Shown here: piece by piece, positions 1 to 47,377 of the stretch
How the letters are laid out: the number at the start of each line of letters is the position of its first letter
Numbering within the stretch: position 1 is the first letter of the stretch
From: Planctomycetia bacterium
GTDB lineage: Bacteria; Planctomycetota; UBA1135; UBA2386
Reading direction: 5' to 3'
Length of the DNA: 47,377 bases
Assembly (NCBI GenBank): GCA_005776365.1
Contig: SXPK01000181.1
Coordinates: forward strand, 1-47,377
Notes under the pieces: generated by a model
Told to the model about the DNA's origin: nothing
The model's input: only the letters and a program-made list of their open reading frames with translations
Database searches by the model: none
Position numbers and translations under genes: made by a program

Positions 1-39
1 GCCGCGGCGCTCAGCAAGCTCAACCTGCGGCGCAACTGA
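1..39 (+). CDS. tex: 3' end (last 12 codons plus TGA) of a Tex/YhgF-like S1-domain transcription accessory protein; the gene body lies upstream of the window
   Basis: Frame 1 reads [12 protein letters not shown]. The same 49-nt block recurs at 3189-3237, where it ends a 112-codon fragment ([40 protein letters not shown]). That fragment matches the C-terminal S1 domain of E. coli YhgF/Tex. Whether this copy belongs to the intact gene cannot be seen from the window. Confidence 0.55.
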   Translation, partial: AAALSKLNLRRN

Positions 40-234
40 GCGCCGCGGGTCCGCGTTCGCAGCGGCGCGATCAGCAACCCGTGGGCGAGTGGATTCGTCG
101 TCGAGCGAGTTGCAGCCGAGTCGAGATCAAGAAGTGCGACCGGAGTCGAATCCACGCTTTCGGCGCAACTCGCACGACTCAGAGGTCAGCCCGGATATCG
201 CGCTCGCAGGCAGCATGCGCTCTTCCACGCGCTG

Positions 235-519
235 TCAGCGCTTCTGCGCCAAGAGGACCCGAATCACCTGCGGCGAGGCAGCGACGCCTGCGCGCAGTGA
301 AGCCGCCGTCCGCCCGACGAGAACAGGGCCGTCTTGCGTGGTCCGTGCCTCCACCAGCAGCGAGCTCTCTCCTTCAGGCAGCCAGAACTCGAATGGCTGC
401 AGGATGGCGTTGCGGAGAAGCGGGATGTCAAAACCGAACTGCTCGCTCACGAGTCGCACAACTCCGGCTGTCGGCCTGGGGCCTGCGCTGTCGACGCTCG
501 CTTCGAACCTGCACCTCAC
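235..519 (-). pseudogene. Displaced duplicate of the last ~94 codons (including stop) of the 547..2175 gene; orphan C-terminal cassette
   Basis: VRCRFEA..GVVRLVSEQFGFDIPLLRNAILQPFEFWLPEGESSLLVEARTTQDGPVLVGRT..VIRVLLAQKR* aligns residue for residue with the C-terminus of the 542-aa protein (VKCRYEA..GVVRLQNAELGLDVPFLRNNAMQPFEFLLPEGENSVVVEARTTQEGPVLVGRT..VVQVLLAPKR*). It is in the same frame, 312 nt downstream. The 'start' is a GTG that corresponds to an internal Val. Confidence 0.6.
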
Positions 520-546
520 CAGGCGAGGCTGCTTCGAGCGCGAACT

Positions 547-2175
547 TCAGCGCTTCGGAGCCAGCAGCACCTGAACCACCGGCTGCGGCGCAGAACCATC
601 GGCGCGAATCGTGATCACAGTGCGCCCCACGAGAACTGGCCCCTCCTGCGTCGTGCGCGCCTCGACAACCACCGAGTTCTCACCCTCGGGCAAGAGGAAT
701 TCGAATGGCTGCATGGCGTTGTTCCGGAGGAACGGGACGTCGAGACCCAACTCCGCGTTCTGGAGTCGAACCACCCCGGCCGACGGCCACGGCCCTTCGC
801 CGTCGAATCGCGCCTCGTACCTGCACTTCACCAAATTGCGATCGAACACCACCCTTGCCTCGGCCCTGCCCCCCTTGGCAAGCGTGACCGTTGCAGCGGA
901 CTGCGCCTTGGCCAAGGCCTGAAGCACATCGTCGTAGAAATCCACGCGCCACGTCCCGGTCGGGAGTGTCATCCAACCATCCGTGTCCTCCCCCTTTGGC
1001 TTCACTAGGAGGTTGCGGTCGCCCGGCCAGTCCTGTGTGAGGTCCCCGATCAGTCGAAACATCGAATCCGGCAGCCTCTTCCCAGCAGCATCCGTGACGA
1101 CCGCTCGGAGGCTACCGAATCCATCGTGTAGTGCACCGCGCGGCGGCTCGATCCTCTGGGGCGCAACAAACTCGTCAGCGGGAACTGCCTTGCAGGTGGC
1201 CACGAACGGTTGGCGTCCGGCAATCCACAAGGTAACGCGCGGATCCCAGACTTGCGCCGTTCCCGCCGGGTAGGCCGGGAGGGCCATCGTGACGACCGCA
1301 TCGGGAAACTGCTTCTGGATGCGTGCCGCGATGCGGTCGCACGTCCACGACGCTTCTCCGTTCTCAGGGAGGCACAGCGAGTTGCCCAGCAGTTGCGCCT
1401 TCCAGGTCACGACTCCGGACTCAGGAAGATCCACTGCAATCACGCGAGGGGTCAGGAATCTCGCGGTCACTGTGTGCCGACCGGCATCACGAAAGACAAT
1501 ACTCCTCCCCTCTTCCTGCGCATGTTTGCAGAAGGCGCGATCCTCATGCATGCCCTGCAGAAACAGGATACCTGCTGCCGGGAACTCGAAAGGGCCGATG
1601 CTCGCCCTCCCCATCTCGTCGGTGACAGCAGACGGAGCCGAGTCCTCCGACATCAGTTCGGCTCGAGGCATTCGGTAAGGTCGGACCCAGAATCTGGCGC
1701 CCGACAATGGTCGAGACTCATCGAGCACCGCCTGTATGTCGATCGTGATCGCCGGACGCAGACGCACAATTGTGTTATCGCCAGTCAGTTCCACCTCTTC
1801 TTCAGGCAAATAGCTGTCATGGGAGACTCCGATGGCATGCGCCATCGCCGTGGGAACGAAGCTGACATTGCCCGCTTCGTCGGAGACATGCTCGACCCCA
1901 TCGTATCGCACCACGGCCCCGCGAACTGGCCGATTGTCGCGCGTCAGAACCTGCACGATGGCTCGCGTGAGCGAGATGCGATCCGTAGCTGGATTGGTAG
2001 GAACCTCCCCAGCCAGGGCCGTGGATCGAGACTCGCCGCTTCCACCAATCCCTGCGCCGGAAGGGAGCGTCGCCGGGACGTCGCGACCGACTTGCATCAG
2101 GAGCCATACGACGAGCGCTGCCCCGGCGAGCAGAAATGCACCAGCCGCCAGCCGCGCCCGCACTACCCCTGACAC
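547..2175 (-). CDS. Membrane-anchored exported protein with CarboxypepD_reg/Ig-like beta-sandwich domains (hypothetical)
   Basis: 542-aa ORF. N-terminal TM/signal anchor (RARLAAGAFLLAGAALVVWLL). The stretch IVQVLTRDNRPVRGAVVRYDGVEHVSDEAGNVSF resembles the carboxypeptidase-regulatory-like fold. The start overlaps the upstream gene by 13 nt. Confidence 0.75.
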   Translation of the reverse strand: MSGVVRARLAAGAFLLAGAALVVWLLMQVGRDVPATLPSGAGIGGSGESRSTALAGEVPTNPATDRISLTRAIVQVLTRDNRPVRGAVVRYDGVEHVSDEAGNVSFVPTAMAHAIGVSHDSYLPEEEVELTGDNTIVRLRPAITIDIQAVLDESRPLSGARFWVRPYRMPRAELMSEDSAPSAVTDEMGRASIGPFEFPAAGILFLQGMHEDRAFCKHAQEEGRSIVFRDAGRHTVTARFLTPRVIAVDLPESGVVTWKAQLLGNSLCLPENGEASWTCDRIAARIQKQFPDAVVTMALPAYPAGTAQVWDPRVTLWIAGRQPFVATCKAVPADEFVAPQRIEPPRGALHDGFGSLRAVVTDAAGKRLPDSMFRLIGDLTQDWPGDRNLLVKPKGEDTDGWMTLPTGTWRVDFYDDVLQALAKAQSAATVTLAKGGRAEARVVFDRNLVKCRYEARFDGEGPWPSAGVVRLQNAELGLDVPFLRNNAMQPFEFLLPEGENSVVVEARTTQEGPVLVGRTVITIRADGSAPQPVVQVLLAPKR

Positions 2176-2606
2176 TTACATGCCTCCACCCAGGCGCCGG
2201 GGAAAGCAAACAGGTGATTGGCAGAGCACTTGAACGTCTCTGTAGGGCACGCCTGTAGCTCCGTGCATTCTACAGCGGACGTCTGTTGATCCTCTTCGAA
2301 GTCGGGATTGATCACTTTCCCGCTGCAGTAGCAGTTCGGGGCCTTGTAGGACCCATCTGCCTGGAGGCATCCACACACTCGCACTTGGGTGCCGTCCGCG
2401 AGCACGGTTGGGATGTTCAGACAAGCACCCTCTCCCGGTAGGCAATTGGAATTGCAGTTCGCGACCTCCCACTCGAGAGAGAACCAGTTGAAGCGCACCT
2501 GCACCGTGCAGTAGCACGGATCCGACTGCGCCATCAACGATCCATCGAGCACGAATGCCACCGCCACAACGAGCACAGACGCCACTCTGGAGTTCCAACT
2601 TCTCAT
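2163..2606 (-). CDS. Small secreted cysteine-rich protein (147 aa, 14 Cys in the mature part, four CxC motifs)
   Basis: Signal peptide MRSWNSRVASVLVVAVAFVLDGSLMAQS. The mature region contains CYC (twice), CGC and CKC motifs. Local GC is about 58% by hand count of line 2221-2280, lower than core genes. It overlaps the next gene by 13 nt. Confidence 0.7.
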   Translation of the reverse strand: MRSWNSRVASVLVVAVAFVLDGSLMAQSDPCYCTVQVRFNWFSLEWEVANCNSNCLPGEGACLNIPTVLADGTQVRVCGCLQADGSYKAPNCYCSGKVINPDFEEDQQTSAVECTELQACPTETFKCSANHLFAFPGAWVEACKCQG

Positions 2607-2791
2607 ACTTGGACAGTACCCCGCCCCCCCCTTGCTCAGTCAAGACCGGGGAACATGCATCGCCAAGGGTAGTTGAAACCGGGAGGCGGCTCCCTGTCTG
2701 CGGCACGTTCGACTGAACCTCGTCCTCGAGCCACGGGGTTGAAGGCGACTAGAGCTCCGTCGCCAGAGAGGCACCTCGCCGCCCCACTCCC

Positions 2792-2887
2792 TCACCCGCT
2801 GCGCTGCTTCGGCGGCGTGCGGAAGCCCTTCCGCACGGGCTGCATCTGCCCCATCTCCGGCGGCGGCGTCTCGAAGCCGAGCGCGTA
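2792..2887 (-). pseudogene. Fragment: last 31 codons plus stop of the membrane/TPR-like gene whose intact copy is at 11641..12375
   Basis: The 96 nt are about 95% identical to 11641-11736 (5 mismatches by eye). It encodes YALGFETPPPEMGQMQPVRKGFRTPPKQRSG*, versus ..YALGFETPPPEMGQMQPVRKGFRTPPKQRGG* in the intact gene. Homology ends abruptly at 2887. Confidence 0.85.
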
Positions 2888-2888
2888 G

Positions 2889-3227
2889 CAGGACGGCCTC
2901 GTGCACATCAGCCAGCTGTCGGATCGCTTCGTCGAGGACCCGCGCGAAGTCGTCAAGGCCGGCCAGATCGTCCAGGTCAAGGTCGTCGAGGTCGACATCC
3001 CGCGCCAGCGCATCGCGCTGACGATGAAGCTGCACGAACGGCCGGCGGCGGGGCGCGGCGACAGCCACGCGACCGCAGGCTCGGGCGGCGCGCGCAGCAG
3101 CGGCGGCAGTCGCGATCCGCGCGGCAACCGCGACCTGCGGCCCGCGCCGGCTCCGCGCAAGCCCGAGCCCGAGGTCGTGAGCCCGCTCGCCGCGGCGCTC
3201 AGCAAGCTCAACCTGCGGCGCAACTGA
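2889..3227 (+). pseudogene. tex: Fragment: C-terminal 112 codons (partial S1 domain plus tail) of tex
   Basis: It starts inside the conserved S1 motif (..[64 protein letters not shown]) with no N-terminal Tex domains. It is fused 1 nt away from the TPR-like gene fragment. Its last 49 nt are identical to 1-49. Confidence 0.85.
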
Positions 3228-3380
3228 GCGCCGCGGGCGAGGTGTCCTCCGCAGAAGGACAGCTTCGACCCACGGCCTCGACACACTGCAGGACCAACCC
3301 ATCGGCAGCGACAAGGTGCGCCGCCACTGCATGCCGTCCGTCCCCCACGCCGTCAGGAAGAGCTACAGCCCTCGCCAACA

Positions 3381-4283
3381 TCAGTTTGCAGGCAGCTCGA
3401 TCGCCAATGCGGGGCGGAAGCCGATGAAGTCTCGCCGCGCATGCTGGTGCAGGCTGGCGCGCTGGGAAAGCTTCGCCCCATCGGCGTCAGCGACCCAGGA
3501 ACCACCCACCAGCTCGTAGTGGGAATGCGTGTGGTTGGCGACCAAGCACCATTCCTCGACGTTGCCCACCAGATCGAAGAAGCCCGCGGCGTTCGGGGCG
3601 AAGCTCCCCACCGGAGCAATCACCGCATAGCCATCGTCGCACGGCACCGGCACGTTGAACTCCGGGAAACGACGAGCGCCGGCGCGGTCCTGCAGGTTGG
3701 CGTGTCGACAGGCATCCCCGCCTTCATCACCCCAAGGGAATCGCGTCGCCGCTCCGGCGCGAGCTGCGCGCTCCCATTCGGCCGCCGTTGGCAGGCGGAG
3801 CCCGAAGTGAGCAGTGAAGGCCACGGCATCGGCAGCCGAGAGATACAGCACCGGCAGATCGTCGCGCAGTTCCTCGGTGCCGAGCAGCGGGAAGATCCGG
3901 CTCCAGTTCGCCTGCTCGTGCCACTCGCGACCGCCCGCAGACGTCGCCGTGAACGCGCCGACAGCAGGATGGTCAGGGTCGTCGAGCACACCCCGTTCGG
4001 CATCGCTGCGGTAGCCGGTCTCGGCCACGAACCGCCGCCAGCTGCCCACGGTGAGTTCGGTTTCGGCCAGAAACAGCGCGTTCGCGGATGCATCCCCGGG
4101 CACCAGCCGCAGAACCACACCGCTGCGACGATGCGTCGCTCGCTTCGGCAGTCCGCTCCTGGCGTCGACACCAGCCGTCGGGTCCGGCTCGAGATCCGCC
4201 AGCGATATCGGTTTCGCAAGGGACGCGCAGCCTGCGCAGAGAAGGGCGAACAGAGCGCTCGCTACCAGACGGAGGTGTGACAT
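3381..4283 (-). CDS. FGE-sulfatase (SUMF1/formylglycine-generating enzyme family) domain lipoprotein
   Basis: I chose the start at MSHLRLVASALFALLCAGCASL (lipobox-like LCAGC), giving 300 aa. C-terminal motifs VGNVEEWC, LVGGSWV and FIGFRPAL are typical of PF03781. The longer ORF to 4400 would run through the tex-repeat copy. Confidence 0.8.
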   Translation of the reverse strand: MSHLRLVASALFALLCAGCASLAKPISLADLEPDPTAGVDARSGLPKRATHRRSGVVLRLVPGDASANALFLAETELTVGSWRRFVAETGYRSDAERGVLDDPDHPAVGAFTATSAGGREWHEQANWSRIFPLLGTEELRDDLPVLYLSAADAVAFTAHFGLRLPTAAEWERAARAGAATRFPWGDEGGDACRHANLQDRAGARRFPEFNVPVPCDDGYAVIAPVGSFAPNAAGFFDLVGNVEEWCLVANHTHSHYELVGGSWVADADGAKLSQRASLHQHARRDFIGFRPALAIELPAN

Positions 4284-4335
4284 GAGATCGCCTTGCGTCA
4301 CGGACGCCAGGGACAGGCAGTCTACGTAACTGCAC

Positions 4336-4406
4336 GCCGCCCCGAGCCCGAGGTCGTCAATCCGCTCGCGGCGCAGCTGGCGAAGCGCAACCTGCGGCAC
4401 AACTGA
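4336..4406 (+). pseudogene. tex: Short diverged fragment of the tex 3' end (last ~21 codons plus stop)
   Basis: Reads PEPEVVNPLAAQLAKRNLRHN*, versus [21 protein letters not shown] in the other copies. It is followed by the same gcgccgcggg block, then t-cgc-ttcgca as after copy 1. Confidence 0.7.
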
Positions 4407-4433
4407 GCGCCGCGGGTACGCATTCGCACTCCG

Positions 4434-6056
4434 TCACCGCAGCCAGAAGTCGCGCCGCGCGGTCCATACATCGAGGCCGGTCGCCGGATCCAGCACCAGC
4501 CACTGCACGGCAAAGCGACGGCCGCCGATCGTAGCGGGCAGCACCGGCAGGTCGAAGGCGGCATAGCCGCGGTCGATGCCGGACACGCCGGTCGTCTTTG
4601 CGCCGACGAAGTCCATCGGCACGAGCAGGGAACAGCCGGGGAAGCCGAATCCGTCGAGGCCGATGGGCAGGGACAGGCCACCCGTCGTCGTGGCGACGCC
4701 GTCGCCGAGGATGCACCACGCGAGCGCGCCCGGGGGTGCGTTCGCGATCTGCAGGCGGGAGCCGGTCGGCGTGGACCGGAAGCCGGGGACCATCGCGGTG
4801 CCGAGGTTGGCACAGGCGGAGCCGGACAGGGTGGAGCGGCGCGGTTCGCTGCGCCAAGCCTGGATCGTGCCAGCACCCTGTCCATAGTCGAGGAAAGTCA
4901 ATGCATGCACAGGGTGAGGGCTCCCCGGCTGGACTCCGAGTTCCGCCACGAACAAACCATAGTCGCCTTGCACCGGGAATCGACTCTGCTGCGTGTGGTG
5001 CAGGATAGCCCCGTCCCTCGACGAGATCACCTGCACTGCGCCCCAGACATATTGTTCGGGCTGGCATCCGGGACACGCAAACAGCACGTCGGGAATGCCA
5101 TCGAGATCCGCGTCGAACTTGGCGCTGACTGGCGAGCCAAGCTGGAAGTTCGGGTCCTGCCAGACTCGGATGATGGAGCCATCGGCCCCGGACCATGCGA
5201 CTGCAACCTGCCGTTGCGAGGCCACACTGTCGGCGTTGCTCGCCAAGTAGTCTGCGACGCCGTCCAGGTCGAGGTCTCCCGCCAGAGCGACGGTGCCACC
5301 GAGCAAGTCATAGGCTTGCAGGCCGGGATGGAATCGCAGCAGTGTCCCGGTTCGCCCCGAATACAGGAACGCCCCGCCTTCGGCTCTTGCCCCACCGATG
5401 GCGCCGACGAGGAAGTCCTCGCCACCGTCCCCATCTCGATCGCCGACGTTGGCGATGCTCTGGATCACCCAGCCGTGGACCGATGCCGGGATGACGTAGC
5501 GGAGCGCGCCGAGGTGATCGTAGGCGTAGAGGCTGGAATCGAAGGAGCGCGCCGTCGCGGCCAGGAGGTCACTCAGTCCGTCGCCATCGAGATCGATGCG
5601 TGGCTCCTTCGCGAAGCCGAACATGCCAGGGCCGGGCGGGAGAAGATTGAACAGTTCGATTCCCCGCCGGGGGGAGTAGACATGGATCACGAAGCTCGAT
5701 GACCATGTGTACTCGTCGTAGCCATCGCTGTCGAAATCACCGGCCCATTGCGGGTTGTCGATGCCCCAGAACAGCATGTGCTGATGGAGTTGGGATCCAT
5801 CGCGTCCCGACAGGATGCAGACGCTGATTTGCGTGACCGGGCCTTGGCCCGCGCTGCGGTAGGCAAGCAAGTCGCGATAACCGTCGCGGTCGTGATCGCC
5901 GAAGGCCGAGCATGCGTTGTAGCCGGAGTATGCGGCCGCCGGGATCTCCCAAATCATCTGTTGCCCCAGCAGAACTCCGGCCGGGAAACAATGCGTAATC
6001 AACCACCTCGACCAGTCCATGGCAACCGGCCTCCTCAGTTGACGATCTGGATCCAC
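4434..6056 (-). CDS. FG-GAP/VCBS repeat (integrin-alpha-like beta-propeller) protein with a C-terminal shared module
   Basis: Repeated Ca-binding-like loops: GDHDRDGYRDLL, GDFDSDGYDEY, DLDGDGLSDLL, GDRDGDGGEDFLVG, GDLDLDGVADYL, FDADLDGIPDVL. The start is uncertain (6056, or the Met at 6020). It overlaps or abuts the upstream gene end at 6035. Confidence 0.8.
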   Translation of the reverse strand: MDPDRQLRRPVAMDWSRWLITHCFPAGVLLGQQMIWEIPAAAYSGYNACSAFGDHDRDGYRDLLAYRSAGQGPVTQISVCILSGRDGSQLHQHMLFWGIDNPQWAGDFDSDGYDEYTWSSSFVIHVYSPRRGIELFNLLPPGPGMFGFAKEPRIDLDGDGLSDLLAATARSFDSSLYAYDHLGALRYVIPASVHGWVIQSIANVGDRDGDGGEDFLVGAIGGARAEGGAFLYSGRTGTLLRFHPGLQAYDLLGGTVALAGDLDLDGVADYLASNADSVASQRQVAVAWSGADGSIIRVWQDPNFQLGSPVSAKFDADLDGIPDVLFACPGCQPEQYVWGAVQVISSRDGAILHHTQQSRFPVQGDYGLFVAELGVQPGSPHPVHALTFLDYGQGAGTIQAWRSEPRRSTLSGSACANLGTAMVPGFRSTPTGSRLQIANAPPGALAWCILGDGVATTTGGLSLPIGLDGFGFPGCSLLVPMDFVGAKTTGVSGIDRGYAAFDLPVLPATIGGRRFAVQWLVLDPATGLDVWTARRDFWLR

Positions 6057-8044
6057 CCTGCCGGCGAAGGAACACCTCCCGCCGTCAGGACGAACACCAT
6101 GTAGTAGCCTCGCGGAGCCAAGGCCTCCTGAGGCATGGAACAGATCACGCTGGACGTGCCCCCATTGAGTTCGATGGTGCCGCCGATCTGCTCCAGCTCG
6201 ATGTAGCGTGCGTGCATGTCGCTGTGGTGGGTCAGGGACCCCGGCGCCATCAGCACGACCTTGCCCATGCCGACTTGCTTCGGCAACCTCAGGCTGATGG
6301 TCAGTGGCGAGCTGTAGAGCAGCTGCACCGAGCCGTCGGGATTCGTACCAGGACTGGTCGACTGCGTGATCCCGAGGATCGTCGGCCGTGGGCGCGTCAT
6401 GTACCAGGGAGAGTAGATCTCGTAATCGAATGACGGCGAGCCCAGACTGTGTCGACCTTCTCCACCCCCCACGAGGACACGCCCGTCCGGCAGAAGCAGC
6501 GCTGTTGCATGGTATAGGCGCGGAGTCGACGCCGAGGGGAGCAGACCCCAGACCCCGTCCTTGAACAGTTCGGCCTCTCTTGCAATCGTCGCCAACTGTG
6601 GGTTGTTCACTGAGTCGATGCCACCGACTGCTAGTATGGAGGCGTCAGGAAGGATGAGCGCATTCAACCAGCCACGGGCATGGATCATATCCTCGCCCTC
6701 CCACCAGGGCGTGCCGGACGCCCCAGCGGCATCGAAGATTGCCTCCGTGGTGCTCGTCGCGGGACTGAAGGCAGGCGCAAAAGGCGATCCGACGAACCCG
6801 CCAATTCGGGCAATAAAGTCGGTCTGCGTGCCCGAACGGGCGAACAACACGCTTGCTCCATCGTGACGAGTCACCCAGGAGGCAGGGGGATTCCCGAGCC
6901 CGATGCTGCTCTGGCCGGTGAAGTAGTTCCAAGTGCCGGCTTGCGACGGCGGCACCTCGTGTTGCGTCTTGGCCGAGAGTGGCTCGTAGCCACTCATGAA
7001 CACCTCCGCGGAGGTGAGCCAATGCATACGGGGGTACTCTTCGAGCTCCTGGACTCCCGAGCCGTTGTCCGGCCCCTCAAAAGTGAAAATAGGCCCCTGC
7101 GAACCCGGGACGGAGTCAGGCTGAAGGCCTTGCTGCGTAGCCGGAACTGTGGGGTTGAGTACCCTCAGTGCCTCATAGGTGTTCCAAGTCGGATTCTGGG
7201 CAGGCGCGCCACCGATCACGATGGAGCCACCGCTCACCAGGGCAACCTCGCGTCCCGCAGTTCGGTTGAGTCGACTCGTGAGCGTCACCGTCGGGTAGTA
7301 GCTCCGATCCGCAAGCGCAGGCCCATAGATCCACTTGCCATGTGCTCCACCGTAGAGAGCTTGCCCCGTGAAGTCGTTGGTCCAGGTGTTCCCCAGAAGT
7401 TGCGGCCAGGCCTGCCCCACCTCGTCCGGCCGGTATAGCATCACGATCGCCGTTCCTTGCGTCCCGTTGGAGTCGCCGCCTGCGACAATCAGATCGCCGT
7501 ATGGCGACCAACAGTGCCCTGCGCAGAACAGTCCCTCCACGACCCAGTTCTCGGGGGCAGGAGTGATGACGATCGGATGAACAGGGAGCAAGAAGTTCTG
7601 GAAGCGTGGCCCCGTCGGAGCCACGGCAGGATCGACGATCGACCAACACTGGAATGACCACGGCTGGTTGCCTGCGGCGTAGGAGCCATTGGGCTGCCGC
7701 ATGTACTTTCGCGAGTCCCAGACGATCACCTTGCCTCGGTCCTTGCCGCGCGGGATGAGCGACATGTGAATCGCGTTGAACCGGGCATCGAAGTCGGCGG
7801 AGTATGCGGTCGACCCTGGAAAAGGCTGCAGGTGATCCGTTGCGGACGCATGTGGCGAAACCTCATGGTTGAACGCCATTGTCCACTGACCCAGATACGG
7901 ACTCGCCTGCGCGTCAACGACATCACCTACGCAGACTGACGTCAGCAGCGCACTAAGTGTCCCCAACCAACCCTTCCGACCGAACATCGAGCTCACATGC
8001 CTTCCTCGGTTCATGGTGCTACTCCGGGCATCGAGATCGCGCAT
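6035..8044 (-). CDS. Glyoxal oxidase / galactose oxidase-like copper radical oxidase family protein (kelch-like propeller plus DUF1929 E-set C-terminus)
   Basis: 669-aa ORF with a signal-like N-terminus (GWLGTLSALLTSVCVG). LYHATALLLPDGRVLVGGG and the C-terminal YYMVFVLTAGGVPSPAGWIQI are typical of Glyoxal_oxid_N plus DUF1929 proteins. The start may be an internal Met (about 8014). Confidence 0.75.
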   Translation of the reverse strand: MRDLDARSSTMNRGRHVSSMFGRKGWLGTLSALLTSVCVGDVVDAQASPYLGQWTMAFNHEVSPHASATDHLQPFPGSTAYSADFDARFNAIHMSLIPRGKDRGKVIVWDSRKYMRQPNGSYAAGNQPWSFQCWSIVDPAVAPTGPRFQNFLLPVHPIVITPAPENWVVEGLFCAGHCWSPYGDLIVAGGDSNGTQGTAIVMLYRPDEVGQAWPQLLGNTWTNDFTGQALYGGAHGKWIYGPALADRSYYPTVTLTSRLNRTAGREVALVSGGSIVIGGAPAQNPTWNTYEALRVLNPTVPATQQGLQPDSVPGSQGPIFTFEGPDNGSGVQELEEYPRMHWLTSAEVFMSGYEPLSAKTQHEVPPSQAGTWNYFTGQSSIGLGNPPASWVTRHDGASVLFARSGTQTDFIARIGGFVGSPFAPAFSPATSTTEAIFDAAGASGTPWWEGEDMIHARGWLNALILPDASILAVGGIDSVNNPQLATIAREAELFKDGVWGLLPSASTPRLYHATALLLPDGRVLVGGGEGRHSLGSPSFDYEIYSPWYMTRPRPTILGITQSTSPGTNPDGSVQLLYSSPLTISLRLPKQVGMGKVVLMAPGSLTHHSDMHARYIELEQIGGTIELNGGTSSVICSMPQEALAPRGYYMVFVLTAGGVPSPAGWIQIVN

Positions 8045-8194
8045 TCCCTGCGCGTGGGATTTGGCAACCCAGCCCGGTCGAGGTCGAACGAGCCGTTACC
8101 GACCGGGCTAATGTTCCGGGGCGGACCGAATCGGTCAACCCCTGCGGCGCAAGCGGAAGCTCGCATGGCACCAAGCGGGGTTCGCAGGCCCTCT

Positions 8195-8489
8195 CCTCGC
8201 GGATCCGAGGGAGGCCGTGAAGGCGGGGCAGATCGTGCAGGTGAAGGTGCTGGAGGCGGACCTGCCGAGGCAGCGCATCGCGCTGACGATGGAGCTGCAC
8301 GAACGGCCGGCTGCGGGGCGCAGCGACAGCCACGCGGCCGCAGGCTCGGGTGGCACGCGCAGCAGCGGCGGCTACAGCGTCGGCGGCAATCGCGACCCGC
8401 GGCCCGCGCCGGCTCCGCGCAAGCCCGAGCCCGAGGTCGTGAGCCCGCTCGCCGCGGCGCTCAGCAAGCTCAACCTGCGGCACAACTGA
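8195..8489 (+). pseudogene. tex: Fragment: C-terminal ~97 codons of tex (diverged allele)
   Basis: ..[48 protein letters not shown]. By eye it is about 97% identical to copy 2889-3227 over the last ~120 nt. Identity falls to about 70-75% in the S1-coding 5' part, with many synonymous changes. Confidence 0.85.
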
Positions 8490-8708
8490 GCGCCGCGGGC
8501 AGGGCCGGGGCACGCGTTGATCGCAGCCAGCGGTCTCGGCACGCGCGTTGGGCGCACGCCGCGACATCGACATCGGCGGGGACATTCCCGCATCGCCATC
8601 GATCTTCGGCCCGCTTCCACACTCACGCGGAACACAGCGCGAGGCCGCGCCGTCGGCTGCGGCCTCCGCCAGGACCGCAGACACTGGGACGCCTTGGCGC
8701 CTTGATTT

Positions 8709-8727
8709 TTCGAACTAGTAGTTCGAA
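8709..8727. promoter_or_regulatory. AT-rich perfect 8-bp inverted repeat (ttcgaact-agt-agttcgaa), 13 nt upstream of the ATPase start; candidate operator/promoter element
   Basis: Read directly: ttgatttttcgaactagtagttcgaatattcaacctcgATG. This is the only markedly AT-rich patch in the region. Confidence 0.35.
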
Positions 8728-8739
8728 TATTCAACCTCG

Positions 8740-9894
8740 ATGACCTCTCGCACCAAGCCGTTGGCGCGACTCACGGCCCTTTTCCGCGAGTTCCCCGTGG
8801 TCGCAATCCTAGGGCCGCGTCAGGTCGGCAAGACAACGCTTGCGGGGCAATACGCAGAGTCGTCGTCCGGTCCGGTGCACACGTTCGACCTCGAGCGGCC
8901 TGCGGACCTTCGCAAACTCGCCGACCCGATGCTGGCTCTCGAGGACCTGACCGGCCTCGTGGTGCTCGACGAGATCCAACGCTTGCCGGAGGTCTTCCCC
9001 GCGCTGCGCGTCCTGGCCGACCGCCCGAGACGCAAGGCGCGGTTCCTCGTCCTCGGCAGCGCGTCCCCGGAGCTGCTGGCGCAGAGCAGCGAGTCGCTTG
9101 CTGGCCGCATCGCATACCTGGAACTGAACGGCTTCCAGCCTGCGGAAGTAGGCCCCAAGCTCGTCGATCGCCTGTGGTTGCGCGGCGGATTCCCTCGCTC
9201 GTTCCTGGCGCGCAGTGACGCGGCGAGCTTCACCTGGCGCGAAGAGTTCGTTCGGACCTTCCTCGAGCGGGACCTGCCCCAATTCCGCGTGGCGACTCCG
9301 GCGACGACGATGCGCCGCTTCTGGACGATGCTGGCCCACTACCACGGCCAGATCTGGAACGCATCCGAACTTGCGCGCTCGCTGGGCCAGAGCGACCCGA
9401 TGGCGCGTCGCTACCTCGATGTGCTGGCAAACACGCTCGTCGTGCGTGTGCTGCAGCCCTTCCACGTCAACCTGAAGAAGCGGCAGGTGAAGTCCCCCAA
9501 GGTCTACATCGCCGACTCGGGGTTGCTGCACGCACTGTTGGGGCTGCCGACCACGGATGCCCTGCGCGGACATGCGCGCGCAGGAGCATCGTTCGAGGGC
9601 TTCGCGATGACTGCGGTCATCGAAGCGCTCGAGGCTCGACCCCACGAGTGCTTCTTCTGGGCGACATTCAGCGGGGCAGAACTCGATCTCTTGGTGCAAC
9701 GAGGGGATCGGCGCGTGGGATTCGAGTTCAAGCTCTCGTCAGCTCCAGAACTCACGCCCTCGATGAAGATCGCGCTCTCAGATCTCGAACTGCGGCATCT
9801 CTGGGTCGTGCACGCCGGCAAGGACGTGATCCGACTCGCCCCGCAAGTGACCGCGATCCCGCTCGCGCAGGTTGCGACGACGCGGCTGTGGTGA
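8740..9894 (+). CDS. AAA-type ATPase with DUF4143 domain (ATP-binding protein)
   Basis: Walker A (ILGPRQVGKTTLA), Walker B-like (LVVLDEIQRLPEVF) and a DUF4143-like region (KVYIADSGLLHALLG). Confidence 0.85.
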   Translation: MTSRTKPLARLTALFREFPVVAILGPRQVGKTTLAGQYAESSSGPVHTFDLERPADLRKLADPMLALEDLTGLVVLDEIQRLPEVFPALRVLADRPRRKARFLVLGSASPELLAQSSESLAGRIAYLELNGFQPAEVGPKLVDRLWLRGGFPRSFLARSDAASFTWREEFVRTFLERDLPQFRVATPATTMRRFWTMLAHYHGQIWNASELARSLGQSDPMARRYLDVLANTLVVRVLQPFHVNLKKRQVKSPKVYIADSGLLHALLGLPTTDALRGHARAGASFEGFAMTAVIEALEARPHECFFWATFSGAELDLLVQRGDRRVGFEFKLSSAPELTPSMKIALSDLELRHLWVVHAGKDVIRLAPQVTAIPLAQVATTRLW

Positions 9895-10086
9895 ACGCAA
9901 TGCGCGGAGCCCTGCAGTCCCGCGCATAGCAGCCAGACCCTCGCGATCCGCGGCACCCCGCGCCCTTCGCCAGCCCCCCCGCCGGGCAAGGTGCCCGAAA
10001 CCACAGAATCCGCGTGCTATCGCGTGCGCGCATGCAGGAACGGTCCTTCCCGGGGCAACCCAAGCCCAACCGAGAGACCGAACGCC

Positions 10087-11538
10087 ATGTCCACCGCCTC
10101 GATCCGCCTCCTCGCCCCCTTCGCCCTGTGCGCCGCCGCGGCAGCCCAGTTCCAAGAGGGCCTCATCACCTTCTCCGCGGCCGAGCAGACGCTGTCCGGC
10201 AGCGGCGGCACCGTGCTGCGCGCCCTGCGCCCCAACGAGACCAACGTCATCGAATGGGGCACCACCTCGGCATGCGCGACGCTGTCGGCCGAGAAGTGGG
10301 CGCCGCGCACCGCCTACGGCACGATGGCCGGTGACGAGAACGCGGACGGCCTGCTCAACAACGCGACGCTGTTCGGCTCCGTCGACGCGCTGGTCAGCAC
10401 GAGGAACGCGGGCGGATCCGGCTGGCAGAACCAACGCACGGTGTTCTGGTCGGTGTCGGCGCCGATGGGCAACGCGGTCAGCGCGCAGCCGTTCCGCCCC
10501 GGCGACGTCGCGCGCATCGTGCGCACGCCGCTCTTCATCGACGGCCAGGTCGAGCACTTCATGCGCATGGAGCAGTTCAACCAGGCGCTCGGACTGCCGC
10601 TCCTCACGCCGATCGACGTCGACGCGATCGCCTTCGACCCGCAGTTCGGCGTCTACTTCTCGCTCGACGCGGACATCGTCTGCAACACGGCCTGCGGGCC
10701 GATGCTGGTGCAGGATGGCGCGGTGGTCTGCGTGCCGCCGATGGCGCTGACCTACACGCCCGACATGCGCATCGCCGCCGTCGCGCCGAACAGCGCAATC
10801 GTCGTGCTGACCGAGCCGCAGATCGACGCCATGACGCTGAATGCCGGCGTCACCAATCGCTTCGGCGCGTGCCTGACGAACGCCATCGATCTCGAATCGC
10901 TCGAGTTCGACATGTCCTCGCCGGTGACGCCGTGGTTCGGCTGCACGGCCGGACTCGCAGTGTTCTCGACGCAACTGATCTTCTCGGTCGAGACCGGCAC
11001 CGGCGCCAGCCTGCTGACGACCAACGGCGGCGGACAGATCTGGAACGGCCCGTGCTCGCCGATGGGACGCCCCTGCGGCTCCGGCCCGACGCTCGGCATC
11101 CAATCCGGCGTCCGCCCCGTCAGCGGCAACGTCGGCTGCGTGAGCTACGTGAACGCGTTCCTGCTCGAGCACACGAACCGCTACGTGCTCGAACCGCAGA
11201 ACCACGTGCTGACCGTGTTCCCGGCTGGCGCGCCCGCGGGCTCGACCAACATCGACGTCGGCTCGCCGTTCCCCTTCAACTTCGTGTTCGTCGAAGTCGT
11301 CTCGCCGATCGTGCCCGCCTCGCTGCCGGCCTTCCCCTTCTCGCAGATGTTCTTCCCCGATCTGTATGCGACGAGCCTGACCTTCTACACGACGACGACG
11401 GCTGTCGGCGGCTTCGGCAGCTTCCCGATGCCGGCGATCCCGCCGGGGTTCAGCGGCAAGGTGCTGTTCCAGAGCGTCGGAATCTCGACTGCAGGAACGT
11501 TCGAACTGAGCACGCCGGCGCTCATCGACGTGATGTGA
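10087..11538 (+). CDS. Secreted hypothetical protein (483 aa) with the C-terminal shared module
   Basis: I chose the start at MSTASIRLLAPFALCAAAAAQ (signal peptide). No recognisable catalytic domain. The C-terminus (..FPMPAIPPGFSGKVLFQSVGISTAGTFELSTPALIDVM) resembles the tails of 4434..6056, 23896..25959 and 26086..28935. Confidence 0.75.
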   Translation: MSTASIRLLAPFALCAAAAAQFQEGLITFSAAEQTLSGSGGTVLRALRPNETNVIEWGTTSACATLSAEKWAPRTAYGTMAGDENADGLLNNATLFGSVDALVSTRNAGGSGWQNQRTVFWSVSAPMGNAVSAQPFRPGDVARIVRTPLFIDGQVEHFMRMEQFNQALGLPLLTPIDVDAIAFDPQFGVYFSLDADIVCNTACGPMLVQDGAVVCVPPMALTYTPDMRIAAVAPNSAIVVLTEPQIDAMTLNAGVTNRFGACLTNAIDLESLEFDMSSPVTPWFGCTAGLAVFSTQLIFSVETGTGASLLTTNGGGQIWNGPCSPMGRPCGSGPTLGIQSGVRPVSGNVGCVSYVNAFLLEHTNRYVLEPQNHVLTVFPAGAPAGSTNIDVGSPFPFNFVFVEVVSPIVPASLPAFPFSQMFFPDLYATSLTFYTTTTAVGGFGSFPMPAIPPGFSGKVLFQSVGISTAGTFELSTPALIDVM

Positions 11539-11562
11539 GCTGACGCGAGCGCGCGAAATGCG

Positions 11563-11596
11563 AACGGCCGCTGCGGCACATGCCGCGGCGGCCGTT
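11563..11596. terminator. GC-rich hairpin between convergent genes (candidate bidirectional intrinsic terminator)
   Basis: aacggccgctgcggc-acat-gccgcggcggccgtt forms a 15-bp stem with one G-T mismatch. It is followed by gttcgtttgt, and lies between the stop at 11538 (+) and the stop at 11641 (-). Confidence 0.55.
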
Positions 11597-11640
11597 GTTC
11601 GTTTGTAGTGGCTCGCGATCTCACGCCAGCGACGCGCCGC

Positions 11641-12375
11641 TTACCCGCCGCGCTGCTTTGGCGGCGTGCGGAAGCCCTTCCGCACCGGCTGCATCTGCCC
11701 CATCTCCGGCGGCGGCGTCTCGAAGCCGAGCGCATACCACACGACGCCGAATGGCTTCATCGACATCTTCTTGCCGTTCTGCAGGCGCAGCAGGTTGTCC
11801 TTGCTCGCCTCGGCAGTGAGATTCTTTCGTGTAAATCGGGACAGCACCGCAATCGCGTCGCCAATGCGCTCATCTCTTGCGAGCAAGAAGCCGTGCACGT
11901 TGTGCAGCAACTCGTGCTTCTTGCTGAATGCAGAAGCCAGATGCAGGGTCTGGAATGCGGCAGCCTTGTCGCCTCCCTTGTATTGCATCACGCCAAGCAC
12001 GATCTGCCCGTCGGGAAGGCGCCGGGACGACTTCTTGAGCAGGTCCAATGCCTCGTCGCGCTTGCCCAGCTGATAGGCAATCATGCCCATCTGCGCATAG
12101 ATCTGGCCTTCGAGCAGCGGCATCCATTTGCCGCGAGGCAGCATCGCGCGAAGGCTCTGCATCGCGAGATCTGGCATGCGCGCCTCGAGCTGCTTCTGCA
12201 CGGTCAGCATCATCGGTTGCAGCTTCTTGCCGACGCGGCGAACGATCACGATCCAGGCTGCAAGGGTCAGCACGAGCGAGAACAGGATGGCCCAGACCCA
12301 GTGCCACCAGTCGAGGGCGAAGCCGCCGAATCCAATGAGGAGGCCGATAGCCGCGGAAAGTAGGACAGAGTGCAT
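11641..12375 (-). CDS. Membrane protein with two N-terminal TM helices and a TPR-like cytoplasmic/periplasmic region (hypothetical)
   Basis: I chose the start at MHSVLLSAAIGLLIGFGGFAL (244 aa); the ORF extends to 12420. Helical repeat-like region: GQIYAQMGMIAYQLGKRDEALDLLKK. Its 3' 96 nt are duplicated at 2792-2887. Confidence 0.75.
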   Translation of the reverse strand: MHSVLLSAAIGLLIGFGGFALDWWHWVWAILFSLVLTLAAWIVIVRRVGKKLQPMMLTVQKQLEARMPDLAMQSLRAMLPRGKWMPLLEGQIYAQMGMIAYQLGKRDEALDLLKKSSRRLPDGQIVLGVMQYKGGDKAAAFQTLHLASAFSKKHELLHNVHGFLLARDERIGDAIAVLSRFTRKNLTAEASKDNLLRLQNGKKMSMKPFGVVWYALGFETPPPEMGQMQPVRKGFRTPPKQRGG

Positions 12376-12471
12376 GTGGTTCGATTGCGAGGGCGAACAG
12401 GGTAGGCGGGCGCGCGGCAAGGTCGATGCGAAAGTCCGCTTCCTGCCGCGCTTGCCCGCGCTGCGCAGCCA

Positions 12472-13779
12472 GTGGACAGTCCACGACCCATGCCAAGACG
12501 GACCCGCTGGACCTTGCTGTGGCTAGCACTCGCAGCGATCGTGGTCATCCGCGCAGGCGATCGAAAGCCGCACCGTGGCGTGATCCTCGACCACCTGGAG
12601 TTCGGCCGCAGGCTCATGGCCGGCGAGGATGTCTACGCGACCTGGAAGTCCGATCTCGACGCGCCAAGCAAGCCGCTGCACGCGCCCTATCCTCCGTCGT
12701 TCGGCCTGCTCACAGCGCCATTTTCGATCGTGCACGAGACGCTCGGGCTGACTACCGCGCGCGTCACCTGGGCGTTGCTGCAAGTGCTCGCGATCCTGCT
12801 ATTGCTGAGGGCGATCTGGCGCATGCCGTTGCCACCACCCTCGACCAGCGAACAGGAGCGCCGCTGGATTTCGCTTCTTGTGCTGCTGCTGTTGTCGCGA
12901 TTGTTGCTGCGCGACACGCACGGCGGCGGCGGCAACCTGATCAATGTCGCGATGTGCGCGATCGCGTTCGCAGACGCCGAGCGCGGAAAGGAAGCTCGCG
13001 CCGGTTGGTTGCTCGGGTTCTCGCTCGCAACCAAGCCGACGCAAGCGTTCCTGTTGCCGCTGTTTTTCCTACACGGCCGCAAGCGCACCGTCGGCCACGC
13101 GCTGCTCTGCGGCGCGTCGTGCGTCGGGCTCAGCCTGTTGTTGCTGCGCGGCGACGTGGCGCCGTGGCTGCGTTGGCTCGAGGGTTCGCTCGCGCTCGCG
13201 CAACAGACCGACGCGTTTGCAGCGCCGGCGCTGCAGTTTCCGGAGTTTGAATGGATGAACCAGTCACTGCGTTGCGCGACGGCGCGGTGGATCAGCGAGG
13301 TCCCGCCCGAGTTCGCGCAGCGCGTCGCGTGGGGCGTGATGCCGGGCCTTGGCCTTTCCGCTACTGCCGCGTCTTGGTCCGCGCGGGCCATCTTGTTTGC
13401 GATGCTCGCATGGCTGCTCACAGCCGCATGGGGCGCACGCCACGTCATCAATGCCGCCGAGTCTCCATCGCGCGCCAACTTGCGCACGCGACAGTTCGCC
13501 GCCGCGCTCGCGTTCTCGCTGCTCGCGTCTCCTCTCAGCTGGAAAGGGCACCACGTCGCGCTCGTGCCGATGTTCTGTCTGCTGTGCTTGCACTCATGGC
13601 GGACGAAGTCGCGGAGCACCATCGCGTTGCTCGCCGCTTGGTTTCTTTGCTGCGGCATCGGGCAAGCCATCATCAGCGACGACGGCGATGAGTGGCTCAA
13701 CAGCGTCTACGTGATGCCGGCATTCGACGTGTTGCTGTTCGTCGCGTTGTTGCGAGCACGCAGCAACGCTTCTCAGTGA
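12472..13779 (+). CDS. Polytopic membrane glycosyltransferase, GT87/DUF2029 (PimE-like mannosyltransferase) family
   Basis: More than 9 predicted TM segments, an N-terminal loop (RLMAGEDVYATW) and a GGGGNLINVAMCAIAF segment typical of DUF2029. The start is GTG 12472 or ATG 12490. Confidence 0.7.
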   Translation: MDSPRPMPRRTRWTLLWLALAAIVVIRAGDRKPHRGVILDHLEFGRRLMAGEDVYATWKSDLDAPSKPLHAPYPPSFGLLTAPFSIVHETLGLTTARVTWALLQVLAILLLLRAIWRMPLPPPSTSEQERRWISLLVLLLLSRLLLRDTHGGGGNLINVAMCAIAFADAERGKEARAGWLLGFSLATKPTQAFLLPLFFLHGRKRTVGHALLCGASCVGLSLLLLRGDVAPWLRWLEGSLALAQQTDAFAAPALQFPEFEWMNQSLRCATARWISEVPPEFAQRVAWGVMPGLGLSATAASWSARAILFAMLAWLLTAAWGARHVINAAESPSRANLRTRQFAAALAFSLLASPLSWKGHHVALVPMFCLLCLHSWRTKSRSTIALLAAWFLCCGIGQAIISDDGDEWLNSVYVMPAFDVLLFVALLRARSNASQ

Positions 13780-13861
13780 CGTCAGAGAATGTACGGCGCG
13801 CTCCGCGTCGACGTCGGTGTGCCGCGAGATCACCCAAGACGACGCGTCGGACTCAGTTGTC

Positions 13862-14551
13862 TCAACGCTCGTCCGCGACGCCAAACGAGCCAGCCGGCAA
13901 CCAACCGGACGGTGGCCCTACGCGGACTGAGTCAGCGCGGCGCTCGAACACGACGAGCCGCGCTCCTGCGGCGATCGTTGCTCCGGCAATGGATGCGCCG
14001 CCAGGCTCGCTCTGCAGCGTCGCATCGCGCAACGTGACGGCGATCGCGGGAAGCGATGCGAACTGCTGCAGCGCGCACTGCATCGTGAGAAGAAGGCCGC
14101 CCACCGCCAGCGCCGCACTTGCTGCTCGCCCGCCGCGCGATCGCGCAAGAATGAGGCATAGCAGTCCAACAGTCTGCGCGACGACGACGAATGCCAACTG
14201 CGCGGGGTCACAGCCGGTGGGCTCGACGACGGGCGCGGAGGCATTCGCAACCCCGAGCGATCGCTGCGCGAAGGCGATGCCGCGCCGCGCTGGCTGCGGG
14301 TCCTGCAGCCGCCGCGCCGCGCGCTCGAACCACAGCACGGCATCGGGCAGCGCGCCAGATCGCAAGGCAGCGACACCTGCTCCGTAGCACATCGCGCCGC
14401 GAACACCGGTTGCGCCTTCGGCTGCGGCTGCATAGGCGCGCAAGGCTGCGGCGTGATCGCCCTCGCGGAACAAACGCTCTGCTTGCGTGGCGTCTTGCGC
14501 GACAAGGTGAGCCGTCGAGACCAACGCAAGGGCGCAAGCGAATGCCTTCAT
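13862..14551 (-). CDS. batE: BatE-like protein (TPR plus TM plus C-terminal SH3-like domain)
   Basis: Signal peptide, TPR-like N-terminus, two TM segments and a C-terminal SH3_3-like segment (ATLQSEPGGASIAGATIAAGARLVVFERRADSVRVG). It has a 4-nt overlap with batD and is in the last position of the Bat gene order. Confidence 0.65.
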   Translation of the reverse strand: MKAFACALALVSTAHLVAQDATQAERLFREGDHAAALRAYAAAAEGATGVRGAMCYGAGVAALRSGALPDAVLWFERAARRLQDPQPARRGIAFAQRSLGVANASAPVVEPTGCDPAQLAFVVVAQTVGLLCLILARSRGGRAASAALAVGGLLLTMQCALQQFASLPAIAVTLRDATLQSEPGGASIAGATIAAGARLVVFERRADSVRVGPPSGWLPAGSFGVADER

Positions 14552-16020
14552 CGCAGGTCTCCATGCATTCCGCCTGCATCGAACGCCCGCTCCGCCTCTT
14601 CGACGAAGTGCTGCGCTGCGACGCGAGCTGCCGCGCTCATTCCCTTGTAGCGCGACGCCAGCAAGGACCGACGCAACGCGATGGCGCGCGTCGCAATACT
14701 CCCCGCAAACCCAGCGTGCGCGAGCGCTGCTTCGACGTCGGCATCGGCGGCGGGCAACCGTTGGAGCGCTGCGCGTGCGGCCAACCAGCAGTCGAAGGGG
14801 ACCAGCAGATCCGCATCGCCGCGTGCGACCGCGGCTTCGAAGGCAGCGGCGGCAGATCGCGGGTGATCAGGCGCAGGCTTTGCCTTGCTGCGTCGACGAA
14901 AGGCCATCACCAGCGCCATCACGAAGAACGGCATCGCCAGCGCAATGAGCACGACCCCATCCGAAATGCGAGTGACATCAGGCGGGAGCGCGCGCGACGC
15001 CGGCACATCAAAGTCCTCGATGCGCAGCCCCGCGTGGACGGCATCGACCAAAGGCACAGACCCGATCGGATTGCGCCGCAGCAACGGTGCAACGAGGCGG
15101 AACGGGATCGGCGCGGAGGCAGCGACGACGAAGGACGCGGTCTCCGGGTCAAACGACGCAAGCTCGATCGGCGGAACTGCGACCACGTCGACGTCGATCA
15201 GTTCCAAGTCGAGAGCGAACGCGCGCTCCTCCTTGCCACTGCGATCGAGTGCTCCCAGCACATGGAATCCAGGGATGGCAAGCTTGGGCAGCGACCACGA
15301 GGCGAGATCGCAATCGCCGCGCACAACCAATGCGACTTCGATGCGACCATCGGCCCCGATCTCGGAAGCCCCCGTGTCGGCCGCGACCACGATGCGCCCC
15401 ACTGCGCCACAGAAGGACGCGGGCCGGCCCAGCCGCGGCGGTTCCTCGACTGTCCATGCCGACGGTTCACCTTGGACTTCGGCATCGACGCGATCGACAG
15501 CCACGCGGCCGTTCACGAAATCATCCAAGAACTCCGTCGCGAGCGCGAAGCGGACACGAGGCGGCGAGAGTTCGATCCGGCCCGCGCGACGCGGCGCGAG
15601 CCTGCTTGTGATCGCAAGCGCGGCGAACACTCGGCCGCCCACTTCGACGTCCGCAAGCTGCTCTGCGTCCACGACGCGTTCATTGACGACGATGCGCGTG
15701 CGCTTGCCGACACCTGCTGCCAGGTCGGGCAATGACGCAGCGAGATCTCCGCCGTCGAACCACGGCACGACGACCTGCAATGGCACGTCCAGTTGACGCT
15801 GAAACAGCGGCGCAGCGTGCGCAGCCAAGAGCAAGCGGTCATAGCGAACCTCGATGCGCACGACGGCGGCCTCGCCGACGAACCGCCGCTCGCGGCCCAC
15901 GTCGACGCGCACCGTCACGCCGGACCTGGCCTTATCCAGCAACTCCGCCGCGGTCGGCGCTTGCGCGTTGATCCAACCAGCGAACACGACGAGCGCGGCG
16001 GCGAGGCGGCAGGGCTTCAC
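14548..16020 (-). CDS. batD: BatD-like oxygen-tolerance protein
   Basis: 490 aa: signal peptide (MKPCRLAAALVVFAGWINAQA), repeated Ig-like regions, a single late TM (VVLIALAMPFFVMALVMAF) followed by RRRSK, and a cytoplasmic tail. This is BatD topology. 4-nt overlaps on both sides. Confidence 0.65.
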   Translation of the reverse strand: MKPCRLAAALVVFAGWINAQAPTAAELLDKARSGVTVRVDVGRERRFVGEAAVVRIEVRYDRLLLAAHAAPLFQRQLDVPLQVVVPWFDGGDLAASLPDLAAGVGKRTRIVVNERVVDAEQLADVEVGGRVFAALAITSRLAPRRAGRIELSPPRVRFALATEFLDDFVNGRVAVDRVDAEVQGEPSAWTVEEPPRLGRPASFCGAVGRIVVAADTGASEIGADGRIEVALVVRGDCDLASWSLPKLAIPGFHVLGALDRSGKEERAFALDLELIDVDVVAVPPIELASFDPETASFVVAASAPIPFRLVAPLLRRNPIGSVPLVDAVHAGLRIEDFDVPASRALPPDVTRISDGVVLIALAMPFFVMALVMAFRRRSKAKPAPDHPRSAAAAFEAAVARGDADLLVPFDCWLAARAALQRLPAADADVEAALAHAGFAGSIATRAIALRRSLLASRYKGMSAAARVAAQHFVEEAERAFDAGGMHGDLR

Positions 16021-16790
16021 CAGTCGCGCTCCACGTTCCCGCCACGCTGCTCACGCAGCGATCGTCGCAGTTGCAGCTTCTCGCGTTCCTTCTGCTCGAG
16101 CTTCTCGAACACACGGTCGAGTTGCTCCTTGCTGAGTTCCACCTGCAACGGCGCAAGAGGGTTGTCCTGCTGGTCCTTGGATCCGTTCCGGTCGCCGCCG
16201 ACCTTCTCGTCGCCACTGTCCTTCGCGTCGCTAACGCCCATCGGCCGCTGCTTGGCGCCGGCGGCCTTTTTCTGGCGGTCCTTCTCGGCCTTCTGTTCGC
16301 GCAGTCGCTGCAACAACAGCAGCGCGCGCTCGGCATTGCGGATCGACTCGAGTCGCGGAGCCTCGCTGGTGGCGGCGTCGATCCAGTGCGCACGCGCCTG
16401 CATCACGCGCTCGATCGCTTGGTCGAACAAGAACGGCTCCGCCTCGACCTGCGCCGCCATCGCCGCGGCCGCTTCAGCACGCTTCCATTCGATGGAACCG
16501 AGCAAGTGCAGAGACCGTCGTCGCAGATCCGCGCCGCCTTGCGCCGCAGCGCGATCCGCCGAGGCTTGCGCGGCGTCCAGCGCGCCCATCGCAAACGCGG
16601 CGAGCGCGTGGTCGTAGCGCCACTCTGCCGGCGCGTCGTCGCCAGCCTCGGCAATCGCCTCGGCGAATGCAGCGGCCGCCGCCGCATAGTCGCGCTGCTC
16701 GAATGCACGCTCGCCGCGAACGAAGGCATCGCCGGCGAACACCGTCACGGCGAGCACACAGGCGGCGAGCAAGGCGCGAGGTCGGTTCAT
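16017..16790 (-). CDS. batC: BatC-like TPR protein with a charged coiled-coil tail
   Basis: Signal peptide, TPR-like N-terminus (RDYAAAAAAFAEAIAEAGDD) and a K/E/Q-rich C-terminus. Its position is immediately upstream of batD. Confidence 0.6.
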   Translation of the reverse strand: MNRPRALLAACVLAVTVFAGDAFVRGERAFEQRDYAAAAAAFAEAIAEAGDDAPAEWRYDHALAAFAMGALDAAQASADRAAAQGGADLRRRSLHLLGSIEWKRAEAAAAMAAQVEAEPFLFDQAIERVMQARAHWIDAATSEAPRLESIRNAERALLLLQRLREQKAEKDRQKKAAGAKQRPMGVSDAKDSGDEKVGGDRNGSKDQQDNPLAPLQVELSKEQLDRVFEKLEQKEREKLQLRRSLREQRGGNVERDW

Positions 16791-16829
16791 GGCGCGGGGC
16801 GCGGATCATGCGCGCGCCCCGGCGCGCCA

Positions 16830-17306
16830 TCAACCGCGTCGGCGCACGACGCGCGGCTTCTTCGCTGACTTCGCAGCCGGCTTCGCAGCAGCCTTTGCAG
16901 CCGGCTTCGCAGGCTTCTTCGCGGGCTGATCCGGCTTCGGCTTCGTCGTCGCTTTGCGCGCCAAAGCCGCCTTGCTTGCATGCGCGCGAGGCGCCTCCTG
17001 TGCCATCGCGCATTCCCATGCCATCGACAACGCCGCCGCTGCCATGTCGGCGTAGACCATCGCGAGCGCGAGCGTCGTGACGCCGCGCTTGCCCCACGCG
17101 CCAGCGGCCGCAGCGAAGGCCGGGCTCGCCTGCCTCAGCTTGCGCTGTTGCGAGGGCGTCACGATTGCGACACCGACCTCCTCCGCCGCGTCGAGCGACG
17201 CGAAGACACGGCCGTTGGCGCGGAAGTCCGCGTGACCCATGTGCGCGCCTTCGATGGCGCCAGGAAGGGAGAGAGCGAGAGCGCGAAACTGATCTCCGGT
17301 CAACAT
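16830..17306 (-). CDS. MmcQ/YjbR family protein fused to a Lys/Ala/Pro-rich (histone H1/AlgP-like) C-terminal tail
   Basis: N-terminal ~110 aa (LPGAIEGAHMGHADFRANGRVFASL) resemble the YjbR/MmcQ fold. The tail is KATTKPKPDQPAKKPAKPAAKAAAKPAAKSAKKPRVVRRRG. Confidence 0.6.
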   Translation of the reverse strand: MLTGDQFRALALSLPGAIEGAHMGHADFRANGRVFASLDAAEEVGVAIVTPSQQRKLRQASPAFAAAAGAWGKRGVTTLALAMVYADMAAAALSMAWECAMAQEAPRAHASKAALARKATTKPKPDQPAKKPAKPAAKAAAKPAAKSAKKPRVVRRRG

Positions 17307-17338
17307 GTGCCGGAGCGTAGCGCGGACGTCGAGCGACT

Positions 17339-17851
17339 TCAGCGCACCGATACGACGCGGCCGAGCACGCGTCCGGTCATCACCAGCACGTCGTCACCGC
17401 GCGCGTTGGTGCGCAGCGTGATCGACGCGCGCAGCTTGCCGGGCGAGGTCTTGTTGCCCGGGATCAGGATCGAGAGGTGCCCCTCGCCGCCGGGCGGAAT
17501 CTCTCGCGAGAAGTCAAATGCGCCGCAGCCACAACTCGTGCGTGCCTTTTCGATGAACACGGTCTCGTTGCCACGGTTCTCGAGCTTGAAAGTGTGCTGG
17601 ATCTCTTCGCCCTCCGAGATTTCACCCCAGTCGAACACCGGTTCTTCGGCATGGATCCACGGCCCTTGCTTTGGTCTCGCAAGCAGACCTGCGTGGACTG
17701 CGACCATCTCAGCCGCCGCCAGCTTGGAAGTCTCCATGCTCGCCGCATCAGCGTCTGGGCGCGTGGCGAACAAGGCGAAGGCTAGGGCGAGAACCGAGGC
17801 GACTGCGATGTGCGTCGACTGCATGGGGCGGAGGGGCGTGTTCTTGGTCAA
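17339..17851 (-). CDS. DUF1573 domain protein (single Ig/PapD-like domain), exported
   Basis: Signal/anchor IAVASVLALAFALFA. DUF1573 signature: FDWGEISEGEEIQHTFKLENRGNETVFIEKARTSCGCGAFDF. Confidence 0.8.
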   Translation of the reverse strand: MTKNTPLRPMQSTHIAVASVLALAFALFATRPDADAASMETSKLAAAEMVAVHAGLLARPKQGPWIHAEEPVFDWGEISEGEEIQHTFKLENRGNETVFIEKARTSCGCGAFDFSREIPPGGEGHLSILIPGNKTSPGKLRASITLRTNARGDDVLVMTGRVLGRVVSVR

Positions 17852-17928
17852 GACGATTTCTCATCGACGGGCGCGGCGGAGCGCACATGGCGAACCGCCG
17901 CTCGCGTCCTGATTCGAGACGGGTGGGA

Positions 17929-19935
17929 TCAACGACGACGGAAAGGCTGAGTATCCGGAGCGCCTGGGAGTTCGCTCTCGGCCCAGATGAATGTGTCCGC
18001 AACGTCGGGGATCGCCGTGCCACCAGCGGTCAGGCGACCGGGTTCGAAGTTCCAGTCTGCCGCGCCATCCGTGAACACGGTGGCGATGGGACGGCTGCGG
18101 TCCCACGTCGCCGGATCCGCGGCTGGGTCGATCGTGCCCAGATACAGGAACACCCGCTGGCCCTGCGCCAGTGTCGCGCTGCCAAAGACGCGCCACTGAC
18201 GACGCGCGACGTCGTAGAGGCAACGCTTGATGCGCACGTCATCCAGCGGCACCGCGGCCGGGTCGACGACCGTGACGAGGACCGTGTCGCCCACGAGGCC
18301 GTTGATGACGAGGCGGAAGCTCAGGATCTCGACGCCAGCGTCGGCGCCGTTGGTGACCGGTGGCGCGATGAACGTGACGATCGCCGCATTGGCCGGATCC
18401 ACGGTCAGCGCCACTGGAGTCCCGGTGAGTTGCAGCCAATCGTAGGTCAGGTTCGTGCCCTGCGAGTTGGTGCCGGACAATGTCACGGTGTCACCACTGG
18501 TCACGTGCTGGTCGGGGCCCGCATCCGCAGTAATCGGATGAGGAGCGCCGGGCGCATCACTGGCGCCAGTGACGACCACGCCAGAACTGTGCCGCAGCAG
18601 ATTCGAACCGATCGAAACGGTGCGAGGCGCCGCGTTCAGCGCCGAGACGGTCAGCGCATAGGAACCTGGCTGGACCCAATCGAGCACGGATCCGGACGGC
18701 AGGCCGGCTGCCTTGACGGCAATCGGAGTGGAATCGAGGAGGTCAGAAGACTTGGCCTGGACGATCAGATCACCGCCAACCGAGTAACTTGCGCTGGTGA
18801 TCGCGAGGAGCGGCTGGAAGCCACTGACCAACTTGGTGCTAGCTGGAATGTCGAGCGCATTGACCAGCGTCACCGCAGCAGGGACCGGGGCCCCTTGGCC
18901 AAGGTCGAGCTTCGCGAAGTAGGCACCGGGACCGTTGGGTCGTTCGTCCATCCGGACCCGCAAGCCGTTCTCGAGTTCGACGTAGAGGTCCTGGCCGGGC
19001 GACGACGAAGCGAAGACGTTGATCGACGTCATGTCAGCGCTGCGGCTGAAGTAGCTCTTGTCGTGCTCGACGCCGTGGCGATTGGCGACCTTGCCTTGCA
19101 CGGTGAAGAAGTCGGTGCGCACGTAGTCCGTCCGCGCGTCGGTCAGATCGACGAGGGCCGGGAACATCTGATCGATGCCAGGGCCTTCGACGGAGAAGTA
19201 GTTGGTGCCGCGCGGGCTGCCGACAACTTCGGTCTCGACGAGGTTCTGGGTCAGGAACATCCCCGGACGCAGCTTGTTTGGATCGGGCTGCCCCGTTGCC
19301 GGATCGAGAAGCCCGACGGGCATCAAGAACGGACCGAGTTCACCGCGGAGCGCAGTGGTGAAGACGCCCGGTGCGCCAATGCCGATGTCACGCGTGACGA
19401 AGATGCGGCCATCACCGTCGGCTTGGTGGGTCTCTTCGCCGAAGGGATAGACAAAGGTGTAGTTCTGAAACGGCTGGAAGTTCCAGAAGTGCAGGCGGAA
19501 GCGTACGAAGACGACTTCTTGGCCGCGCTGCACGCTGCCCGTGGCGTATGCGGCCTCGACTGCATGGATCAATATGCCGCGCGTGGCATTGACGCCATCG
19601 AGCCCGGCTTCACAGGCGTAGAAGAAAGTCTCATCCGGCCAGTTGTGGGTCGTGTCCGTTGGGCTGGAAGGCGGGCGAGCAACTACGGACGGATTGGGCG
19701 GCAGGAAGAAGCAATGGTCGTTGTTCGTGCACAGACCGAGCTTCAGCCCGTGCTTGTCCGCATACCACATCGGGTAACCCGTGAGCGCATCAACGGGACC
19801 GACCGAATGGAGGCCTTCAGGACCGGGCCCAGGCGTCGCCTGAGCAGCAACTTCGCTTCCGACAGAAATCGCCAGCGCGGCGGACAGCGAGGCGACGAAG
19901 GCGCCTTGGACAGACCAGTGGTGGTGGTTGGTCAT
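17929..19935 (-). CDS. Large secreted protein, paralog A: conserved novel N-terminal ~300-aa domain plus PKD-like domain
   Basis: I chose the start at MTNHHHWSVQGAFVASLSAALAISVGSEVAAQA (668 aa). The N-terminal domain (GLHSVGPVDALTGYPMWYADKHGLKLGLCTNNDHCFF..) is about 40% identical by eye to 21416..23527. PKD-like motif: ADAGPDQHVTSGDTVTLSGTNSQG. Confidence 0.8.
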   Translation of the reverse strand: MTNHHHWSVQGAFVASLSAALAISVGSEVAAQATPGPGPEGLHSVGPVDALTGYPMWYADKHGLKLGLCTNNDHCFFLPPNPSVVARPPSSPTDTTHNWPDETFFYACEAGLDGVNATRGILIHAVEAAYATGSVQRGQEVVFVRFRLHFWNFQPFQNYTFVYPFGEETHQADGDGRIFVTRDIGIGAPGVFTTALRGELGPFLMPVGLLDPATGQPDPNKLRPGMFLTQNLVETEVVGSPRGTNYFSVEGPGIDQMFPALVDLTDARTDYVRTDFFTVQGKVANRHGVEHDKSYFSRSADMTSINVFASSSPGQDLYVELENGLRVRMDERPNGPGAYFAKLDLGQGAPVPAAVTLVNALDIPASTKLVSGFQPLLAITSASYSVGGDLIVQAKSSDLLDSTPIAVKAAGLPSGSVLDWVQPGSYALTVSALNAAPRTVSIGSNLLRHSSGVVVTGASDAPGAPHPITADAGPDQHVTSGDTVTLSGTNSQGTNLTYDWLQLTGTPVALTVDPANAAIVTFIAPPVTNGADAGVEILSFRLVINGLVGDTVLVTVVDPAAVPLDDVRIKRCLYDVARRQWRVFGSATLAQGQRVFLYLGTIDPAADPATWDRSRPIATVFTDGAADWNFEPGRLTAGGTAIPDVADTFIWAESELPGAPDTQPFRRR

Positions 19936-20166
19936 GGGTGAGCAGACTGGGAAAGAGCTGAGGAGTCGATGCGTCGCATCGAGGCGCAAACGCCTCAATG
20001 GGTGCATCCTGGATGAGATTATCACATCCAGTCGGCTGCCTTGGGATTGCGCAATGCAGCGGGTCGCGGAATGAGACAGACATGCTGCTCATTGCGTTGC
20101 TGGCATGGGCGCATCAACCGCGGGGACGGCCACGGCCGTCGAGTCGTTGTGAAGCGATTCTGCCGC

Positions 20167-21399
20167 TCAACGCGGCTGCAACGGGAACGCAGCGATTCCC
20201 ACGTGCAACGCTTCGCCCTGTCCACCTGCGCTCCCAATCACCAACGACCCGCGAATGGACCCGCGCGCCGCAGCGCCGAGGCGCCAGCGCAACGTGACGC
20301 GAGTCGAGGCGGGACTGGCTGGATCCGTTGCCATCGCAACCTCGAACATGTCCGTCAGGTCCTTGCCTGCCGAATCGACCAGCTTGCGGACCTCGAGCGT
20401 AGGAGCTGCATCGTGGTCGTAGTCGACGACCGTGAAGTTTCGCTCGACCGCGACCGAGGGATCAAACGCATCGAAGCTCAGATTCGTCGTCGAGGCCTCC
20501 ATCCCCTTCACGACGCGCGCGGACCACGGGATGCGCAACGGCGGCATCCCCTCGCAATGCGCCAACTCGATCCATCCCGCCAAGAGGCCGGCGCCGTTGT
20601 CAGGCGGAATCGTCAAGGTCGACAGGACCTGCACGCCGCCGCCTTCCGCATGCTGGAGCTCGCAACGGATTCTCGGATCATCGCTGCGCGGCGAACCGAA
20701 CGAATACGGCCGATCCGCGTCATCCGGAACGACTCCTGCTTGGAGTGTTCGTTCTGTGCCCCTGCGAATCGGCCCGAACTCCATCTGCGGTTCGGGTGAG
20801 ATGCGAACGGGCGCGTCGATGCCATACCGCAAGTCGACGACCATCGAGCCATCGTGGGCAGCGTCGCCCTCGCCGTAGACGACTGCGAGTTCTGCAAGAT
20901 GCGAAGTCACCGGCTCGTCGAGGACCAGCTTCTCTGCCGTATCCACGCGAAGGCGAAGCACGAGCTCCTCGTCACTGGCCAACCGCTTGTCATCCCACGA
21001 TGCTTCCGAGAGCAGCCGCTCGCCGCGCTTCGACTTCGCAATCAGGTCGGCCGACGCGCAAACGCAATCGAATCGGATGTCGATCGCTCGCATCGCGTCC
21101 ACGACGCCGGCGCGCGACACAACGAGATCGTGCGCGACTCTCGCCCCCCACGGGATCGAGCCAAAGTCGTGAGCAACAGAAGACAGCGTCTGGACGCGAT
21201 CGCAAGAAGGGGAAGCAAGGACAAGGGTCCATGCCGTCAGCGTGGCGACGAGGGCGCGGCGATCAGGACTTGCTGCGGTTCTTGGCACGGATGCAGTTTC
21301 GGCGCGGGAGCGCACGGCGCTGGAACGTGGATCCTTCCAAGAACGCGCCAAGCCTGCCGGACGCAAGGTCGTGGCAGGCCTGGCGAGCAGTCTGAGCAA
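20167..21399 (-). CDS. Multi-domain DUF1573-like exported protein (possible lipoprotein)
   Basis: 410-aa ORF with a hydrophobic leader (LVATLTAWTLVLASPSC). The first domain (HDFGSIPWGARVAHDLVV..IRFDCVCASADL) matches the DUF1573 pattern. Two further Ig-like segments follow (MEFGPIRRG.., LSFDAFDPS..). The start is not certain. Confidence 0.65.
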   Translation of the reverse strand: MLRLLARPATTLRPAGLARSWKDPRSSAVRSRAETASVPRTAASPDRRALVATLTAWTLVLASPSCDRVQTLSSVAHDFGSIPWGARVAHDLVVSRAGVVDAMRAIDIRFDCVCASADLIAKSKRGERLLSEASWDDKRLASDEELVLRLRVDTAEKLVLDEPVTSHLAELAVVYGEGDAAHDGSMVVDLRYGIDAPVRISPEPQMEFGPIRRGTERTLQAGVVPDDADRPYSFGSPRSDDPRIRCELQHAEGGGVQVLSTLTIPPDNGAGLLAGWIELAHCEGMPPLRIPWSARVVKGMEASTTNLSFDAFDPSVAVERNFTVVDYDHDAAPTLEVRKLVDSAGKDLTDMFEVAMATDPASPASTRVTLRWRLGAAARGSIRGSLVIGSAGGQGEALHVGIAAFPLQPR

Positions 21400-21415
21400 T
21401 GCTCTGTGGACCGCC

Positions 21416-23527
21416 TCAGCGCGACACGCGGTAGACGAAGGACGCCTTGCCGCCGAGCGCGGACTCGACCACGACCGTGGTATCGAGGCCAGTCGGGATC
21501 ATTTCGGGACGGAAGATGCTGGCCGGAGCGCGGAAGCGCCACAGCCCCAGGTCGCCGGCGAAGGCAGAGCCGATCCGCCGATTGACATCCTTGACTGGAG
21601 CGCCGTTCACGTCGCGGATGACGGCTCCCGTCTCGTCAAGCAGCGCGAAGTAAACATCCATGCGTTGATCCCACCAGACGTTCGTGTCACCCGTGACGTC
21701 CCACAGTTGACGGCCCAAGTCGTAGCGCGCGGCCGTGACCGTGATGACGTCCTGGACCTGATTCGAATCCGTGACGTGCACGATCACGCTGTCCGTCGAT
21801 GCGCGGCCCGCATCGTCGATCACCGTCACCGAGAACACGAGGTCGCCTGCTGCCGTGACGAGGCCCACGAGCTGCGAACCCTGTGACGCTACCGCGTCGA
21901 TCTCGAAGCCGGCCAACGGCGGACTCCACATGAAGTTGGCAATGTTGCCGGAGGACGCGCTCGCGTTGAGCGTGATGACCGTGCGGATCTCCACGAGGTT
22001 GGCCGGGTCGAAGCCCAGGTCGGCGCCAGCGTTGGCGATAGGACCGGCCGTCGGCGGCGTCTGCGTCGTCTTGCCAGGCCCCAGGATCTCCAGCGGGAAG
22101 GTCGCCTCGCCACCACCGGAGGACCGGATCGTGACCTCGGTCGGCGGCACGTAGGTCGCAGGCAGCGGCTGATTGATGGTCGCGTCGCCGACGCTGCCAG
22201 TGAGGCCAGTCACGGCGAAGTTGACGTCCGGGATCTCGATGTCGACCTGACGTGATTGGCTCTGATCGGTCGAAGTCACCGCGACCGCGAGCGCGCTCGG
22301 ACTGCCGTTCTGGCCCAAGGTGAAGGTCGCTGATTGAACCGACACGAGATCGGGGATCGTCGCCATCGCCTTCGACGTGAACGGCGCGTCCGAGACATTG
22401 CGTACCTCGAGGTCGGACGGCAGCGCGCTGTTGGTCTCACCGAGATCAACCTTCGCGAAGTAATGGCCTGGGGTATTGGTGTTCTCCTGCATCGGCGCCC
22501 ACGAGCCGTCCTGCGCCCTGACGATCATGTTCTGCCCTTCTGCAGACTGGGCATGGACCGTCACGCTCGACGCGAGCGTCGAAGTGGCGGCATTGCCGGT
22601 GGCCGAGTAGTAGGCATCGTCGATGCCGACGCCGTACTTCTCCGCCACCTGGCCCTGCATCGCGAACAAACTGCTGCGGATCCGATCTGGGTTGGTGGGA
22701 TCGACGACGAGTGCGGGGAATAGGGCGCCGAGGCCGGGACCTTCGTACTCGACGTAGTTGCGGCCGATCGGGCTGCCCTCGACGGTCTCGAGAGTCAGAC
22801 CACCATTGGACAGCAACGTTCCCTTCGGGGAGTTGCGGTTGAATCCCGTGGGCACGAGGAATGGACCGATGTCGCCATAGACCGCGCCACCGAAGTTGCC
22901 GACCGAGAGGCCGATGTCGCGGGTGTAGAAGATCGAGCCGTCCGGCTCGGACTCGAGCACTTCTTCGCCGTAGGGATGGCGGATCGTGTAGAGGGACTCG
23001 GGCGCGACGTCGCGAAGGCGGATGCGCAGCCGCGCGAACACGACTTGTTGACCAGGCATGACATCGCCGGATGCAAACGCGCCTTCGATCGCGACGTGAT
23101 ACATCACCCGCGCGCGCGACGGCAACCGAGTGATCTCGAGGTTCTCGATCGCATAGAAGAACACTTCGTCCGGGTAGTTGAAGTTGCCGGCGACTGCGTC
23201 AGCCACGCTCTGCGGAAACGTGACCGGCGCCAGCGGATTGGCGCCGAAGAAGCAGTTGTTGGGGTCCTGGCACACGCCAAGCTTGAGGCCAGTGGTGTCC
23301 TCGTACCAGAAGGGAAAGCCGTTGTAGGCATTCACCGGTCCGACACGCTTCAGGCCCACGGGACCATTGGGGACCGGAGTGTCCTGGGCTTCGGCTTCTG
23401 GGGCGGAAGCCAGCGTCGTGATAGCGGCAATCGCGAATGCGCGAAGCGCGGACCTGATGACGGTGGATACGGTTTGCGCGCGACGTAGGCGCGCGAACCC
23501 TGAGGACAGGGTGGCGTGGTGCTTCAT
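21416..23527 (-). CDS. Large secreted protein, paralog B: same novel N-terminal domain plus PKD-like domain
   Basis: I chose the start at MKHHATLSS..AFAIAAITTLASAPEAEAQ (703 aa; ATG at 23527). GLKRVGPVNAYNGFPFWYEDTTGLKLGVCQDPNNCFF parallels paralog A. PKD-like motif: ANAGADLGFDP..ITLNASASSG. The 902-aa ORF extension to 24124 overlaps the divergent gene and has an Arg-rich antisense-like composition. Confidence 0.8.
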   Translation of the reverse strand: MKHHATLSSGFARLRRAQTVSTVIRSALRAFAIAAITTLASAPEAEAQDTPVPNGPVGLKRVGPVNAYNGFPFWYEDTTGLKLGVCQDPNNCFFGANPLAPVTFPQSVADAVAGNFNYPDEVFFYAIENLEITRLPSRARVMYHVAIEGAFASGDVMPGQQVVFARLRIRLRDVAPESLYTIRHPYGEEVLESEPDGSIFYTRDIGLSVGNFGGAVYGDIGPFLVPTGFNRNSPKGTLLSNGGLTLETVEGSPIGRNYVEYEGPGLGALFPALVVDPTNPDRIRSSLFAMQGQVAEKYGVGIDDAYYSATGNAATSTLASSVTVHAQSAEGQNMIVRAQDGSWAPMQENTNTPGHYFAKVDLGETNSALPSDLEVRNVSDAPFTSKAMATIPDLVSVQSATFTLGQNGSPSALAVAVTSTDQSQSRQVDIEIPDVNFAVTGLTGSVGDATINQPLPATYVPPTEVTIRSSGGGEATFPLEILGPGKTTQTPPTAGPIANAGADLGFDPANLVEIRTVITLNASASSGNIANFMWSPPLAGFEIDAVASQGSQLVGLVTAAGDLVFSVTVIDDAGRASTDSVIVHVTDSNQVQDVITVTAARYDLGRQLWDVTGDTNVWWDQRMDVYFALLDETGAVIRDVNGAPVKDVNRRIGSAFAGDLGLWRFRAPASIFRPEMIPTGLDTTVVVESALGGKASFVYRVSR

Positions 23528-23895
23528 GGGGGTGGGTGAGAAAGAACGGGTGTCGGGTTGAGGAGTCCCGACATCAGACAATCTACCCCCAGCCGTGCGC
23601 GGTGACGCGCCGCACCGTCTGCGAGGTGCGGCCATGCGCATCGGGATCCAAGGCGCTGGCACGCATGCTGTCGATGGGACCGAATTCTTCGTGCAACGTC
23701 CGCAGGATTCTGGCCGCCGAAAAAAATCATCGGTCGACGAGACGCTGTGCCAAGTGCACTGACTCGCATGCTCGTCCCGCGAGCGATCGCCGCTGATTGA
23801 ATGGTTCACGAAGAGATTCCCGCTTTTGGACCGCGGCCTGCGCGCAATCATGCTCGAAGCGACCGATCCCATCGGCGGGATGAAGCCCGCACTTC

Positions 23896-25959
23896 GTGAC
23901 TGAGTGCCGCTGCATTCGCGGGGCGAAGCTCCGATCGGAAGGACCGTGCAATGCAGCGGATACTCGATCAGTGCCTTACCAACCCACCTGCATTCTGCGG
24001 ATCGCCGCGCTGTCTGCGCTCTTCTCGGCCGCTGCCAGTGTGGGTGCCGCCCAATGCCAGGCATCGACCGCGCCCCAACGCATCGGGACTCCATTCGCAG
24101 GAACCATGTTCGAAGGCGCTGCACTGCCGCCGAACTACGGCGTGAGCCTCGATCCAGGCGTTGGGATTCGCTTCGACCTCGTCGCGGACGCGCCGATCGA
24201 AGTCATGAACATCGGCATCAATGTGCTCGGCGACGGCGGCAACTACGGAATGCCAGTTCCCAATCTGATCGGCGCGCCCAATGGAACGCTGGAAGTCTGG
24301 GTCGCGCCAAATCACAGCGTTCGCGAAGCCGCACTCTTCACCAACGTCAACTACCGGCACAACCCGCCAACCATGCCGCCGCTGCCGTGGACCTTGCTCA
24401 GCAACCAGGTCACGCACGTCTCCAACCTGGTGTGGTCCGACCCGGACACGCCTTCGACCGCGTCGTTCACGCCGCCGCTGTCGCTCGCCGCGGGCTCGTA
24501 TGCCGTCGTGTTGGTGGCAGTCCCGCGCGGGGGCGCCAGCATCCCTGGTGGAACTGGCGCCACTGCGAGGCCCGCGGACCGCATCCACCTCTTGTCCACC
24601 AATCTCGCGCAGGTGCCGGGACCCGCAAGCTTCGCAGACGGCGTTCTCTCGATTGCGAATGCAGGCGTACAGACGCCAGCCTTCGCTTCCACGAGCAAGG
24701 ACGCCACGAGCACGCCGCCGGTGCTGCCAAACTTCGAGCTCACCTACCGACTCGGCGCCAATGCTGCGGCACAGCAACGCTACGGCCTTGGCTGCTACGA
24801 CAGGAAGCACACGTTCTATGAGGGCTTCCTTGCGACGGGAACCGCGGGAGGAGCGACGATCGACCTCGCGCCTGGCAGCCTCGCGTTGCGCAAACTCGGC
24901 AACCGCTACTTCGTCGAAGGCGGCCAGAGCTCGTATCCACGCAACGGCTTCACGCCAGGATCGAGTTCGTGGTACCGGGTCAACCATCCCGCCACGCCGA
25001 CTCACGTCAACACCAGGGCGCCGGCAACGTCCGTCTGGGGCGATTGGGACGACGCGACATCGCAAGCCTATCCGCTGCCCTTCGCGTTCCCCTTCCCGGG
25101 CGACGCTGGAGTTCCAGCGACGGCAATCGTCATCGGCAGCAACGGCGCGATCTGGTTAGGCGGGGCTCAACCAACGACGCAACGATTTCTCGGCGACTAT
25201 CAAGGTTGGCTCGACGGACCGCCTTCGCTCGCGGCAGCTTACTTCGACCTGTATCCAGCCGATCGCTTCACGCTCTACGGCGGCGCAGGCGACATCTACA
25301 TCGACAGTGACGGCTCCAACTACGTGACGATCTCGTGGGTCGCAGTCACCGAGTATCCGAGCGGCGCGGCGACCGGAACACTCAACAGCTTCCAGCTGAC
25401 GCTGATGCCGAACGGCAATGCAGAGTTCACCTACGGCCGCATCCGCCACGGGGCGTCCGATCTCCTCGTCGGATTCACGCCTGGCAACGGCGCCGGTGAT
25501 CCCGGGTCAGGCTCGACGCCGCGGCGTGCCCCAGATCTCCGTTCTGGAATCGCCACCGGTGGTTTCCTCTCCGGCGATGGAGCTTCCCCCTCGCTGCTCC
25601 AACTCACGAGCCGCCCGAGAGTCGGCGCGCCGCTGGTATTCGACACCACCAACCTCGATGCGACCGCGGTCCTGAACATCACGCTCGTGTCGACGACGTC
25701 AGTGCCCGGCATCGACCTGGCGATGCTCGGAATGCGCGGCTGCGAAGCCAATGTGATGCTGCCGGAGATCGCTGCGTTCGCCCAGTTCGCGCAGAACCGA
25801 ACCGCGACCTGGCCCGCGCTCGCATCGATCCCAGCGATGTTCGCCGGCTTCGACTTGTTCGCGCAATCCGTGCAACTCTGCGCCGGCATGCCCGTGTCTT
25901 ACAACGCTGCCAACGTGCTCGTGTCCAACGGACTCTGCGTGCGGTTCGACCGCAACTGA
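23896..25959 (+). CDS. Secreted hypothetical protein (up to 687 aa) with the C-terminal shared module
   Basis: Signal peptide ILRIAALSALFSAAASVGAAQC. The likely real start is GTG 23971 (MPYQPTCILRIAAL..); 23896 is the maximal ORF. No known catalytic domain recognised. C-terminal 123 aa: ..LAMLGMRGCEANVML..FAGFDLFAQSVQL..VLVSNGLCVRFDRN. Confidence 0.75.
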   Translation: MTECRCIRGAKLRSEGPCNAADTRSVPYQPTCILRIAALSALFSAAASVGAAQCQASTAPQRIGTPFAGTMFEGAALPPNYGVSLDPGVGIRFDLVADAPIEVMNIGINVLGDGGNYGMPVPNLIGAPNGTLEVWVAPNHSVREAALFTNVNYRHNPPTMPPLPWTLLSNQVTHVSNLVWSDPDTPSTASFTPPLSLAAGSYAVVLVAVPRGGASIPGGTGATARPADRIHLLSTNLAQVPGPASFADGVLSIANAGVQTPAFASTSKDATSTPPVLPNFELTYRLGANAAAQQRYGLGCYDRKHTFYEGFLATGTAGGATIDLAPGSLALRKLGNRYFVEGGQSSYPRNGFTPGSSSWYRVNHPATPTHVNTRAPATSVWGDWDDATSQAYPLPFAFPFPGDAGVPATAIVIGSNGAIWLGGAQPTTQRFLGDYQGWLDGPPSLAAAYFDLYPADRFTLYGGAGDIYIDSDGSNYVTISWVAVTEYPSGAATGTLNSFQLTLMPNGNAEFTYGRIRHGASDLLVGFTPGNGAGDPGSGSTPRRAPDLRSGIATGGFLSGDGASPSLLQLTSRPRVGAPLVFDTTNLDATAVLNITLVSTTSVPGIDLAMLGMRGCEANVMLPEIAAFAQFAQNRTATWPALASIPAMFAGFDLFAQSVQLCAGMPVSYNAANVLVSNGLCVRFDRN

Positions 25960-26085
25960 GCGCGTTCGCTTCCAGTGCAGCGGGAAGTTCGAAGTGGTGC
26001 TTGCGTGCTCGGACTACGAACATCGGCAGTTTGAGACTGAGCGGCACGACGTTCGCTCCCTGCTGGGAGCCCCCCGCTCTGTTCG

Positions 26086-28935
26086 ATGCTCCGCTCTATC
26101 CCTCAATTCGCGGGCGCCCTTATCGCGCTCGCTCTTTCTGCTTGCCTCCCTGCGCAAGCAGAGACCCAAATCGCGTTGCGCTTCGCGACATTCGATCCGC
26201 TGCTGGGAGAACCGCGCGTCAGCGACTTACTCACGGCAGCAATCGGCTCCCGGCTTCACATCGTTCAGTTCGCGGCCAAGCCGGATGAAGCTTCGCGACA
26301 GGCGGTGCGCGACGCTGGCGGTGAAATCGTCGGCTTCTTGCCGCACCGGGCCCACCTGGTGCGCATGGATGCTGCGATCGCCGCGCGCGTCGCCCGGCTT
26401 GCGAGCGTGCGTTGGGTCGGCGCCTACCACCCTGCGTATCGAATCGACCCGATGCTGCTGGCCAAGTTTGCGCAAACGAAGCAGCCCATTCTCTGCAACC
26501 TGGTCGTGGTCGACAAACGCTCCGACAAGCCCAAGCTGCTGCAACAACTGCGCGCACTCGGCATCGAGGTGACGCACGAACAGCCCGGCAGCCTGCTCGT
26601 GGAAGCGCGAATCCTCGGCGAGTCCCTGGCAGCCGTTGCTGGACTGGACGAAGTCGCATGGATCGACGAGTCGACGCCCATCGGCATCGACATGGACAAC
26701 GCCCGCAGCCAAGGTGGCGCCAACTACGTCGAGGCCGTCGCGGGCTATCGCGGTCAGGGCGTTCGCGGTCACGTTTACGAGGGCGTGCAGGACACGCATC
26801 CGGACTTCACCACGGCTCCGATTCCGATCATGAGCTGCGCGTCGCCAGACAATCACGGCCACGCCACCGCGGGCATCGTGTTCGGCAACGGCCAGAGCCA
26901 TGTGGGCGCCCGCGGCATGGCGCCGGAAGCAACGTCCTTCTACACGAACTACGCATGCGTGACCGGCGGCGCGTCGCGCTGGCAGGTCGTCGAGCAACTG
27001 ATCCGCACGCACGGAGTGATGTTCACGACCGCGTCATGGGGCAATGCGCTGACGACTTCCTACACGTCGATCACGGCGGACGCCGACGACATCGTCTTCG
27101 ATCACGGCATCGCTTGGACGCAGAGCCAGAGCAACAACGGCGACCGCCTGTCGCGTCCGCAGGCATGGGCCAAGAACGTGTTCTCGGTCGGCGGCGTGCG
27201 GCACTTCGACAACGTGGATCCGAGCGATGATTCGTGGAGCGGTGGCGGCAGCATCGGCCCGGCGACAGACGGTCGCATCAAGCCCGATCTGTGCTCCTAC
27301 TTCGACTCGGTTCGCTGCTCCGACCGCACGGGCATCGACGGCTACGATCCCGGCGACAGCACGGCGACCTTTGGCGGCACGTCAGCGGCAACGCCGATCG
27401 TCGCGGGCCACAACGCGATTGCGATCCAGATGTTCACTGACGGCCAGTTCGGGCCAGTGCGGGTTCCAGGAGGCACGCGTTTCCAGAACCGGCCGGAGTT
27501 CACCACGTTGAAGGCGCTTCAGGTCGCTTGCGCCAGTCCCTATGCGTTCACGGCCGCGAGCACCGACAACCGCCGCGAGCATCAAGGCTGGGGTCACCCC
27601 AACCTCCGCGCGATGTGGGACGACCGCGGCTTGATGCACATCGTCGATGAAGCGAAGCCGCTGCAGCAAGGCGAAGCGGTTCGCTATCTCGTTCAGGTCC
27701 AGCCAGGCCGCAACGAACTCAAGATCGCGATGACGTTCGCGGATCCAGCTGCCAACCCAGCCGCTGCGATCGCGCGCGTCAACGACCTCACGCTGCGCGT
27801 GATCGCGCCTGATGGCTCGGTCTATTGGGGCAACCACGGCCTCAAGTCGGGCAACGTGTCGCAGACCGGCGGCACTGGGGACGCAGTGGACACGATGGAA
27901 TGCGTGTTCGTGCCGCAGCCGATGGAAGGCGTGTGGAGCGTCGACGTAGTGGCCGCTCTCGTCATCGTCGACTCACACCCTGTGACTCCGGCGTTCGACG
28001 CAGACTTTGGACTCGTAGTCCGCGGCGCCACCTCGATCGGAAGCGGCAACCCGGGCACGGCCTCGGCCTACGGCAGCGGTTGCGCGGGCTCCACGCCTGG
28101 CCTCCCCGTGTCGTGCCTCACCCTCAACGACACATCGTCGAAGGCCAGCGTCGCCTTGCGACCTTCAGCGATCTACGCGTTCGAAATCACGGCGCCGACA
28201 ACGCTCGACGTCGTGGGCTTTGAGATCTACGCCCAGTCGACGACCGGGGCGATCCAGACTGCGCCGGCGCACATCTACTCTGCCGGACCCAATGGCGGAC
28301 CTGACTCGGAACTCGCTACCGGGCAGATCGCCTTCACACCAGGCGCGGATTGGACCCGTGCGACAGTCTCGCCGGTGACGATCTCCGCAGGGTCGACCTT
28401 CTATGTCGGCTTCAACAGCCTGGCTGTGCCGCCAACGGCCTACGACGCTTCGATCGGCGGAATCGACGTCGCTTACCATCGCTTCGAAGCCGGCGCATGG
28501 AGCGTACGGACCACAGGGCGCTTCGAATGGTGCATCCGCGTCATCTGCAGACCGGCGCACTCGCTCGTGCCCCAGTTGCGGGCCCTGGGAGTCACCGACG
28601 CAGGGCAATCGTTTGAACTCGCCATGACCGACGCGTTGTCGCTGTCGTTCGGCGGCATCGCCATCGGCATCTCTCGAACCAGCATGGGCTCCCTGCCGCT
28701 GCCGCTGCCGCTCGACGCGGTCGGCGCACCCGGATGCTCGATCCTCGCGGATCAGATCGTGGTCCGCACTGGATTCGTCGATGCAGCAGGGTCGTTCAAG
28801 CTGCCGCTCGCGATCCCGAACGATCCATGGTTCATCGGTTGGAACCTCTACCACCAAGGCGTCGTGTTGGATCTCACGGCCAACCTGCTCGGATTCGTGC
28901 TGACGAACGGCATCGCGGTGCAGATCGGCGGTTGA
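26086..28935 (+). CDS. Subtilisin/kexin-like S8 serine peptidase with N-terminal propeptide, P-domain-like region, extra beta-rich domain and the C-terminal shared module
   Basis: Signal peptide MLRSIPQFAGALIALALSACLPAQA. His motif NHGHATAGIV, kexin-type ASWG and Ser motif GGTSAATPIVAG. P-domain-like NDLTLRVIAPDGSVYWG..DTMECVFV..GVWSVDV. The Asp-motif position reads VYEGVQDTHPDF (see findings). Confidence 0.85.
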   Translation: MLRSIPQFAGALIALALSACLPAQAETQIALRFATFDPLLGEPRVSDLLTAAIGSRLHIVQFAAKPDEASRQAVRDAGGEIVGFLPHRAHLVRMDAAIAARVARLASVRWVGAYHPAYRIDPMLLAKFAQTKQPILCNLVVVDKRSDKPKLLQQLRALGIEVTHEQPGSLLVEARILGESLAAVAGLDEVAWIDESTPIGIDMDNARSQGGANYVEAVAGYRGQGVRGHVYEGVQDTHPDFTTAPIPIMSCASPDNHGHATAGIVFGNGQSHVGARGMAPEATSFYTNYACVTGGASRWQVVEQLIRTHGVMFTTASWGNALTTSYTSITADADDIVFDHGIAWTQSQSNNGDRLSRPQAWAKNVFSVGGVRHFDNVDPSDDSWSGGGSIGPATDGRIKPDLCSYFDSVRCSDRTGIDGYDPGDSTATFGGTSAATPIVAGHNAIAIQMFTDGQFGPVRVPGGTRFQNRPEFTTLKALQVACASPYAFTAASTDNRREHQGWGHPNLRAMWDDRGLMHIVDEAKPLQQGEAVRYLVQVQPGRNELKIAMTFADPAANPAAAIARVNDLTLRVIAPDGSVYWGNHGLKSGNVSQTGGTGDAVDTMECVFVPQPMEGVWSVDVVAALVIVDSHPVTPAFDADFGLVVRGATSIGSGNPGTASAYGSGCAGSTPGLPVSCLTLNDTSSKASVALRPSAIYAFEITAPTTLDVVGFEIYAQSTTGAIQTAPAHIYSAGPNGGPDSELATGQIAFTPGADWTRATVSPVTISAGSTFYVGFNSLAVPPTAYDASIGGIDVAYHRFEAGAWSVRTTGRFEWCIRVICRPAHSLVPQLRALGVTDAGQSFELAMTDALSLSFGGIAIGISRTSMGSLPLPLPLDAVGAPGCSILADQIVVRTGFVDAAGSFKLPLAIPNDPWFIGWNLYHQGVVLDLTANLLGFVLTNGIAVQIGG

Positions 28936-28973
28936 TGGCCACTGAGTGACGCTTCCTGCCGAGCGGGCCCCGT

Positions 28974-29972
28974 CTAGACCGCACGCCGCAGCAGCAAGCA
29001 AACGAGCCACACACCGGCGGCTAGCGCGAGCAGCGGCGCGAAGCGATCCGCCGGCGCGAGGTCGCCGCGTGCGACGGCGCCCGACTCGATTCCGTCGGCG
29101 ATCGAGCCGCGACGCAGTTGGAGCAACGTGTCCTGCTCGCCACCAAGGACGGCCTCGAACGACCCGCCACCTGCCGCCGCAAGCGCCTCGAGGGTTGCGT
29201 GATCCGGCGCAGTCTCGACCAGCAATCCCTTGGCGTCGCGCAAGTAGTCCTCGCGGCCTTGCTCGACCACCGGAATGCGCGCGCCCCGTTCGGTGCCGAT
29301 CGCGACGACATGCACAGCGATTCCTGACGCACGCATGTGCTGCGCGGCAGCAAGCCCTCGGCCGTCACGATCCTCGCCGTCCGTCAATACGACAACCGCG
29401 CCGCCTTCTGTGCCGACGAGGGCCAATGCGGCGGCATCGAGCGCCGCGGCGAGGTCCATTCCACCCTTGGCGACATCAAGTTCGTCCGCCGCCGCCCCGA
29501 TCTGGTTCAGCGTGACGAGGTCCGTCGTCAGCGGCACCCGCACCATCGCCTCGCCGGCGAACAACACCAGCGCCGCGCGGTCGCCCACGGACTCGGCGCA
29601 GAAGCGGTGCAACATCCTGCGCGCCACGGTCGCACGATCCGGGGCAACATCGCGGGCGCGCATCGAACGCGAAACATCAAGGCAGATCACAAGGTCGGCG
29701 CCGCTCTCACCCGAGCGTCGCACCATCTCGCCCCACTGCGGCCGTGCGAGCGCGAGCGCGAGCAGGGCAACCCCCACCGCTCCGGCAACTCGCCCGTTGC
29801 GCATCTGCTTCGGGGCGGGCAGCGGCGACGACAACCGCTCGCGCCGCGCACCGATCCAATCGACGACCGCCCCCGCGCCCTGGCTGGTGCGCATTGCGTC
29901 GACCCACAACCATGCAGGCACGAGCGCGAGCAGCCCGAGCCAGAAAGGGTCCGCGAAAGCGAACGCGATCAC
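28974..29972 (-). CDS. batB: BatB-like von Willebrand factor A (VWA) domain membrane protein
   Basis: I chose the GTG start at 29972, which forms a GTGA overlap with the batA stop (332 aa). N-terminus FADPFWLGLLALVPAWLW, MIDAS motif LDVSRSM and a C-terminal TM (FAPLLALAAGVWLVCLLL). Confidence 0.75.
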   Translation of the reverse strand: MIAFAFADPFWLGLLALVPAWLWVDAMRTSQGAGAVVDWIGARRERLSSPLPAPKQMRNGRVAGAVGVALLALALARPQWGEMVRRSGESGADLVICLDVSRSMRARDVAPDRATVARRMLHRFCAESVGDRAALVLFAGEAMVRVPLTTDLVTLNQIGAAADELDVAKGGMDLAAALDAAALALVGTEGGAVVVLTDGEDRDGRGLAAAQHMRASGIAVHVVAIGTERGARIPVVEQGREDYLRDAKGLLVETAPDHATLEALAAAGGGSFEAVLGGEQDTLLQLRRGSIADGIESGAVARGDLAPADRFAPLLALAAGVWLVCLLLRRAV

Positions 29973-30940
29973 GGCTGCGCCTCCAGTCCAACGCGTCGCA
30001 GCGCCGGGGCCAGGAGCCAAGCGAGCAAGGCGAAGAGCGCGAAGCCGCCAAATCGCTCCTCGAAGTCCGCCTCGACTTCTTCGATCGCAGATGCCTCGAG
30101 TCGCGCGATCTCCGCCCACACGCGTGATAGCGACGCCGCGTCCACGACGCGAAAGTAGGCGCCGCCAGTTCGCTGCGTGAGTTGCTCCACCTGCGACGAC
30201 GGCGCGTCGCTCGCGACATCGTTGCCCACCGCGAGAGCGTGCACGCGGACTCCGTGCTGATTTGCCAACTGCGCAGCCTGCAACGGCCCGACCTCGTCGG
30301 GCGTCCCGCTCGCCGCGACGTTCTCCTCACCGTCGGTCACCAGCACGACCACGCGCGCGGACTGCGGCGATGCACTGAGCATCTGCACACAGCGCGCTAC
30401 CGCAGCGCCGATGCCCGTGGCGTCCTCGGGTCCATCGCGCTCAACCAACGCGACGCCCGCAAGCATTTGCAGCAAGGCGGCATGATCGCGCGTTGGCGGA
30501 CACACGACATCGACGTAGCGCGAGAACCGCACCAGACCGACTCGATCCTCGGGTCGACCGCCGACGAACAGGGCCGCGGCGGCCTTCGCGGCGGCGAGAC
30601 GGTTGCTACGACCATCGAGATCGGTCGCGGCCATCGACGAGGAGACGTCGACGCAGAGCGCGAGATCGACGCCGACCTTCTTGGCTGCGCGCACGACACG
30701 GGTCGTCGGTTGCGCCAGCGCGATGCAGACGCAGGCAACTGCTGCGAGTTCGAGCGCCGAGGGCAACCACAAGAGTCGCGTCCGCCACGTCGCCGGCAGC
30801 GGCGATCGGGCGAGCAAGCACGACGGTTGGAAATCGACAGCGCGCGGGACGGACCTACGACGCAGCGCCCTTGCGATGACGACCGCTGGCACGATTGCTG
30901 ACAGCAGCAGGAGCCAAGGTTCGCGGAATGACAGGCCCAT
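29969..30940 (-). CDS. batA: BatA-like VWA domain membrane protein
   Basis: I chose the start at MGLSFREPWLLLLSAIVPAVV (ATG 30940, 323 aa), overlapping the upstream stop by 1 nt. MIDAS motif CVDVSSSM and a C-terminal TM (FGGFALFALLAWLLAP). The 542-aa ORF extension upstream overlaps the preceding gene. Confidence 0.75.
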   Translation of the reverse strand: MGLSFREPWLLLLSAIVPAVVIARALRRRSVPRAVDFQPSCLLARSPLPATWRTRLLWLPSALELAAVACVCIALAQPTTRVVRAAKKVGVDLALCVDVSSSMAATDLDGRSNRLAAAKAAAALFVGGRPEDRVGLVRFSRYVDVVCPPTRDHAALLQMLAGVALVERDGPEDATGIGAAVARCVQMLSASPQSARVVVLVTDGEENVAASGTPDEVGPLQAAQLANQHGVRVHALAVGNDVASDAPSSQVEQLTQRTGGAYFRVVDAASLSRVWAEIARLEASAIEEVEADFEERFGGFALFALLAWLLAPALRRVGLEAQP

Positions 30941-31884
30941 CACGATGCGGCCTCCACGAACTCGCGCGCGGCGGCGATCGCGCGCAAGCGTTGCTCGGCG
31001 CCAAGGCTCATGCGCGCAAACTTCACGAGGTCGCACGGCAGCAGCGCGGCGGCGGCGCGCTCGGCGGCCTTCACGTGCTCCTGCTGTCGCAATGACCCGG
31101 CGATCTCCTCGGTCGTCAGCGTGTCGGCGCGCAGCCGAAGCCGCAAGCGCGCGTAACCGCGGACTGCGAGCGCCAGGCGCTCGGCGAATTCGCCGTCGCT
31201 CGAAGGCCGCGACTCCAAGTCGACGAAGGCAGCGAACGCGTCCGCGCGCAGGTCGCGTGCCGGCTCCAGGTTGGTGGCGGGCAATGGCGCAGACTCCGAG
31301 CGACGAGAACGCGATTGCAGCGCAAACGCCACCAGCGCAAGCACTGCGAAGGCGGCCAACGCGACCGGGACTTCCCAACCGTCTGCCACCTGCGGTCGCG
31401 CCAAATCCATGGGCTGCTCCACGGCGAGGTCGTCGACGCCCGCGAGCGACGAGCGCACCCGCACGGTGAGCGGTTCGCTGGTTGCTTCTTCCGGCGCGCC
31501 ACCGTTCTCCGGCACCGCGATCAGTCGGAGTGGCCCGATCGTGACGCTCTCGTGCGCAAAGACCTGCGCGCGGAAGAGCCTCGTCTCGATGACGCATCCG
31601 CCGCGCTCGATTCTCGACGACTCGGTCGGTTCGAGGACGAGCGGAGAAAGCGCGCGCAAGTCACAGGCCGAGGGCCGCATCCCACGGCGCCACGAACGCT
31701 CAACTCGCAACGGGAACGGCTGGCCGAAGTCCACCTCGGGCTTCGCCGTCTCGCCGCCAAAAGGGGAACCCACCACCACTGCGACGCGCGTTCCACCGAC
31801 CATGCTCGCCTCGTCCTCGACGCATGCGGACGCGATCACGCCCATCGCGGCGACGCCCACAAGGGCGAGACGGAACAAACTCAT
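30940..31884 (-). CDS. Bat-operon membrane protein (Ig-like N-terminal region, one TM, DUF4381-like C-terminal region)
   Basis: 314 aa. Signal/lipoprotein-like MSLFRLALVGVAAMGVIASAC, a central TM (VPVALAAFAVLALVAFAL) and a tail (..TTEEIAGSL..LLPCDLVKFA) that resembles DUF4381. Its position is between the DUF58 gene and batA. Confidence 0.5.
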   Translation of the reverse strand: MSLFRLALVGVAAMGVIASACVEDEASMVGGTRVAVVVGSPFGGETAKPEVDFGQPFPLRVERSWRRGMRPSACDLRALSPLVLEPTESSRIERGGCVIETRLFRAQVFAHESVTIGPLRLIAVPENGGAPEEATSEPLTVRVRSSLAGVDDLAVEQPMDLARPQVADGWEVPVALAAFAVLALVAFALQSRSRRSESAPLPATNLEPARDLRADAFAAFVDLESRPSSDGEFAERLALAVRGYARLRLRLRADTLTTEEIAGSLRQQEHVKAAERAAAALLPCDLVKFARMSLGAEQRLRAIAAAREFVEAAS

Positions 31885-32837
31885 CGCTTGGCTCCACGCA
31901 ACTGCCGCATGCGGAAGAAGTCGAGAATCGGCCTGCTGACCGCGTCGGCGTCGCGGCGCATCGGCACCGCTACGTCGATCACGTCAACGCCGCATCGCGC
32001 GAACTCCGCGTCGAGTCGCGCTCGCCATGCTCCGACACGTTGCAACCATGCGTCGCGCACGCGTGCGCTCGAGAAATCCGCCAGCGTCGTCCGGCCCGAC
32101 TCCGGATCACGTAGCCGCACGAGGCCTCGCTCAGGCGGGAACAGGTCTGGCGACGCGATGCGCACCGCGACGACGTCGTGCCGAAGGGCGCAGCGAGCCA
32201 TTGCCTTGCCGACCGTCGGGCCCAGAAAATCCGAGACGACGAAGACGACCGCGCGGCGACGCAAGGTCCGTGAAGCGAGCGTGAGCGCCGCCTCGGCGCC
32301 ATCGCATGATTCGTCGGGATCCGACACGGGAGCTGCGTCATCCGTTGCCACCAACCCGTCACGCACGATGCGCAGCGCATGGCCGATGCCCTTCTGCGCC
32401 GGCACGAAGCCAAGCACGTCGCGCTTGCCAAACGTCACGAGCCCGACTTTGTCATGGTTGCGAACCGCGGCGAACGCCATGCACGCGCACAGCCTCACGG
32501 CCATCTGTCGTGCGGACCACGCGCCGAAGCCGCAGCGCATCGAGGCCGAGGCGTCGAGCAGGAACACGACGGTCTGCTCGCGCTCGTCGACGTACTTCTT
32601 CACGAACGGCTTGCCGGCACGCGCCGTGACCTTCCAGTCGATCGACCGCGGGTCGTCGCCTTCGACGAACTCGCGCACTTCATCGAACTCGAGCCCAGCG
32701 CCGCGGAACACCGACGCGTAGCCACCGGCCATCACGCTGCGCACCAGCCGGTTGCTTTGCACTTCGATGCGCCGCACCTCCGCCAGCACTTCGGCGAGGT
32801 CTTCTCGGTCTGGCGTCGTCGTCACGTTGCGGATCAA
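31881..32837 (-). CDS. DUF58 domain protein (MoxR-associated VWA-like)
   Basis: GLEFDEVREFVEGDDPRSIDWKVTARAGKPFVKKYVDEREQTVVFLLDASASM is the canonical DUF58 signature. 4-nt overlap with the next gene. Confidence 0.85.
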   Translation of the reverse strand: MIRNVTTTPDREDLAEVLAEVRRIEVQSNRLVRSVMAGGYASVFRGAGLEFDEVREFVEGDDPRSIDWKVTARAGKPFVKKYVDEREQTVVFLLDASASMRCGFGAWSARQMAVRLCACMAFAAVRNHDKVGLVTFGKRDVLGFVPAQKGIGHALRIVRDGLVATDDAAPVSDPDESCDGAEAALTLASRTLRRRAVVFVVSDFLGPTVGKAMARCALRHDVVAVRIASPDLFPPERGLVRLRDPESGRTTLADFSSARVRDAWLQRVGAWRARLDAEFARCGVDVIDVAVPMRRDADAVSRPILDFFRMRQLRGAKR

Positions 32838-32973
32838 AGGGTCACGGCCTTGCCGCGAACGGGAGGGGTCCGGAGCAGACGCGGAGGATAGGGGCCGATG
32901 GCCGCCGCTCCAGTGCGCGGCTGTTACGACGAAACTACTTGCGGGTAGGACCGTGCTCGCCTTCAGCCCGCCT

Positions 32974-34443
32974 TCACCAGCGATACCGCACGCGATAGGT
33001 CACGACCTGCTCGCCACCGGGCGGCACCTGGAGGCGATACTCGATCGTCTGCGCGTCGGTCTTGATGAAGTCGTGCGACTTCTGGACGACTTCGAAGTTG
33101 GACCAGCGGTAGAGGTGCTCGACGACTCGGACCTCGACCACTTCGGATTCCTTGCGGTTGCGCACGCGAATCTCGAACGACTCCTCCATCTGCTTCCTGT
33201 TGTCGTCGTGCTGGTAATCAATGCGCCGGCGCTCGCCCACGAGATCAAACGAGTCACCCGTGTAGATGCGCAGGCGCTCGTCCTTCGCCGTGTGTTCGAT
33301 CCGGTTCTCGCCCGTGAACTCGATGCGCCCATCCGCGTCGTCGCGGCGATAGAAGCGGACCTTGCCCATGGGCAGCGGGATACCGAGCGAGTTTTCCTTG
33401 GTGTTGACGAACTCGCGCATCACCCAGACTTTGCCATTCGACTGCGTTCCGTAGTCGGGCTGACTTCGGATCATCTCCATGGTCCAGCCGTGCATCCCCT
33501 GGATCGCCGCACCGTCGTACACGTAGAGCGTCTTTGCCTTCACGCTTTGGGCGCGGACGAACTCAACCTGCTTCCGCTCGCGATCGCGCAACGTCGTCGG
33601 CAGCGGCAGCGAGTAGAGATGGAACTCGTCGAATGCTTTTTCCGTGACCTGCGATGCTCGCAGCCCGCGCGCCACGCCGAGGTGGAACGCATCGGCGCCG
33701 CCGGTCGGCATGCCGACCGGCTGGAGTTTGTGCACGTCGCCAGCCATCAGCTTGATCGCCGCGTCGCGAAACGTCACGCCAGACTGATTGTCGATCGTGA
33801 CCCAGCCAACGAGATCGAGCGTGTCGCCCTTCTCCGGCATCACGAGGTTGTAGGTGGACTCCCACCCCATTCCGCCGGTCACGTATCCAAGCTCCGCCTC
33901 GAACTTGGCGGCCTCTGGCGCCTGGATTCTCCACTGCAAGGTCGGCATTAGGATCGAGTCGTCCGCGAGCGCATCGAAAACCGGCTGTCCAGGCAGCGAA
34001 AAACGCAGCTTGCCAGCGACTTCGACGATCGGCGCGCCACTGCCGTCGCCACCGCGCTGAAAGCCGGAGCGGATGATCTTGCCGCGCACGACAGACTCCT
34101 TGGCGTCGCGATCGTATTGCAGGAAGGCGATCTCCTTGCCTTCGTGCAGTTCGAGCAACAGGCCCTGTGACACAGTGTCGGCGCGGTAACTCTGCTCGAG
34201 GATTGCAAACTGCACGGCACCGGCGCGATCGCGGAGGACCACGGAGTCGGCTTCCACCTGCGTCGTGACGCCCGAGAACTGCGCACGGTTGACGCCAGGC
34301 TGCAGGTCCAACATCAGACGCTCGCGCACGACCGCAAAGCGCTGGTTGTAGATCGTGAGCGCCGGTTGCTGCGCAGCGGCGACGGCTGCGCTTCCGGCAA
34401 GGGATAGAACGGCGATGAAGTTAGGGTTCATGAGGGTTGGCAA
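32974..34443 (-). CDS. DUF4139 domain protein (MuiA-like), exported
   Basis: Signal peptide NFIAVLSLAGSAAVAAAQ. LTIYNQRFAVVRERL.., ..WESTYNLVM..LVGWVTIDNQSGVTF and the C-terminal VTYRVRYRW fit the DUF4139 architecture. Confidence 0.75.
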   Translation of the reverse strand: MPTLMNPNFIAVLSLAGSAAVAAAQQPALTIYNQRFAVVRERLMLDLQPGVNRAQFSGVTTQVEADSVVLRDRAGAVQFAILEQSYRADTVSQGLLLELHEGKEIAFLQYDRDAKESVVRGKIIRSGFQRGGDGSGAPIVEVAGKLRFSLPGQPVFDALADDSILMPTLQWRIQAPEAAKFEAELGYVTGGMGWESTYNLVMPEKGDTLDLVGWVTIDNQSGVTFRDAAIKLMAGDVHKLQPVGMPTGGADAFHLGVARGLRASQVTEKAFDEFHLYSLPLPTTLRDRERKQVEFVRAQSVKAKTLYVYDGAAIQGMHGWTMEMIRSQPDYGTQSNGKVWVMREFVNTKENSLGIPLPMGKVRFYRRDDADGRIEFTGENRIEHTAKDERLRIYTGDSFDLVGERRRIDYQHDDNRKQMEESFEIRVRNRKESEVVEVRVVEHLYRWSNFEVVQKSHDFIKTDAQTIEYRLQVPPGGEQVVTYRVRYRW

Positions 34444-34736
34444 GAACGAGGTGGAAACGAACCGGTTCCGACCCGCGCATTGGGCAGCGAGGCAGATTCA
34501 GGTGTCCGTTACTTCGTCAGGCTTCGCAAGGCACGTTCCTCGTCGTGAACGCATTCCTCAATGCGTAGACCCGCAGACTCGATGGCCACCGTGACGGTCG
34601 AGTTGCTACGCGAATGCAACGACAAGGGTCGAGTCACGTGTGGATGAGCCGACTGCAACACGCATGCGACGAAATCCCCCTGCGCACGGCGCGGCCGACG
34701 CGCGTATCCTGCGCCACCCCTTGGAACCCACCTGAC

Positions 34737-36986
34737 ATGGCCACTGCATCCGTCCGCTCGTTGTTCCACGCCGCATCGGCCGCGATCTTGCTCGCGCCGT
34801 GGTCGTCGGCAGCATCCGCCCAGTTGCCACAAGGGGTCACCCGCGAACAGATGTGGTACGCGCCCACCGCTGATGACTGGAAGAAGCCGGTGCAGCTCAC
34901 CTTCCAACGCACTTGGGATGACGCGATCGCGCTCAGCAAAGAACAGAAGCGACCCATCCTCGTCTGCGTCAACATGGACGGGGAGATCGCCAGCGAACAC
35001 TACGCCGGCGTGCGATACCGCCTGCCGGAGATCGCGAAGCTCTACGAGCCATACATCTGTGTGATCGCATCCGTCTACCGTCACAACCCCCGTGACTACG
35101 ACGAGGAGGGTCGCCGCATCCCGTGCCCGCGTTTTGGCTGCGTCACCTGCGGAGAGCACATTGCGATCGAGCCGATGTTGTACGAGAAGTTCATGGATGG
35201 CCGGCGCATCGCCCCTCGCCACATCATGGTCGAGCTCGACGGCAGCGAGACCTACGACGTCTTCTATGCCTGGGACACGGACTCGGTATTCGACCGAATC
35301 AAGAAAGGCATCGCCGAACGAACTGTGGTGGCCGAGCCAATCGTGCGCGGCGACAAGTCGATTCTCGAACGCGTGAAGAGCCGCGACGTGCGCGATCGCG
35401 AGGCGGTCGAGCAGGCGTTTGCAGCCGGGCAGCCGCAGATGAAGGACTCGATGCTGAAAGTCGCCGGGACCATGGGTGGCGACGCCCCGGTTGATCTGCT
35501 GCGCATGGGAGTCATGGGCCTCGACGTCGAGCGTGCGAACGCCGCGCGCCGCGCGTTGTCGCAATCGAACCAAGAGGGCGCGATCGACCTCATCGGCGAA
35601 GCGCTCAAGGCCCCACTGGCGGAAGCAGAACGCCGACAGCTCGTCGACGCGTTGAAGCGGCTGGGCGAAAGCGCCCCGCAAGCGCGCACCCTCGCGCTCG
35701 TGCACGAAGGGCTCGCGAGCCGCGACGGCGGCGTCGACGTGAAAGGCTGGGCCCAGGCCATCGAAGCACAGCCGCCACAGGATGCCGCCGACAGCTATGC
35801 GCTCGAAGCTCGCATCCGCCGCGCCGAGGATGCCGCGCGCAAAGAACCGCGCTCGGCTGAGCAGGTGCTGACGATGGCGGAGTCGACGCTCGAGTTGGCT
35901 GCGCGCCAGGATTCCAGCGGCTCGCGCAACGCGCGCGACGCCGAGCGATTTACGCAACTACTGTTCGAGGACGCGCGCGAGCAAGCAAGACGCGCGCAGC
36001 AACTCGGCCTCGCCAACGTCGCCGACGGCGCGTTCCGGGCGCATGCAGTGCTGGCGGCCGCGTCGTGGCAGTTGCGTGACCTCGACGCCGCCTATGCGGC
36101 GGCCGAGGCTGCGTCGCAGCTCGTTCCCAAGGACGCGAGCAGCTACTCCGCGATGCTCACGATGCAAGTGTTCGCAGAAGCACGGCAGACTGCGATCGTC
36201 AACGCGATCCGCGACAAGCAGCAGTGGAAGCGCGAGTGGCTGACGGACGTCCACACCGCCTACTCGGTGCTTGAAAGGCACCCGCTCGGGCAGGACTACC
36301 ACTTCGTCGACCACTTTGACTTCGTCAAGGCGCTCGGCGGCAAGGGGCAGGCGCACGCGATTCTCGATGCCGGCATCGCCCGCTTCCCGGCCTCTTCGTC
36401 GCTGCACGAACGAATGCGATCCCGCATCCTCGAGGAGCAGGGCGCCGAGGCGCTGGAGCGCGTCTATGTTCAGCTGCTGCAGAAGCAGCCGGACGCCGAC
36501 CTCGCCTGGTACACCGGATACGCGACGATGGTCGTAGCCGAGTCACACCGCCGTCGCGGCGAGGCCGACCTTGCCTTGACCGCCTACGACCGCGCAATCG
36601 GGCGTTTCCGCGAGTGTTCAACCATGAACCCCACGAACGCCGGCAACGCGGATCACTACGTGGCGATGGCGCACGCCGGTCGATCGCGCGTGCTGCTCGA
36701 ACAGGGGCTGCTCGTCCCCTCGACGCAGGAGCTGATCACCGCCTTGCGGACCAAACCCGAGGCGACCGCGACCTTCGACGGCCTCAACCTCTCGGCCTCC
36801 GACACGGCGCGGATGCTGCGCACGATGCTGCGCTCGCAGAAGCTCGACGACCAGCTGGCGCAACTCGAGGCCGCGTTGAAGGACGTCGATGCTGACTTGC
36901 TGAAGTTGCCGGCCTACGAGTTCCAGAGCCCCGATCAGGCGCCGCAGAACGGCGGCCCGGCGCGGCAACGCGCCGGCGGACGCTGA
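34737..36986 (+). CDS. Secreted protein: N-terminal thioredoxin-fold-like domain plus long helical (TPR/HEAT-like) C-terminal region
   Basis: I chose the start at MATASVRSLFHAASAAILLAPWSSAASAQ (749 aa). ALSKEQKRPILVCVNMDGEIASEHYAG is DUF255/thioredoxin_7-like; there is also a CPRFGCVTCGEH cysteine cluster. Functional assignment is weak. Confidence 0.7.
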   Translation: MATASVRSLFHAASAAILLAPWSSAASAQLPQGVTREQMWYAPTADDWKKPVQLTFQRTWDDAIALSKEQKRPILVCVNMDGEIASEHYAGVRYRLPEIAKLYEPYICVIASVYRHNPRDYDEEGRRIPCPRFGCVTCGEHIAIEPMLYEKFMDGRRIAPRHIMVELDGSETYDVFYAWDTDSVFDRIKKGIAERTVVAEPIVRGDKSILERVKSRDVRDREAVEQAFAAGQPQMKDSMLKVAGTMGGDAPVDLLRMGVMGLDVERANAARRALSQSNQEGAIDLIGEALKAPLAEAERRQLVDALKRLGESAPQARTLALVHEGLASRDGGVDVKGWAQAIEAQPPQDAADSYALEARIRRAEDAARKEPRSAEQVLTMAESTLELAARQDSSGSRNARDAERFTQLLFEDAREQARRAQQLGLANVADGAFRAHAVLAAASWQLRDLDAAYAAAEAASQLVPKDASSYSAMLTMQVFAEARQTAIVNAIRDKQQWKREWLTDVHTAYSVLERHPLGQDYHFVDHFDFVKALGGKGQAHAILDAGIARFPASSSLHERMRSRILEEQGAEALERVYVQLLQKQPDADLAWYTGYATMVVAESHRRRGEADLALTAYDRAIGRFRECSTMNPTNAGNADHYVAMAHAGRSRVLLEQGLLVPSTQELITALRTKPEATATFDGLNLSASDTARMLRTMLRSQKLDDQLAQLEAALKDVDADLLKLPAYEFQSPDQAPQNGGPARQRAGGR

Positions 36987-37036
36987 CCGATCGCGCGCGC
37001 GACTGTTGCGCGAGTCGCTATGCTCGCGCGCCGTTC

Positions 37037-37948
37037 ATGACGCAGTGCCCCTCGTTCGCCCCGCAGCTCTGGCTGCTCTCGTTGAACCTGATCTGGGGCG
37101 TCAGCTATGCAGCGGTCAAGTTCGCGCTCGATCGCGGCCTGCAGCCGTTCGCTTTGATGACGGCACGCTTCTGGCTTGCGTGCCTCTGTCTCTTGCCCGT
37201 GGTCGCTCTGCGCGAACGGGACCGCCTCGCGGGCGCCGCGGCGCGCGGCGTAGTGACGGGGCTGGCGCTGCTGCTCGGCTACGTCTTGCAGACCTACGGC
37301 ATGCAGCAGACGACGGCTTCGATGGCCAGTTTCCTCTCCGGCCTCATCACATTGCTCGTCGCGCTCGGAGGCTGGCTCGTATTCCGCGAACGGCTCACCA
37401 CGGCGACCGTGCTCGGACTGCTGCTGGGATGCGGGGGGCTCGTGATGATGTGCCTCTGCGCCGAGGCGGAAGGCCCCGAACGCAAGGACACTGTGGCCGG
37501 CATCCTGATGCAGACCGGCGCCGCCGTCAGCTTCGCGTGCCACATCCTGCTGATGTCGAGATGGTCAAGGAGAGGCGAGGAGTTTGCATTCTGTTGGTGG
37601 CAACTCGTGGCGGTCGCCGTGGGAGCCAGCATCGCCTTGCCATTGTCCGGTGGGGCGCCTGGCGCCTGGACGCTGCTGTGCGAACCCTGGATCGTCGGCA
37701 GCATCGTCTACCTCGCCGTGTTTGCGCTCGCGATCGCGCTCGTCGTGCAGAGTCGGATGCAACCACGCATCAAGGCGACCCAAGTCGCGGTGATCTTCGC
37801 GACCCAACCACTGTTCGGGGCGCTCGGTGGCATGGGACTTCTGGGCGATCAGCTCGACACGAAAGAATGGATCGGCGGCGCGATGATCACCGGCGGTGTG
37901 CTGATCGCCGAGTTGCTGAGAACGCGCGCGCCTTCGCAGCAGAACTGA
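37037..37948 (+). CDS. DMT superfamily transporter (EamA/RhaT-like, 10 TM)
   Basis: 303 aa with two EamA-like halves (LNLIWGVSYAAVKFAL.. and ..ATQVAVIFATQPLFGALGG). Confidence 0.85.
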   Translation: MTQCPSFAPQLWLLSLNLIWGVSYAAVKFALDRGLQPFALMTARFWLACLCLLPVVALRERDRLAGAAARGVVTGLALLLGYVLQTYGMQQTTASMASFLSGLITLLVALGGWLVFRERLTTATVLGLLLGCGGLVMMCLCAEAEGPERKDTVAGILMQTGAAVSFACHILLMSRWSRRGEEFAFCWWQLVAVAVGASIALPLSGGAPGAWTLLCEPWIVGSIVYLAVFALAIALVVQSRMQPRIKATQVAVIFATQPLFGALGGMGLLGDQLDTKEWIGGAMITGGVLIAELLRTRAPSQQN

Positions 37949-38015
37949 TGCTGCACGGGCGACCCGCCCAGATCGGGCAAATCGTCCCACTGCCGAGCAC
38001 AGTTCGGTTCTCGCT

Positions 38016-38513
38016 GTGCCGAATCAGGGCTGCTCGACCATGCGCCTCGACCAAGCAGCTCTGCACGATGACCCCGTGGCCGTTCGCCAAGCGGCACAGT
38101 CAGGGATGTCCCTGGTCGACTTGCTCACCGGAATGGTGATCGCGGTGCTGCTGATTGGCGCCGCCTTGATCGGCGTCACGCAGCATCAGGCGCAACGTCG
38201 CGTGCACGGCGAACAGATCCTCGCGATGTCCGCGTGTCGCAACATGCTGGAAACCCTGCGCAGCGTCGACATCGCCACGCTGCCAACGCTCGACGGGCAG
38301 GACTTCGAGGTGCTCGGCCAGAACGGCCAGACGCGCGGCCTCACACCGGTCGAAGGCGATCCCGACGGCAGTGCAGGAGAGGTCTCGGTCGTCGCGCACG
38401 CACGCAGCCAACCCGCCAACCCCCTGTATGTCGTGACAGCGCGAGTGCGATGGCGCGGGGCGACTCGCGGCGGCAACCTCGCGATGCAGACCTTGATGGG
38501 AGAACGGCGATGA
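38016..38513 (+). CDS. Prepilin-type N-terminal domain protein (pseudopilin-like, degenerate motif)
   Basis: Leader ..AAQSG followed by MSLVDLLTGMVIAVLLIGAAL, i.e. G/MSLVD, with Asp at the usual Glu5 position. The start is GTG 38016 or ATG 38040. The stop overlaps the next start (ATGA). Confidence 0.65.
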   Translation: MPNQGCSTMRLDQAALHDDPVAVRQAAQSGMSLVDLLTGMVIAVLLIGAALIGVTQHQAQRRVHGEQILAMSACRNMLETLRSVDIATLPTLDGQDFEVLGQNGQTRGLTPVEGDPDGSAGEVSVVAHARSQPANPLYVVTARVRWRGATRGGNLAMQTLMGERR

Positions 38514-39124
38514 ACCGGCAAGCGGGCTTCACCCTCGTCGAACTCACTCTCGTGGCCGCGCTGCTGGCCATGATCATGGCGGGCGTAGCCTCGTTCCTTG
38601 GCGCAGCCACCACCAGCATCCGACTCGACGACAACATCGCGGTCGCGATGGAGTCGCTGCAACGCTCCGCGATCCGCGTGTCGCAGGTCATGCGGCCCTG
38701 CTCCATCTCGACTTATCGCGTGCAGTCGACGCCAGCCGATGTTCCGGCCGCGGCAGCTGCCGAGGGCCTGTGGATCGAGCCGGTCGACGGCGACGCACGA
38801 GCGGCGATCTTGTTCCGCTCGGCTACGGGCGAGTTGTCGCTCAACGCGCAAGAACTCACCGAACCGCGCTCGTTTCGGATCCAACTGGAGCCGGGCGAGA
38901 ACGACAACGACGCAGACGACGATGGCGACGGCCTCATCGACGAAGGCCGACTGATGATGGACTACGACGGGATCCCCGTGGCGCTCGCGTCCAACCTCGA
39001 GGCCGCGACCTTCACGTTGACCGGTCGATTGTTGACCATCCGAGTGCAGTCGGCCGCGCGCACGCGCGCCGGCCTCGTGCAGCGATTCACCGCCGAAGAA
39101 GTGCTCTACCTGCGCAACAACTGA
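38510..39124 (+). CDS. Prepilin-type N-terminal cleavage/methylation domain protein (pseudopilin)
   Basis: MNRQAGFTLVELTLVAALLAMIMAG is a canonical G/FTLxE motif (204 aa). It contains an acidic loop, ENDNDADDDGDGLIDEG. Confidence 0.8.
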   Translation: MNRQAGFTLVELTLVAALLAMIMAGVASFLGAATTSIRLDDNIAVAMESLQRSAIRVSQVMRPCSISTYRVQSTPADVPAAAAAEGLWIEPVDGDARAAILFRSATGELSLNAQELTEPRSFRIQLEPGENDNDADDDGDGLIDEGRLMMDYDGIPVALASNLEAATFTLTGRLLTIRVQSAARTRAGLVQRFTAEEVLYLRNN

Positions 39125-39131
39125 GCTAGCC

Positions 39132-40229
39132 ATGCACACGCTTCGAGAGAGTCGGGATGAGCAGGGCTTCGCGGCCATCCTGTTCGTACTGATCCTGGTG
39201 CCCGCCTTGATCGTGATCGGCAGCTACGTCCAGTCGATGACGGAACGCAATCAGCGTTTGCTGCTCGAGACGCGCGAGGAGCAAGCGATGCTCGCGGCGG
39301 AGTCAGGCATCGACTACTCACTGAACGAGGCGCGTCGCGGCACGCTCATCGCAGGGATCGGGGCGAGCTACACGTTCACCGACACGCTGCCCGATGGCAG
39401 CGTGTTCACGACAGTTTGCGTCTATCTCAAAGGCGACGGACTCGACAACGACTCCGACGGCAGCATCGACGAAGCAGACGAGGACGTGTTCCGCGTCGTC
39501 AGCACCGGTGCAACGCAGAACAGCCGTCGCCGCATCGCGGCCTATCTCGGCTTCTCGAGCTACTTGCCGGAGCTGGAAAGCGCGATCACCGTCACCAACC
39601 CCGACGTCTCGATCACCATCAGCGGGTCCGCTCGCGCCGACGGCCGCAACTACACGCTGCTCGGCGCCCTCATGGGATCCGGCGACACCTACGGAATCGC
39701 CATCACTCCGCCGGGCGATGAGAACGACCTCGACTCCGAGCTCAGTTGGAGCGAGGAATCCAAGGTGCTGGGCACCGGCGGCTCAGGGAGCTATGGCGAG
39801 GCGAACCCCTTCGACGTCGCAAAGTTGGTCGACTTCGCGCGCAATAGCGCCAGCGTCGTCATCACCAATACCAACGTCAGCTCCGTGACCTACGGCTCCG
39901 CTGCCGCGCCCGTAGTTGCCTATCGCGAAGGGGACGTGCGCATCCAGGGAAACTCCGCGGGCTGGGGCCTCCTGGTCGTGAACGGCACGTTGCGGCTCGC
40001 AGGCACCTTCGATTGGTATGGAGTCATCATCTGCACCGGCTCGATCGAGTGCGGTGCCGGCAACGCCCGCGTCCTCGGCGGCATGGTCCAAGGCCCTGAT
40101 GGGGCGGCGATCACCATGACTGGCACGATCGATGCGCGATACTCCTCGGCAGGCGTCGACCTGGCGGCTCAACTCACCGGCCGATACGTCGCGTTCAACG
40201 GCTGGCAGGAAATCTCAACCAACAACTGA
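39132..40229 (+). CDS. PilX_N-like minor pilin/pseudopilin-associated protein
   Basis: N-terminus RDEQGFAAILFVLILVPALIVIGSY is PilX N-terminal-like. Acidic loop GDGLDNDSDGSIDEADED. C-terminal WGLLVVNGTLRLAGTFDWYGVIICTGSIECGAGNARVLGGMV. Confidence 0.65.
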   Translation: MHTLRESRDEQGFAAILFVLILVPALIVIGSYVQSMTERNQRLLLETREEQAMLAAESGIDYSLNEARRGTLIAGIGASYTFTDTLPDGSVFTTVCVYLKGDGLDNDSDGSIDEADEDVFRVVSTGATQNSRRRIAAYLGFSSYLPELESAITVTNPDVSITISGSARADGRNYTLLGALMGSGDTYGIAITPPGDENDLDSELSWSEESKVLGTGGSGSYGEANPFDVAKLVDFARNSASVVITNTNVSSVTYGSAAAPVVAYREGDVRIQGNSAGWGLLVVNGTLRLAGTFDWYGVIICTGSIECGAGNARVLGGMVQGPDGAAITMTGTIDARYSSAGVDLAAQLTGRYVAFNGWQEISTNN

Positions 40230-40230
40230 G

Positions 40231-41439
40231 ATGGCAAGACAGGAAGCACGCGTTCGGGCTCGTCACCTTGCACGCCACAATTGGTCGCGTCGCATTGCAG
40301 CAATGCTGATGTGCGCGTCGCTGGGCCTTTTCGGCCTCACGCTGCTCCAGCGCGGCGTCGACAGCGCAGCTCGCCGGCCAAGCTCCGCATCGTCCTCTGA
40401 GCTGCGCCAACTCGGCGCGTTGCTGGAGCCGCTCCGCGCATACGTGGCGCCGGCTCAACGCATGGCTGCCCTCGAACGAGCGCGCCCGCGTCTCGAGGCG
40501 CTGCTGTCCGCGATGTCCATCGTGCTCTCGCAACCTGCGCACCCGCTGTTTCCCGACGTGGCGACAGCTGCTGCAGACCTGAGGATCGAGGATCTCGAAC
40601 CCGCGTTGCGCTCTTCGCTTGTCATCGCTCGCGGCGAATCCCTGGCAATCGCCTGGACCAGCGTCGACAGACTCCAGCCCATCGGCGAATCCGAAATCGT
40701 GGCCTTGCTCGAGGCGCCGGACCACGGATTGACCATCGCCGGGCTTCGCATCGCATCGACGCGCGATCCACTGCCGGACTCGCTGGTAGGCGCCATTCTC
40801 GGTTGCGTTCGCAGCGGCGACCCGCGGATTCGCATGTTGGCCATCTCCTGCGTGCCAGGAGAACTGGATCCATCGCACACCGACATGGTGCTGGATCTCT
40901 GCGACGAAAACCCCGCCGACGCCGGCATCGCAGCGCTTCTCGGCCGCGTGCCACCAAGCGAACGCGGACTCGAGTGCCTGCTGTCCCGCGTGCAAGGAGC
41001 CGACGCAGATACGATGACGAGGCTGCAGCCAGCCATTCGCCGCTACGCCGGGTTGGAGCCCATCCGCAAGGCGCTATGGGAAATCGCCACCGACCTCGAC
41101 GACATCGACCGCGCTGCCCGCGCCATGCACTGCCTCGAGATCGCCGGCGAAAGGGAACCAGCTTCCGCCGTCCCGAGCTCGTGGCCACTGCGCCTGCAGT
41201 ATGGCCTCGCACGCATCCGAGTGGCCAATCGCGAACTCGCCGGCATCGACGCGCTGCTGACGGTCGCCGCTGTCGACGACACCGCGGCAACAAGAGACCC
41301 CGAGACCGTGCGCGATGCTCGCATCGCGCTCGCCGCCCTGGCCCGGCTCGCGCCGCATGCGACGCTCGAAGAACTCCGCGCCTGGCGCAACACGATCGTT
41401 GCAGTGCCCGACGAGCCGCTACCCACACCGTCGCGCTGA
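40231..41439 (+). CDS. Membrane-anchored hypothetical protein, helical-repeat (HEAT-like) ectodomain or cytoplasmic domain
   Basis: I chose the start at MARQEARVRARHLARHNWSRRIAAMLMCASLGLFGLTLL (402 aa), 1 nt after the previous stop. The repeat assignment is tentative. Confidence 0.55.
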   Translation: MARQEARVRARHLARHNWSRRIAAMLMCASLGLFGLTLLQRGVDSAARRPSSASSSELRQLGALLEPLRAYVAPAQRMAALERARPRLEALLSAMSIVLSQPAHPLFPDVATAAADLRIEDLEPALRSSLVIARGESLAIAWTSVDRLQPIGESEIVALLEAPDHGLTIAGLRIASTRDPLPDSLVGAILGCVRSGDPRIRMLAISCVPGELDPSHTDMVLDLCDENPADAGIAALLGRVPPSERGLECLLSRVQGADADTMTRLQPAIRRYAGLEPIRKALWEIATDLDDIDRAARAMHCLEIAGEREPASAVPSSWPLRLQYGLARIRVANRELAGIDALLTVAAVDDTAATRDPETVRDARIALAALARLAPHATLEELRAWRNTIVAVPDEPLPTPSR

Positions 41440-41466
41440 CTTCATCGCGACCTTGCGGCTTGATCT

Positions 41467-44400
41467 TCAAGGCAGCGAGAAGGCCTCGCTCCTTTCGACG
41501 CCATCTGCCGCATAGTCACCCAGCTCGAACACCAAAGCGCGATAGTTGCGCACATCGAGCACGGCAAGGGACTGAATCGCGCGCAGCGACACGAGCTCGT
41601 TGCGCAACTCGTGGCCTTGACGCCAGCAGGAGTCCAACCGCTGCGCGACAAGGGCGAGCAGATCGCGTTCTTCGCCGGCCTCATGCATCGCTTCGACCCG
41701 GCGCCGCACCTCGCTGTCGCGCATGCACGCCAAACGCAACCGACTACGAGCCGCGGGCGACAAAGGCGACACGCGCGACGCGCACCAACGATCGACTGCG
41801 TCGGGATGCCACCGTCCACGAAGCCGCCACCATGTCGCGCGCAGGAGTCCTGGCAACTCGCCATCACGCAGCAAGGTCGGCAACTCGGATGCTGACCATG
41901 CAGCGGCATCGAAGAGCGTGCGCACCCGATCGCGGTCGGTCATCCAAGCGATCGTGACGGCAAGTTCTCCGTCGCGACGGACTTCGGATGCCGCGCCAAG
42001 GTCCCCCACCCTCGGCAGCCAACGCAATGCCTCGCGCAGTTGCAGCACATGTCGTCGATTGGTGTCGGCCGCGGCAAGCAGCGTCGCGCGCTCCCGCTCG
42101 TGAACTCTGAGGAAGTCGAGGTCGCGCTCCAACTGTGACGCCGCTTGCTCAGCCACGCCGACGAACGATGGGCTCGCTCCGCAATAAGTCGGATCGACGC
42201 AAACGCGCAGACGAGTCGCCTCGAGCAGACCAGGCGCCTTCATGCGATGGATCTTGCGCATCGCGACCGCGAAGGTCGCGACCGGCGCCGTGCGTCGCTC
42301 CATTTCGAGCCGCGGTGCGACAACCTCGCGGACGATTTGTCGGACGCGCACTACGGACCAAAACACGCCGCGCAACACACGCAAAGGCACCGCCAAAGGT
42401 GCGAGCAAGACGCGACCATGCGACCAGCGCGACCAGTAGCTGCGCCATGGATTGAGCGTCTGCAGCACTCCGTCGACATTCTCAGCGGCGCGCATGCCGA
42501 AGATCGTGCGGATCATGTGTCGCCGGTCCGATCGCAGCGCAGCGAGCACATCAGGGCCGAAGGTCCGCTCGACGTGAGCATCGCGTTCCGGCTCGGCTGC
42601 GAGGAAGTGGAGCGCATGAAACTCAGTCGTCGCCAATCCCGCAGATCCGACCTCGGCAGAGAACCGTTCGATCGTGCGCCCGTGGCGTTGGTCCTTGCGC
42701 GAGCGCAACCAATCGGCCAGCAGCCGCTCGCGTTCAGGCGACAACGACGCGCGCTGGGAGAGCGGCACACAGCGGCGGTTGTATTCGAGCAGTCTCTTGC
42801 TGACCTCGACCGCGATTGACTCGGTGATGAAGCGGAACCACAGATACGGCCCGCGGAACACCGACCCATCGTCGAGTCGAAGTGCGCGAAGGCGCTTTCT
42901 GTCCTTGCGCGTGTGCCCGAGGTGCAGCAGCCGCAGGTTCTCGAGCGAGAGGTTTGCGAGGATCTGCTCCGTTGTCTTGACGTCACTGTCGTGCAGCAGC
43001 GCGCCACCGAGAAAGTGCAGGTAGAGGAGAGCAACGCGGCTCGCGAGTTGCTCTTGCGCAGCGTCGAAGTCATGCAAATCGACTGGAACCCCTGCTCGTG
43101 CGCCGCGGATCTGCCCTGACAACAACTCGCTCGTTCGAATCGGCGCGCAATCTTCGATCGTGCGCCGGGCAAGGAAGGCTGCGTCTTCCGCCTCATGGCG
43201 TTGCTTCTGCAATCCAAGCAATGCGACGAAGTGCGCCTCACTCGTAAGACGGAACGTCTCGCTGGCCTCGCCAGCAATGCGCTTGAGCCACCAACCGGTG
43301 ACGAGAAACACCAGGCAGACGCTGCCCAGCAGGAGCAAGGGCATGCCGACGATCGTGGAGAGACAGTTCTCTTCCCAGAACAGACTCAACACAGAGAACA
43401 AGCCGCCGAAGAAGAGCAACCGCACTGCCGGCCGCTGACTGGCCTTGACCATCGCCGTTGCGATCCGGTCCAAAATCTGCGGTCCCGTGACGATGCCGTG
43501 CAAGTCGGCAAAGAACTGGAGGCGATCCTGCCAGAGCATCAGCCAATCAGCGATGCGTCTGCCGAGCGCCGCGACGCGTTCTTCCGCCGTTCTGTGCCAG
43601 CCGCGAAGACAGAAGGAAGAGAGCAAGGGCAGCCAACGCAACGGTGGCGCACTGATCAAGCGCAACATCCGGTCGAGTGAGCGGATCTCGGACGAACTCA
43701 GGGATCGCGCGACGTCTTCGGCTCGCAGCGACCACAAGAAGTCACATGCGTCGTCGACCGCAACTTCGCGCGATGGCGGCATGGTCGCGACGCCGGTCCA
43801 CGCGCCACGGAATGCGTCAGCACGCTGGATCGCGTCAGCCAGCGCTTCGCCTGCCGCCGCGATACCTGCAGCGCCTGGCATCGACTCCAACTCGACGCGC
43901 TCGAGCGCCAGCGCCTTTGCCAAGAGTTCCTGCTTCGCGTCAGGCTCACCGCGTTCGGGGTCCGCCGCACCGAGAAACACGATGGTCTGATCGAGCACTC
44001 CGCGAAAGCGGCGAACCGAGGCGTCCATCCCGCGCACGAGCAACAACAGGAGCCGCGCGAATCGCAGAGTCGGACGCAGGATTTGCAGCCCTGATGCGGC
44101 AGCGCCCATGCGGAACAGGCGCAACAAGCGAATGGCAATCGCGTCGCCGGCATGCGTCGTCGCCACGGGTATCGGCAACAGCAACAAGACCGCCGGGATC
44201 GCAGGCAACAGGTCCGTCAGTGCGTTGCGCAAGAACCACGATCCCCTGCGGTCCGACAGCGACAACTTGAGTGCGAACTCGCCGACGAACCAGCAGCCCG
44301 CGGCTGCATCGAGTGCATTCGCCCATTCCAGCGCCTGCTCGCCCATCGACGATGATTGGGCGACCAGGGAGCCGATCACTACGAAGAGCAACCAGAAGCT

Positions 44401-45114
44401 GATCGAGTCGACGGCCGCCGCGCCGCGCCGGGTCAGCAGTCGCTCGAGTCTTGCTTGCAGTCGCAGATCGGATGCCGCCGCTCGCGCCCGACGCACACGG
44501 CGTCGCAAGCCGCGATCCAGAAAGCGGGTCGCGATCGACTCCAGCAGTGCCGCCTGGTCATCGAGTTCGCGGGCATCCGTCTCTGGGTCCGCGCCATATT
44601 GAGTGAACTGGTGCGCAGCCCAGCGCTCGTCCGCCTCCCGGCGCACCGCCTCGACGTCGACGACCAGCAAGGCGCGTCGATCTCGCTCTGCGCCCACGCG
44701 CGCCGCTGCCTCGGGGTCGCCTTCGGAAGCGAGCGACGCCGATGCGTCCGCCGCCTCGAACAGCGCGTCGATGTCGTCGTCCGGCGCAGTCTCGGCATTG
44801 CGCGCACGCAGCGCCGCGAGCGAACGCCGCGCGGCTGCCATCTGCTGCGGGTTGGCCCCAACCTGCGAACCGCGTCGAAGCAACCAACGCAACTCGGCGT
44901 CGAGATCGTCGCCAGCGCCAGCGGTGGAACGAGAGAGCTCGCGGCGAAGGCAGAGTCGTTCTGTGCGCAGGGCGGGATCCGCCGAGTGCGCGTGCAGAAC
45001 TTCGCGCAAGCGCGCGATCAAAACGCTCGAGTCACCTTCCACGCAGTCGGGAGCCGAACTGTCGGTGGACAGCAGGGCGACGCGCAGCATAGGAACGCGC
45101 CGCCGCCGGGACAC
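41467..45114 (-). CDS. 1215-aa membrane protein with a voltage-sensor-like S1-S4 domain and a large uncharacterised cytoplasmic region
   Basis: Residues ~233-365: S1 VDSISFWLLFVVIGSLV; S2 LDAAAGCWFVGEFALKL; S3 FLRNALTDLLPAIPAVLLLL; S4 IRLLRLFRMGAAASGLQILRPTLRFARLL (Arg at roughly every third position). There is no adjacent pore loop. Two further TM helices lie ~230 aa later (LLFFGGLFSVLSLFW / MPLLLLGSVCLVFLVTGWWL). Confidence 0.75.
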   Translation of the reverse strand: MSRRRRVPMLRVALLSTDSSAPDCVEGDSSVLIARLREVLHAHSADPALRTERLCLRRELSRSTAGAGDDLDAELRWLLRRGSQVGANPQQMAAARRSLAALRARNAETAPDDDIDALFEAADASASLASEGDPEAAARVGAERDRRALLVVDVEAVRREADERWAAHQFTQYGADPETDARELDDQAALLESIATRFLDRGLRRRVRRARAAASDLRLQARLERLLTRRGAAAVDSISFWLLFVVIGSLVAQSSSMGEQALEWANALDAAAGCWFVGEFALKLSLSDRRGSWFLRNALTDLLPAIPAVLLLLPIPVATTHAGDAIAIRLLRLFRMGAAASGLQILRPTLRFARLLLLLVRGMDASVRRFRGVLDQTIVFLGAADPERGEPDAKQELLAKALALERVELESMPGAAGIAAAGEALADAIQRADAFRGAWTGVATMPPSREVAVDDACDFLWSLRAEDVARSLSSSEIRSLDRMLRLISAPPLRWLPLLSSFCLRGWHRTAEERVAALGRRIADWLMLWQDRLQFFADLHGIVTGPQILDRIATAMVKASQRPAVRLLFFGGLFSVLSLFWEENCLSTIVGMPLLLLGSVCLVFLVTGWWLKRIAGEASETFRLTSEAHFVALLGLQKQRHEAEDAAFLARRTIEDCAPIRTSELLSGQIRGARAGVPVDLHDFDAAQEQLASRVALLYLHFLGGALLHDSDVKTTEQILANLSLENLRLLHLGHTRKDRKRLRALRLDDGSVFRGPYLWFRFITESIAVEVSKRLLEYNRRCVPLSQRASLSPERERLLADWLRSRKDQRHGRTIERFSAEVGSAGLATTEFHALHFLAAEPERDAHVERTFGPDVLAALRSDRRHMIRTIFGMRAAENVDGVLQTLNPWRSYWSRWSHGRVLLAPLAVPLRVLRGVFWSVVRVRQIVREVVAPRLEMERRTAPVATFAVAMRKIHRMKAPGLLEATRLRVCVDPTYCGASPSFVGVAEQAASQLERDLDFLRVHERERATLLAAADTNRRHVLQLREALRWLPRVGDLGAASEVRRDGELAVTIAWMTDRDRVRTLFDAAAWSASELPTLLRDGELPGLLRATWWRLRGRWHPDAVDRWCASRVSPLSPAARSRLRLACMRDSEVRRRVEAMHEAGEERDLLALVAQRLDSCWRQGHELRNELVSLRAIQSLAVLDVRNYRALVFELGDYAADGVERSEAFSLP

Positions 45115-45144
45115 GCGCCGCCTCGCGGACGGCGCAGGTTTGCT

Positions 45145-46068
45145 TCACCAGGGACGCCGATAGAGGCGCTCGTCAGCTGCCCGAGCACCGAGGTCAGAGA
45201 ATCGGAGCTGATGCTCGGTCCCCAGCCCGTCGTTGCCTGAGACATCGAGTCGAACGATCGTGCCGCTCTCCTCGCAGCACACCACTTCGGCGCGCTTGAG
45301 GCAGAAACCGGGACGAGCCGGCGCTCCCGTGGCCTCGATGTGGACGAGGCATCGTCCGTAGGCGTCCTGGGACCGCTTCGTGGTCTTCAGTGCAAAAGTC
45401 TTGGGCAACTGCGTGACGAATGCGTGCACGTCCAAGAGCCCCATGTCGAGCACGCTGCCGATGCCGCGAAGGAATGACGGAGCCTCTTCGAGCGGACCTG
45501 CGCGGCGAATCGGTTCACCCGAGGGGCCTTGCGGGGCTTCGAACCAGAACTCATTCCCGTCGCAGCCAAAGCGCATCTCGTCGAAACGGATCGGGCCCAG
45601 CTGCAAGGCTCCGTGCACGACGAATCGGCGGCCTGGGCGCATGGTGAGCTCGAGGTCTTGCATTGGCTTCGCATGCCCGTGGGCGGAAGTCTGCAGGGAC
45701 ACGGCAAAGCAACGCTCGCCCTCCTCCCGCAGCAGACTGGCGCCGCGCATGACGGACGCGTGCGCCTCGGGCAACGGCTCACCGAAGACAGTCGGCCAGA
45801 AACACATCCCGACGATCAGCGACGCTGACAGCACGAGGAGCATCCGGTGCGGCTTCGACTGCGGCCGGCCCCAACTCAGCGCGATCGGCCGCGGATCGCC
45901 TAGCTTCGAGGTGATGCCGCGAATCGTGGTTTCCAGCGTCGCATTCTCAGTGCGCACAGCACGCATGACGCCGTCGACAAAGCGCTGTCGGGCGGTCCAT
46001 TCGCGCAACGCCAGGTCATCCGGCGATGGCGCATCGCCGCCTGAGAGATCGGTATCGTCGTTTTGCAT
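45145..46068 (-). CDS. Single-pass membrane protein, putative anti-sigma factor partner of the upstream ECF sigma
   Basis: Its position is 72 nt downstream of the ECF sigma gene. Short cytoplasmic N-terminus, a TM (MLLVLSASLIVGMCFWP) and a ~210-aa extracytoplasmic domain. No zinc-binding HxxxCxxC motif is seen, so the call rests on context. Confidence 0.5.
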   Translation of the reverse strand: MQNDDTDLSGGDAPSPDDLALREWTARQRFVDGVMRAVRTENATLETTIRGITSKLGDPRPIALSWGRPQSKPHRMLLVLSASLIVGMCFWPTVFGEPLPEAHASVMRGASLLREEGERCFAVSLQTSAHGHAKPMQDLELTMRPGRRFVVHGALQLGPIRFDEMRFGCDGNEFWFEAPQGPSGEPIRRAGPLEEAPSFLRGIGSVLDMGLLDVHAFVTQLPKTFALKTTKRSQDAYGRCLVHIEATGAPARPGFCLKRAEVVCCEESGTIVRLDVSGNDGLGTEHQLRFSDLGARAADERLYRRPW

Positions 46069-46140
46069 GGCCTGGGAGTGAGGTCCTAGGTGGTCGTCGG
46101 AGTGAGCCGACGGCGCGGATCAAGGGGAGTCGCCCGTCGA

Positions 46141-46689
46141 TCATCCACCCTTGCGCAACAACGCTGGGGGCGAAGGCATCCGGCTTTCCATCTCCCGCAG
46201 GAGGGCCGCACGCCCTCGCTGCATGTGCTTTTTCACTGCTTCTGTGCCCAGCCCGAGTCGTGTGGCGATCTCAGCGCAGGACATATCTTGTTCATAGTGT
46301 AGATCGAGAACCTGCCGCTGGAGCGGGGTGAGGCGCGTCAATCCAGTGCGAAGGGCGTTTACCCTCTCCTCAAATGTGTCGCCCGACGCCTGGTCGAGGC
46401 GATCGAATTGCCCTTCCAGCGCCTGCAAGTCCTCGGCTTCCAAGTAGGTCACCTTCGAACGACTCTGCTTGCGCCGGTAGTTCCACAGCAGACGGCTCGC
46501 GATGCCACGGACCCAGGGGCCAAACGGCAATGTGCGGTCGTAGCGGTCGAGGTTCGACCACGCGACGAGGAAGGTCTCCTGCACGAGGTCCTCAGCCGGG
46601 GCCGCGTTGCGAATCGATGCGAGCAAGAATGCGCGCACAGAACAGATGTGCTCGCGAACGAGCACTTCGAATAGGTGCTTGGGATCCAA
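46141..46689 (-). CDS. ECF-type RNA polymerase sigma-70 family factor
   Basis: Region 2 (DLVQETFLVAWSNLDRYDRTLPFGPWVRGIASRLLWNYRR) and region 4 HTH (LHYEQDMSCAEIATRLGLGTEAVKKHMQRGRAAL). Confidence 0.9.
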   Translation of the reverse strand: MDPKHLFEVLVREHICSVRAFLLASIRNAAPAEDLVQETFLVAWSNLDRYDRTLPFGPWVRGIASRLLWNYRRKQSRSKVTYLEAEDLQALEGQFDRLDQASGDTFEERVNALRTGLTRLTPLQRQVLDLHYEQDMSCAEIATRLGLGTEAVKKHMQRGRAALLREMESRMPSPPALLRKGG

Positions 46690-46986
46690 AATAAGTGCGC
46701 GTGTGAGCGCGCCAAGTCGAGACTACTTCGATGATGCAGCGACTGACGCTTTGCGCAATGCCCCCGATCCGCAGCGAAAAACGCGTCGTTCGGCCAATCG
46801 GGATCTCGCGGCGATGCAGCGCATCTGCCAGCACGCTGCGGCGAATCGAATCGGATCCCAACGCGCCAAGAATCACGCATCGCCGCACGACACTCACGGC
46901 CTGACGCAATCGCACCTAGGGACAAGTGCCCGCAGAATCTACGCAGTCGCTGCAACCACTTCCGCGCAGGCGATGACGCGTCGCTC

Positions 46987-47377
46987 TCAGCGACCGAGAG
47001 CCGCGAGCACGCGTGCCTTCACTTCGTCGGCAGTGCACTCGCTCTTCTGCATGCCCTTGCGCACGAGGAACTCGACGCCGCCTTCGGCTGCCTTGCGTCC
47101 GACGAAGACCTGCACCGGGATGCCGATGAGCTCGAGGTCCTTGAACTTCGCGCCGGGGCTCATCGGGCGATCGTCGATGCACACGTCGAGGCCAGCGGCC
47201 TTCAACTCGGCGAAGAGGCTCTCCGCGAGCGCGACCTGTTCATCGCGCTTGGGATCGAGCATCGCAACGACGCACTCGAACGGAGCAATCGAAGCGGGCC
47301 ATACGATTCCCTTGTCGTCATGGTGCTGCTCGACGGCAGACGCTGGCGTGCGCGACACGCCGATGCCGTAGCAACCC
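46987..47377 (-). CDS. proS: Prolyl-tRNA synthetase, C-terminal anticodon-binding part (partial; continues beyond the window)
   Basis: The reverse strand from the window edge reads GCYGIGVSRTPASAVEQHHDDKGIVWPASIAPFECVV..DDRPMSPGAKFKDLELIGIPVQVFVGRK, the conserved ProRS C-terminus. Confidence 0.85.
   Translation of the reverse strand, partial: GCYGIGVSRTPASAVEQHHDDKGIVWPASIAPFECVVAMLDPKRDEQVALAESLFAELKAAGLDVCIDDRPMSPGAKFKDLELIGIPVQVFVGRKAAEGGVEFLVRKGMQKSECTADEVKARVLAALGR

Follow-up and report, generated by a model that had tools for sequence, protein, structure and literature searches.

At fda, the site of ICESt1/3 in Streptococcus thermophilus, integrative elements and CIMEs accrete at the 3′ end of a gene through short att sites that have a fixed crossover core. 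In CIME accretion a tyrosine integrase is encoded in the array or in relatives, and some units have no integrase of their own.

Accessory genes are also inserted where no mobility gene is present, by the process termed insertion with long target duplication (Nobusato/Kobayashi 2000; Furuta et al. 2010, PMC2853133). The direct repeats formed in this way range from tens of base pairs to about 420 bp, derive from the target, are single-copy at the empty site and often lie over the 3′ end of a gene; one published case is the tex locus of Neisseria (PMC2853133). Furuta et al. (2010) worked in the context of R-M cargo and used as criteria a direct repeat of more than 30 bp with just one copy at the empty site of a related genome, and an insert of less than 20 kb that carries no mobility genes. 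For the displacement of Rhs C-terminal ends a circular intermediate has been proposed (Jackson et al. 2009, PMC2935791), and for T6SS effector-immunity arrays homology-facilitated illegitimate recombination (HFIR) has been proposed (Kirchberger et al. 2017, PMC5361080). HFIR has been demonstrated experimentally in Acinetobacter, Pseudomonas stutzeri and S. pneumoniae, and in E. coli conjugation (PMC3240628). Hotspots of horizontal gene transfer that lie between core genes and lack mobile elements have been described statistically, with homologous recombination in the flanks implied (Oliveira et al. 2017, PMC5635113).

Gene gain at hotspots without a mobile element is usually inferred only statistically, and the mechanism of long target duplication and of C-terminal displacement has never been settled. 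To our knowledge, little is established about gene transfer in Planctomycetota. The locus described here is a natural example of the kind of pattern already described in other bacteria, and it widens the range of the phenomenon to include a housekeeping gene and the Planctomycetota. As in long target duplication, mobility-gene-free inserts lie between direct repeats of the 3′ end of the target gene. In contrast to long target duplication, the cargo is not R-M, a single site holds a stack of three successive events, the repeats differ in allele instead of being near-identical, the end of the convergent neighbor is included in one junction, and the phylum is Planctomycetota. Turnover is concentrated in one core-gene interval without a recognizable mobile element, as at the hotspots between core genes, but unlike the statistical work the locus keeps junction-level scars of individual events.

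Four copies of the tex 3′ end

The window is a stretch of 47,377 nt from an uncultured planctomycete, and it was compared at the interval between tex and a TPR gene with related Planctomycetota assemblies (designated by L numbers). Self-BLAST and a repeat finder both recovered the four same-strand copies of the tex 3′ end that the first-pass annotation had recognized, at 1-49, 2881/2889-3237, 4336-4416 and about 8150/8194-8499. Its coordinates stood overall, except that the start of copy 2 falls at 2881-2889 within a microhomology and copy 4 is decayed from about 8150. Neither method found further repeats of comparable size in the other 35 kb of the window, and the repeat set is therefore far beyond chance. 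The features are as follows (coordinates, strand, description).

1-49, +, tex gene end (copy 1), 100% to 3189-3237; the window begins within tex
235-546, -, displaced C-terminal part left from an earlier, L002-like version of the 542-aa islet gene, 72% to 547-833
547-2606, -, islet 1: 542-aa gene (547-2175) and 147-aa gene (2163-2606), no Pfam family
2791-2890, -, copy of the TPR gene 3′ end (last 100 nt, with stop codon), 94% to 11640-11739
2881-3237, +, tex fragment 2 (S1 domain, QDGLVH to stop, plus hairpin), Pfam S1
3238-3380, no strand, spacer with a second predicted hairpin (about 3243-3270), related to the spacer after the L004 tex fragment
3381-4335, -, FGE-sulfatase gene (3381-4283) and 52-nt leader, Pfam PF03781, E 6e-36
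4336-4416, +, tex fragment 3 (last 81 nt, 'N-type' allele), 84% to copy 2, N-type substitutions
4434-8193, -, islet 3: FG-GAP protein (4434-6056), galactose-oxidase-like (GO-like) protein (6035-8044) and 'up' region (8045-8193), Pfam
8150-8499, +, tex fragment 4, unambiguous from 8194, with a decayed, partly deleted stretch before it that begins at about 8150
8510-8545, -, 3′-end remnant of an FG-GAP-type gene (8424-8545 versus 4341-4461, 77%)
8740-9894, +, AAA_14/DUF4143 ATPase, PADLOC defense candidate PDC-S01
9991-11538, +, 515-aa protein of no known family, present in L001 and L002, absent from L004, L086 and L092
11641-12375, -, TPR gene (244 aa in homologues), right-hand core flank, convergent with tex

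The copy of the TPR 3′ end, the FG-GAP remnant after fragment 4 and the C-terminal remnant at 235-546 had been overlooked earlier.

In the self-BLAST, 8194-8500 matches 2929-3238 with 87.7% identity over 310 nt (E 3e-106). Copies 1 and 2 are indeed identical over 49 nt (3189-3237 versus 1-49, 100%), copies 1 and 4 agree at 98% (8451-8499 versus 1-49), and copies 2 and 3 at 84% (4341-4416 versus 3162-3237). The window does not include the part of tex that lies 5′ of position 1, which leaves 49 nt for comparisons with copy 1; window positions 1-522 have a 98% identical counterpart in L002, where it follows a full-length Tex gene (Pfam). Copy 2 comprises the C-terminal part of the Tex S1 domain and the tail (Pfam S1, E 2e-10), and is 91% identical to the tex gene of L002. 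For copy 4, the 97% identity reported near the stop codon was reproduced over the last 118 nt (against copy 2), whereas the 5′ part is 85% identical and not 70-75%. The protein-level difference that had been seen in copy 3 is real, and represents a second natural tex allele (N-type, VNPLAAQLAK...) rather than decay, since the same ending is found on the tex genes of L005 and L088/L089.

Divergence among the fragments is mainly synonymous, and the tex tails are near-identical at the protein level. Comparison of fragment 2 with real tex genes gives pN/pS values of 0.08-0.22, versus 0.18-0.27 between tex genes. Values for fragment 4 are 0.26-0.44, and the window and L092 copies of this fragment, which have just 4 differences, give about 1. 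The last 81 nt of tex are 99-100% identical across lineages. The presence of different tex alleles and the purifying selection recorded in the fragments indicate displaced ends of once-functional genes.

The tex-TPR interval in related assemblies

The relatives' tex-TPR interval, which the first-pass annotation had proposed as informative, includes an empty site. In L090 a single tex gene lies directly next to the convergent TPR gene, 210 nt apart, and in L088/L089 TPR apparently adjoins tex (about 30 nt), both contigs ending inside tex. Islets occur directly after full-length tex in three assemblies, with alternative contents: the FG-GAP gene in L004 (85% identity), diverged homologues of islet 1 in L002 (65-68% nt identity) and a related gene in L005. 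Related genomes provide both the empty site and intermediate states of the locus. Set against the definition of Furuta et al. (2010), the repeats measure 81-349+ nt, tex is single-copy beside TPR in L090 (and apparently in L088/L089), and the islets are 1.1-3.8 kb in length and contain no mobility genes. As an anchor for recombination tex is the better of the two flanks (85.7% versus 77.9% nt identity between L002 and L004).

The FGE-sulfatase gene is a sharply bounded single-gene unit, as had been proposed, and the Pfam match bears this identification out. Its homologues in L093 and L094 (88-90% nt identity) lie at unrelated loci, so that no 'tex-FGE' donor is shown. Homology with L093 ends at the stop codon on one side and about 55 nt upstream of the ATG on the other, which is the junction J2 (window 4338); homology with L094 reaches just about 20 nt upstream of the ATG. 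The insert that contains the FGE gene in L093 is flanked by 184-nt repeats of the end of an RlmN-like gene. Among the compared assemblies no donor with a 'tex-hairpin-FGE' or a 'tex-islet 1-TPR' adjacency was found.

The remaining cargo varies as well. The GO-like gene is missing from L004 and L086, and the ATPase gene is absent from L001 and L092, internally deleted in L002 and present in L086. A strong terminator-like hairpin (11563-11596) follows the 515-aa gene. Most cargo genes face the tex repeats. Pfam and PADLOC searches of the window ORFs found no toxin or immunity families, and there is no R-M system among the cargo, which consists of FGE-sulfatase, FG-GAP and GO-like proteins, the PDC-S01-like ATPase and proteins without a family.

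Junctions of individual events

Three stacked, dated events have left readable junctions in the interval, and a fourth is preserved within an islet gene. At J1 (2881-2890) the TPR fragment is fused to tex fragment 2 at a microhomology of 4-5 nt, ACCA(G), which is found in both parents; among the compared assemblies this junction is seen in the window only. The TPR fragment is 97% identical to the TPR gene of L092 and 96% to that of L001, versus 94% to the resident gene, and its presence implies that one incoming piece spanned the whole tex-TPR interval. The microhomology fusion speaks directly for a circle, a tandem event or a one-sided illegitimate join, and it argues against a reaction of the att type.

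J2, at 4335/4336, is present in two assemblies (the window and L001, at 96.6%). Its microhomology is 2-3 nt only, which means little because the DNA is 66% GC. J3, the join of the 'up' region to tex fragment 4, occurs in five (the window, L092, L004, L086 and L006). The L092 sequence is 98.6% identical to window 7796-8502, and L004, L086 and L006 carry the same join with a longer fragment that starts about 470 nt before the stop codon. In L006, an FG-GAP 3′ end comes after the 'up'-tex fragment. J3 is an old junction with a wide distribution, and remains of an earlier tandem unit are visible at it. That the assemblies share the junctions in a nested manner indicates that the events were serial and makes misassembly of the junctions unlikely.

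The pattern recurs outside tex, both in the rlmN-like repeats of L093 and in the displaced C-terminus of the 542-aa gene. In the latter case (repeat pair 235-521 versus 547-833, 72% similar) the remnant at 235-546 is 97.9% identical to residues 465-560 of an intact 560-aa protein of L002, the rest of which is only 57.7% identical to the 542-aa protein of the window.

A common end point at the stop-codon hairpin

The end of tex is predicted to fold into a hairpin with an 11-bp stem at 24-49, CCTGCGGCGC-AACTGA-GCGCCGCGGG, in which the TGA stop codon (37-39) lies within the loop. The end points of all four copies coincide with the base of this hairpin and agree within 0-3 nt. To this precision the single shared end point of the first-pass annotation is upheld, but similarity continues beyond the hairpin for 13-15 nt between copies 1 and 3 and for about 45 nt between copies 3 and 4, the latter corresponding to the FG-GAP 3′-end remnant. 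The start points of the fragments differ (-81, -349 and about -470 relative to the end). The hairpin is kept in relatives, with a different, shorter stem at the same place in L090. In L092, where TPR adjoins fragment 4, the hairpin is just 4-6 nt away from the TPR stop codon, and the common end point therefore needs no site-specific enzyme.

Search for mobility functions

A tRNA search of the 47-kb window and Pfam analysis of its ORFs found no RT and, in agreement with the first reading of the sequence, no tRNA, integrase or transposase. The tex flanks of L002 and L004 likewise contain no integrase, transposase or RT by Pfam, nor do the precomputed Pfam lists of L086, L088-L090, L092 and L093, and no tRNA lies beside tex in L002 and L004. 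The tex-TPR intervals of about eight related assemblies showed no recombinase genes. No intI-like gene is present in the window ORFs or in the tex flanks of L002 and L004; in the source genome the region upstream of tex is outside the window.

An integron has intI next to attI, and its cassettes end in attC sites of conserved structure. We rejected it as a description of the locus, given that no intI-like gene was found in the window ORFs or in the tex flanks of L002 and L004, that the repeats consist of true tex coding sequence and vary in length, and that most cargo faces them. Integrase-mediated accretion of islands or CIMEs was rejected as well. As in ICE/CIME accretion, the tandem islets sit between direct copies of the 3′ end of a gene, and the target gene is reconstituted and intact. 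Unlike in such arrays, neither a tyrosine integrase (or other recombinase) nor a fixed crossover core was found here, the fragment starts being variable and J1 lying at a microhomology with TPR.

Comparison with C-terminal displacement and HFIR

The locus resembles Rhs, CdiA and T6SS loci in that a conserved 5′ core probably provides the homology anchor, a new 3′ end is inserted together with downstream genes, and no integrase takes part. Orphan 3′ ends, each with a stub of the core, lie downstream in both cases, and are represented here by fragments 2-4 and the 235-546 remnant. In those systems, however, the ends are functionally variable toxin tips that have cognate immunity genes, and the orphans are reusable, whereas the tex ends are near-synonymous by-products, and the variable cargo consists of separate genes that lie mainly on the opposite strand.

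As in HFIR, one-sided homology may be combined with a microhomology join near the anchor, so that foreign DNA is integrated without site-specific enzymes. Joints of the HFIR type have 3-8 bp of microhomology near the anchor; J1 has ACCA(G) in both parents, and J2 has 2-3 nt. Experimental HFIR products usually delete recipient DNA, whereas a join upstream of the gene end, as seen here, duplicates the recipient end.

A model of serial displacement and its alternatives

We put at about 60% the probability that, in a clade of uncultured Planctomycetota, the tex-TPR interval is a hotspot at which genes are gained without a recombinase, and that the tex copies are the scars of homology-anchored serial 3′-end displacement, with either an illegitimate second join or a Campbell-type circle. 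In the ancestral state, tex and TPR would have ended almost back to back. DNA arriving from a related lineage would carry the conserved tex 3′ region, the hairpin and the downstream content of that lineage, and would recombine homologously within tex. Its other end would join illegitimately at a short microhomology in the resident tex gene upstream of the stop codon, at about -470 for J3, -81 for J2 and -349 for J1. A circularized fragment inserted by one crossover in tex (Campbell-type) would give the same product. In either case tex would be rebuilt with the donor end, and the resident end would be shifted downstream as a dead fragment that then decays by substitutions and deletions. The common end point may reflect the survival of only those joins that leave tex, hairpin and TPR intact, with donor-recipient homology ending where the conserved gene ends. 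The direction of transfer, the homology anchoring and the form of the intermediate, linear or circular, we infer.

This model retains much of the serial 3′-end displacement that was first proposed: its serial and integrase-free character is supported by the empty site, the nested junctions, the alleles and the microhomology at J1. The notion that each islet arrived with its own tex end did not survive, since the ATPase and 515-aa genes lie between fragment 4 and TPR without a tex copy.

A different origin, which we regard as unlikely, would be a series of tandem duplications in situ, produced by unequal or microhomology-mediated sister-chromosome exchange from inside tex to downstream, after which one cargo copy was lost, was exchanged for that of another strain by homologous recombination, or diverged. 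No foreign tex end would be involved. J1 has the form of a classic end-to-start (b-a) duplication joint with microhomology, copies 1 and 2 are identical wherever they can be compared, and in-situ duplication explains equally well the tandem-unit traces at J3, namely the remnant at 8510-8545 and the gene order of L006. It does not sit well with fragment 3 being another tex allele than copies 1, 2 and 4, with a TPR fragment that resembles the L092/L001 alleles more than the resident TPR, or with fragment divergence that is mostly synonymous. Furthermore, each junction has unrelated cargo to its left and right, so that each duplication would need extra replacement steps. We give little credence to a trans-acting site-specific enzyme (integron-, Xer- or HUH-like) that acts on the stop-codon hairpin, or to decayed CIME-like elements whose integrase is elsewhere or lost. 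The conserved hairpin, with its distinct stem at the same place in L090, lies 0-3 nt from the ends of all copies and of several between-genome breakpoints, and islet arrays between direct repeats resemble att-site accretion. Such an enzyme would nevertheless have to produce variable fragment starts, one of them on a TPR microhomology, and an att model does not accommodate the TPR fragment. The window, the relatives' tex-TPR intervals and the region upstream of tex in L002/L004 yielded no recombinase gene, the short distance to the TPR stop accounts for the constant end point, and the rlmN case of L093 and the 235-546 remnant show the pattern without this hairpin. Similarly doubtful is a dedicated gene-capture process in which terminal hairpins or 3′ ends of conserved genes serve as docking sites, in effect an integrase-less 'integron' at tex, rlmN-like (L093) and islet genes, driven either by an enzyme encoded in trans that cleaves the hairpin at its base or by single-gene cassettes in circular form, for example the FGE unit.

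The first-pass annotation had also warned of an assembly artefact, and a partial chimera could in principle thread the contents of co-existing strains together through shared tex ends. The longest exact matches are 83 nt between copies 2 and 4 and at least 49 nt between copies 1 and 2, the Logan contig L085 (SRR8894379) breaks 48 nt before a hairpin end while the window starts 49 nt before one, and relatives continue differently after the same fragments (copy 4 into TPR in L092, copy 3 into the 515-aa gene in L001). We nonetheless consider a chimera very improbable, because independent assemblies of other samples also contain J2 and J3. Copy 3 has no exact match of more than 29 nt with any other copy, and L085 joins the A variant specific to copy 4 with the ATPase region (100% identity). 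J1, J2 and J3 are each unique sequence without a shared k-mer, so that none is a graph artefact, and the end-to-start join at J1 cannot be a de Bruijn-graph assembly error. The fragments carry a warning for annotation: short 'S1-domain proteins' called beside tex are pseudogene scars.

Four copies of the tex 3′ end

A repeat finder and self-BLAST of the window recovered four same-strand copies of the 3′ end of the housekeeping gene tex (E-values down to 3e-106), bearing out the four direct copies described in the first-pass annotation. The same searches detected no further repeat of this size in the remaining 35 kb of the window. The copies (also termed fragments 1 to 4) are arranged among the following features.

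Features of the tex–TPR interval
1-49, tex-end copy 1
islet 1, genes for 542-aa and 147-aa proteins
2929-3238 (extendable to 2881/2889), tex-end copy 2
3381-4283, FGE-sulfatase (FGE) gene
4341-4416, tex-end copy 3
islet 3, FG-GAP gene, galactose-oxidase-like (GO-like) gene and 'up' (8045-8193)
8194-8500, tex-end copy 4
8740-9894, ATPase gene
9991-11538, gene for a 515-aa protein
11641-12375 (-), TPR gene, convergent with tex

The translation of copy 2 comprises the C-terminal two-thirds of an S1 domain (Pfam S1) and a Gly/Arg/Pro-rich tail, and the full Tex genes of relatives confirm its predicted identity as the Tex C-terminus. All copies end with ...CAACTGAGCGCCGCGGG, the 3′ arm of a hairpin (CCTGCGGCGC / AACTGA / GCGCCGCGGG) that holds the stop codon inside its loop. 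This hairpin folds in every context examined, and locus L090 carries a shorter, different stem at the same position. It is not a canonical U-tract terminator, and the site counts in a promoter/terminator scan equal the shuffled expectation. We rejected the idea that the fragments are functional S1 mini-proteins, since the S1 domain is truncated (starting at profile position 29 of 74), the fragments carry deletions and pN/pS is ~1 after displacement.

The tex–TPR interval in relatives

A search with the TPR protein matched Planctomycetota MAGs and many homologues. In L090 (55% aa identity) tex and TPR are convergent with a gap of 210 nt, in L088/L089 a tex end lies ~30 nt from TPR (these contigs end inside tex), and in L092 the hairpin of fragment 4 is followed after only 4-6 nt by the TPR stop codon. 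The empty site is therefore tight. Occupied intervals in other relatives differ in content.

Order of features in related loci (a slash marks a junction)
L004: tex, FG-GAP, 'up'/tex fragment, TPR
L086: FG-GAP, 'up'/truncated tex fragment, ATPase, TPR
L002: tex, islet-1-like genes, ATPase remnant, 515-aa gene, TPR; no internal tex copy
L001: FGE, J2/fragment 3, 515-aa gene, TPR
L092: GO-like gene, 'up'/fragment 4, TPR

The junction of 'up' with fragment 4 (J3) is present in five assemblies from different samples and that of the FGE unit with fragment 3 (J2, 4335/4336) in two, which argues that the junctions are not assembly artefacts, a concern raised earlier; the junction of a TPR end with fragment 2 (J1, 2881-2890) occurs in the window only. 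Nor do relatives share one fixed, ancient four-copy structure. Junction sharing is nested, and the event nearest tex is the youngest. The earlier interpretation, in which incoming DNAs serially displaced the resident tex end, is thus supported in part.

A metagenome scan with the tex fragment returned mostly distant tex genes, only L005 and L006 being useful; L095, a tex sequence located at the edge of a contig, gave no information. When each of the retrieved loci was compared with itself, ~80 distant tex loci among them, comparable tex-end duplicates were absent outside the clade; the close relative L004 was the only locus with one. Upstream of TPR (window 12472-13779), the window, L001 and probably L092 carry a gene for a GT87 glycosyltransferase, whereas L086, L088/L089 and L090 carry one for alanine racemase. 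This variation indicates that the other flank of TPR has been rearranged also.

Junctions and remnants

Immediately next to tex fragment 2, and fused to it, positions 2791-2890 duplicate the terminal 100 nt of the convergent TPR gene (11640-11739; 94% identity) together with its stop codon. Alignment with the parental sequences places J1 on ACCA(G), where TPR reads ...GCGCATACCA(C/G)A... and tex reads ...GTGCACCAGGACGG.... Such a join of the end of the interval to its start is the product type of a circularised fragment or a tandem event.

Fragment 4 is decayed, with internal deletions in both the window and L092 versions. Just past its hairpin, positions 8510-8545 are a remnant of an FG-GAP gene 3′ end, and in L006 the 'up'/tex fragment is followed by FG-GAP. 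L004, L086 and L006 share the same junction of upstream region and tex, with the fragment starting ~470 nt before the stop codon.

Another remnant lies within islet 1. Positions 235-546 (-) contain the C-terminal end of the 542-aa islet gene, displaced and in an L002-like allelic form; it is 97.9% identical to residues 465-560 of the intact L002 protein, whereas that protein is elsewhere only 57.7% identical to the product of the window gene. The remnant represents the same kind of 3′-end displacement, nested within islet 1.

A second hairpin (GGTGTCCT...AGGACA) is located at 3243-3270, 3′ of tex fragment 2. In L004 (~10800-10860) a related version comes after the tex fragment, and in L086 (~7894-7961) another is found past the truncated fragment, within a region that forms a 68-nt inverted repeat. 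This second hairpin is probably part of an older tex–TPR spacer.

Origin of the fragments and exchange of tex ends

Fragment 3 differs from the other copies at the protein level (AQLAKRNLRHN), as noted in the first pass, but it is not degenerate: the tex genes of L005 and L088/L089 end in this same allele. The TPR fragment is 97% identical to L092, 96% to L001 and 94% to the resident TPR. Codon comparison of fragment 2 with real tex genes gave pN/pS values of 0.08-0.22 (0.18-0.27 for pairs of real tex genes), and fragment 4 gave 0.26-0.44; when fragment 4 of the window is compared with that of L092, the value is ~1, from only 4 differences. The allele identities and pN/pS values therefore indicate that the fragments evolved inside working genes of different lineages and have drifted since displacement.

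Between L002 and L004, nucleotide identity is 85.7% for tex and 77.9% for TPR. The last 81-100 nt of tex, however, are 99-100% identical, including synonymous sites, against ~86% for tex overall (window 3137-3237, L002 5391-5470, L004 13024-13104). L005 and L088/L089 carry a second allele type in place of the last ~60-80 nt, and the L005 gene is a mosaic in which the allele type switches ~70 nt before the stop codon. The identity suggests either frequent exchange of gene ends or a nucleotide-level constraint imposed by the hairpin, and the overall pattern would fit a recombination anchor that is itself exchanged.

An FGE gene between repeated rlmN-like gene ends

The FGE gene is a sharply bounded unit. 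A ~90% identical gene lies in an unrelated context in L093, where the homology extends from the stop codon to ~55 nt upstream of the ATG. L094 also carries the gene, at another locus, and there the homology runs from the stop codon to ~20 nt upstream of the ATG. Comparing each retrieved locus with itself revealed that the L093 gene, together with a broken secreted-protein gene, lies in a 2.1-kb insert between 184-nt direct repeats (8617-8800 and 10939-11122; 91.8% identical). Both repeats correspond to the 3′ end of an RlmN-like radical-SAM gene, stopping ~10 nt past its stop codon; in the second copy, the catalytic-motif Cys is replaced by Ser. No recombinase is encoded there. This case and the 235-546 remnant suggest that gene gain in the clade recurrently results in 3′-end displacement.

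Searches for mobile elements and defence genes

No integrase, transposase or reverse transcriptase was found in any ORF of the 47-kb window, a tRNA/tmRNA scan of the window was negative, and no Rfam family reached its gathering score anywhere in it. The GC content of the islets (61-69%, compared with 65.7% for the window) thus provides no foreign signature. The sole PADLOC match was the ATPase (AAA_14/DUF4143; phage-defence candidate PDC-S01, E 3e-81), and the locus as a whole is therefore not a defence island. Some relatives have this ATPase gene, others lack it or carry an internally deleted version, and it is therefore a variable single-gene unit in its own right. Exact-protein look-ups for the FGE, GO-like, 147-aa and fragment-2 ORFs gave no match.

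Between the 515-aa gene and TPR, at 11563-11596, is a hairpin with a 15-bp stem and a T-rich tail that is kept in L002 (760-793). It is the only strong, canonical-looking terminator in the first 12.6 kb. A retro-cassette origin (mRNA read-through into antisense tex, then reverse transcription) was rejected, as there is no reverse transcriptase anywhere and J1 begins in TPR coding sequence.

Comparison with known systems

To our knowledge, gene transfer in Planctomycetota is poorly understood. The tex–TPR locus belongs to an already known kind of gene gain. In insertion with long target duplication, as defined by Furuta et al. (PMC2853133), the insert is bordered by direct repeats of 30 to ~420 bp, of which the empty site has a single copy, and mobility genes are lacking. 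The locus shows these defining features, except that its cargo does not consist of restriction-modification genes. Among the cases in that study is one at the Neisseria tex locus: in Neisseria gonorrhoeae, repeats of ~104 bp accompany a Type IIS RM system, which was identified through its comparison with a 'tex gene' record from Neisseria cinerea (PMC2853133, Table 3). The architecture is also that of Rhs C-terminal displacement, for which a circular intermediate was proposed (PMC2935791), and of V. cholerae T6SS arrays, for which homology-facilitated illegitimate recombination was proposed (PMC5361080), but in those systems, unlike here, the displaced tips are the functional variable part. 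Neither integrase-based islands nor integrons agree with the locus in their defining tests. The locus stands out because its events are stacked, its junctions can still be read and intermediate states exist in a natural population.

Proposed mechanism

We favour integration anchored by tex homology, with an illegitimate second join upstream of the resident stop codon. Campbell insertion of a circularised fragment would give the same product, and by either route the new tex end would come from the donor and the resident end would be displaced. The shared end point needs no enzyme, because donor–recipient homology stops with the conserved gene and its hairpin, and, with few bases left before the TPR stop codon, a core gene would be damaged if the end point lay elsewhere.

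In-situ tandem duplication followed by replacement would account for the form of J1 and for the FG-GAP remnant, but it is weakened by the allele differences, and we consider it unlikely, if the strongest of the alternatives. Less probable still is a trans-acting, hairpin-specific enzyme or a set of decayed integrative elements: fragment starts vary, a TPR fragment is included, no recombinase was found and two cases lack the tex hairpin. An exact 83-nt repeat common to copies 2 and 4 might have led to chimeric threading of the assembly; this could affect the order of modules but not the junctions, and we give it slightly less credence still.

An independent short-read contig, L085 (Logan SRR8894379), matches window 8452-10218 at 100%. 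It starts 48 nt before the end of the copy 4 hairpin, and the window starts 49 nt before the end of the copy 1 hairpin. Both starts look like repeat-induced breaks, though the source contig (50,276 nt) exceeds the window.

What the first reader, a model, noticed from the sequence alone, without database searches (positions are those of the whole stretch)
2792..3227. Permuted back-to-back junction of two gene 3' fragments (TPR-like gene tail | tex internal), a signature of circle integration or tandem duplication
At 2887/2889 the last 31 codons of the minus-strand membrane/TPR-like gene (intact copy at 11641-12375, about 95% identical) are joined almost bluntly to an internal point of the S1 domain of plus-strand tex.

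In the chromosome these two genes are convergent flanks of the accessory stretch (tex-> ... <-TPR gene). The junction places them in the permuted order: TPR stop->internal, then tex internal->stop. There are two ways to get exactly this. One is a segment running from inside tex to inside the TPR gene that was circularised and re-inserted by a single crossover within the tex homology. The other is the novel joint of a tandem duplication of that segment.

The cargo on the two sides is different (235-2606 versus 3381-11538). The incoming unit therefore carried an alternative allele of the hotspot.
Basis: partly seen in the sequence, partly recalled or inferred. Interest (0 to 1): 0.65.

Follow-up and report, generated by a model that had tools for sequence, protein, structure and literature searches.

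The report
Recombination scar at tex hotspot
A freshwater planctomycete carries a scar where a foreign version of a variable gene cluster, still attached to the last 96 bases of the neighbouring gene, was added inside the end of the housekeeping gene tex; this is an ordinary kind of recombination footprint, though a clean example.

Summary
2791-2890 is a 94/100 copy of the 3' tail of the TPR-like gene 11641-12420, and there are only two copies in the genome. It abuts, with at most 4 nt of shared sequence, a tex fragment (2889-3237) that starts at position 29 of 74 of the S1 domain.

In same-genus genomes tex and the TPR-like gene are convergent flanks of a variable stretch. A 556-kb contig from another assembly (L042) carries tex tail - cargo A - intact TPR gene. 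It is 97.9% identical to window 1-2890, against 82-92% for the flanking core DNA, and the homology stops at exactly 2890. The left unit is therefore a foreign allele that arrived with a piece of its right flank.

Best reading (0.6): one homologous exchange in tex plus one illegitimate joint. This is either Campbell insertion of a circularised fragment or homology-facilitated illegitimate recombination; the two cannot be separated because the contig starts 49 nt before the tex stop region ends. An in-situ tandem duplication is disfavoured, and no recombinase domain was found in the nine cargo ORFs scanned.

The joint is unique to this contig and has only indirect support from the source run's contigs.

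The scan had already noted the four tex-end copies on this window. The case is a new member of a known kind and of modest interest.

The parts
1..49 (+). tex-end repeat, copy 1, at the contig edge. It covers the last codons of tex, the stop codon and a GC hairpin. What lies upstream is not assembled.
   Evidence: 100% identical to 3189-3237. The window is the whole contig C164. In G002 and in L054-L057 the same downstream sequence (98-99% to window 1-522) follows an intact tex. In L042 it follows a 68-nt tex tail fragment.
235..2606 (-). Cargo A. It holds an orphan 94-aa ORF (235-519, the 3' remnant of a second allele of the 542-aa gene), the 542-aa exported protein (547-2175) and a Cys-rich 147-aa secreted protein (2163-2606).
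   Evidence: No Pfam family for any of the three. 97.9% identical to L042rc 7202-10087. 98.8% identical to L054-L067 over 467-2531.
2607..2790 (.). Donor-type spacer between cargo A and the TPR tail. Positions 2777-2790 are the 14 nt that lie downstream of the TPR stop codon in other genomes.
   Evidence: Contiguous with cargo A and the TPR gene in L042. 2777-2890 matches G002, L043 and L044 but not the window's own 11626-11639.
2792..2888 (-). Fragment of the TPR-like gene: stop codon plus its last 31 codons (donor allele).
   Evidence: 94/100 to the window's own intact copy and 96/100 to L042. It shares the TCA stop and two further sites with L042 rather than with the resident gene.
2885..2890 (.). 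The illegitimate joint. It has at most 4 nt (ACCA) of microhomology and two private substitutions (2885, 2888), one of which makes an in-frame TAG just before the tex fragment.
   Evidence: Comparison with intact tex and intact TPR sequences. The joint sequence is found only in window-derived loci among the 67 loci fetched at that point.
2889..3237 (+). tex 3' fragment, copy 2. It runs from mid-S1 through the low-complexity tail, the stop codon and the hairpin. It stays in frame and has a private 15-nt deletion.
   Evidence: Pfam S1 positions 29-74. About 98% identical at SNP level to intact tex of L042 and L054-L057.
3381..4283 (-). Cargo B: an FGE-sulfatase (SUMF1-like) lipoprotein gene, the first gene of the resident allele.
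   Evidence: Pfam PF03781, E 1e-35. Orthologues at 90% nt identity sit in unrelated contexts in L068 and L069.
4341..4416 (+). tex-end repeat, copy 3 (tail only). It is followed by cargo C: an FG-GAP gene (4434-6056) and a galactose-oxidase-like gene (6035-8044).
   Evidence: The same junction is present in G004. In G003 the FG-GAP gene follows intact tex.
8194..8500 (+). tex 3' fragment, copy 4. Its S1 part has decayed and its tail is 97% identical to copy 2. It is followed by an AAA_14/DUF4143 gene (8740-9894) and a 515-aa gene (9991-11538).
   Evidence: In L042 the AAA gene directly follows intact tex.
11641..12420 (-). Intact resident TPR-like membrane protein gene, the right-hand core flank of the hotspot.
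   Evidence: Found in 18 of 24 other genomes of the family, one match in each. Weak TPR Pfam hits.

Best explanation
The joint at 2888/2889 is the scar of one allele-addition event at a recombination hotspot between the core genes tex and a TPR-like gene.

DNA came from a related lineage whose locus read tex(-tail) - cargo A - TPR gene. It recombined with the resident locus, which read tex - FGE-sulfatase - ... - TPR gene. On the left the exchange was homologous, inside tex or its tail; this step is inferred because it lies off the contig. On the right the incoming DNA ended 96 nt inside the donor's TPR gene. That end was joined illegitimately, at 4 nt or less of microhomology, to a point in the middle of the S1 domain of the resident tex; this step is shown.

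The result keeps an intact tex upstream, adds cargo A, and pushes the resident tex 3' end downstream as a dead fragment (2889-3237). The same product arises whether the incoming piece was first circularised and inserted by a single crossover (Campbell type) or was linear (homology-facilitated illegitimate recombination).

The other tex-end copies at 4341-4416 and 8194-8500 are older scars of the same kind of event.
For: - The permuted joint is confirmed, and both pieces are unique gene tails, not dispersed repeats.
- The donor-type allele exists. L042rc 7202-10087 is 97.9% identical to window 1-2890 and runs on into an intact TPR gene. Homology to the window ends at exactly 2890.
- Core DNA of the same two genomes is only 82-92% identical on either side, so cargo A plus the tail was exchanged recently.
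- The tail fragment carries the L042-type bases at 2793, 2810 and 2837, and its 14-nt downstream flank is unlike the resident one.
- tex and the TPR gene are convergent flanks with different contents in G002, G003, G004, L042 and L054-L067. tex 3' fragments with different left ends also occur in G003, G004 and L042.
- No recombinase domain was found in the nine cargo ORFs scanned with Pfam, and no tyrosine-recombinase match lies on the contig.
- In the probable source run X1 the perfectly matching contigs of cargo A, cargo B-C, the AAA-gene/515-aa-gene stretch and the TPR gene all have depth 10.8-14.8. The cargo A contig enters the TPR tail, yet the TPR gene's depth is not doubled. A tex contig begins one base before 2889. 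Together these fit a short joint path that was pruned from the contig graph.
Against: - The joint itself is not seen in any independent data. No listed contig of X1 bridges 2867-2889.
- In a word search of 2840-2940 the best runs hold only 3 of 7 sampled words, and X1 is not listed.
- The joint is absent from all 65 other loci fetched at that point.
- The left crossover is not observable, because the contig starts in the tex-end repeat and the bin lacks the tex body.
- In L042 cargo A follows a 68-nt tex tail rather than an intact tex, so the exact donor structure is uncertain.
- Ku was not found in five genomes of the genus, which are 62-91% complete. A Ku-type end-joining route to a circle therefore has no support.
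Confidence: 0.6

Rival explanations
1. In-situ tandem duplication of the segment from mid-S1 of tex to 96 nt inside the TPR gene. One copy's content was later replaced by a different allele through homologous recombination.
For: The permuted joint is exactly what a duplication join point looks like, with little or no homology at the join. Other tandem duplications exist in this hotspot, such as the a'/a modules with S repeats in L054-L067.
Against: The two copies share no cargo. The tail fragment and its 14-nt flank are of the L042 type rather than copies of the resident gene. Replacing the left copy would need a crossover within the last few dozen bases next to the joint. This route needs two events where one suffices.
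Confidence: 0.12
2. Assembly artefact: two co-occurring strains, one with cargo A next to the TPR gene and one with tex next to cargo B, were stitched into one contig.
For: The genome is a 283-contig MAG. Run X1 holds at least one more related strain, because summed depth is about double over 8247-12152 and over 1-434. The joint is missing from Logan contigs and from the word index. The contig begins in a repeat.
Against: A de Bruijn assembler cannot invent a joint that has only 4 nt of overlap. Depth is uniform (10.8-14.8) over all perfectly matching pieces. The TPR contig starting at 11687 is unbranched and not doubled, so no intact TPR gene continues from cargo A in X1. A contig boundary falls exactly at the tex side of the joint.
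Confidence: 0.15
3. Site-specific insertion. Small integrase-less cassettes are moved in trans by a recombinase that recognises the hairpin at the tex stop codon, in an integron-like or tycheposon-like way, and the joint is a by-product.
For: All four tex-end copies stop within a few bases of the same hairpin. Each cassette can sit directly after a tex end in some genome. A second array of repeated gene tails lies on contig C252.
Against: No recombinase was found in the cassettes scanned or, for tyrosine recombinases, on the contig. The left ends of the tex fragments differ: mid-S1, the start of S1 in G003, or 68-76 nt tails. The unit at this joint carries 96 nt of a neighbouring core gene, which precise excision would not include.
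Confidence: 0.06

Closest known systems
Homology-facilitated illegitimate recombination (described in Acinetobacter, Streptococcus pneumoniae and Pseudomonas stutzeri, and in E. coli conjugation; PMC3240628; references 41, 42 and 47 of PMC5361080)
   Same: Foreign DNA is added using homology on one side and an illegitimate joint at little or no microhomology on the other. Here the joint has 4 nt or less of microhomology and the inserted DNA is demonstrably foreign.
   Different: The homologous anchor is not observable here. The illegitimate joint lies inside the anchor gene, so a duplicated 3' fragment of tex remains. The classic experiments mostly give insertion-deletions downstream of the anchor (own knowledge).
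3'-end (C-terminal) displacement arrays at rhs, CDI and T6SS effector loci (Kirchberger et al. 2017, PMC5361080; Jackson et al. 2009, cited there)
   Same: Incoming modules enter at the 3' part of a conserved gene and push older 3' ends and their companion genes downstream. This builds arrays of orphan 3' fragments. HFIR is the mechanism proposed there too.
   Different: There the displaced ends are variable toxin domains with immunity genes, under diversifying selection. Here the displaced end is the conserved tail of a housekeeping RNA-binding protein and the cargo is unrelated exported proteins. This joint also carries a piece of the far flank gene.
Campbell-type insertion of a circular molecule, and tandem-duplication join points (textbook bacterial genetics; own knowledge)
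   Same: The permuted order of the two flanks at one novel joint, and a direct repeat of the recombined homology (the tex end) on both sides of the added DNA.
   Different: No circle has been observed. The two 'copies' carry different cargo, so this is not a simple duplication.
Tandem arrays of integrative elements at gene 3' ends, for example tycheposons at tRNA genes in Prochlorococcus (bioRxiv 10.1101/2020.12.28.424599)
   Same: Repeated partial 3' ends of one target gene punctuate an island of swapped cargo.
   Different: No integrase was found on the contig or in the cassettes scanned. The repeat lengths vary from 49 to 349 nt. The unit at this joint includes neighbouring core-gene sequence.

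Membership tests
Tandem duplication join point | A novel joint that places the right end of a segment directly before its left end | tested here: met
   TPR tail (stop to internal) is followed by tex (internal to stop) at 2888/2889.
Tandem duplication join point | The two copies on either side of the joint carry the same sequence | tested here: not met
   235-2606 and 3381-11538 share no genes. The TPR tail is 94% identical to the resident gene and of the L042 type.
Homology-facilitated illegitimate recombination / Campbell insertion of foreign DNA | The inserted DNA is of foreign origin relative to its flanks | tested here: met
   97.9% identity to L042 over 1-2890, against 82-92% for flanking core DNA.
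Homology-facilitated illegitimate recombination / Campbell insertion of foreign DNA | One end is joined without homology or at a few bases of microhomology | tested here: met
   At most ACCA is shared, with two private substitutions at the joint.
Homology-facilitated illegitimate recombination / Campbell insertion of foreign DNA | The other end is resolved by homologous recombination in a shared anchor (tex) | not testable with these tools
   The contig starts 49 nt before the end of the tex-end repeat. The tex body is missing from the bin. SNPs in 2889-3237 do not discriminate donor from recipient.
Site-specific integrative element at a gene 3' end | An integrase or recombinase encoded in or next to the element | tested here: not met
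   The Pfam scan of the nine ORFs chosen as cargo genes found no recombinase domain. PF00589 matches lie only on four other contigs. Serine recombinases and transposases were tested only through the Pfam scan of the cargo.
Site-specific integrative element at a gene 3' end | Defined element ends with the same att core on both sides and no flanking chromosomal DNA carried along | tested here: not met
   The unit carries 96 nt of the TPR gene plus its 14-nt downstream flank. The left ends of the tex fragments differ.
Integron cassette array | IntI integrase, attI and attC sites | tested here: not met
   No tyrosine recombinase lies on the contig. No Rfam or structured element was found in 1-13000 apart from a sub-threshold sRNA match. 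The repeats are gene tails, not attC sites.

The most novel reading that the evidence does not exclude
The hairpin at the tex stop codon is an attachment site for a recombinase acting in trans (or some other dedicated machinery). That machinery would insert promoter-less single- or few-gene cassettes of exported proteins in freshwater planctomycetes. It would give integron-like arrays at housekeeping-gene 3' ends, with a second array on contig C252. The TPR-tail joint would then be an aberrant product of that system.
Probability: 0.06. Interest if true: 0.7.

Novelty: new member of a known kind. Interest (0 to 1): 0.3.

Why it matters
The locus gives a nearly complete natural record of how an accessory-gene hotspot between two core genes grows. 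The donor-type allele, the resident allele and the scar that joins them can all be read. The record shows gene gain by one homologous and one illegitimate exchange in an uncultured freshwater planctomycete, a group where mechanisms of gene exchange are little studied.

It also explains why dead 3' ends of tex punctuate the island. It does not reveal a new mechanism.

Tried and rejected
- **Dispersed-repeat idea for the 96-nt block:** rejected. There are two copies in the genome, and the gene is single-copy in relatives.
- **Upstream tex:** looked for it, but it is not on the contig. C130 holds only the tex start, and C87 holds a different Tex-like gene that is 32-36% identical.
- **Direct read support:** only Logan contigs were available. 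One read-laying run and two run searches did not show the joint.
- **Exact-protein look-ups:** the window's own Cys-rich and FGE proteins, and the L042 Cys-rich protein, found nothing. One 50,276-nt contig that carries the same Cys-rich protein was not shown.
- **SNP mosaic of 2889-3237:** compared against six intact tex genes to place a crossover. It is uninformative, because tex is about 98% identical among the relevant lineages.
- **Recombinases:** no tyrosine recombinase on the contig.
- **Ku:** not found in the genus.
- **ComEC:** present in all five genomes, but it is too widespread to count as evidence of competence.
- **GC content:** cargo A and C at 62-64% do not differ from the TPR gene itself, so composition gives no signal.

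Full report
**What is there.** The window is the whole of contig C164 of a 283-contig, 65%-complete MAG. Relatives are titled Planctomycetota or 'uncultured Singulisphaera sp.' and come from lakes and rivers.

Positions 2791-2890 repeat 11640-11739 at 94/100. That is the stop codon and last 31 codons of the minus-strand TPR-like gene 11641-12420 (30 of 31 residues identical). There are only these two copies in the assembly. The gene was found in 18 of 24 other genomes of the family, one match in each.

From 2889 the plus strand encodes, in frame, the last 112 residues of Tex. The fragment matches Pfam S1 from profile position 29 of 74. It is 91% identical to residues 758-874 of a complete Tex in locus L042, which has the Tex_N, central, YqgF, HHH and S1 domains.

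Intact tex genes read ..GGCGTGCAC|CAGGACGG. Intact TPR-like genes read, on the plus strand..GAGCGCATAC|CACACG. The window reads ..GAGCGCGTAG|CAGGACGG. The two parents therefore share at most ACCA at the joint. The bases at 2885 and 2888 are private to the fragment, and one of them makes a TAG just before the tex fragment.

**Corrections to the description.** The intact tex is not in the window. The contig begins with 49 nt that are identical to 3189-3237 and then diverges. The bin holds only the tex start at the edge of C130, and a different Tex-like gene on C87.

The tex end occurs four times: 1-49, 2889-3237, 4341-4416 and 8194-8500. All four stop within a few bases after a GC hairpin that straddles the stop codon.

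Between them lie:
- cargo A (an orphan 94-aa ORF, a 542-aa protein and a Cys-rich 147-aa protein; no Pfam family);
- an FGE-sulfatase gene;
- an FG-GAP gene plus a galactose-oxidase-like gene;
- an AAA_14/DUF4143 gene plus a 515-aa gene.

None of the nine cargo ORFs scanned with Pfam has a recombinase domain. No tyrosine recombinase lies on this contig.

**The locus in relatives.** In same-genus genomes tex and the TPR-like gene are convergent flanks of a variable stretch.
- G002 has tex - a divergent cargo A - remnant of the AAA gene - 515-aa gene - TPR.
- G003 has tex - FG-GAP gene - a tex fragment (the whole S1 domain plus the tail) - TPR.
- G004 has FGE-sulfatase - tex tail - 515-aa gene - TPR.
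- Seven more distant genomes of the family and order have the TPR-like gene but no tex within about 17-19 kb on its 3' side.
- Metagenome contigs L054-L067 mostly read tex - a' - a - AAA remnant - 515-aa gene - TPR.
- Contigs of other runs join cargo A to the 515-aa gene, or a tex tail to the 515-aa gene.

Every cassette is thus found directly after a tex end somewhere. tex fragments with different left ends occur in at least four genomes.

**The decisive comparison.** L042 is a stretch of a 556-kb contig from another assembly. It reads tex - AAA gene (96.8% to window 8702-9897) - 68-nt tex tail - cargo A - intact TPR gene.

Its cargo A stretch is 97.9% identical to window 1-2890, and the homology ends at 2890, which is the joint. 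The core DNA of the same two genomes is 88-92% identical left of tex, 82% across the TPR gene and about 70% further right.

The tail fragment agrees with L042 at 2793, 2810 and 2837, where the resident gene differs. The 14 nt below its stop codon are of the type seen in L042 and G002, not the resident type.

So the unit left of the joint is a recently exchanged foreign allele that arrived together with the last 96 nt of its own right-hand flank gene. The one difference is that the L042 allele is not 'cargo A and nothing else'.

**Is the joint real?** Direct support could not be obtained. In the probable source run X1, Logan contigs match the window perfectly over 20-2867, 3208-8367 and 8338-12934, but none listed bridges 2867-2889. 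A word search of 2840-2940 found runs that hold at most 3 of 7 sampled words, and X1 was not among them. The joint sequence is absent from all other loci fetched at that point.

Indirect evidence favours it.
- All perfectly matching pieces have depth 10.8-14.8.
- The cargo A contig runs 30 nt into the 47-nt stretch shared by the two TPR tails. The contig that continues from that stretch into the TPR gene is unbranched and has depth 14.8, not about 25. Cargo A therefore does not continue into a TPR gene in that sample.
- A 215-nt tex contig begins one base before 2889, which marks a branch of the graph exactly at the joint.
- A k-mer assembler cannot create a joint from a 4-nt overlap.

I put the joint at about 85% real.

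**Mechanism.** One homologous exchange in tex (inferred) plus one illegitimate joint (shown) accounts for three things in a single event: the foreign cargo, the foreign TPR tail, and the displaced resident tex end.

The product is the same for a circularised fragment inserted by a single crossover and for a linear fragment integrated by homology-facilitated illegitimate recombination. SNPs in 2889-3237 cannot place a crossover, because tex is about 98% identical among the relevant lineages. Ku was not found in five genomes of the genus. ComEC is present in all five but is uninformative.

An in-situ tandem duplication needs a second event and does not explain the donor-type tail. Site-specific insertion is contradicted by three things: no recombinase was found, the left ends of the fragments vary, and core-gene sequence was carried along.

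**Comparison with known systems.** The closest described cases are the 3'-end displacement arrays of rhs, CDI and T6SS effector loci. The same one-sided recombination was proposed for them (PMC5361080). The experimental work on homology-facilitated illegitimate recombination is also close (PMC3240628 and the references in PMC5361080). Arrays of partial target-gene ends also mark serial integrase-driven insertion, for example tycheposons (bioRxiv 10.1101/2020.12.28.424599), but the defining integrase is missing here.

The case is a new member of a known kind: a clean scar in an unusual host and at a housekeeping gene. Interest is 0.3.

Noticed in passing
window 72-235: The spacer between tex-end copy 1 and the orphan 94-aa ORF is a copy of a dispersed repeat of about 165 nt. 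At least 38 copies (66-85% identity) lie on 35 other contigs of this MAG, and L042 has one too. It has no Rfam match.
   Followed up: partly
L047 (G000 contig C252) 2325-2419, 6192-6540, 9683-10031: A second array of the same architecture in the same genome. The 3' tail and downstream flank of a minus-strand 711-aa gene (9853-11988) are repeated twice more at 98-99% identity. Unrelated genes without Pfam families lie between the copies.
   Followed up: partly
window 235-519; L054-L057, L062 and L063 (partial in L061): The orphan 94-aa ORF is 99% identical to the 3' end of a second, 68%-diverged allele (a') of the 542-aa gene. That allele stands in tandem with the first in other freshwater contigs. 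The window seems to have lost most of a'.
   Followed up: partly
window 3380-4338; L068, L069: The FGE-sulfatase gene is 89-90% identical in DNA to genes in two contigs with unrelated neighbours. The homology starts at the stop codon and ends about 20-55 nt upstream of the start codon, so the unit shared between contexts is the size of one gene.
   Followed up: partly
window 8838-9614: Many other populations (G002, L054-L064, run X4) carry the AAA_14/DUF4143 gene with the same internal deletion of about 776 nt. The window and L042 have it intact.
   Followed up: no
G000 contig C87 955-4224: A second Tex-like open frame (1089 aa open, 32-36% identical to the genus Tex) has a long basic C-terminal extension. 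It could be a paralogue or binning contamination.
   Followed up: no
L028 (G003) 3043-3322: G003 has a tex fragment directly next to its TPR-like gene. It has the complete S1 domain, an internal deletion and the tail. The sequence downstream of it resembles window 3238-3262, the short hairpin that follows tex-end copy 2.
   Followed up: partly

Follow-up and report, generated by a model that had tools for sequence, protein, structure and literature searches.

Sequence comparison and structure prediction indicate that the S8 (subtilisin-like) peptidase studied here ends in an unnamed Ig-like sandwich domain of about 130 residues, usually with two conserved cysteines. The same domain ends two other proteins of the window (the whole 47,377-nucleotide stretch of planctomycete DNA that was analysed) and thousands of proteins in relatives. 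Across a whole class of Planctomycetota, about 2-3% of all genes have it at their end. Its probable role is that of a tag for docking at the surface or for sorting. The reading that we prefer, and to which we give about even chances, is that the domain is a common address tag by which exported proteins would be docked on a shared component of the envelope in this one class.

Terminal domains of three exported proteins

The genes concerned and their C-terminal domains are as follows.

4434..6056, minus strand: gene of an FG-GAP repeat protein, cargo (Pfam FG-GAP_3, E 1.9e-10)
4437..4871, minus strand: C-terminal domain of the FG-GAP protein (HMM E 1.8e-13; BLASTP against the S8 tail E 1e-6)
23896..25959, plus strand: gene of a 687-aa exported protein, cargo
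25597..25956, plus strand: C-terminal domain of the 687-aa protein (HMM E 4.6e-14)
26086..28935, plus strand: gene of the S8 (subtilisin-like) peptidase, 949 aa (Pfam PF00082, E 9.8e-13)
28498..28932, plus strand: predicted C-terminal beta-sandwich domain of the S8 peptidase, residues 805-949 (HMM E 1.3e-28)

The S8 peptidase has a signal-peptide-like N-terminus, a protease core and then the C-terminal domain, in which Cys821 (28546-28548), Cys884 (28735-28737) and Gln924 (28855-28857) are conserved and which stops one residue short of the stop codon. The original prediction had proposed a common C-terminal module in this peptidase, the 687-aa protein, the FG-GAP protein and a fourth protein (9991-11538), and the motifs that it quoted are present in the sequence at the places it gave. 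The S8 and FG-GAP tails can be aligned by BLASTP at E 1e-6; pairwise comparison of the S8 and 687-aa tails gave no match. The HMM scan that had been proposed as a check was carried out with an iterated model seeded with the S8 tail only and run over the six-frame ORFs of this genome, and both the 687-aa tail (E 4.6e-14) and the FG-GAP tail (E 1.8e-13) came back, together with another 72 ORFs. Because of this recovery the similarity of the three tails is, as judged from sequence, a matter of homology and not of composition. The fourth protein does not belong with them: with filters switched off the HMM scores it at E 60-80, hhalign gives a probability of 0.7% when the profile of its homologues is set against that of the domain, and its tail is conserved only inside its own family of proteins of about 500 aa. 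For three carriers, therefore, the original picture is upheld: unrelated exported proteins of a genome outside the Bacteroidota share a beta-rich module at the C-terminus that has no name.

The module had been drawn at about 110 aa, and its true start lies some 20 residues further upstream, at a [FY]GxGCxGSxGxP motif whose cysteine is found in 164 of 191 sequences; with this motif included the domain is about 130 aa long. Both this upstream cysteine motif and the GC motif are present in the FG-GAP copy, where only profile positions 5-93 of 108 are matched. Its last strand has been replaced, with 13 residues that do not match standing before the stop; a signal peptide was not recognisable at the listed starts of this protein. 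The 687-aa tail represents a sub-type in which just one cysteine is conserved, the loop is short and the upstream cysteine motif is missing; this tail reaches E 6.3e-27 in a genome search with an alignment that already includes this tail. The passenger part of the 687-aa protein has no match in Pfam, and of the 201 genomes sampled this one alone yielded it.

Distribution, position and predicted fold

In this genome, which is from a freshwater planctomycete and 65% complete, the domain is found on 75 ORFs, always as one copy per protein and never in tandem. The expectation that it would always be C-terminal is borne out for 64 copies (85%), which end within nine residues of the stop, and fails for six (8%), which are internal and stand ahead of FGE-sulfatase, Gly-rich or Kelch domains; six other copies are followed by an extension of 35-45 aa. 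A crude hydrophobicity scan finds a signal-peptide-like N-terminus, typically ending in Ala-Gln, in 62 of the 75 carriers. Passengers in the 23 carriers scanned include S8, papain C1, trypsin-like, Kelch, FG-GAP, PKD, NIDO and PPC domains, to which the ESM Atlas clusters add M36, CHRD and RCC1; an ESM Atlas feature search brought up nothing but carriers. Sub-types of the domain pair with particular passengers, as with the single-Cys sub-type behind NIDO-like passengers. The position, the copy number and the range of cargo all agree with the look of a sorting or anchoring tag that the original prediction had remarked on.

Beyond this genome, between 49 and at least 145 domain matches per genome occur in 18 other searched genomes of the same family (f1). 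The class has the domain in 91 of its 121 genomes and the phylum in 35 of 201, with consistent results inside each family. Copy number is high in the families f1, f5, f7 and f8, the genera g190, g194 and g204 of f10 gave no match, and three genomes that are complete or nearly so (G014, G322 and G022) are among the carriers. In public data 15,313 cluster representatives match at E <= 0.001; of the 150 best public matches, 148 reach to within seven residues of the C-terminus and 133 to within two. Neither Pfam nor NCBIfam has a name for the domain, and hmmsearch with its profile against PDB sequences gave 0 matches at E 10. The literature searched holds no description of the domain or of the GC-type dockerin considered below; the 'planctosome' paper (PMC6461901) treats cohesin/dockerin and lamin-tail domains, not the present one.

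AlphaFold2 predicts the 120-aa core of the S8 tail as a seven-strand Ig-like sandwich (pLDDT 95.5), and in a 145-aa model of this tail the N-terminal 20 residues are of low confidence, the S8 copy being atypical. The conserved residues are Pro, Gly, Leu, Asp, Asn, Cys and Gln, and the conserved PLPxDLxxxGxPGC and IPNDPxFxG stretches lie between predicted strands or at their start. There are usually two cysteines, and the glutamine is invariant save for one sequence. Hydrophobic residues alternate around this glutamine, which suggests that it is buried, and in that case its conservation would reflect folding and not a binding site. The idea of a Cys-Gln thioester or another cross-link was set aside. 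Most copies hold a second cysteine able to pair, so that a disulfide could form, but it would not be essential since one or both cysteines are missing in 38 of the 75 copies of this genome (half); the cysteine at profile position 44 is missing in 20 (about a quarter).

The structural comparison that had been suggested gave a beta-sandwich, as expected, but no T9SS CTD among the top matches. A Foldseek search of the PDB with the model found nothing at E <= 0.001 (best E >= 0.0095), and a wide search with VIA-align returned only generic Ig-like rows, the best of them an alpha-2-macroglobulin MG domain at Z 8.8. Generic Ig-like, FN3 and macroglobulin (MG) domains share the seven-strand sandwich with the present domain; however, sequence identity is 5-18%, and Z values of 7-9 are background for such models by the note that accompanies VIA-align. 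Because the matches are of this generic kind only, the predicted fold carries no functional information.

Tail exchange and known sorting systems

Homologues of the S8 protease proved informative about the tail. In the planctomycete family f49, where the present domain was not found, they share 38-40% identity with it over about 620 aa and end instead in a GC-type dockerin (NF041540), at 38-45 bits against a cut-off of 29. Since the same protease can thus end in either module, the tail is, on this comparison of sequences, an interchangeable C-terminal module. A homologue in f17 is without a tail, those in f41, f85, f19 and f53 have other tails, and for the papain-like passenger there is one distant homologue, without a recognisable tail. 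The GC-type dockerin resembles the present domain in being a lineage-specific C-terminal module that exported proteins bear by the hundred in a genome (a first look gives 200 or more candidates in each f49 genome, with all 28 that were scored passing), among them homologues of the very same S8 protease. It differs in being a 54-aa dockerin-like repeat that ends in Gly-Cys, of another fold and with no sequence relation, and its anchoring role would itself be read from its NCBIfam name. NF041540 has no match in this genome or in the three f1 relatives searched, the 23 tails compared with NCBIfam gave no dockerin_GC match, and a single genome of the 201 sampled, G192 with one dockerin match, was found to have both modules.

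The closest general parallel is the type A CTD of the T9SS in Bacteroidota (TIGR04183 / PF18962 Por_Secre_tail), which likewise is a single terminal Ig-like sandwich of about 100 aa, found behind a Sec signal peptide and diverse secreted passengers, proteases included, on tens to hundreds of cargoes per genome. Unlike it, the present domain has conserved motifs of another kind, with two cysteines and an invariant Gln, is internal in 8% of its copies and belongs to Planctomycetota. Neither the four proteins first proposed nor the 23 tails match the T9SS CTD models, even at E 10; TIGR04183 has no match in this genome, nor in any control genome. SprA and PorV have no match in this 65%-complete genome, and SprA none in five relatives that are 82-96% complete, both SprA searches having been run without a positive control. 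C25 (the PorU family) was not found in this genome, G014 or G138; among the genomes searched only G072 has a match, and in G026 a weak C25-like gene near one carrier is not conserved elsewhere.

PEP-CTERM proteins also have a C-terminal tag that is common to many secreted proteins, and this genome has a gene for an exosortase as well as a few PEP-CTERM proteins of the classical type. The present domain, however, lacks the PEP motif, the transmembrane helix and the basic tail, and PF07589 (PEP-CTERM) has no match on the tails. An LPXTG/sortase route finds no support: sortase (PF04203) has no match in this genome or in four relatives, the control genomes having matched.

The original prediction had pointed out that one carrier is itself a protease, and had looked to a co-distributed processing enzyme. 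Neither of the two candidates stood up, for neither the S8 protease nor exosortase tracks the domain. Strong homologues of the protease are present in f17 and f49, two families that gave no match to the domain; the carriers G138, f26 and f68 have no such homologues, and f30 has only weak ones. Having homologues in lineages both with and without the domain, the S8 peptidase is, on present sequences, cargo and not machinery. A search for exosortase gave matches in 87 genomes out of 201, many of which are not carriers of the domain, and several carriers gave none; classical PEP-CTERM substrates exist in f1. In this genome the neighbours of carrier genes offer no partner, as the sole recurrent family is a large paralogous one that is abundant genome-wide, with 26 homologues of one member. 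These are probably Ser/Thr kinases, and in the relative G098 one neighbour of a carrier gene has Pkinase and TPR domains. The low-copy genomes G098 and G026 have few carriers, and these are not orthologous (M64/FG-GAP in one, sortilin/BNR in the other).

A proposed docking tag and its alternatives

Under the address-tag reading, the passenger, whether a protease, a Kelch, FG-GAP or PKD propeller, a CHRD protein or another, would leave by Sec through its N-terminal signal peptide. The folded C-terminal domain would then dock onto one shared envelope component, by which the passenger would be kept or displayed at the cell surface. Docking, surface location and the existence of a receptor are inferred. 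By analogy, this would be the job named for the GC-type dockerin in another planctomycete family, and that of the T9SS CTDs.

The likeness to T9SS cargo could also be taken further, with the domain as a true secretion signal, recognised by an outer-membrane translocon that exports the cargo and then cleaved or exchanged for an anchor. The layout would fit (a signal peptide for Sec, passengers of many kinds and, at the C-terminus, an Ig-like domain of about 100-130 residues), as would the very many cargoes per genome and a C-terminus so close in public proteins (two residues or fewer in 133 of the best 150). We nevertheless think it rather unlikely. No SprA, PorV or Por_Secre_tail match was found in this genome (the SprA and Por_Secre_tail searches being without a positive control), no SprA in the five relatives and no C25 in this genome, G014 or G138, and on homologous cargo it is a docking module of the dockerin type, not a translocation signal, that takes the place of the tail. 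Six of the 75 copies are internal and six more have the 35-45-aa extension; internal copies would be tolerated by a folded docking domain, and the six proteins that carry them favour such a domain over a strict secretion signal. The same tolerance of internal positions would suit a ligand-binding or adhesion module, similar to a CBM, tying secreted enzymes to an external substrate or particle and not to the cell, and the predicted beta-sandwich is of CBM-like size, with CBM and glucan-binding domains among its weak structural matches. Such modules would hardly be expected, however, as single copies that are never in tandem and are overwhelmingly terminal, on cargo that consists mostly of proteases and propellers and not of glycoside hydrolases. 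With no conserved aromatic platform, and with one ligand for 100 or more carriers per genome being unusual, this explanation seems to us distinctly unlikely.

It is also conceivable that the domain does no more than cap the structure passively or help it to fold, that it has no common partner and that it was spread by gene duplication in a fast-evolving secreted family. The pairing of sub-types with passenger types suggests whole-gene duplication, and the invariant glutamine is probably buried. Against this, the passengers are of unrelated folds, which implies that the domain was shuffled onto many of them, the loop motifs are conserved across the whole class, and on the same cargo the place of the domain is taken elsewhere by a second mass tag that is likewise specific to its lineage; we regard a passive cap as very improbable.

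A bolder reading, which we offer only tentatively and would not bet on, is that the domain marks the cargo of a sorting or display system, so far undescribed and specific to Planctomycetota, with a receptor or translocon serving 100 or more exported proteins per cell. Such a system would be an independently evolved counterpart of the T9SS, replaced in a sister lineage by one based on dockerins. The question raised here is by what route planctomycetes bring their many proteases and adhesin-like proteins to the cell surface; the T9SS was not found and is apparently lacking. That one protease can end in this domain or in a dockerin-type anchor offers a definite point from which to look for the partner, and a Pfam or NCBIfam model of the domain would label at least 15,000 protein clusters.

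Membership of the domain family

The original prediction was that four proteins share a C-terminal module, and sequence comparison confirms three of them as carriers.

26086-28935, plus strand, S8 peptidase (949 aa), carrier
23896-25959, plus strand, 687-aa protein, carrier
4434-6056, minus strand, FG-GAP protein (540 aa), carrier
9991-11538, 515-aa protein, dismissed as a carrier

Pfam recognises only the passengers of two of them: the 949-aa protein matches Peptidase_S8 and the 540-aa protein FG-GAP repeats. It has no matches in the 687-aa and 515-aa proteins or in any tail of the four, and NCBIfam contributes no more. The S8 and FG-GAP tails are significantly similar by BLASTP (E 1e-6), but the S8 and 687-aa tails gave no pairwise alignment. 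The window is contig C164 of the source genome G000, an assembly of 3.66 Mb in 283 contigs that is 65% complete. An HMM whose only seed was the C-terminal 135 residues of the S8 protein, iterated over all six-frame ORFs of that genome, recovered both the 687-aa and the FG-GAP protein, at E 4.6e-14 and E 1.8e-13 respectively. It missed the 515-aa protein, which reached only E 60-80 with all filters off. A profile of 14 tails from homologues of this protein in seven genomes aligned to the domain profile with an hhalign probability of 0.7%, covering only the short 'G..IP....G..FQ' stretch that had caught the eye, and conservation of its tail is confined to its own family.

That family, of about 500 aa (L024-L037), is present in 9 of 21 relatives searched, often as tandem pairs, with the tail motif FPDxY ... 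GGF ... IP ... FQ ... LSTP, unrelated to the domain by profile comparison. Among 201 sampled genomes of the phylum the 687-aa passenger was found in G000 only, where it has a single full-length paralogue and, in addition, three partial matches. The stop of the FG-GAP gene (4434-4436, minus strand) and a remnant copy of the 3' end of tex (4300-4428) are 6 nt apart. Unrelated residues stand in place of the last strand of the domain in the FG-GAP protein, which also shows no signal peptide; the gene may have been damaged at both ends by rearrangements at this hotspot.

The domain family is real, very large and unnamed. The carrier count that had been called for came to 75 ORFs in G000 after seven rounds, a few more still joining every round, and to 15,313 proteins at E <= 0.001 (8,151 at E <= 1e-10) among 1.84 billion public cluster representatives. 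The domain was found in 30 of 31 close relatives, with 49 to at least 145 matches in each of 18 other genomes of the same family (f1). Class-wide it occurs in 91 of 121 genomes with a copy number typical of each family, from mass expansion (f1, f5, f7 and f8) to 0-26 copies in f10 and 1-5 in every one of the 22 f9 genomes; phylum-wide it occurs in 35 of 201, presence being consistent by family.

Anatomy and fold

In an alignment of 23 tails one Cys and one Gln are invariant, within the motifs LGxS, PLPxDLxxxGxPGC, IPNDPxFxGxxxYxQ and NAxGxxxSNGxxxxG, the last of which reaches the stop; across 225 sequences, conservation reaches about 100% for the Gln, 98% for the Pro of 'IP' and 91% for the Cys. 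A second Cys lies 16-21 residues upstream of the profile start in 164 of 191 sequences, within a [FY]GxGCxGSxGxPxL motif, and thirty 145-aa tails picked to include it show no variation at either Cys or at the Gln. With this upstream motif the domain is about 130 aa long, and the start first proposed, 28570, falls inside it. The conserved residues of the S8 protein are Cys821, Cys884 and Gln924. Both Cys are present in 37 of the 75 G000 copies, the second only in 18, the first only in 11 and neither in 9; the 687-aa protein belongs to a single-Cys, short-loop sub-type.

The predicted beta-rich character was borne out by AlphaFold2, which gave an all-beta model of seven strands (mean pLDDT 95.5) from the 23-tail alignment. 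A 145-aa model kept the core and was uncertain over the N-terminal 20 residues of the S8 copy, where there is an atypical insertion. Since hydrophobic positions alternate around the Gln on the same strand face, it is probably buried. A disulfide may join the two Cys.

The module does appear to lack a name: none of the Pfam-A and NCBIfam models matched any of 23 tails with the cut-off relaxed to E 10, the profile matched no PDB sequence, and full-text literature searches found no description. Foldseek against the PDB returned nothing at E <= 0.001 (best 0.0095), and the matches of a wide VIA search were all generic domains of the Ig, FN3 and macroglobulin kinds, with Z 7-9, which the tool states as its background. 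Homologues are named 'S8 family serine peptidase', 'PKD domain-containing protein' or 'hypothetical protein' at source.

Carriers and position

A signal-peptide-like N-terminus, usually ending in Ala-Gln, was seen in 62 of 75 G000 carriers by a crude hydrophobicity scan. Passengers in 23 scanned carriers include Kelch propellers, NIDO, PKD, PPC, S8, papain C1, trypsin-like and FG-GAP domains, and structural neighbours in the ESM Atlas (TM 0.89-0.97 over the domain), at the C-termini of Planctomycetota clusters, carry S8, M36, CHRD, PPC, Kelch, PKD or RCC1. No G000 carrier has more than one copy. The expectation of a strictly C-terminal module holds for most carriers, the domain ending within 9 residues of the stop in 64 of 75 (and within 7 in 148, within 2 in 133, of the best 150 public matches), but it is internal in six, namely before FGE-sulfatase in four, before a glycine-rich domain in one and N-terminal to Kelch repeats in one. 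Six others, which may form a sub-family with extra terminal strands, extend beyond it.

Domain followed by FGE-sulfatase (PF03781) in the C-terminal place, G000, L053-L056, E 1e-29 to 5e-45
C190:5018-6283
C274:3031-4290
C99:9711-10952
C274:5509-7953

Carriers with 35-45 residues past the domain, G000
C171:1002-2573
C11:6238-7542
C169:13126-14319
C143:2381-3886
C10:10068-11693
C283:4367-5527

Partner machinery, tail exchange and function

SprA, PorV and Por_Secre_tail had no match in G000, and SprA none in five more complete relatives, although positive controls for the SprA and tail searches gave no match either. Sortase was not found, control genomes being positive; C25 occurred in G072 only among the genomes searched. 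In the low-copy genome G026, a protein with a weak, partial Peptidase_C25 match (L041:1768-4170, contig C26) is encoded at a distance of 2 kb from one of the few carriers; no conserved counterpart of it occurs in G000, G014 or G138. Gene neighbourhoods of carriers in G000 and low-copy genomes revealed no recurring partner.

The co-distributed processing enzyme that had been envisaged did not emerge. Exosortase is present in G000 and f1 and missing from a domain-free relative (G021); however, 87 of 201 genomes across the phylum have it, many of them without the domain, several carriers of the domain lack it, and f1 also encodes ordinary PEP-CTERM proteins, so it was rejected as partner. In G000 the exosortase (PF09721, E 1.7e-44) is accompanied by one or more classical PEP-CTERM proteins (loci for the pair, C119:8834-9586 and C121:13424-13495), and this genome therefore has a second, known C-terminal sorting system as well. 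The S8 protease was rejected as machinery and taken as cargo, having strong homologues both in lineages with the domain and in those where it was not found. The catalytic His and Ser and the oxyanion Asn of this protease are all conserved (residues ~230-440). At the catalytic Asp position this protein and homologues L042, L048 and L050 have Glu, and the seven remaining homologues have Asp.

Ten S8 homologues (38-44% identical over some 620 residues) differ in their tails. In f49, where the domain was not found, all five have a dockerin-like repeat at the C-terminus, and the four scanned match NCBIfam NF041540, 'GC-type dockerin domain-anchored protein' (38-45 bits, cut-off 29). The f17 homologue ends directly after the protease, and those of f41, f85, f19 and f53 have other unnamed tails. 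Each f49 genome has at least 200 first-look candidates for the GC-type dockerin (L043-L047 in G069, G095 and G199, one planctomycete genus, genomes of 3.3-3.6 Mb), and 28 of 28 scored passed; four f1 genomes searched had none. We found no paper on this dockerin.

The best evidence here for an address or anchor module, as opposed to a part of the passengers' function, is this tail exchange. A substrate-binding module is improbable and a passive structural cap more so. A serious rival, though we consider it unlikely, is a cleaved secretion signal for a putative outer-membrane translocon; most copies do end at or near the stop, but internal positions and short C-terminal extensions are tolerated and a T9SS-like translocon was not found. 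For these reasons, and because the domain is exchanged with a dockerin-type module, we favour, at middling confidence, a folded docking domain: Sec would export the passenger and the domain would dock on a shared envelope component, retaining it. The sorting or anchoring role first proposed thus seems broadly right, the fourth protein and strict terminality apart. Two lineages of the phylum each have a C-terminal module of their own, attached to a few per cent of the proteins they export, and homologues of the S8 protease take the module of their lineage, as is the pattern for alternative anchors of a single cargo.

Follow-up and report, generated by a model that had tools for sequence, protein, structure and literature searches.

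What does a voltage sensor do in a bacterial protein that has no recognisable pore, and why does its gene follow those of a sigma factor and a putative anti-sigma factor? Both questions arise from one locus in a Planctomycetia contig (SXPK01000181.1), the 47,377 nucleotides of which are here called the window. A preliminary description had reported a unit of three co-directional genes, the last encoding a voltage-sensor protein, and proposed signalling from membrane potential to the sigma factor. The observation of the unit itself is confirmed. Open reading frame coordinates reproduce the three genes in series, separated by 72 and 30 nt; the S1-S4 region maps to the DNA as described; and the motifs quoted are all present in the translation (GEFALKL, residues 278-284; LTDLLPAIP, 299-307; IRLLRLFRM, 328-336; LRPTLRFARLL, 346-356). 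The large reading frame encodes 1215 residues from a GTG codon, and its database copy (P0004) begins at M9, for 1207 residues. Relatives carry full proS orthologues at the same upstream position. Coordinates are collected in the table.

Features of the three-gene locus and of its products (positions in the window; residue numbers refer to each protein)
Feature	Position	Strand	Basis
proS (prolyl-tRNA synthetase) 3' end, upstream neighbour, context only	46987..47376	-	Pfam HGTP_anticodon, 3.7e-16
ECF sigma factor, 182 aa, regions 2 and 4 only	46141..46689	-	Pfam, NCBIfam
Anti-sigma-like single-pass membrane protein, 307 aa	45145..46068	-	ORF, homologue alignment, complex prediction
Predicted sigma-binding helix region, aa 22-57 of the 307-aa protein	45898..46005	-	Complex prediction, conserved columns
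TM helix of the 307-aa protein, ~aa 74-96	45781..45849	-	Hydrophobic stretch kept across 37 homologues
Pore-less voltage-sensor-domain protein, 1215 aa (or 1207 aa)	41467..45114	-	ORF, family alignment, AlphaFold2
N-terminal cytoplasmic helical-repeat domain, ~aa 29-198, poorly conserved	44521..45030	-	
S1-S4 voltage-sensor domain, aa 233-365, including start of S4-S5-linker-like helix	44020..44418	-	
Cytoplasmic linker domain, aa 375-540, near-invariant end motif FFADLHGIVTGPQILDR	43495..43992	-	Invariant columns in A1 and A2
TM5-TM6 helical hairpin, aa 561-612, ~6-residue periplasmic loop	43279..43434	-	Hydropathy, model
C-terminal all-alpha cytoplasmic domain, aa 641-1215, highly conserved	41470..43194	-	Model

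The first gene encodes an extracytoplasmic-function (ECF) sigma factor, as had been proposed. Its product matches Sigma70_r2 (2e-12) and Sigma70_r4_2 (9e-13) in Pfam, passes the NCBIfam model TIGR02937 (78.4 bits; cutoff, 42.9), and has the composition of an ECF (group 4 sigma-70) factor: regions 2 and 4 only, in about 180 residues. The top-scoring subfamily is TIGR02989, the Rhodopirellula/Verrucomicrobium ECF subfamily, which gives 111 bits where its cutoff requires 124.55. In 42 loci, an orthologue with 53-77% identity precedes the large gene.

The 307-residue product of the middle gene has no family match in Pfam, NCBIfam, or PADLOC, and none of 37 homologues matches the zf-HC2/ZAS or RskA-type anti-sigma Pfam families at a meaningful E-value (one RskA_C match, 0.041). 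Its layout comprises a cytoplasmic amino terminus, a single transmembrane helix, and a periplasmic domain of about 210 residues with RPW at its end. Several features are those of class I anti-sigma factors: the gene adjoins the sigma gene, with translational coupling; the amino-terminal cytoplasmic domain is predicted to lie between sigma regions 2 and 4; and one conserved transmembrane helix follows. Prediction of the complex with the sigma factor scored 0.85, against 0.46 for the best control (116 of 157 solved complexes attain the mark used for this score, as do 2 of 215 mismatched pairs). Over three runs contact agreement was at least 82%, with partner pLDDT of at least 72. The predicted contacts join residues 22-57 of the 307-residue protein to sigma residues 4-44 (region 2) and 128-167 (region 4), and six residues of that segment are conserved across the 37 aligned homologues (W24, Q28, R29, H32, G33, and R36). 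Judged by this prediction and its controls, the protein most likely serves as the cognate anti-sigma factor, the role first suggested for it.

A real S1-S4 voltage-sensor-like domain in the large protein is supported by profile, fold, and hallmark residues, and the earlier reading of it as such stands. When residues 220-400 were scanned alone, PF00520 (Ion_trans) aligned to residues 236-351 over profile positions 5-120 of 241 (E 1.1e-4; 21.9 bits, below the Pfam gathering cutoff of 25); a scan of the whole protein returned no Ion_trans match at E<=1. The amino-terminal half of the profile is matched in 21 of 28 wider-family members, eight of them above the 25-bit cutoff. Voltage-gated channels account for 32 of the 33 PDB matches that a family profile (A1) found at E<=1, with Kv4.2 (7e7z) the best at E 1.8e-4, and Kv, Nav, and Cav structures matched S1-S4 in both sequence and fold searches. 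The signal exceeds what chance would give. Hydropathy makes S1 and S3 visible, along with hydrophobic helices at residues 561-581 and 582-614.

The charge-transfer centre has a spacing that we take to resemble Shaker's: D269 in S2, F276 seven residues later, an acidic D/E279 three further on, and D301 in S3. These columns are kept in 119 close relatives (D269, 116 Asp and 3 Glu; F276, 119; D/E279, 112; D301, 119), as are the first three S4 arginines (R329, 119; R332, 118; R335, 118). The S4 basic residues recur at every third position, as in the channel superfamily, and most relatives have up to seven arginines in register; counts at 329, 332, 335, 338, 341, 344, and 347 in 129 wider relatives are 90, 100, 111, 89, 116, 101, and 86. 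The window protein retains R329, R332, R335, and R347, with A338, S341, and Q344 elsewhere; across its clade, W and Q occupy two of these three positions. In the AlphaFold2 model, pLDDT falls below 50 at the S3-S4 loop and in the amino-terminal half of S4, and S4 runs on as a single long helix into the cytoplasm.

What might such a sensor move? The model of residues 16-1215 is all-alpha (pLDDT, 83.7; pTM, 0.82), and that of residues 375-1215 is better still (88.7; 0.86), with the linker domain, of about 180 residues, mostly above pLDDT 80. About 800 residues form a confidently modelled, all-alpha cytoplasmic assembly. Its carboxyl-terminal domain matches nothing in Pfam, NCBIfam, PADLOC, or the PDB-profile search. 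Foldseek returned nothing for the assembly at E<=1e-3, from queries that were models of 841-1200 residues whose lists were filled by one hairpin. Pfam and NCBIfam detected no phosphatase family in the whole protein or in any of its four parts.

By its sequence, the large protein belongs to a large unnamed family of six-transmembrane proteins, apparently restricted to Planctomycetota within what was searched. A profile of residues 375-1215 found 614 representatives at 50% identity; among the 150 matches listed, nearly all are 1150-1650 residues long, with the match in the carboxyl-terminal 800. Family matches occur in 58 of 301 sampled Planctomycetota genomes and 48 of 230 genera. Close full-length relatives are about 1200 residues long and 41-79% identical. 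Some members are annotated "ion transporter" in databases. Cultured carriers include Isosphaeraceae (Tautonia, Paludisphaera, and Aquisphaera) and strain Pan216.

Could the protein nonetheless conduct ions, as an oligomer with a TM5-TM6 pore that has no P-loop, or through an S4-gated voltage-sensor domain that passes protons or cations, the cytoplasmic domains being regulatory? Two helices follow S1-S4, and the six transmembrane helices are in number and order exactly those of the voltage-gated channel superfamily; Kv2.1 and Kv4.2 align with the S4-S5-linker-like sequence; and TM6 is rich in conserved small residues (G597, C600, and G607), suggestive of tight helix packing. Conduction by the voltage-sensor domain alone has precedent in Hv1 and the isolated Shaker domain (PMC5092046). 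The database names would also count in favour, but they arise because of a partial Pfam match only. Against this reading, the S5-P-S6 half of PF00520 is unmatched in all 22 proteins with a match, alignments stopping at position 107-130 of 241. The A1 alignments to PDB structures likewise span only S1-S4 and the start of the linker, and neither Pfam nor the PDB profile search found a pore module beyond S4. Hydropathy and the model reveal no re-entrant P-loop between TM5 and TM6 (modelled helices, 529-562 and 569-624), the loop of about six residues cannot make a selectivity filter, and structural matches to the pair are generic long hairpins only. About 190 residues are inserted between the S4-S5-linker-like helix and TM5. 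The large protein is thereby shown to have no recognisable pore module, and a channel or transporter is unlikely. The first description had noted the missing pore loop and two further helices followed by some 600 residues; both hold, with a spacing from S4 to TM5 of about 200 residues.

Why, then, the sigma factor? Conserved linkage had been set beforehand as a test, and the outcome is divided. In the clade of about 1200-residue proteins that includes the window, the pair adjoins the large gene in 40 of 53 informative loci; it does so in none of four loci of the sister clade (31% identity) and in none of 19 from the wider family in other planctomycete families. The pair-bearing loci are spread over the whole clade tree, the order being kept through about 40% divergence of the large protein, and linkage has been lost at least about eight times within the clade. 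Among five genomes with a large gene but no adjoining pair, three lack an anti-sigma homologue, and in one the pair sits on a separate contig, where no large gene adjoins it. Hence the core function of the large protein does not require the sigma pair.

Within linked loci, a median of 17 nt separates the sigma gene from the anti-sigma gene, and in 14 of 39 loci the two overlap by 4 nt (ATGA); between the anti-sigma gene and the large gene the median distance is about 45 nt, and 33 of 40 distances fall between -60 and 150 nt. From this spacing, the large gene is probably co-transcribed with the pair. A conserved promoter-like motif occurs once per locus, upstream of the sigma gene only (33 loci). 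It is absent from the 400 nt upstream of the unlinked large gene in 11 of 11 loci, so sigma control in trans is unsupported there.

Signalling from membrane potential to the sigma factor, as first proposed, is possible; the conserved gene order speaks for it, and the confinement of linkage to one clade speaks against it. Here the large protein would detect a change or collapse of potential, act on the anti-sigma factor in the membrane, and free the sigma factor, so that transcription follows potential. The two proteins are both inner-membrane proteins, their genes are tightly spaced, the order persists across the clade as described, and third genes of ECF operons are sometimes co-regulators. 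However, the family is much wider than the linkage, the linkage is repeatedly lost, three of the five genomes without an adjoining pair lack the anti-sigma homologue, and the anti-sigma factor's own conserved periplasmic domain looks like a sensor. Voltage input of this kind is quite improbable. Since linkage is confined to the one clade, the large gene is read as a co-transcribed output, not a proven voltage input; it is simpler to suppose that the gene is co-expressed with the pair under sigma control.

That the S1-S4 bundle is a relic, no longer sensing voltage and merely anchoring the cytoplasmic assembly, is very doubtful: some ligand-gated relatives have such an S1-S4, three of seven S4 arginines are lost in the window protein, and S4 is modelled at low confidence, but the first three arginines, the Phe, and the three acidic positions are invariant or nearly so in the 119 close relatives and strongly kept in the 129 distant ones, a charge pattern that an anchor does not need.

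The best explanation as a whole, to which we give about an even chance, is a family of pore-less voltage-sensor effectors or scaffolds that serves in one clade as the output of a sigma operon. A change in membrane potential would move S4 of the large protein; the S4 extension and the TM5-TM6 anchor would relay this movement to the cytoplasmic assembly, a putative effector or scaffold. Such electromechanical coupling to a non-channel module would resemble that of voltage-sensing phosphatases. In the window's clade, the large gene would be the third cistron of the ECF operon. The 307-residue protein would hold the sigma factor by binding between its regions 2 and 4, with a periplasmic domain of its own as the sensing part. 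The voltage-sensor protein would most likely be co-expressed with the pair as an envelope-response output, not as the sensor.

A bolder version is tentative and falls short of an even chance: that this family is the first in prokaryotes to couple a voltage sensor to something other than a channel, a canonical domain with up to seven gating arginines driving, by way of a rigid S4 extension, a new all-alpha cytoplasmic effector about 800 residues long, so that planctomycetes read membrane potential directly, with wiring into a sigma operon in one clade. If the effector reading is true, that wiring opens the possibility of voltage-dependent gene control. For this clade, the sigma factor, an unnamed anti-sigma family, and the conserved promoter-like motif provide a defined regulatory context. 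More broadly, hundreds of bacterial sequence clusters combine a canonical sensor with a large, confidently foldable, unrecognised cytoplasmic module. The cultured carriers make the question testable.

Pairs of an ECF sigma factor and a single-pass anti-sigma factor with co-transcribed extra genes include SigW-RsiW, SigV-RsiV-OatA, and RpoE-RseABC. The window's unit is similar: its sigma factor consists of regions 2 and 4 alone, a single-pass protein is encoded next, and a third gene completes the unit; the amino-terminal helix predicted between regions 2 and 4 and the translational coupling are also shared. It differs in that the 307-residue protein falls outside described anti-sigma families and that the third gene encodes a voltage-sensor protein, a context absent from the main text and one supplement of the ECF reclassification paper.

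Voltage-gated K+, Na+, and Ca2+ channels (Kv4.2, 7e7z; Kv2.1, 8sda and 9o10; NavMs, 6sxc) share with the large protein S1-S4, S4 arginines at every third position, the S2 and S3 acidic residues, the Phe-centred charge-transfer motif, the start of the S4-S5 linker, and six transmembrane helices. Unlike them, it has no detectable S5-P-S6, carries the insertion before a plain TM5-TM6 hairpin, and has about 225 amino-terminal and 600 carboxyl-terminal cytoplasmic residues without a fold match.

To our knowledge, the known pore-less voltage-sensor proteins (VSP, Hv1, HVRP1, and SLC9C1) are all eukaryotic, and the literature searched yielded no bacterial case; the members of the present family that the searches found are all bacterial, from Planctomycetota. 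Hv1 is a voltage-sensor domain alone, with a mid-S1 Asp as selectivity residue and a carboxyl-terminal coiled coil; the large protein has about 1200 residues, two more transmembrane helices, and a conserved acidic E/D236 at the cytoplasmic end of S1. The PTEN-like phosphatase domain that follows the sensor in VSP is absent by Pfam and NCBIfam; unlike these eukaryotic proteins, the large protein matches no phosphatase, exchanger, or coiled-coil family, and it has two extra transmembrane helices and a putative effector domain without known relatives. Like Ci-VSP, Hv1, HVRP1/TMEM266, and SLC9C1 (PMC4148356, PMC10620092, and PMC13661669), the large protein places a voltage-sensor domain without a canonical pore on a cytoplasmic or other non-channel module. 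By analogy, the common principle is likely to be control of an attached domain by S4 movement; if the sensor works, the family would be a new case of electromechanical coupling in nature and might offer a way into bacterial responses to membrane potential.

The preliminary description placed an ECF sigma gene, an anti-sigma-like gene and the gene for a large protein in one co-directional minus-strand unit with gaps of 72 and 30 nt. Open reading frames are present accordingly (see the table), and all the sequence motifs quoted were recovered in the large protein's translation. The database copy of this protein (P0004) begins at M9 and is 1207 aa long. ORFs neighbouring the prepilin-type ORF, within 37006-41439 of the window, have no Pfam match.

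Features of the window in and around the three-gene unit
Feature	Product (aa)	Position	Strand	Remark
ECF sigma gene	182	46141-46689	minus	ORF
Anti-sigma-like gene	307	45145-46068	minus	ORF
Large gene	1215, from GTG	41467-45114	minus	ORF
proS (prolyl-tRNA synthetase)		46987-47376	minus	upstream of sigma gene
ORF with prepilin-type N-terminal methylation motif (PF07963, 1.9e-6)		38234-39124	plus	downstream side

Pfam and NCBIfam scans of the whole large protein returned nothing, including no Pfam match to Ion_trans. Its proposed S1-S4 voltage-sensor domain (VSD; aa 233-365) is nonetheless borne out by the amino-terminal half of PF00520, by PDB profile matches to channels, and by conserved charges. 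Excised residues 220-400 match PF00520 under the cutoff (21.9 versus 25 bits; E 1.1e-4), and the alignment spans profile positions 5-120 of 241, the S1-S4 half. A profile from 38 full-length relatives, searched against all PDB sequences (E≤1), gave 33 matches, 32 of them Kv, KCNQ or Nav channels (Kv4.2, 1.8e-4; Kv2.1, 2.3e-4); the channel alignments cover S1-S4 and go no further than the S4-S5 linker's first turn. A phmmer search of the PDB with aa 220-400 found no match.

The preliminary description saw no pore loop after S4, and the searches agree: Pfam and PDB-profile matches all end at S4 or the linker start. For the window protein, as for each of the 21 wider relatives that Pfam recognises, no profile or structure match continues past this point. 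In the AlphaFold2 model, S4 extends as a single 46-residue helix, and a linker domain follows, with the near-invariant motif FFADLHGIVTGPQILDR at its end; next come a TM5-TM6 hairpin, whose loop has ~6 residues, and an all-alpha domain. The two extra hydrophobic helices reported earlier were found by hydropathy at aa 561-581 and 582-614, ~200 residues past S4, and ~600 residues lie C-terminal to the last of them. The large protein is without a recognisable pore. That it works as an unconventional channel is unlikely: the matches to channels stop where a pore module would begin.

Comparisons of the cytoplasmic part yielded little. A second model (aa 375-1215), for which the alignment was more diverse, has pLDDT 88.7 and pTM 0.86. 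For both models, Foldseek against the PDB gave no match at E≤1e-3; the alignments it did return were long and solenoid-like, and were judged spurious. Generic long-hairpin matches filled the VIA-align lists, which therefore were no fair test of the C-terminal fold. The sole PDB match of A3, a profile of the post-VSD part, was a designed protein (E 0.16). The ESM Atlas offered no usable match for aa 620-1215 and, for protein P0215, only Ion_trans leads, all below 0.9; PADLOC gave no match. A phosphatase loop was entertained for the C-x5-R sequence at C782 but discarded, since its Arg is not conserved and there is no His/Gly context.

A word-indexed search recovered 191 full-length relatives (~1200 aa, 41-79% identity) from Planctomycetota MAGs. 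The profile of aa 375-1215 alone reached 614 representatives at 50% identity (330 with E≤1e-30); among the 150 representatives listed, nearly all are 1150-1650 aa long and match inside the final 800 residues. Members found by this post-VSD profile carry the PF00520 amino-terminal half in 21 of 28 sampled cases (8 above cutoff), and therefore the sensor and the cytoplasmic module travel together. Evenly sampled phylum genomes have a family match in 58 of 301 cases (48 of 230 genera), mostly in single copy, as does the window's own genome (65% complete). The 77 species-representative loci comprise 70 labelled planctomycete, six labelled only "bacterium", and one, L042, on a 2.7-kb contig (JBERSB010000506.1) binned as Luminiphilus (Gammaproteobacteria); this last placement is probably a binning error, not evidence of transfer. 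Named members, from Tautonia, Paludisphaera, Aquisphaera, and strain Pan216, are annotated as "ion transporter" or hypothetical. A few sampled genomes (G157:C1:650215-652418, G132, G108) have a split gene or internal stop codons, possibly pseudogenes or assembly errors. Literature searches found neither a description of pore-less VSD proteins in bacteria nor one of such a family.

Sequence matches identify the 182-aa protein as an ECF sigma factor: Sigma70_r2 (2e-12) and r4_2 (9e-13) in Pfam, with the TIGR02937 cutoff exceeded; the best subfamily, TIGR02989, falls below its cutoff (111 bits versus 124.55). The 307-aa protein has no family match in Pfam, NCBIfam or PADLOC, and a family scan of 37 homologues gave nothing meaningful. 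Its alignment displays a conserved cytoplasmic N-terminus (W24, Q28, R29, H32, G33, R36), a single TM helix, and a conserved ~210-aa periplasmic domain with RPW at the end. Complex prediction for the sigma factor with aa 1-72 of this protein, run alongside controls, scored 0.85 (best control 0.46; controls passed), a value that 116 of the 157 solved complexes attained, as did 2 of the 215 mismatched pairs; contact agreement between runs was at least 82% and partner pLDDT at least 72. Residues 22-57 are predicted to be sandwiched by sigma residues 4-44 (region 2) and 128-167 (region 4), the classic anti-sigma binding mode. Because sigma/anti-sigma complexes have already been solved, part of this success stems from resemblance to them, and it is no proof of binding.

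How far does the sigma pair accompany the large gene? Of the 57 loci where 1.8 kb or more of sequence precedes it, 40 have both sigma and anti-sigma genes upstream on the same strand, two have sigma only, and 15 have neither; among these 15 are all four loci that are informative for a sister clade at 31% identity. The conserved linkage envisaged at the outset thus stands in the window's own ~1200-aa clade (40 of 53 loci), but not in the sister clade (0 of 4) or the wider family (0 of 19), where the fetched flanks of 19 loci from other planctomycete families contain no sigma or anti-sigma homologues. Neighbours of those 19 loci are mutually unrelated and include no shared partner; a Na/sulfate symporter seen upstream on two occasions, and an MscS-type channel seen there on one, were judged anecdotal. 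On the post-VSD tree the pair occurs throughout the ~1200-aa clade with unlinked loci scattered, requiring at least 8 changes, a pattern that fits a single acquisition and then repeated loss or separation.

The genes are tightly spaced. Between sigma and anti-sigma the median distance is 17 nt, and 14 of 39 loci show an overlap of 4 nt. The gap from anti-sigma to large gene has a median of ~45 nt (33 of 40 within -60 to 150 nt; outliers 182, 247, 373, 433, 823, 2372, and 2965 nt), and something is inserted there in L014 (~3 kb) and L069 (~2.4 kb). A conserved upstream neighbour, proS (e.g., L005:2397-4229, L066:4190-5998), lies immediately next to the large gene in four of the unlinked loci (L062, L066-L068), as though the sigma pair had entered this junction or been lost from it. 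Five genomes with an unlinked large gene were searched: two have an anti-sigma homologue elsewhere, and in one of these the full pair is on a separate contig, where the following 1.5 kb lacks a large gene; no such homologue turned up in the remaining three, although in MAGs this does not prove absence. Two unnamed proteins are conserved in relatives: one (~145 aa) is encoded upstream of the sigma gene, in 33 loci (e.g., L008:3782-4222), the other (~285 aa) downstream of the large one, in 32 (e.g., L011:10197-11117). Neither has a Pfam match, and neither was found in the window stretch compared.

The conserved promoter-like motif TGTCCC-N14-19-GACAAT occurs exactly once per locus in 33 loci (within L006-L059) and nowhere else in them, ending ~9 nt before the sigma gene's GTG start (e.g., L011:4394-4421). 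This position suggests a leaderless or near-leaderless sigma transcript, possibly autoregulated. In the window, as in the three relatives closest to it (L003-L005), the upstream sequence differs, and CTTAT(T/C) stands directly before the sigma start codon. None of 11 unlinked large genes has the TGTCCC-GACAAT motif upstream.

Given how far the family extends beyond its sigma linkage, the pair probably was recruited upstream of a pre-existing large gene. Most simply, the anti-sigma periplasmic domain would itself do the sensing, and the sigma pair would control large-gene expression in response. The preliminary description instead proposed voltage-to-sigma signalling by the large protein; linkage within the ~1200-aa clade accords with this, the unlinked wider family does not, and the idea seems quite doubtful. 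The main text and one supplement of an ECF reclassification paper (PMC7826278) contain neither "ion transport", "voltage" nor "PF00520", and describe no ion-transport context for an ECF sigma; its other supplements could list such contexts.

Conservation of the sensor charges was counted in 119 close relatives (P0001 numbering). Column D269 holds 116 D and 3 E; F276, D301, P307, and R329 are invariant, P304, R332, and R335 are kept in 118, and D/E279 in 112. This D-7-F-3-D/E spacing matches that of the Shaker charge-transfer centre. Among 129 more distant relatives, D269 is present in 128 and E/D279 in all, and S4 Arg residues at 329/332/335/338/341/344/347 occur in 90/100/111/89/116/101/86. 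Two observations count against the VSD reading: the window protein keeps four of the seven S4 Arg positions (the others are A338, S341, and Q344), and AlphaFold2 pLDDT is <50 over the S3-S4 loop and the amino-terminal half of S4, which could mean alternative S4 positions or merely weak alignment signal. The low-confidence stretch (window 44059-44163, aa 318-352) takes in the charge-bearing half of S4; the remaining protein is modelled confidently. Those substitutions might mark a relic sensor, which is improbable given such retention across the relatives.

Homology and column conservation together argue that the voltage sensor is real and its charges under selection. S4 movement would then be passed to the conserved cytoplasmic module, the likely recipient. 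We regard the large protein as, in principle, a bacterial equivalent of proteins in which a voltage sensor is coupled to something other than a channel.
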